Source of the DNA: Bdellovibrionota bacterium
GTDB taxonomy: Bacteria > Bdellovibrionota_C > UBA2361 > JBGSMV01
Assembly (NCBI GenBank): GCA_044356455.1
Contig: JBIKWF010000093.1
Span: 1-18,226, forward strand
Direction: 5' to 3'
DNA length: 18,226 bases
Made by a program: the position numbers and the translations under genes. The notes under the pieces were generated by a model. It saw nothing but the letters and a program-made list of their open reading frames with translations, was not told where the DNA came from and did not search any database. Positions 1 through 18,226 of the stretch are shown piece by piece; the first letter of the stretch is position 1; the number at the start of each line of letters is the position of its first letter.

Positions 1-1032
1 CGCGACGAGTCCCACGACTTCCTCAAGCGTCAAATCCGCAAAGAGAAATGAGCCAATGGCTTCTCCAAGTTCAAGCACAAGATTCGTGCACAGCGCCGCC
101 GACCAAGCGCCCTTTTCGGTGAGCTTGCCCTCTTCCACGTACCCAAGACGACCAAGACCTTCAAGCATCTTGCGAAGCGTGACGGCTTGGCGACTTTCAA
201 CATCCTCAGCTTCACGCAGTTTTCTGCGTACGCGCTTTTCGGCCTTTTTCTTTGCCTCACCAGCCAGCTTGGGGCCTGACTCTGAAAAGAGCTCTGCCTC
301 CATGTGCATACTTTCTGCGCGAATATGGTGCGCTGCCTTACGGTCGAGGAACGACGCCAAACTTCTCTCTACCGTGAATTGGAGATCGTCAACATTTCTG
401 AATTTAAGCAGGTTAAGGATCGTTGAAGGCGCAGCAAAATAAGCTGACCGCAATGGCTCAGGGGGCTGACGCGAAACTTCGTGAATGACGCGCGCGTCAG
501 AGAAGGTTCCAGGAGCAACGAGGCAAAACCCCACGGCATCCCGTCCTCGGCGCCCGGCTCGTCCTGACATTTGCTGAAACTCAGAGGCACTCAAGGTGTT
601 AAAACCCTCATTGCCGCGTTTGCTATGAGCGGTAATCACCACCGAACGCGCAGGGAAATCCACTCCCGCCGCAACCGTTCCTGTTGCAATCATAAGCCGT
701 AGCGCGCTCTTGGTCATGAGCTCTTCAAGCAGCAAGCGCCAGGCGAGAAGCTGTCCCGCATGATGCGCGCCGCAGCCTGTTTGGATAAGCGCTTCATACT
801 GGACATGGCCAAGAATCACCGAGCGCTCGAGCTGGTATTTTACAATCAAAGCCTCTACCTCGGCGGCAAGAGACTTCTGCTGCGCCTCGGGAATAATAGC
901 GGAGCGCGTTCGGGAAAGTTTAAGAATGTCCGTGTCGCACTGCCTTCGTGAAGTGCGAAAAAGTATGGCAGGGAGCAAATTGTCCGCAGCAAGCTGCTGG
1001 ATAAGTTTGGGAGCTGGATATTCCTGAATCAT
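1..1032 (-). CDS. Ski2/HelY-like SF2 helicase, C-terminal half (RecA2 domain plus helical/DSHCT-type region); runs off the left edge
   Basis: Absent from the ORF track because no stop lies in the window. Manual translation from ATG at 1032 gives MIQEYPAPKLIQQLAADNLLPAILFRTSRRQCD (motif IV), AHHAG, IATGTVAAGVDFPARSVV (motif V), EFQQMSGRAGRRGRD (motif VI), PLRSAYFAAPSTILNLL and LGRLGYVEEGKLTEKG. The frame is open to base 1. GAGG lies 6 nt before the ATG. Confidence 0.9.
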   Translation of the reverse strand, partial: MIQEYPAPKLIQQLAADNLLPAILFRTSRRQCDTDILKLSRTRSAIIPEAQQKSLAAEVEALIVKYQLERSVILGHVQYEALIQTGCGAHHAGQLLAWRLLLEELMTKSALRLMIATGTVAAGVDFPARSVVITAHSKRGNEGFNTLSASEFQQMSGRAGRRGRDAVGFCLVAPGTFSDARVIHEVSRQPPEPLRSAYFAAPSTILNLLKFRNVDDLQFTVERSLASFLDRKAAHHIRAESMHMEAELFSESGPKLAGEAKKKAEKRVRRKLREAEDVESRQAVTLRKMLEGLGRLGYVEEGKLTEKGAWSAALCTNLVLELGEAIGSFLFADLTLEEVVGLVA

Positions 1033-1847
1033 CGGCGGCCTCGCTGCGAACCACGAGGGCCTCTTGAGCTTCGTCTATCATTTCCACGAAAGCCCCCTCT
1101 TCTTCCACCTGAAGGCCCGCGCCCCGCGGACTCATGGCCGGGGTGACCGTAATACTGCTGCACTTCGCGAAACACATGTCCACGCTCGTCAGTCAGTGGG
1201 AGTACTCCCATGTCAGGATGCAAGAAGCCAAAGCGCAATTCCACAGGCCTGTCCTTTTTCGTCACGACGCGGCACGGCTTCTGACGGACCTCTTCGATCC
1301 ATTCTTTAATTTCGTTTGCGTTAGAAATTGAGGCTGAAAGCATAAGCAAGGTCGAGGAGCGCGGAGTAAGAATAATGCTCTCTTCCCAAACAGGCCCACG
1401 CTGCGGATCCGCAATAAAATGAACCTCATCAAGAATCACAAGCGAATAACGCTCGGTACCTCGGTAGAGTTCATTACGATAAATTTCTGTGGTGGCTACT
1501 ACCACATCCGCGTCGCCTTCTATCTTTCTATCCCCCGTGAGAAGCCCGACGGTGTGCGTTGGTTCAAAACGCTTCTTGAGGTCGGTGTATTTAGTATTCG
1601 AAAGTGCTTTAAGGGGCGTCGTATACACGGAGCGTGATTTCTGTCCGAGCGCAGCTTTGATGGCTTCAAGCGCGATATAGGTTTTGCCAGAGCCTGTGGG
1701 CGCCACGACGAGGGTATCTACACCCTCAGTAACACTCAGCACCGCCTCGCTCTGAAAATCATCGATAACAAAGTCCGTCACGGGGGGAGTTCCGATTCCG
1801 GAGAGAAGCCTTGCGCGCGCTTCTTCTATGTAATGTCCACGGCTCAT
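1029..1847 (-). CDS. Ski2/HelY-like DEVH-box helicase, N-terminal half (RecA1 ATP-binding domain) with Arg/Gly-rich C-terminal tail
   Basis: APTGSGKT (motif I), YTTPLKALSNTKY (Ia), LLTGD, ATTEIYRN (Ib), ILDEVH (II), LSAS (III), RPVEL. Ends GRGPSGGRRGGFRGNDRRSSRGPRGSQRGRR*. ATG at 1847 preferred (GAGGA upstream); TTG at 1865 is the alternative. Confidence 0.9.
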   Translation of the reverse strand: MSRGHYIEEARARLLSGIGTPPVTDFVIDDFQSEAVLSVTEGVDTLVVAPTGSGKTYIALEAIKAALGQKSRSVYTTPLKALSNTKYTDLKKRFEPTHTVGLLTGDRKIEGDADVVVATTEIYRNELYRGTERYSLVILDEVHFIADPQRGPVWEESIILTPRSSTLLMLSASISNANEIKEWIEEVRQKPCRVVTKKDRPVELRFGFLHPDMGVLPLTDERGHVFREVQQYYGHPGHESAGRGPSGGRRGGFRGNDRRSSRGPRGSQRGRR

Positions 1848-1880
1848 AAACAACCTATTCCTCAAAAACCCCTGTCACCT

Positions 1881-1944
1881 GGACACTGCCCCTTGAGCGG
1901 ACACTGCCCCTTGAGCGGACACTGCCTTATGAGCAGACACCGCC
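1881..1944. repeat. 18-bp tandem repeat, about 3.5 copies
   Basis: ggacactgccccttgagc (1881-1898), identical copy (1899-1916), ggacactgccttatgagc (1917-1934), partial agacaccgcc (1935-1944). Confidence 0.95.
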
Positions 1945-1973
1945 GCCAGGGCATTGCGCCAAATTGGCAATGA

Positions 1974-2828
1974 CTAATGAACATTACTTCCTTCAGTATC
2001 AAAGCGGCACGAGATAAATTTCTTAAGGTGCTGATCCGTAGTGGCGAGCAACTCTTGCAAGGTCCCCTGAAACGTAACCGTCCCATCAAACAAAGCAAAG
2101 ATTTTCTCTACCACCGGCAGCAAGCGCCTTAAATCCTGACTCACAATAAGCATCGTTGGTTTGTATTCCCGATGCATCTCCACTATCAAATTCATTATTA
2201 CGCTGCTCGCCACCGGATCGAGTCCGGCCGTGGGGTCATCGAGCATGACGTACGGGGGGCGAGCCACCAGGGCCCGCGCCAGAGAAACTCTTTTACGCAT
2301 GCCCCCACTTAACTGACCAGGAACTTTATACGCCGCGGCGGTAAGCCCGACCCGCTCGAGCATGGCAGAGACACGTTCGTGCACCGAAACGGCAACTTCA
2401 TGCGGGAGGTGGGCCGAAGGGACCTGTCCTCCTACCAAGGGGAAAGCGACATTATCGTAGACCGTAAGGGAATCGAAGAGCGCGCCTTCTTGAAACATCA
2501 GGGCCAAGTCCTTACGAGAGTGCGGGGTTTCCGTGCCGCCTACCGCCGCAAGAAAACCGCTGCCCTGCTCATTCGAATTCTTGCCAAGGCGATGCGTTCG
2601 AATTCCGCCGTCGACGTCTACGGGACCTGCCGAGGTCTCAACCCCACTCACAAAGATACGGCCTGAGTGGGGACGAAACACCCCTCCCATCACCTTAAGG
2701 AGAACACTCTTGCCCGCTCCTCCTGGGCCAATGAGACCAGAAAGCGACCCTTCGGGGAGCTCTAGAGAAACATGGTGAAGAACGGTTCGCGAACCAAAGG
2801 ACCGCGAAATATTATCGACTCTTAGCAT
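1974..2828 (-). CDS. MlaF/Mkl-like ABC transporter ATP-binding protein with degenerate catalytic residues
   Basis: Walker A GPGGAGKS; MFQEGALFDSLTVYDNVAFPL (Q-loop typical of MlaF); signature LSGGMRKRVSLARAL; Walker B YVMLDDPTAGLDP; switch VSQD. Start is ATG 2828 (MLRVDNIS) or GTG 2858. Confidence 0.85.
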   Translation of the reverse strand: MLRVDNISRSFGSRTVLHHVSLELPEGSLSGLIGPGGAGKSVLLKVMGGVFRPHSGRIFVSGVETSAGPVDVDGGIRTHRLGKNSNEQGSGFLAAVGGTETPHSRKDLALMFQEGALFDSLTVYDNVAFPLVGGQVPSAHLPHEVAVSVHERVSAMLERVGLTAAAYKVPGQLSGGMRKRVSLARALVARPPYVMLDDPTAGLDPVASSVIMNLIVEMHREYKPTMLIVSQDLRRLLPVVEKIFALFDGTVTFQGTLQELLATTDQHLKKFISCRFDTEGSNVH

Positions 2829-2873
2829 CAACGAAATCTTTAAGAACAGCTCAAACACTCTCCCGAGAGCATC

Positions 2874-3995
2874 TCACGCATCAAGCTGCGGGAGACATCC
2901 TTCCGCCTCGCTCGAACTTTCACCACGTTCAGACCTCATGCTTGGCTCACTTGCCCCGAGATCGTGGGCCCCAGAATCATGCGATTGCGGGCTCCCCATA
3001 GAAAAAGTCCCTTCGCGCACTGCCGTCAAGATCTTCCGTTGCTCTTCAAACGTATTCACGCGCAGCAACTCTTTACGCCAGGCATGCCCTCGAAGCATCT
3101 GAGATGCCAATTGCTTCATTTTGCCGGTACGAGCCTTGGGCAAGAACTCTTCCGTGAGGAGATCAGCATAGCGTTCTAAGACTGAGACCGCCAGGCTGGT
3201 ATCTTGGCGTAGGGGCTTCTTAACGCCCGTTACAATCTCGTCAAAAATAAAAGGGTTCATCAGGGCGCCGCGCCCAATAAGTGCCCCGTCGAGCGTTTTT
3301 CGTCCGCTCCCGGCATCCAATTCCTGAGGCCGAACTACTCGGTTGAGGTAACTCGGCAAGTCAACTACGTCCCCACTCCCAAGCACGGGAATAGAGACCG
3401 AGTCTCTGACTTTCCACACCATGCCCCAATCTGCATCACCTCGGTAAAGCTGCGCCCGCGTGCGGCCATGAATCGCTATTGCATCAACTCCCGACTGCTC
3501 GCACATATGAGCAATATCGAGGCAGTTCCGAGATTCTTGATCCCAGCCAGAGCGCATCTTAAGGGTCAAAGGCACCTTAACGGCAGCCCGCACAGTTTCT
3601 ACTATTTTTTGAAGGTGGTTCGGTTGACGCATGAGCTCACAGCCCCCTCCTTTGCGCACGACCTTAGGCGCAGGGCAGCCGCAGTTGATATCAACGATGT
3701 CAGCTCCGGCATCCTGGGCCATAAGCGCGCCGTCGCGCATGCGGTTCACATCAAATCCAAAGATCTGAATGCAGAAAGGATGCTCAAGATCCTTATGCCG
3801 CATCATGTCCAGACTACGTCTGACGTTCCGCGTAAGGGCCTCGACTGAAATGAACTCGGTTACGACAAGCCCGACCGACCCAGGATTTAGCTCCTTTATC
3901 AGGGTGCGAAAGGACATACACGTCACCCCACTCATGGGAGCAAGGACGAGGCCTGGGTTAATTTCAATATTTCCTAAGCGGTAGGACGTTAGCAT
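2874..3995 (-). CDS. dusB: tRNA-dihydrouridine synthase (DusB/NifR3-like)
   Basis: LAPMSGVT, IQIFG, DINCGCPAPKV (catalytic Cys), LKMRSGW, IHGRTRAQLYRGDADW, GSGDV, IGRGALMNPFIF. Confidence 0.9.
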   Translation of the reverse strand: MLTSYRLGNIEINPGLVLAPMSGVTCMSFRTLIKELNPGSVGLVVTEFISVEALTRNVRRSLDMMRHKDLEHPFCIQIFGFDVNRMRDGALMAQDAGADIVDINCGCPAPKVVRKGGGCELMRQPNHLQKIVETVRAAVKVPLTLKMRSGWDQESRNCLDIAHMCEQSGVDAIAIHGRTRAQLYRGDADWGMVWKVRDSVSIPVLGSGDVVDLPSYLNRVVRPQELDAGSGRKTLDGALIGRGALMNPFIFDEIVTGVKKPLRQDTSLAVSVLERYADLLTEEFLPKARTGKMKQLASQMLRGHAWRKELLRVNTFEEQRKILTAVREGTFSMGSPQSHDSGAHDLGASEPSMRSERGESSSEAEGCLPQLDA

Positions 3996-4003
3996 AGCGA
4001 CCA

Positions 4004-4032
4004 ATAGTACCGGGGACCCCTGTCTTGGTCAA
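4004..4032 (-). promoter_or_regulatory. sigma70-type promoter for the dus-ABC ATPase-helicase cluster
   Basis: Minus strand TTGACC (4032-4027), 17 nt, TACTAT (4009-4004). An A/T-rich tract lies directly upstream of the -35. Confidence 0.65.
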
Positions 4033-4161
4033 AAATTAAGCATTTTTAGGCAATTGGGCCTCCAAGTCAGCTTCTTTTTGAGGGCAGACGAGGCTCACAC
4101 GCTCAGGAGAGGAGGCCCGGCTTAATCGTCTCTATAACTTAGAGGGGCAGGTTGAGGTGCA

Positions 4162-5670
4162 TTAAGAAATGAGCTTTTTCAGAGGAGTCCCCCCTGCTTC
4201 CAAGAAGCACTTCCGCACCTGCTTGGCGAGCTCATCAATAGTGAATGGTTTCTGAATAAACCCAAGCCCGCCTGAGCGCAGAACGGATTGAATGGCGTCT
4301 TCAGAAGCAAATCCACTAATGAGAAGCACCCGAATATTTTGATTCAGCTCCTTCAAACGGAAAAAGACCTTATCCCCAGACATCTGAGGCATGAGCATAT
4401 CAAGCAGGACAAGATCGAAGCCTCCAGGGCTACGCTGATAGAGTTCTAGAGCCTCGGTGCCCGATGCTGCCACTTCTACTTCGTAACCTAAGTGCTGAAG
4501 GCTCAAGGAGAGGACATTTCGCACCGAATACTCGTCATCAATTATAAGAATACGCTCCGTACCACGTTGAAGCTCAGCGGCCTTTGCTTCTGCCTTTGGA
4601 GCCTCTCGGGAAGAATCCTCAAGCATAGGAAAGTAGACGTTTATTTCGGAACCGACATTCATCTCCGAAATAACCTCAATTGCTCCGCCCATTTGGCGCA
4701 CTATCGCTGCGACCGTTGAAAGTCCTAACCCCGTCCCCTTTTCCTTCTTTGTCGAGAAATAAGGTTCGAACATGCGGTCCATGACTTCTTGGCTCATGCC
4801 ATGTCCGTTATCGCGAACTCCAAGCACCACATAGGCTGCGCAAGGCAGCTCTTCACTTCCAAAGACTCTTCTAAGCCGCGCCCCTTCATCACAGAGTCGC
4901 ACTTCAATCTCAATATGCCCCCCACTCGCAAGAGCATCGCGCGCATTGATGGCAAGATTTACGATGATTTGAGCAACCCGGCCTTCTACTCCCAAGAGGC
5001 AGAGAGGTTTGGGGGGCGCTTTGAACTGGAGCTGGAACTCGGGAGAAATTGCGCCGCGTAAGAGACTCACCGTACGCGCCGTGAGGTCGCCTAGATCTAC
5101 CTCGCACGTTGCTTCAGCGGGATCGATTTTAGAAAAGCTCAGAATCTGCTGAGAAATAGAAGTTGCTTTACGAGCCCCTTCCTCAATCGCCTTTAGTGAT
5201 TCTGTGTGCGGGCCCTTGGGAGGCAGTATGGTCTTTAGATAAGTGACATGCCCAAGTATGCCAGTCAGAACATTATTAAAATCGTGCGCCACGCCACTTG
5301 CGAGAAGCCCAAGAGTTTCGAGGCGCTGAGTGCGAAAATCGGTCAAGAGCTCATTCTTAGAGCCGCCCGCGACCACGCGGAAAACGGCCTCGCCGCCATC
5401 CAGCTGGTGAAGCTGCAACTTTACAGAGAAGGATTCACCCGAGGGTACCGACCAATCACACCGAATCTCCTCCTGAGAGAAATCCGCGCTAAGCGCCTCT
5501 GGCCAAAAATCCTGGAGAGGAAGGCTGGCAGCTCCTTCGAGAGGGGAAATATGGAGAAAGGTAAAAAAAGCGTGGTTAGCAAATACACATTGTCTTTGTG
5601 CATCAAGGACAAATAAGGGCTCCTTGAGTGCATCTAGCGCGGACCTCAGAAGCGTTATTGACCCTCTCAT
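4162..5670 (-). CDS. Cytoplasmic hybrid sensor histidine kinase/response regulator (PAS-HisKA-HATPase-REC, CckA-like)
   Basis: PAS-like start (PLFVLDAQRQCVFANHAF), H-box GVAHDFNNVL, N-box QIIVNLAINARDAL, DNGHGM, FEPYFSTK, GTGLGL; receiver IIDDE, LLDMLMP, KPF. No transmembrane segment seen. Confidence 0.93.
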   Translation of the reverse strand: MRGSITLLRSALDALKEPLFVLDAQRQCVFANHAFFTFLHISPLEGAASLPLQDFWPEALSADFSQEEIRCDWSVPSGESFSVKLQLHQLDGGEAVFRVVAGGSKNELLTDFRTQRLETLGLLASGVAHDFNNVLTGILGHVTYLKTILPPKGPHTESLKAIEEGARKATSISQQILSFSKIDPAEATCEVDLGDLTARTVSLLRGAISPEFQLQFKAPPKPLCLLGVEGRVAQIIVNLAINARDALASGGHIEIEVRLCDEGARLRRVFGSEELPCAAYVVLGVRDNGHGMSQEVMDRMFEPYFSTKKEKGTGLGLSTVAAIVRQMGGAIEVISEMNVGSEINVYFPMLEDSSREAPKAEAKAAELQRGTERILIIDDEYSVRNVLSLSLQHLGYEVEVAASGTEALELYQRSPGGFDLVLLDMLMPQMSGDKVFFRLKELNQNIRVLLISGFASEDAIQSVLRSGGLGFIQKPFTIDELAKQVRKCFLEAGGTPLKKLIS

Positions 5671-5749
5671 CGAACAATCTCACCACTCAAACGACATACT
5701 TCAGTGAACACGGGCTAAAACCTATCGCACACCGGCCTCTGAAGCACCT

Positions 5750-5882
5750 AGGGAACCTCTAAAAAAGTCTACTCTGCGATCTCGGCGCCCTCGGTAGTTC
5801 ATTTAAAAGGTCGAAAAACCACAGAGGACACAGAGATCGCAGAGACAATAAATTGAATACCGAGGTCTTTCAGAAGCCCCCT
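5750..5882 (-). repeat. 133-bp nested inverted-repeat element (MITE/REP-like or structured RNA)
   Basis: Outer arms 5750-5766 and 5866-5882. Inner 28-nt arms 5772-5799 and 5817-5844 (ctctgcgatctc... / ...accacagaggacacagagatcgcagag) with 23/28 Watson-Crick pairs. Confidence 0.75.
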
Positions 5883-5891
5883 CGCGAAGTA

Positions 5892-5920
5892 AAACTAGGC
5901 TACTTGAAGCATTCTGACAA
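5892..5920 (-). promoter_or_regulatory. Candidate sigma70 promoter firing into the hairpin element and the hybrid kinase
   Basis: Minus strand TTGTCA (5920-5915), 17 nt, TAGTTT (5897-5892). A direct repeat gcattctga at 5909-5917 and 5924-5932 overlaps the -35. Confidence 0.4.
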
Positions 5921-6404
5921 ACGGCATTCTGAATTGGCGAGCAAGATAACATCAGAGCCTCTCCCCTCACGCGATCCCGAGGACTGTTGATTTTACTGGA
6001 CTTCAAAATGATGGACGCGTTAAAAAACTCGCGGACTTAGCACTATACGTTGTTTACTCACGAAGGAAGAAATTCGAAACAGCTGCTTAAGCGCAAAAAG
6101 TTGGATGAAAGACTCTCATTTGAACGGCAGGATTCGCTTTGATGGATCCTCCGGAGGGCGAGATGAATCAGAAGTACTAACCTGTGCTTGGATGCTTGTG
6201 AGACCTGAAAAGGTGTCAAAAGTTTGGCAGCAGTTGGTTTTATTAGGCGCGGTTACAAGGAAGATTTTGGGGCTTCGAAAGACGTCGAGCCACGAAACTT
6301 TCGGTGGGTTAAACTTTGCATGGTTCTCATGGTGAGCGCAGTTTCTGCACTGACCATCGAATGCTGCCGGAACGATGCAATTTGAACGGCAAGGAGTACG
6401 AAGT

Positions 6405-6722
6405 ATGTCAGATTCGATTAAGGGCAAAGTGAAGTGGTTCAATGATGCCAAGGGATTTGGTTTCATCGAGCATCCAAGTGGCAAGGACGTTTTCGTCCAC
6501 TACTCAGTTATTGAAATTGAGGGCTTTAAAACCCTTAAGGACGGTGAGGAAGTAGTGTATGAAATCAAGGAAGGCCCCAAGGGACTTCAAGCTGCAAAAG
6601 TGGTTCGCACTGCGCCTCCCGAGGAAGCGGCATCAGAAGAAGGTGCTGCTCAGGGGACTGAAGCTACTTCGACCTCCGATAGTTCGACCTCTGATAGCTC
6701 GAACTTGTCGCAAATGAATTAA
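6405..6722 (+). CDS. Cold-shock domain protein (CspA/CspD family) with an acidic Ser/Thr-rich C-terminal tail
   Basis: [15 protein letters not shown] (RNP1), DVFVHYS (RNP2), [26 protein letters not shown] at 6391-6396 supports ATG 6405. Confidence 0.95.
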
Positions 6723-6768
6723 GCGCAATTCGGCGAATAGCTCCGAGATAAATATACGAGTCTCGGAT

Positions 6769-6869
6769 AAAAAGAAGGCCGCTTTCTCAAGCAAGGCCTC
6801 AAAAGACTACTCTTAAGAGATTAAAAGTAGTTTCCTTTGAGGACTTCGAGAAAGCGGCCTCTTTATTTT
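6769..6869. terminator. Long bidirectional terminator-like hairpin between the convergent csp and histone genes
   Basis: Perfect 13-bp stem aggccgctttctc (6776-6788) / gagaaagcggcct (6848-6860), flanked by an A-run on the left and a T-rich run on the right, with further inner stems. Confidence 0.7.
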
Positions 6870-6935
6870 AGTGTCGCGTATTTTAGTGTCGCATGAGAAT
6901 CATAGCCCTCAGGCAAGAGCTATGAATCTAAGGCA

Positions 6936-7172
6936 CTAGGCAAGCGCCGTAAAATCGCGATCCATTACAGTCTTCCGACCGTCATTCTTCGCATTCTCAA
7001 TAGCCTTGTCGCAGAGCTTACGCACAATCGCGGAGATCGCCGGGGCGACTGAACCAGCGGTGTTAAATCCTGACTGGGCGCGAATGTAATTCTTAACCTT
7101 GGAAACGACGACCAGCACCTCAGCGTCGCTGCCCATCTCTACGGTATCTTGATTCTCAGCAGTATTGTTCAT
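6936..7172 (-). CDS. Bacterial histone-fold protein (Bd0055-type singlet)
   Basis: AEVLVVVSKVKNYIR...NT...AIENAKNDGRKTVMDRDF closely matches Bdellovibrio Bd0055 as recalled (AEVLVVTSKVK...AKADGRKTVMARD). It has the histone-fold RKTV..D motif. SD GAGGG lies before ATG 7172. Confidence 0.92.
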   Translation of the reverse strand: MNNTAENQDTVEMGSDAEVLVVVSKVKNYIRAQSGFNTAGSVAPAISAIVRKLCDKAIENAKNDGRKTVMDRDFTALA

Positions 7173-7422
7173 GATGGTTTCCCTCTTTCTGGTTGATTTG
7201 CCCGGCCCTGGCCGAGTCTTGAGTCGGGCGATTGGACGACATGCGCATGAAATTTACAAGTCCAATCACCTGCAAGAATGCTCGCGGAATCATTGAGGTC
7301 TAGTAATTTCAGCCCCTTACACCCTTGGCTTCTAAGATTTTGGCTCTGGCTTCTTGGCCTAAAACGCCTAAAACCTACTCTTAGCCGGCATGGCATTAGC
7401 AAATCGCGGCCGAAGGGAGCAG

Positions 7423-8076
7423 TTAAGAGAGCTCTGGTAAAAGGGAGCTCTGATACGACACTATGCCAGGAATCGTCGATAAAGACTTAGATAGCCACTG
7501 CTCTGTAAACCCTAAGCCAGTTGAGAAAAGAAATCGATATTCCCGCTGAGACCCTTCAGGGGCCATTATCTTCCGCCTGGAATACTCGATACACCGAAAC
7601 ATGCAGGCATCCAAGATTCGATTCAATGCGAGATCGACCCCCGCCCTATCCTCGCAGCGCAACGTGACTTCTACCTTCATGAGATCCGCTGGCAGGGTGT
7701 CGTTTAACCGATCCACTTTCCGCCATACGAGGACCTCTGGGAATGCCGGCACATTGAGAAATCCATCACCAGCCCACTCCACCCTTGGTCGCTCGCTCTC
7801 AGCTATCAAAGCTCTGTGTACTTCTTCACTTTCAATTTCCTGCATAACACTTGCCCCTCGAATGAGAGGTCGAAGGGATGCACTCATGATCCAGAACTGC
7901 CCTTGCACCCGAATGGACATATCCTCGGGGCTTATGTCTACGCCGAGCGTTTCAAGGGTCCTCTGAACCCGATGAACTGGGTCGCCCGAATCAGATAGAT
8001 CAAGCTGGCGGTCGTGCACAAACGTGCAGTGCGCAAAAGGCGGAGGAACACTGGAGGGTGCTTGTGTGGGGCTCAT
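7423..8076 (-). CDS. Hypothetical protein, probably a divergent tandem-ACT-domain (GcvR-like) protein
   Basis: 217-aa ORF 28 nt downstream of rlmN on the same strand. VEVTLRCEDRAGV resembles the ACT DRPG loop, and an ACT-like pattern occurs in the N-terminal half. The CDS is likely; the function is uncertain. Confidence 0.6.
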   Translation of the reverse strand: MSPTQAPSSVPPPFAHCTFVHDRQLDLSDSGDPVHRVQRTLETLGVDISPEDMSIRVQGQFWIMSASLRPLIRGASVMQEIESEEVHRALIAESERPRVEWAGDGFLNVPAFPEVLVWRKVDRLNDTLPADLMKVEVTLRCEDRAGVDLALNRILDACMFRCIEYSRRKIMAPEGSQREYRFLFSTGLGFTEQWLSKSLSTIPGIVSYQSSLLPELS

Positions 8077-8104
8077 ACTATGACACTCACTGCGCTGCGA
8101 TGCC

Positions 8105-9310
8105 TTACACTTCTGCGATTCTCAGACTCGCTACCTCGCTTGTAGCAGCACGCGGCGCGCGCTCAAGCTTTTCGCGGCGAGAATTAGTAACGAGCTGGCC
8201 ACAGGCCGCATCGATATCCTGCCCCTTGGACCAGCGCACGGTGGTTTCAAGGCCATGCCGCATGAGTTCCCGCTGCCAGTGCGAGATATGCTCCCTGGAA
8301 GGAGTCTCAAAACCAAGCCCGGCATTAAGATTGTAGGGAATTAGATTCATTTTAACGGGAACGCCACGGAGGAGCTTAGGCAAGCGCTTTAAGTCTTCCG
8401 CGCGGTCATTTATCCCCGCAAGCATCACGTACTCTATGGTGATGCGCTTGCGCTTCGAGAGCGGGTAGGCCTTGAGACACTCGATAAGCACCTCAAGGGG
8501 GTATTTCTTATTGATCGGCATGATCTGCGACCTTGTGTCATTGTCGGTCGCATTCAAGGAGATGGCGATATTGGCGTCCAATCCTGTTTCACCAAATGCC
8601 GTGATCGCCGGGACAAGCCCTACGCTTGAAATAGTAATCTTGCGCCCGGACATTCCAAGACCCGCAGAGTCCCTAAGAATCCTTAACGTATTGGTGACCC
8701 CCTCAAAATTATGAAGAGGCTCCCCCATTCCCATGAAGACCATGTTCTGAAACATGTCTCCAAAATTCTTGGCGTCATCAATAACCCCGAGCACCTGCCG
8801 AATGATTTCAGAGGTACGAAGCTGGCGCTTAAGGCCCATGGTGGCTGTTCTGCAGAACTTACACCCCATGGCACAACCTACTTGAGAAGAAACGCACAGG
8901 GTCATGCGATTCGGTTGTTTAATCATGACGGTCTCTACAAGATCGCCATTATCGACCTCAAAGAGGTATTTGCGGGTGCCATCGGAGCTGATATGCCGCT
9001 CCTTCATAACAGCCGGAGGGAACGAAAAGCCCGTGGCGAGTGATTCACGCAAGGGCTTTGCGATATTGCTCATCTCGGCAAAGCTCTGAACCCGGCGCGC
9101 ATACACCCACTGGAAAAGCTGCTGGGCGCGGTACTTAGGCAACGCAAAACGCTCTTCGAGCACCCGTTCGAGTTCAGCCCTAGGCAAGTCGAAAAAATCG
9201 AGTGCGGGTAGAGCTGCGTCAGAGGGTTCGCGAGCAGAAACCAAGGGCACATGGCCCCCGTTGGCTTCAGGGCTTCCCCCTTCTTCTCGAAGAACGTCTA
9301 CGTTAGTCAC
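8105..9310 (-). CDS. rlmN: Dual-specificity 23S rRNA/tRNA m2A methyltransferase RlmN (radical SAM)
   Basis: DGTRKYLF, TLCVSSQVGCAMGCKFC (CxxxCxxC), VFMGMGEPLHN, IEYVML, NLIPYN, GQDIDAACGQL. Typical position after ndk. Confidence 0.97.
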   Translation of the reverse strand: MTNVDVLREEGGSPEANGGHVPLVSAREPSDAALPALDFFDLPRAELERVLEERFALPKYRAQQLFQWVYARRVQSFAEMSNIAKPLRESLATGFSFPPAVMKERHISSDGTRKYLFEVDNGDLVETVMIKQPNRMTLCVSSQVGCAMGCKFCRTATMGLKRQLRTSEIIRQVLGVIDDAKNFGDMFQNMVFMGMGEPLHNFEGVTNTLRILRDSAGLGMSGRKITISSVGLVPAITAFGETGLDANIAISLNATDNDTRSQIMPINKKYPLEVLIECLKAYPLSKRKRITIEYVMLAGINDRAEDLKRLPKLLRGVPVKMNLIPYNLNAGLGFETPSREHISHWQRELMRHGLETTVRWSKGQDIDAACGQLVTNSRREKLERAPRAATSEVASLRIAEV

Positions 9311-9321
9311 AAGCGATATCC

Positions 9322-9738
9322 TTAACGCATCAATTCAGGGAAAAAGAACTTGGTTTCAATCTCAGCGTTCTCTTTGCTGTCTGAACCGTGAACTGCGTTG
9401 GCGTTGATGCTGTCAGCGAAATCGCGGCGAATCGTTCCGGCATCAGCCTTCTTCGGGTCCGTAGCGCCCATGAGCTTACGGTTAAGGGCAACCGCATCGG
9501 TACCCTCAAGCACAGAAACTACTACTGGACCTGAACACATGTACTGCACAAGCTCACCGTAGAAAGGGCGCTCCTTATGCACTTTGTAGAACTCCTGAGA
9601 TTGCTCAGTAGAAAGCGTCATCATCTTCATTGCGACAACTTTCAAACCAGCATCTTCAAAGCGGGTGAGAATCTTTCCAATGACATTCTTCTTAGTAGCG
9701 TCAGGCTTGATGATTGAAATAGTGCGTTCAATAGACAT
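9322..9738 (-). CDS. ndk: Nucleoside-diphosphate kinase
   Basis: [52 protein letters not shown] (catalytic His). SD GGAG. Confidence 0.98.
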
Positions 9739-9818
9739 GCTAATTCTCCGTGTAGAAACCTCCCTGGAGCCCCGCCGAAAAGGCTAAGCCTACCAAGGTA
9801 GACAAAAACGTCTTTGAA

Positions 9819-9949
9819 AACCTGCCGCGTAAGCTTAAAGAGACACGCTCAGTGTCAGGAGCTCTTGGCGTGTGGCCAAGACCTCCCGCAGAAGCAACTT
9901 CTAGCGGTCACCCCTTTCAGGGTAGATCGCTACGCTACCGGCGCAGGTC
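9819..9949 (-). ncRNA. Candidate structured cis-regulatory leader RNA upstream of ndk (unknown family)
   Basis: Closing stem 9819-9825 / 9943-9949 encloses four near-abutting hairpins (9842-9856, 9858-9886, 9890-9902, 9902-9932). One has a GAAA tetraloop on the minus strand. Confidence 0.4.
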
Positions 9950-9978
9950 AAAAACAGATAATGATTTAAACGAGTTGG

Positions 9979-10007
9979 ATATTACCCAGGTCGAAGGCTT
10001 TACTCAA
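9979..10007 (-). promoter_or_regulatory. Candidate sigma70 promoter of the ndk-rlmN operon
   Basis: Minus strand TTGAGT (10007-10002), 17 nt, TAATAT (9984-9979). Confidence 0.45.
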
Positions 10008-10109
10008 GCACAAGCCCTAAGCACCCGAAAGAGCTAAGGAAAACATCAAAAGTTCCCCATAGCCTCGTCGCCAGGCTTCCCGCTATCCCTTTCTCAGGCG
10101 TTACAAGAA

Positions 10110-11387
10110 TCAAGACTTGGCCTTAATACGGTCATCCCCCTCAAAGCGCTTCATGAACTCTTCTGAGTTATCAAAGACAATGTACTCCCCAGGTAAAATC
10201 CTGACCCCTTGGAATTCGCGGTCCGCATTATTGGGCGCAAGCGCCAGGCTATCAAATGCTCCGTTTAGATCCTGAGCATTCACGTACGACCCTCGGGAAT
10301 CGGACTTCTCTCGGCAGTCTTTTAACTTAGTGCCCTTCGAGAGATTTACTCCAGCTCCGATGAAGTTCTTGTTACCTACCGTGATGCCAGTTCCGATACG
10401 AGCAAAACTCCCAATGAAGTTTTCATCGCCAATCAGCACGGGCTGGGCATTTGCGGGGCTTAAGACGCCTTCAAGACTTACGAAGGAACCGATTTTATTC
10501 TTGTTCCCAATTTGAGCTGAGGAAGCGATAGAGGCGTGTGAATCAATCATATTGTCGTCGCCAATATAGGCGGCAATATTAACCGCTGCGTGGAACATAA
10601 AAATGTTCCTTTTCCCCACGTAGACGCCATCACGAATCATAACGCTGGGAACGATACGGTTTCCATCTACCTTGAGGCGATCTCCCCTCACGCTCACCAA
10701 GCTTGGGAATTTATCAATCCCCCCCGCGCCAGGAGCTCCAGTCTCAGACGACGGCAGCTCTTCAAAACTCGGCACGGCCCTCACAAATTGGGGCTCTGCA
10801 GAGGGCGATTCCATAAAACGACCCGAGGCACTCAAGTAGCGATTGGGCAGATATGAAAAAGAATCGAGCAATGCTTGGCGAGCCGCTCCATCGCTGCCGC
10901 GTAAGGCGCCTTCATTAAAGAGATCGAAAAGGCTGGTGGTCCTAAATCGCAAATAGTCAGGATTTGCCTTGGCCTGATCAGTTGCGACCGCACAAATACC
11001 AACCGTTACGGCGCTCCCCTGAGCCGAGCTTTCTTTTAGAAATTCTATATTGGGATGTTTCTGATCGTCGCTCTCAAAAGGGGCAAATACCTTTAGAAGT
11101 GCTTGTTGAGAGGCAGAGGAAAGGGAGGCATGTACAAAACCCAGCGGCGTGAGCGAGGGACGTCCAAGCACCTCAAAGAGCAGATGCAAGGTTCCGAATT
11201 TGCCCTCACCTACCATTGAGGCCACATAGCGCGGGGCCTCACCTTTCTTTTCCGACCTCAAAAAGAAAAAGAGCCCTTGCTCCCGAAGCCCAGGATGCAT
11301 TTCAGAGAGAGAAGCGATCAGCGAAGAAAATTCAGCCTTTGTAGTCGGAGCCTCGAGCGAAGCGTTTCCAAGCGCAACTGTTGTCAT
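10110..11387 (-). CDS. dapD: Tetrahydrodipicolinate N-succinyltransferase-like left-handed beta-helix acyltransferase (DapD family, atypical)
   Basis: IDKFP, GNRIVPSVMIRDGVYVG, VNIAAYIGDDNMIDSHASIASSAQIG, EGVLSPANAQPVLIGDENFIG, and hexapeptide repeats. Confidence 0.75.
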   Translation of the reverse strand: MTTVALGNASLEAPTTKAEFSSLIASLSEMHPGLREQGLFFFLRSEKKGEAPRYVASMVGEGKFGTLHLLFEVLGRPSLTPLGFVHASLSSASQQALLKVFAPFESDDQKHPNIEFLKESSAQGSAVTVGICAVATDQAKANPDYLRFRTTSLFDLFNEGALRGSDGAARQALLDSFSYLPNRYLSASGRFMESPSAEPQFVRAVPSFEELPSSETGAPGAGGIDKFPSLVSVRGDRLKVDGNRIVPSVMIRDGVYVGKRNIFMFHAAVNIAAYIGDDNMIDSHASIASSAQIGNKNKIGSFVSLEGVLSPANAQPVLIGDENFIGSFARIGTGITVGNKNFIGAGVNLSKGTKLKDCREKSDSRGSYVNAQDLNGAFDSLALAPNNADREFQGVRILPGEYIVFDNSEEFMKRFEGDDRIKAKS

Positions 11388-11389
11388 AT

Positions 11390-11400
11390 CCCCCCCCCCC
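11390..11400 (-). repeat. G11 homopolymer at the ribosome-binding position of dapD
   Basis: 11 consecutive C on the + strand. The minus strand reads gcaaaGGGGGGGGGGGatATG. Confidence 0.9.
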
Positions 11401-11465
11401 TTTGCAAATGTGAAGTAAACCGTCAGAACGGTATAGCGAAATGAGTTCTAAGTGAACTGAAGTTT

Positions 11466-11963
11466 CTACTTCTTTTGAACCGGGAACTTCTTCTTGAGGG
11501 CTTCATGCACCAGGGGGGTAACTATTTTTGATACGTCCCCGCCGAGGGAGGCGATTTGGCGCACCAAAGTAGAGCTCACATAAGAGTTCTCTTCCCGGGC
11601 GATCATAAAGAGGGTCTCAAGGTCCTCATAAAGGTGCTTATTCATGAGGGCCATCTGTGCCTCATAGTCGTAATCACTAATCGCTCTAAGTCCCCGAATT
11701 ACGACAGTTGCCCCTACGTCGCGCGCGAACTCCACCAAAAGGCCAGAAAAGCTCTGCACCTCAACGCGAGCGCCTTCTCCCTTAAACTCATCACGCATCA
11801 ACGCTACCCGCTCATCGATGGTAAAAAGAGCGTTTTTTGAGGAATTGATGAGCACCCCCACAATTACTCGATCAAAGATGCGCAAAGAGCGCTTGATAAG
11901 ATCCGCGTGACCGTTCGTAAGGGGGTCAAAGGTGCCTGGGAAAATAGCTACCGAAGCCGTCAT
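11466..11963 (-). CDS. coaD: Phosphopantetheine adenylyltransferase
   Basis: AIFPGTFDPLTNGHADLI, FSGLLVEF, IRGLRAISDYDYE, MALMN, VSSTLVRQIASLGGD. SD AGGAG supports ATG 11963 rather than 12104. Confidence 0.97.
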   Translation of the reverse strand: MTASVAIFPGTFDPLTNGHADLIKRSLRIFDRVIVGVLINSSKNALFTIDERVALMRDEFKGEGARVEVQSFSGLLVEFARDVGATVVIRGLRAISDYDYEAQMALMNKHLYEDLETLFMIAREENSYVSSTLVRQIASLGGDVSKIVTPLVHEALKKKFPVQKK

Positions 11964-11985
11964 AAAGCCTGATCTCCTGTTAGGC

Positions 11986-12033
11986 GCACGAGCACCCCCA
12001 TCCATGAGCAACCCTGCCCATGAGCACCCCTTT
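11986..12033. repeat. Three degenerate 16-bp tandem repeats upstream of coaD
   Basis: gcacgagcacccccat / ccatgagcaaccctgc / ccatgagcaccccttt. Confidence 0.7.
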
Positions 12034-12161
12034 GTCAGGGTAAGGGCGTACCACAGGTCCTTTCCCCTTGACGAGAGCGATCGGATAGATGACAAGAATA
12101 GCAAAGATTTCGCTCTATTGGCGAAGGATGACCTATTCCCAGAATCTCAGGTAGAGGCCCT

Positions 12162-12407
12162 ATGACTTTTGATATTTCCCGAATTGCCGCGAAACAAAAG
12201 CGTGCCAGCGATTGGGCCAACTTCATAGAGCGAGAGGTCGTGGACCCCGCTGTGAAAAGCTCCGTGCAAAAGGATCTCTCTGAATACCGTGCACTCTTAA
12301 AGCGTTGCTGGGAAAAGAATGAAGTTACCGCCGCTGATGTTGCTGCTCTCGAAAACCTTGAGCGGCGCCTAGAAGAGCTTAACGAAGAAGCTCGCTTAGC
12401 TTCGTAA
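12162..12407 (+). CDS. Small helical/coiled-coil hypothetical protein
   Basis: 81-aa ORF filling an otherwise empty gap, with GAGG before the ATG and a terminator immediately after the stop. Heptad-like LENLERRLEELNEE. Confidence 0.8.
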   Translation: MTFDISRIAAKQKRASDWANFIEREVVDPAVKSSVQKDLSEYRALLKRCWEKNEVTAADVAALENLERRLEELNEEARLAS

Positions 12408-12411
12408 AAAG

Positions 12412-12455
12412 CAAAAGGGGCGCCTCTCCTTCTTTGACAGAGGCGCCCCTTCTTT
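12412..12455. terminator. Bidirectional intrinsic terminator
   Basis: aaggggcgcctct (12415-12427) / agaggcgcccctt (12439-12451), with A-runs to the left and T-rich sequence to the right, between convergent genes. Confidence 0.85.
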
Positions 12456-12507
12456 ATCGCGAGTACTCCTTAACGAAGCACCGCGAAGAATACCACGGCA
12501 AAGATTG

Positions 12508-13266
12508 CTACTCCTCAAGCAGTTCTTTAAGGAGCTCGTCTCGGCTCTTGATGCGCATTTCCGGCTTTGTTTCTGGCTGAGAAGGCGCTACCTCAACAGC
12601 TGCATCAGGAGCAACTGCATCCGAACCGCTCGCGTCTGGCGCACTCTCTGAGCCAGCATCACTGAGAGAGCCCGACTGACTGGCCGCGTCGTTTGTCATC
12701 GTGCCTGTGTCTTGACTTGCGGCGTCTTGGCTTGCTGCGTCTTGTGCAGCTTGATCTGCCGCAGCCTGTGCTTGCTCTGCAGCCCCAGACACTGCGTCAC
12801 GGTTATCTTCCTGCACCTCTCTCTCGACTACAGGAGCAGCGGTGTTACCTCTTTGGTCGTCTTGAGGACGAGAATTACGCTCTGGCGTGGCTGCACTTGA
12901 AGCCCCCTTCTTTTGCCCTCCTGGCAAAGCACTGCGAGGGAGTGGATCTTCTCTAGTCACGAGCTCACGGGGAATTTGAATCGTGTCTCCAAGCCTAATC
13001 CTATTGGGATTCAGACCCGGATTGGCATCACGAAGCAGCTCCCAGTTCTTCGCAGAACCGGTATACCATCCCGCGATAATCGAAAGAGTCTCACCTTGGA
13101 ATTGCACCACATGGGCGAGAAACGGCTCCGCGGCACGCCTCTGTTCGGGAGTGGGCGCGCTTTTCTGGGGCTGACAGCCCGAGAAGACCACTAAAGCCCC
13201 TAATGAGCCCGTGAGAGCAAGAGCCCTAAGAACCGATGAAAACGGAGAAGAATGTAAATGTCGCAT
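12508..13266 (-). CDS. LysM peptidoglycan-binding lipoprotein with a long low-complexity acidic tail
   Basis: Signal peptide with lipobox VFSG-C. LysM domain HVVQFQGETLSIIAGWYTG...ANPGLNPNRIRLGDTIQIP. QDAAS repeats in the tail. Confidence 0.85.
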   Translation of the reverse strand: MRHLHSSPFSSVLRALALTGSLGALVVFSGCQPQKSAPTPEQRRAAEPFLAHVVQFQGETLSIIAGWYTGSAKNWELLRDANPGLNPNRIRLGDTIQIPRELVTREDPLPRSALPGGQKKGASSAATPERNSRPQDDQRGNTAAPVVEREVQEDNRDAVSGAAEQAQAAADQAAQDAASQDAASQDTGTMTNDAASQSGSLSDAGSESAPDASGSDAVAPDAAVEVAPSQPETKPEMRIKSRDELLKELLEE

Positions 13267-13557
13267 AGCTCGTAGGTTCCGCTAAATGCAAAAGACTATA
13301 AAAACAAAAAACTGACTGCTCGCAACGAGGCACAAGAAGAAGAAGAAGAGAGACTAACCACACTTCACAAATGCCACTGCGCAAATGCCACCGTGCTACA
13401 CGCTCTGCTTGGCTGGCGATCTACTAACCAAGCGACCTCTTCTTATCGGAAGAACCCAAAGGTTTCCTCAGGAGTCTTTAGCACACCCCGTCAAAGACCT
13501 GAAATTATTTACAGATTTGGACGATTCAATCAATTGGGGAATCGCGATTCTTAGGAT

Positions 13558-15366
13558 CTATTCCGCAAAAGGAAAGCCCTGGATGCGTTCAATTGCCTTT
13601 TTCATGGCAGATTTTGCCTGGCTGGAGTCCTCTTTTTGGTAGCGCATGGTTAGGTAGCCAAGTGCCCGCCTATCGCCAAGAATCCCTAGGGCCCGCGCCG
13701 CATGCCCCCTTACCAAGGGGTCCTGGTCGTCCAGGCGCAGCATAAGGTCCGGAACCACTCGCTTATCCCCGAGTTCTGCCAAGGTCTTAATCATCTCTAC
13801 CCGGACGACATAAGAGCGATTTTTAAGGGGAACAACGCTGGCCTCCGCAAGCCCCACGACACTTCGAAGCTTTGCTTCGCGAATTGCATCGACAAGTAGT
13901 GTTTCGGGCGCCCCTTCATCAACAAGTAGTCCAACAAGCTGCCTGTCAGTCAAAGCCGAAGGAACCGCCCCCGGCGGAGGAGCCTCAATGGACGGAGCTC
14001 CGAGCACTACCCCTTCCTCAACAGAGACCACAGGTGGCGCAGTTTCGGGAGAAGTTACCCCCACCCTTACTTCAGTGGTTGGAGTAAGAACCGTCGCAGC
14101 GGGGCTCGCTCCGACCACAAGATAAAGCAGCCCGCTTCCAAGGGCGATGCAGACTCCCGCAAACACCAAAGTAAGGCGTTTCAGGGATCGCGATTGCTTT
14201 TCGGTCTGGGCCTGCTTGATTGCAGTGATACGCTGCAAACCCTCGAACTGAGTAAACATGTCTCCCGGGTTGGAGCGAGGCGCGACACGCTGAAGAGGTT
14301 TTTCGTGGCTTACTTTTCGGCTATCAAAATCCCACGGGTTTGAAAGCATTGGGTCCACGTGAGCCGCGCCCACTGGCTCCTCTGGCTCCCTCAGAGGGGG
14401 CGGCGCCTTCGACTCGGGGAGTGGCTCAGGCCTCAAACTCTTCCATCCCGAAGATTTCTTTTTTCGCGGCATGGAAGGCAAATTTGCTGCCGAAGGGCTG
14501 TTTCGAACGGAAGATGGGTCCACTCCGAGGGCTTCACAAAACGCTTCGGCAAGCTCGGTTGCCGATCCGAACCGCTCGCCGCGCTCACGACTTAACGCCT
14601 TTTCGAATTCTGCCTCCAACGCGAGCGGAAGGTCAGGGCGAAGTTCAGTGAGTGGAAGGAGATTACCTGCAAGGATATTGCTTATCACATCGGTAAAGGT
14701 TTCCCCTGCGAACGGGCGCTTACCGGTGAGGCACTCGAATGCTACGGCTGCCAAGCTGAACAGATCGGTTTTCGCATCAAGAGGTTCACTCAGGATTTGC
14801 TCCGGCGACATATAGCCTGGCGTTCCGATAACTGCTCCGGTCGCCGCGCCTTGCGCGAGCTCATCGCGGAAAAAGGCTACGCCGAAATCCAAAATGAAAA
14901 CTCTTCCGTGCCTATCAATGTGCACATTACCTGGCTTTACATCGCGGTGAATAACTCCCCGGGCATGCGCGAAGTCGAGTCCTGCTGCAAGTTGTAAGAG
15001 GTAAAAGAGCACTACCATCGGATCAAGGCGGGCATGCTGCGCAATGATGGCCTCAAGACTTTCGCCTTCAACATAATCCATTACGATATAGGGAGTATCT
15101 CCGTCGCGATTGATCTCGAAGACCGTAATGATATTGGGATGTCGTAAGCTGCCCGCAGATCGCGCCTCGCTTTTAAAGCGCTCAAGCGCCGCATCGGGAT
15201 CCTGCTCGGCTTCTGCCGAAAACGTACGCAGGGTTTTAAGGGCGACAATGCGGTCAATCTCTGGGTCACGTGCCTTATACACCACGCCCATAGAGCCCCG
15301 GCCGAGGGTGCCAAGAATCTCGTACTTTCCAATACGAGGCTTTGTTTGAGGCTGTGGAACCGCCAT
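13558..15366 (-). CDS. Hanks-type Ser/Thr protein kinase with one TM helix and C-terminal HEAT repeats
   Basis: LGRGSMGVVY, VALK, HRDVKPGN, DFG, GTPGYMSPEQ, DLFSL. TM segment LTLVFAGVCIALGSGLLYLVVGA. HEAT-like VRVEMIKTLAELGDKRVVPDL and DQDPLVRGHAARALGILGDRRAL. Confidence 0.93.
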   Translation of the reverse strand: MAVPQPQTKPRIGKYEILGTLGRGSMGVVYKARDPEIDRIVALKTLRTFSAEAEQDPDAALERFKSEARSAGSLRHPNIITVFEINRDGDTPYIVMDYVEGESLEAIIAQHARLDPMVVLFYLLQLAAGLDFAHARGVIHRDVKPGNVHIDRHGRVFILDFGVAFFRDELAQGAATGAVIGTPGYMSPEQILSEPLDAKTDLFSLAAVAFECLTGKRPFAGETFTDVISNILAGNLLPLTELRPDLPLALEAEFEKALSRERGERFGSATELAEAFCEALGVDPSSVRNSPSAANLPSMPRKKKSSGWKSLRPEPLPESKAPPPLREPEEPVGAAHVDPMLSNPWDFDSRKVSHEKPLQRVAPRSNPGDMFTQFEGLQRITAIKQAQTEKQSRSLKRLTLVFAGVCIALGSGLLYLVVGASPAATVLTPTTEVRVGVTSPETAPPVVSVEEGVVLGAPSIEAPPPGAVPSALTDRQLVGLLVDEGAPETLLVDAIREAKLRSVVGLAEASVVPLKNRSYVVRVEMIKTLAELGDKRVVPDLMLRLDDQDPLVRGHAARALGILGDRRALGYLTMRYQKEDSSQAKSAMKKAIERIQGFPFAE

Positions 15367-15560
15367 AACCTAGTTAAAACTGAGAAGCACACCAATGCGC
15401 CCTCACCCCACAGATCCGCTCGGCCGAAGGAACTGCTTCAAGCTAAATAAGCATTATCTTTCAACACCTTAGCACTGCTCTCAGAACCTACCGCGAAGCT
15501 CTTGTTCGCGCAGGCTCTGGGCAGCTGGCCTTCCGTAGCTAAACTAGGTACGAACATAAC

Positions 15561-15932
15561 ATGAGCATTACTCCCACTCTCATCAAACGTATCGAAGGCA
15601 AAGGCGTCCTCATCCGCTGGTCCGACGGCAGCACCTCGGAGCTTTCGAGCTCGGTTTTACGCACGCAATGCCCCTGCGCCATGTGCCGCGAAAAGCGCGG
15701 AGAAGGATCGCACGACACCCCTCTCACTCCAGCACCTCAGAAAAAGCGCTCGCTTTCGATTGTTCAGAATTCTCTCTCAGAAGAATTAGATCTCACCCAA
15801 GTCTGGCCCATCGGGAACTATGCCTTAGGTATCCGCTGGGGAGACGGGCACGATACTGGTCTTTATACCTTTGAATATTTGCGCGAGCTCACAGGCATGT
15901 TTGGAACTTCGGGTGCTGCATCGGCAGGGTGA
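15561..15932 (+). CDS. DUF971 / gamma-butyrobetaine hydroxylase N-terminal-like domain protein
   Basis: IRWSDG, LRTQCPCAMC, PIGNYALGIRWGDGHDTGLYTFEYLREL. Confidence 0.9.
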   Translation: MSITPTLIKRIEGKGVLIRWSDGSTSELSSSVLRTQCPCAMCREKRGEGSHDTPLTPAPQKKRSLSIVQNSLSEELDLTQVWPIGNYALGIRWGDGHDTGLYTFEYLRELTGMFGTSGAASAG

Positions 15933-15968
15933 CGAGAACCTTCGCCTCGTTACCACCAACCATTCGCG

Positions 15969-17618
15969 TTGGCTCTCAACCACTCTCTCTGTGTGCCGCT
16001 CTCTATGCTTGCTCCCCTCGCGCTCCCTCTCATTGCCACGATTTTAGCATTCGTAGTTCTCGCTGCAGTGGTAAGCCTTAAGCTAACCCCCGGCGCTGCC
16101 TTCTTTGCCAGTGACCAAGGCCTTTCCATGGCTGTGGCTCAAACCATGCTCTCGGGCAATATTCCACTCCTTGGGCCCCCTTCACATATTGGAGGCAGGC
16201 ACGTTGGGCCGCTCTACTATTGGTACCAAACACTCCTTTGGTGGCTAAGCGGCCAAGACGAATTTCGCACGATTGTCCTTGATTCAATTGTCAAACTCGG
16301 CGCAGCCATTGGCTTCGTGTTGCTTACGAGCCTTTACGCCCCCAAACACGCCCGCGGCTGGAGCGCATTTGGAGCAAGTCTTGCCGTGGGACTTGGGCCT
16401 TTAATTTCAGTCTACCGCGACTTCTGGCAACCTCACCTTCTGCTGGTCGTTGGTGTTCTGCATTGGTGGGCCGTATTACGGTTTCTCAAACGTGAGACCT
16501 CGCACTTAGGCTGGGTACTTGTTTCGGGGAGCTTATGCTTACAGGCGCACTATGCCGCCGGCATCATGGCTGCAACCTCTACGCTTGCGCTACTCCTTAG
16601 AAGTGATGAATCCGGAGTACGGGGCTGGCAGCACTCGCTCTCATGTTCGTGGTCAGCGCTCGGGGCAGCTGCTGCTTGTATAATCCTTTGGATTCCAACC
16701 GTACTATATGAGCTTAACTATCCTTCGAACATAGGTGCGCTATTGTCGGCGTTGCAGCGTCCCTTATCGCCAGAGGCCCAGGCCGGGCTTTGGGGTTCGC
16801 TTAGAAATTCGATTGCATTTCTGAGTCAGTACGCGCTAGGGGCTCCGGAAGTTACAGTCACACAATTGGTGACCAGTCCCTGGACATGGCTATTCGTTCT
16901 CCTATCGACGCCTTGCCTGCTCTCTCTTGTAAGGGGAATGACTGGGCCCGCACGATTTCTTCTTTGGCAAACTCTTCTTGGACTATGTCTCTACACACTG
17001 CTCCTTGCCCGGCAAAGAGCTCCTCTTGAACGTTACTTTCTATTTCCGATGATCCCCTTGATTGTTATGTCTTGGGGGATCGTCTTTGGAGCGGCCTTTT
17101 CTCGCATCGCCCCTGGCTGTGGACTCCCCACCTTTAAAAATAGAATCACCTATGGAAGCTCGCTCGCCCTAGTATTCCTTCTGCTCTCGTTAAGCTTCTC
17201 AAACTATTGGCGCTGGATAGATCGGCTTAGGCACCGACCTCTTGACCGAGCGCTTTCCCTCTCTGCTGCCAAAACCATTGGAACCTCCCTCGGAGCAAGT
17301 AGCGAACCTCACGCTCTGGTGACCTGGGGCAGCGCCCACATTATGGAATACTCCTACCTCTATTTTGCTGGCCCCCGATATTGGAACGCCATGTCGCAAG
17401 GGCGCGAGCTCAAAGAACTCGCCGTGTTTCAGGAGCCTGCTGAGCAAAAAATCCAAGGGACCCTTATCGCCTGTCCACTTCCATCAAGAGAGCGCCGCGC
17501 CCAACTTGCTACCCGACTTGCCGCGCGCTGGAAGATCTCGAACTGGGCGAGCTGTGGAGATGCCCGCATATGCGGTAGCTGCGCGAAAGCTCAGCTTACC
17601 TCTCCTCTTTCCAGGTAG
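15969..17618 (+). CDS. Polytopic membrane glycosyltransferase-like protein (GT-C fold, ArnT/GT39-like)
   Basis: Many hydrophobic segments. First loop SDQG...PLLGPPSHIGGRHVGPLYYW; also WQPH, LQAHY, WIPTVLYEL and ERYFLFPMIP. Start uncertain (TTG 15969 or ATG 16005). Confidence 0.7.
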   Translation: MALNHSLCVPLSMLAPLALPLIATILAFVVLAAVVSLKLTPGAAFFASDQGLSMAVAQTMLSGNIPLLGPPSHIGGRHVGPLYYWYQTLLWWLSGQDEFRTIVLDSIVKLGAAIGFVLLTSLYAPKHARGWSAFGASLAVGLGPLISVYRDFWQPHLLLVVGVLHWWAVLRFLKRETSHLGWVLVSGSLCLQAHYAAGIMAATSTLALLLRSDESGVRGWQHSLSCSWSALGAAAACIILWIPTVLYELNYPSNIGALLSALQRPLSPEAQAGLWGSLRNSIAFLSQYALGAPEVTVTQLVTSPWTWLFVLLSTPCLLSLVRGMTGPARFLLWQTLLGLCLYTLLLARQRAPLERYFLFPMIPLIVMSWGIVFGAAFSRIAPGCGLPTFKNRITYGSSLALVFLLLSLSFSNYWRWIDRLRHRPLDRALSLSAAKTIGTSLGASSEPHALVTWGSAHIMEYSYLYFAGPRYWNAMSQGRELKELAVFQEPAEQKIQGTLIACPLPSRERRAQLATRLAARWKISNWASCGDARICGSCAKAQLTSPLSR

Positions 17619-17624
17619 CTCAAA

Positions 17625-17722
17625 TAGGACACCCACACTCCAAGAGAAGCTCTCTGAGATTTTACTCCTCGAACTTGTCAAAACACCGGGCAATGAAAGC
17701 CCCACCCCAAGTAGGACACCCA
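17625..17722. repeat. 11-bp direct repeat TAGGACACCCA, possible duplicated element end
   Basis: Exact copies at 17625-17635 and 17712-17722, downstream of the transposase stop. Confidence 0.6.
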
Positions 17723-17909
17723 TTTTCTGCCAGGGACTATCTAAAATTGTTCGACACGAACTAAAAAAGCGCCGCGGGCTCTTAGGTAGCAGACCCGGAA
17801 ATGAATTCCTGCGCGGTATTGTTTCTGTAATAAATCGCTTGGGAGCAAAGTTCCGCAGGAAATTTTAAGGTTTCACTTAAGAGGAAAAGACCACCAGAGC
17901 GTACTGTTG

Positions 17910-18224
17910 CTAGGCGAAAGCCGCCCGCGCCGCATTGATTCCATGGAACCAGCACTTACCCGCTTTCTCAGCAGCTTCGATGAGTGCCTGAGCAGGACCC
18001 ACCATCCTTCGAAACCGGTGGCGATAGTTCGTGGTGGTATCAAGCCACGACTTAGGTTTGATATTGAGACGAACCAGAATCTCCTCAAGGTTACTTGGAA
18101 TACTCCCTTTGCCATCGACAACCACTCGTCCCGTGGCATCAACGAGACTTAGGTACTCCTTGGTAGTGATTTGGCTGTTGGTAGCCTCCTCTATGGAGAG
18201 CAGTGGAGGGTAAGCACTAACCAC
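17910..18224 (-). mobile_element. C-terminal part of an IS200-like Y1 / REP-associated tyrosine transposase (5' part lies outside the window)
   Basis: EYLSLVDATGR...KGSIPSNLEEILVRLNI...W...F...VG...W..G resembles the C-terminal extension of long Y1 transposases (YLxLVDxTGR...GxIP...ILxRLxI). The HUH motif is not in the window. Confidence 0.7.
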
Positions 18225-18226
18225 CG

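Follow-up and report, generated by a model that had tools for sequence, protein, structure and literature searches.

A Ski2/HelY-type DExH helicase encoded by two adjacent genes in a bacterial phylum

The window, by which we mean the whole stretch of 18,226 nucleotides that was analysed (contig JBIKWF010000093.1), carries at its left end two intact, co-oriented and translationally coupled genes, here called helA and helB, whose products share the motifs of one DExH helicase. The split is of ancient origin and persists throughout the phylum to which the window belongs, and both frames evolve under purifying selection. We consider it probable (about 0.85) that the two products, subunits A and B, together form an arch-less Ski2/Mtr4/HelY-type DExH helicase heterodimer encoded by coupled genes. 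In SF2 helicases ATP is hydrolysed where two RecA-like domains meet, and these domains nearly always lie on one chain.

Two polypeptides share the helicase motifs

SF2 motifs I, Ia, Ib, II (DExH), III, IV, V and VI were all identified, distributed between two polypeptides (Table 1). The preliminary description had assigned motifs I-III to the reading frame at 1847-1029 and motifs IV-VI to that starting at 1032, and all of them were located there. Subunit A begins with an N-terminal segment and RecA1; these are followed by an RPVEL linker, by the first strand, hairpin and helix of RecA2, and by an R/G-rich tail. Subunit B takes up the remainder of RecA2 and adds a winged helix and the beginning of a helical-bundle/DSHCT domain. 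Pfam DEAD (PF00270) matches ORF A with an E-value of 1.6e-24 and Helicase_C matches ORF B at 9.7e-6. In 30-sequence alignments of each half the catalytic motifs are invariant or nearly so, at a mean column identity of 59-62%; the serine position of motif I is occupied by S or A.

Table 1. Positions of the two genes, their junction and their motifs in the window
Feature	Position	Strand	Remarks
helA, subunit A	1029..1847	-	272 aa + TGA; ORF call
Motif I (Walker A) APTGSGKT	1680..1703	-	A, P, T, both G, K and final T invariant in 30 sequences
Motif II DEVH (DExH box)	1419..1430	-	D, E, H invariant in 30 sequences
Motif III SAS	1329..1337	-	invariant in 30 sequences
RPVEL linker, strand RFGFLHP, hairpin and short helix (A 200-233)	1149..1250	-	aligns to Mtr4/Ski2 beyond RPxPL linker
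R/G-rich tail of subunit A, 39 aa	1032..1148	-	sequence; disorder presumed
TAG closing the helB frame	1075..1077	-	15 codons upstream of helB ATG
GAGG, Shine-Dalgarno-like	1039..1042	-	6 nt before helB start, within helA tail codons
ATGA, helB start overlapping helA stop	1029..1032	-	sequence
helB, subunit B	1..1032	-	ATG at 1032-1030; first 344 of about 470 aa, runs beyond contig base 1
Motif IV region AILFRTSRRQCD	934..969	-	F, both motif IV R, Q, C, D invariant in 30 sequences
Motif V region ATGTVAAGVDFPAR	646..687	-	invariant in 30 sequences
Motif VI QQMSGRAGRRGRD	538..576	-	Q, M, GRAGRRG and final D invariant in 30 sequences, first Q nearly so
Strand VGFCLVAP after motif VI	511..534	-	pairs in the model with strand donated by subunit A

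The full-length homologue of B from the same genus has 470 aa, with DSHCT (PF08148) at residues 301-463 (E 5.6e-14). The C-terminal part of the window's own B, about 100 aa, was located at the end of another contig of the same genome (C82), and helB is therefore cut by an assembly gap and not by biology.

Ski2, Mtr4, FRH and SKIV2L headed the PDB searches for both halves, and the E-values for Brr2 and Hel308 were far weaker. Ski2 and Mtr4 matched residues 23-236 of A at about 2e-54, and Ski2, Mtr4 and FRH were the best solved relatives of B at about 5e-44. The arrangement that marks Ski2-like proteins, a winged helix followed by a helical-bundle/DSHCT domain, was observed in the full-length B of the same genus and in the alignment to MTR4 762-944. 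In that alignment MTR4 304-562 is also covered, and 563-761, the arch, is skipped. The arch insertion (stalk plus KOW) of the Mtr4/Ski2 subgroup is thus absent, and A and B together have about 740 aa against about 1000 aa. Neither half qualifies as Hel308 by the NCBIfam equivalog, whose cut-off is 1200: A scores 96 bits and B 66 bits.

Like Mtr4/Dob1, Ski2/SKIV2L and FRH, the split protein has the DExH motif set, an RPxPL linker with a strand and hairpin behind it, the winged helix and the DSHCT/helical bundle. Mtr4, Ski2 and FRH, however, are single chains of about 1000 aa with an arch, whereas here there are two chains and the arch is missing. Between the hairpin-helix and motif IV these proteins have a loop, and it is there that the chain ends in the split protein; the text available from PMC9023267 and PMC5931499 gives no residue ranges for the Mtr4/FRH domain borders. 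The nearest one-piece relatives are the bacterial HelY/DSHCT helicases of Actinomycetota, Acidobacteriota and Armatimonadota, which are 44-54% identical over the RecA1 half and carry DSHCT. They differ in being one chain, of 650-990 aa. The split halves are themselves labelled 'ATP-dependent RNA helicase HelY' by their sources. In Streptomyces, HelY is described as a ribosome-associated RNA helicase activated by WblC (PMC7157823).

The cut lies inside RecA2

The split had been described as falling exactly between RecA1 and RecA2, and this placement has to be corrected. Subunit A continues past RPVEL, and its residues 200-233 align to Mtr4/Ski2. The cut falls some 35-70 residues past the border of RecA2 and behind the first strand of that domain, within a loop whose counterpart in one-piece relatives is basic. 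On the evidence of the structural model, residues 200-233 would be the portion of RecA2 retained by subunit A. Beyond them, the last 30 aa of the helA homologues average 31% R and 27% G over 37 loci, and the terminal residue is R in 30 of these. Because many one-piece relatives carry a basic or RG-rich linker exactly at the cut site, the tail of helA is a remnant of that loop. The earlier proposal that a former linker had become a free tail on the RecA1 subunit is borne out by the same relatives; the part in RNA binding or condensates that was suggested for this tail would be a hypothetical one.

The junction varies between genomes, the split does not

The ATGA overlap and the GAGG 6 nt upstream of it are present as first described, and R/G codons of the helA tail double as the ribosome-binding site of helB. 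A rival reading is recoding, in which a programmed -1 frameshift or stop read-through yields a one-chain helicase, and in the window B does overlap A and lies in the -1 frame relative to it. A search of 1020-1100 in every frame found no XXXYYYZ slippery heptamer, and the helB frame is closed by the TAG at 1077-1075; as the preliminary description had argued, a -1 frameshift thus finds no support here.

The RecA1 gene was detected in 39/41 genomes of the same order and, at E <= 1e-20, in 119 of 124 genomes of the phylum, among them all 73 that are >=90% complete and <=5% contaminated. The frame around the match measures 236-347 aa throughout the phylum, the exceptions being contig-end fragments, one degraded copy and three rows of 751-773 aa, in each of which direct translation revealed a stop followed by an ATG. 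No one-piece frame was found among the 119 phylum genomes that hold the gene, and it is accordingly not the case that all close relatives are fused. Read at the nucleotide level, 38 of 38 distinct related loci have a stop after the basic tail and then the start of the RecA2 half, and in none of them are both RecA-like domains on one polypeptide. The two-gene layout is thus conserved, and the overlap itself varies.

This variation was catalogued for 37 distinct loci. In 29 of them the start lies -4 to +8 nt from the stop; the distance is 14-20 nt in three, -17 nt in two, where the start is uncertain, and 83, 201 and 438 nt in one locus each. The helB frame relative to helA is 0 in 12 loci, +1 in five and +2 in 20. 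The helA stop is TAG in 17, TAA in 12 and TGA in eight, and helB starts with ATG in 27, GTG in six and TTG in four. An ATGA overlap occurs in 3/37, one-base overlaps of the TAATG or TGATG type in 8/37, and GAGG, GGAG or AGGA is found in the region -18..-4 of the B start in 20/37. With a canonical 4-mer Shine-Dalgarno in only 20/37 loci and three long spacers, tight translational coupling is not universal.

Since junction types and frame relations vary between genomes, an indel and a programmed frameshift are both excluded as explanations of the split. Recoding is further opposed by the additional stops in some spacers, which together with the varying frame relations (0, +1 or +2) leave no single recoding rule that fits, and by the start codon of helB, which precedes a conserved E-[FY]-P motif at the same position in most loci inspected. 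We regard a recoded one-chain product as very improbable.

The preliminary description had itself cautioned that a 1-nt error within 1033-1074 could have broken one real frame into an apparent pair. The assembly does consist of 216 contigs, and an indel at this place would look alike given the basic linker of one-piece relatives. Against this, the split recurs in 38/38 distinct loci with differing frames, stops and spacers, and in 12 of 37 the two halves share one frame and are separated by an ordinary stop codon. Positions 1-2000 of the window were found in 24 sequencing runs, with no RNA run among those listed, and independent assemblies from two other studies (runs X2 and X4) reproduce the junction. 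The X2 contig bridges 645-2000 with zero differences; the 6-kb contig from activated sludge (X4) covers 1-2000, and all its indels fall within 1872-1931, outside both genes, which leaves 1-1871 free of them. The variable junctions and the independent contigs rule the caveat out, and the likelihood of a sequencing or assembly indel is negligible.

A third possibility is that the split is a pseudogenising lesion that has left one or both halves non-functional. The gene can indeed be lost, as the 1.9-Mb reduced genome G010 has a copy with five internal stops. Decay is nevertheless at odds with the near-invariance of the catalytic motifs in both halves across the phylum and with strain variation, most of which falls on third codon positions whichever of the two frames is considered: 36 of the 38 listed substitutions are on third positions of their own ORF (39 more differences lie beyond those listed). 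We judge it highly improbable.

No one-piece relative above about 54% identity was found in a search of 5.8 billion proteins. The best longer protein was about 50% identical (E 1.4e-60), and relatives of split size matched at E 1e-107 to 1e-178.

A second lineage is cut at the same place

The same cut was observed in a second split lineage (P0248-like, metagenome loci L054-L067), in which the RecA1 gene usually stands alone. It ends 12-18 codons past the same helix with a short Arg-rich tail in all 13 loci that cover the spot. At one locus (L055) a RecA2 half of 611 aa lies 591 nt away, behind a gene on the opposite strand; in 8/9 loci with >=670 nt downstream, no RecA2 gene was present in the 0.7-3 kb of flank examined on either side. 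That the halves of this lineage are usually non-adjacent is a further argument against recoding. Over its whole length the L055 RecA2 half aligns with the last 620 aa of one-piece Pyrinomonadaceae-type proteins (47-50% identity), whereas the window's type is matched in two pieces only, at 39% and 26%. In the RecA1 tree the lineage groups with these one-piece proteins (SH-aLRT 99), yet a single origin of the two split lineages survives an AU test (p 0.15).

Two short RecA1-only proteins of other clades were set aside as candidates for a split lineage: P0250 (283 aa) falls into a 90% cluster together with a protein of 767 aa and is probably a truncated call, and P0261 ends in sequence that looks out of frame. 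A third such protein, of 293 aa (P0249), was also noted and is not counted as a split lineage.

Modelling of the two chains and the proposed assembly

The complex was modelled on the pair from the same genus (locus L003), because the window's own B is incomplete. The model scored 0.78, compared with 0.20 for the best of three controls; 116 of 157 solved complexes attain this level, as do 2 of 215 mismatched pairs, counts that are rough because the analysis used its own alignments. Runs agreed in at least 68% of contacts, the partner pLDDT was at least 85, and residues 203-209 of A paired parallel with residues 167-173 of B at an expected error of 0.4-0.8 Å. Taken together with the known SF2 topology, the model would assign the donated strand to the RecA2 sheet. 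The modelling proposed earlier is thus favourable in its score, although the result may echo the solved one-chain structures of Mtr4 and Ski2, in which case it would speak for likeness and not for binding.

The two-subunit helicase by natural fission, as first suggested, is supported by the split in 38/38 loci, by the variable frames and by the identical junction in the contigs of other studies. We envisage that the ATGA-type junction and the Shine-Dalgarno sequence within the Arg/Gly codons couple translation, which would give roughly equal amounts of the two chains. The strand of A would then complete the RecA2 sheet of B, an assembly by strand complementation that contacts between the C-terminal domain of B and RecA1 may aid, and this would restore the ATP site where RecA1 and RecA2 meet. 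The enzyme may be a 3'-to-5' RNA helicase acting in RNA decay or ribosome-linked quality control, like its one-piece relatives; an RNA-helicase function is predicted from its family membership.

It is conceivable instead that the products act apart or meet only transiently, for example with A serving as a stand-alone ATPase module that binds RNA and bears an RGG-like tail, and with B as an adaptor, or that their assembly is regulated and switches helicase activity. The unlinked RecA1 gene in 8/9 loci of the second lineage would allow separate regulation, and the tail stays basic even where its composition shifts to Lys/Asn (P0241). In the phylum, however, the genes are adjacent and mostly overlap or lie a few nucleotides apart, as expected of an obligate pair. 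The ATP site of SF2 helicases needs motifs V and VI besides motifs I-III, so that motifs I-III of A could not form any known SF2 ATP site without them, and the model would put a strand of A within the sheet of B. We find separate or switched action unlikely.

Discussion

The enzyme itself is of no new kind, and helicase genes in pieces have been recorded before: in Nanoarchaeota, reverse gyrase and the 'large helicase-related protein' NEQ003/NEQ409 are encoded in this way (PMC3655853). These are a published precedent of natural two-piece SF2-type helicase genes, and they differ from the present case, according to the text available from that source: Nanoarchaeota are symbiotic archaea whose genomes are strongly reduced, their split genes lie in unlinked pieces and are not cut at the same sites in the two species, and NEQ003/NEQ409 belongs to another helicase family (Lhr) than the Ski2/HelY type of the window. 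No paper on a split Ski2/HelY helicase was found in the full-text literature other than subscription journals.

The ATP-driven motor is most likely assembled from two subunits. As the split is kept over the whole phylum, covalent linkage is dispensable for helicases of the Ski2/HelY type, and the position of the split is a natural site at which the chain tolerates interruption: a basic loop within RecA2 that is presumably disordered. A broader reading, which we offer tentatively and think somewhat doubtful, is that Ski2-like helicases in general have a permissive seam in the loop that follows the first strand, hairpin and helix of RecA2, and that this seam was cut independently in at least two bacterial lineages, giving rise to an obligate two-chain SF2 motor held together by strand complementation. 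If this were true, then wherever the halves are unlinked the timing or amount of each subunit could control helicase activity. The pair offers a natural two-chain system for studying the communication between motor domains, in which one half can be labelled, mutated or titrated. Proteins of about 270 aa that carry the label 'DEAD/DEAH helicase' or 'HelY' number in the thousands. They would each be one subunit of a pair and not fragments, and annotation pipelines that flag such proteins as truncated, or merge them, would err.

Gene organisation and family assignment

Motifs I-III had been described in one open reading frame of the window and motifs IV-VI in a second with its own start, and we were able to locate both sets. 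The ATGA shared by the two genes, its GAGG and the TAG closing the frame of ORF B were likewise present, and a scan of the window junction (1020-1100) found no XXXYYYZ slippery heptamer, as described. ORF A (helA, the RecA1 half) matches Pfam DEAD (E 1.6e-24), ORF B (helB, the RecA2 half) matches Helicase_C (E 9.7e-6), and the last 39 residues of ORF A are rich in arginine and glycine.

The window starts at the first base of its contig, C64, in a 4.7-Mb genome of 216 contigs. The missing C-terminus of B, about 100 residues, was found at the end of another contig, C82 (G000:C82:16526-16831), where it corresponds to residues 368-469 of a same-genus B homologue (67% identity). The truncation of B is thus only an assembly gap, and C64 and C82 are neighbours separated by about 24 codons.

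Features of the window at and upstream of the helA-helB junction
Feature	Position	Strand	Details
ORF A (helA)	1847-1029	minus	272 aa; motif I APTGSGKT, motif Ia, motif II DEVH, motif III SAS
ORF B (helB)	start 1032	minus	leaves contig after 344 aa; motifs IV, V, VI
ATGA common to ORF A and ORF B	1032-1029	minus	GAGG six bases upstream
TAG closing B frame	1077-1075	minus	
18-nt tandem repeat	1881-1944		3.6 copies, 89% matches; in the 127-nt spacer from ABC-ATPase gene to helA
ABC-transporter ATPase	1974-2858	minus	294 aa

The A profile matched the solved structures of Ski2, Mtr4 and FRH (E about 2e-54). The B profile matched MTR4 (E about 5e-44) in two stretches, 304-562 and 762-944, skipping the MTR4 arch domain; a full-length same-genus B (470 aa) matched DSHCT (E 5.6e-14), and matches of A and B to the Hel308 models fell far under the cut-offs. 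Because of these profile results, we assign the pair as an arch-less Ski2/Mtr4/HelY-type DExH helicase of about 740 aa carried on two chains. Source labels on the halves read 'HelY' or 'superfamily II RNA helicase'.

Independent assemblies and conservation of the split

The preliminary description had raised a 1-nt indel at 1033-1074 as a caveat. A contig from the public run X2 bridges 645-2000 with zero differences from the window, and a 6-kb contig from run X4 (activated sludge, a diverged strain) covers 1-2000 with 62 substitutions; neither carries an indel at the junction. Third codon positions of the gene's own frame account for 31 of 33 substitutions in B and 5 of 5 in A (38 differences listed; 39 more unlisted), which argues that both frames are under purifying selection as annotated.

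All indels of the X4 contig fall within 1872-1931, upstream of gene A, so the length of the 18-nt array differs between strains; the array may serve as a promoter or regulatory element, or simply be an unstable repeat. The order dihydrouridine synthase, ABC ATPase, helA, helB is common to the window and the same-genus locus L051, where the ATPase has 249 aa; the extra length in the window is an insertion directly ahead of the conserved LALMFQEGALFDS segment.

The RecA1 gene was detected at E <= 1e-20 in 119 of 124 genomes of the phylum, including all 73 with at least 90% completeness and at most 5% contamination; the five without a match are 55-97% complete. It has the same size in 39/41 genomes of the window's order. 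Apart from contig-end fragments, a degraded copy in G010 and three rows at 751-773 aa, the frame around the match always spans 236-347 aa. On translation, each of these three rows showed one in-frame stop past the basic tail, with ATG and the RecA2 half coming next. In G010, a 1.9-Mb genome of the same order, the RecA1 gene (G010:C17:232628-233400) is broken by one TGA and four TAA and looks like a decaying copy.

Junctions were read at the nucleotide level in 37 distinct loci and in one of the three 751-773 aa rows, and a stop followed by a start was observed in every one; the same layout is thus conserved throughout the phylum. Among the 37, the stop-to-start distance was -4 to +8 nt in 29, 14-20 nt in three, -17 nt in two (start uncertain), and 83, 201 and 438 nt in one locus each. 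Relative to A, the frame of B was 0 in 12 loci, +1 in 5 and +2 in 20, and all three kinds of stop codon were found to end gene A. This variety of frames, stops and spacers rules out a single indel or a single recoding rule; it can arise from an old fission whose junctions have drifted. A Shine-Dalgarno-type 4-mer (GAGG, GGAG or AGGA) was present at -18 to -4 of B in 20/37 loci, and the Arg/Gly codons of the A tail double as the Shine-Dalgarno sequence of gene B.

The 438-nt spacer results from a 219-nt unit repeated 2.8 times at 98% identity (L012 2370-2990, same as L027), which spans the end of the A tail, TAG, ATG and roughly the first 70 codons of B and places two truncated B starts ahead of the real one. 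Either the junction was duplicated or the repeat is an assembly artefact.

Position of the cut, the tail and a model of the complex

The split had been placed exactly between RecA1 and RecA2, which did not hold, since the cut lies inside RecA2. A runs past the RPVEL linker and adds a strand, hairpin and short helix (residues 200-233), which align with the equivalent region of Mtr4 and Ski2; B starts with a helix and strand leading into motif IV. From SF2 topology, we take the first strand after RPxPL to belong to RecA2. The complex model pairs A 203-209 with B 167-173, the strand right after motif VI, in a constant, parallel register (expected error 0.4-0.8 A). Since motif VI is part of RecA2 in SF2 helicases, the RecA2 sheet of B would on this model receive a strand from A.

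One-piece relatives, which hold both RecA domains on a single chain, carry at the cut site a linker that varies and is often basic or RG-rich (P0245, P0264, P0300, P0327), in agreement with the earlier view of the tail as a former linker; the A tail is the remnant of this linker loop. On average, Arg makes up 31% and Gly 27% of the last 30 residues of A in 37 loci, and Arg is the final residue in 30 of these. The tail of an AT-rich relative, P0241, is Lys/Asn-rich, so it is the charge that is kept and not the RG motif.

The complex was modelled from the complete same-genus pair at L003 (293 + 470 aa, 30-row alignments). It scored 0.78 against 0.20 for the best of three controls, passing a mark that is reached by 116/157 solved complexes and 2/215 mismatched pairs (approximate, with own alignments). 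The runs concur in at least 68% of contacts with a partner pLDDT of at least 85, and the modelled interface includes the N-terminal segment of A contacting the C-terminal domain of B. The two-chain modelling proposed as a check came out well on score, but solved one-chain Mtr4 and Ski2 resemble the joined chains, so the pass may be an echo of those structures and speaks for likeness, not binding. It is most likely that the two subunits work as a heterodimer.

Relatives outside the phylum and a second split lineage

Among 5.8 billion clustered proteins, 5601 split-size relatives (149-476 aa) were found at E <= 0.001. The best 120 of these all measure 242-308 aa, with 63-100% identity, whereas the best longer proteins are just 41-54% identical (best E 1.4e-60); those named belong to Acidobacteriota (Pyrinomonadaceae), Armatimonadota, Fervidibacterota and Acidimicrobiia. 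Labels on close relatives of the window read Bdellovibrionota, uncultured Bdellovibrionales, Oligoflexia and similar MAGs, and the stretch occurs in runs from lake-water and sludge metagenomes.

Among 1.84 billion representatives searched, we found P0248 (297 aa), in which a short Arg-rich tail ends the protein at the same place. In its relatives the RecA1 gene stops 12-18 codons past the same helix in 13/13 metagenome loci covering the spot, two more loci of this type running off their contigs. At L055 the RecA2 half (611 aa) begins 591 nt downstream, past an opposite-strand gene; in 8 of the 9 loci with at least 670 nt downstream it was missing from the flanks (0.7-3 kb, both strands). Unrelated ORFs follow the RecA1 gene on the minus strand at L055 (915-1319, 134 aa) and L067 (4000-4884, 294 aa), the latter looking like a short-chain dehydrogenase; with these opposite-strand genes, the halves form no operon there.

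The 611-aa half aligns over its whole length with the back 620 residues of one-piece Pyrinomonadaceae-type proteins at 47-50%, whereas it matches window-type B in two pieces only (39% and 26%). In a quick maximum-likelihood RecA1 tree (66 rows chosen from the matches, 232 columns), the window's lineage forms a single clade (17 rows, SH-aLRT 100) and the second lineage joins five one-piece proteins (SH-aLRT 99). A tree uniting both split lineages has a log-likelihood lower by 25.7 and was not rejected by the AU test (p 0.15). Two independent fissions are the better-supported reading, though not a proven one.

Precedent and significance

No account of a split Ski2/HelY helicase came up in our full-text literature search. 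The split genes tabulated in PMC3655853 for two Nanoarchaeota include a 'large helicase-related protein' and reverse gyrase; going by that table, split SF2 helicase genes are already on record from reduced archaeal symbionts. According to PMC7157823, Streptomyces HelY is a WblC-activated, ribosome-associated RNA helicase whose deletion leads to a twofold change in tetracycline sensitivity. The natural fission into a two-subunit helicase that had been proposed is supported by the phylum-wide split, the diverse junctions and the third-position substitutions. Here a known helicase family takes a real, old two-gene form that is under selection.
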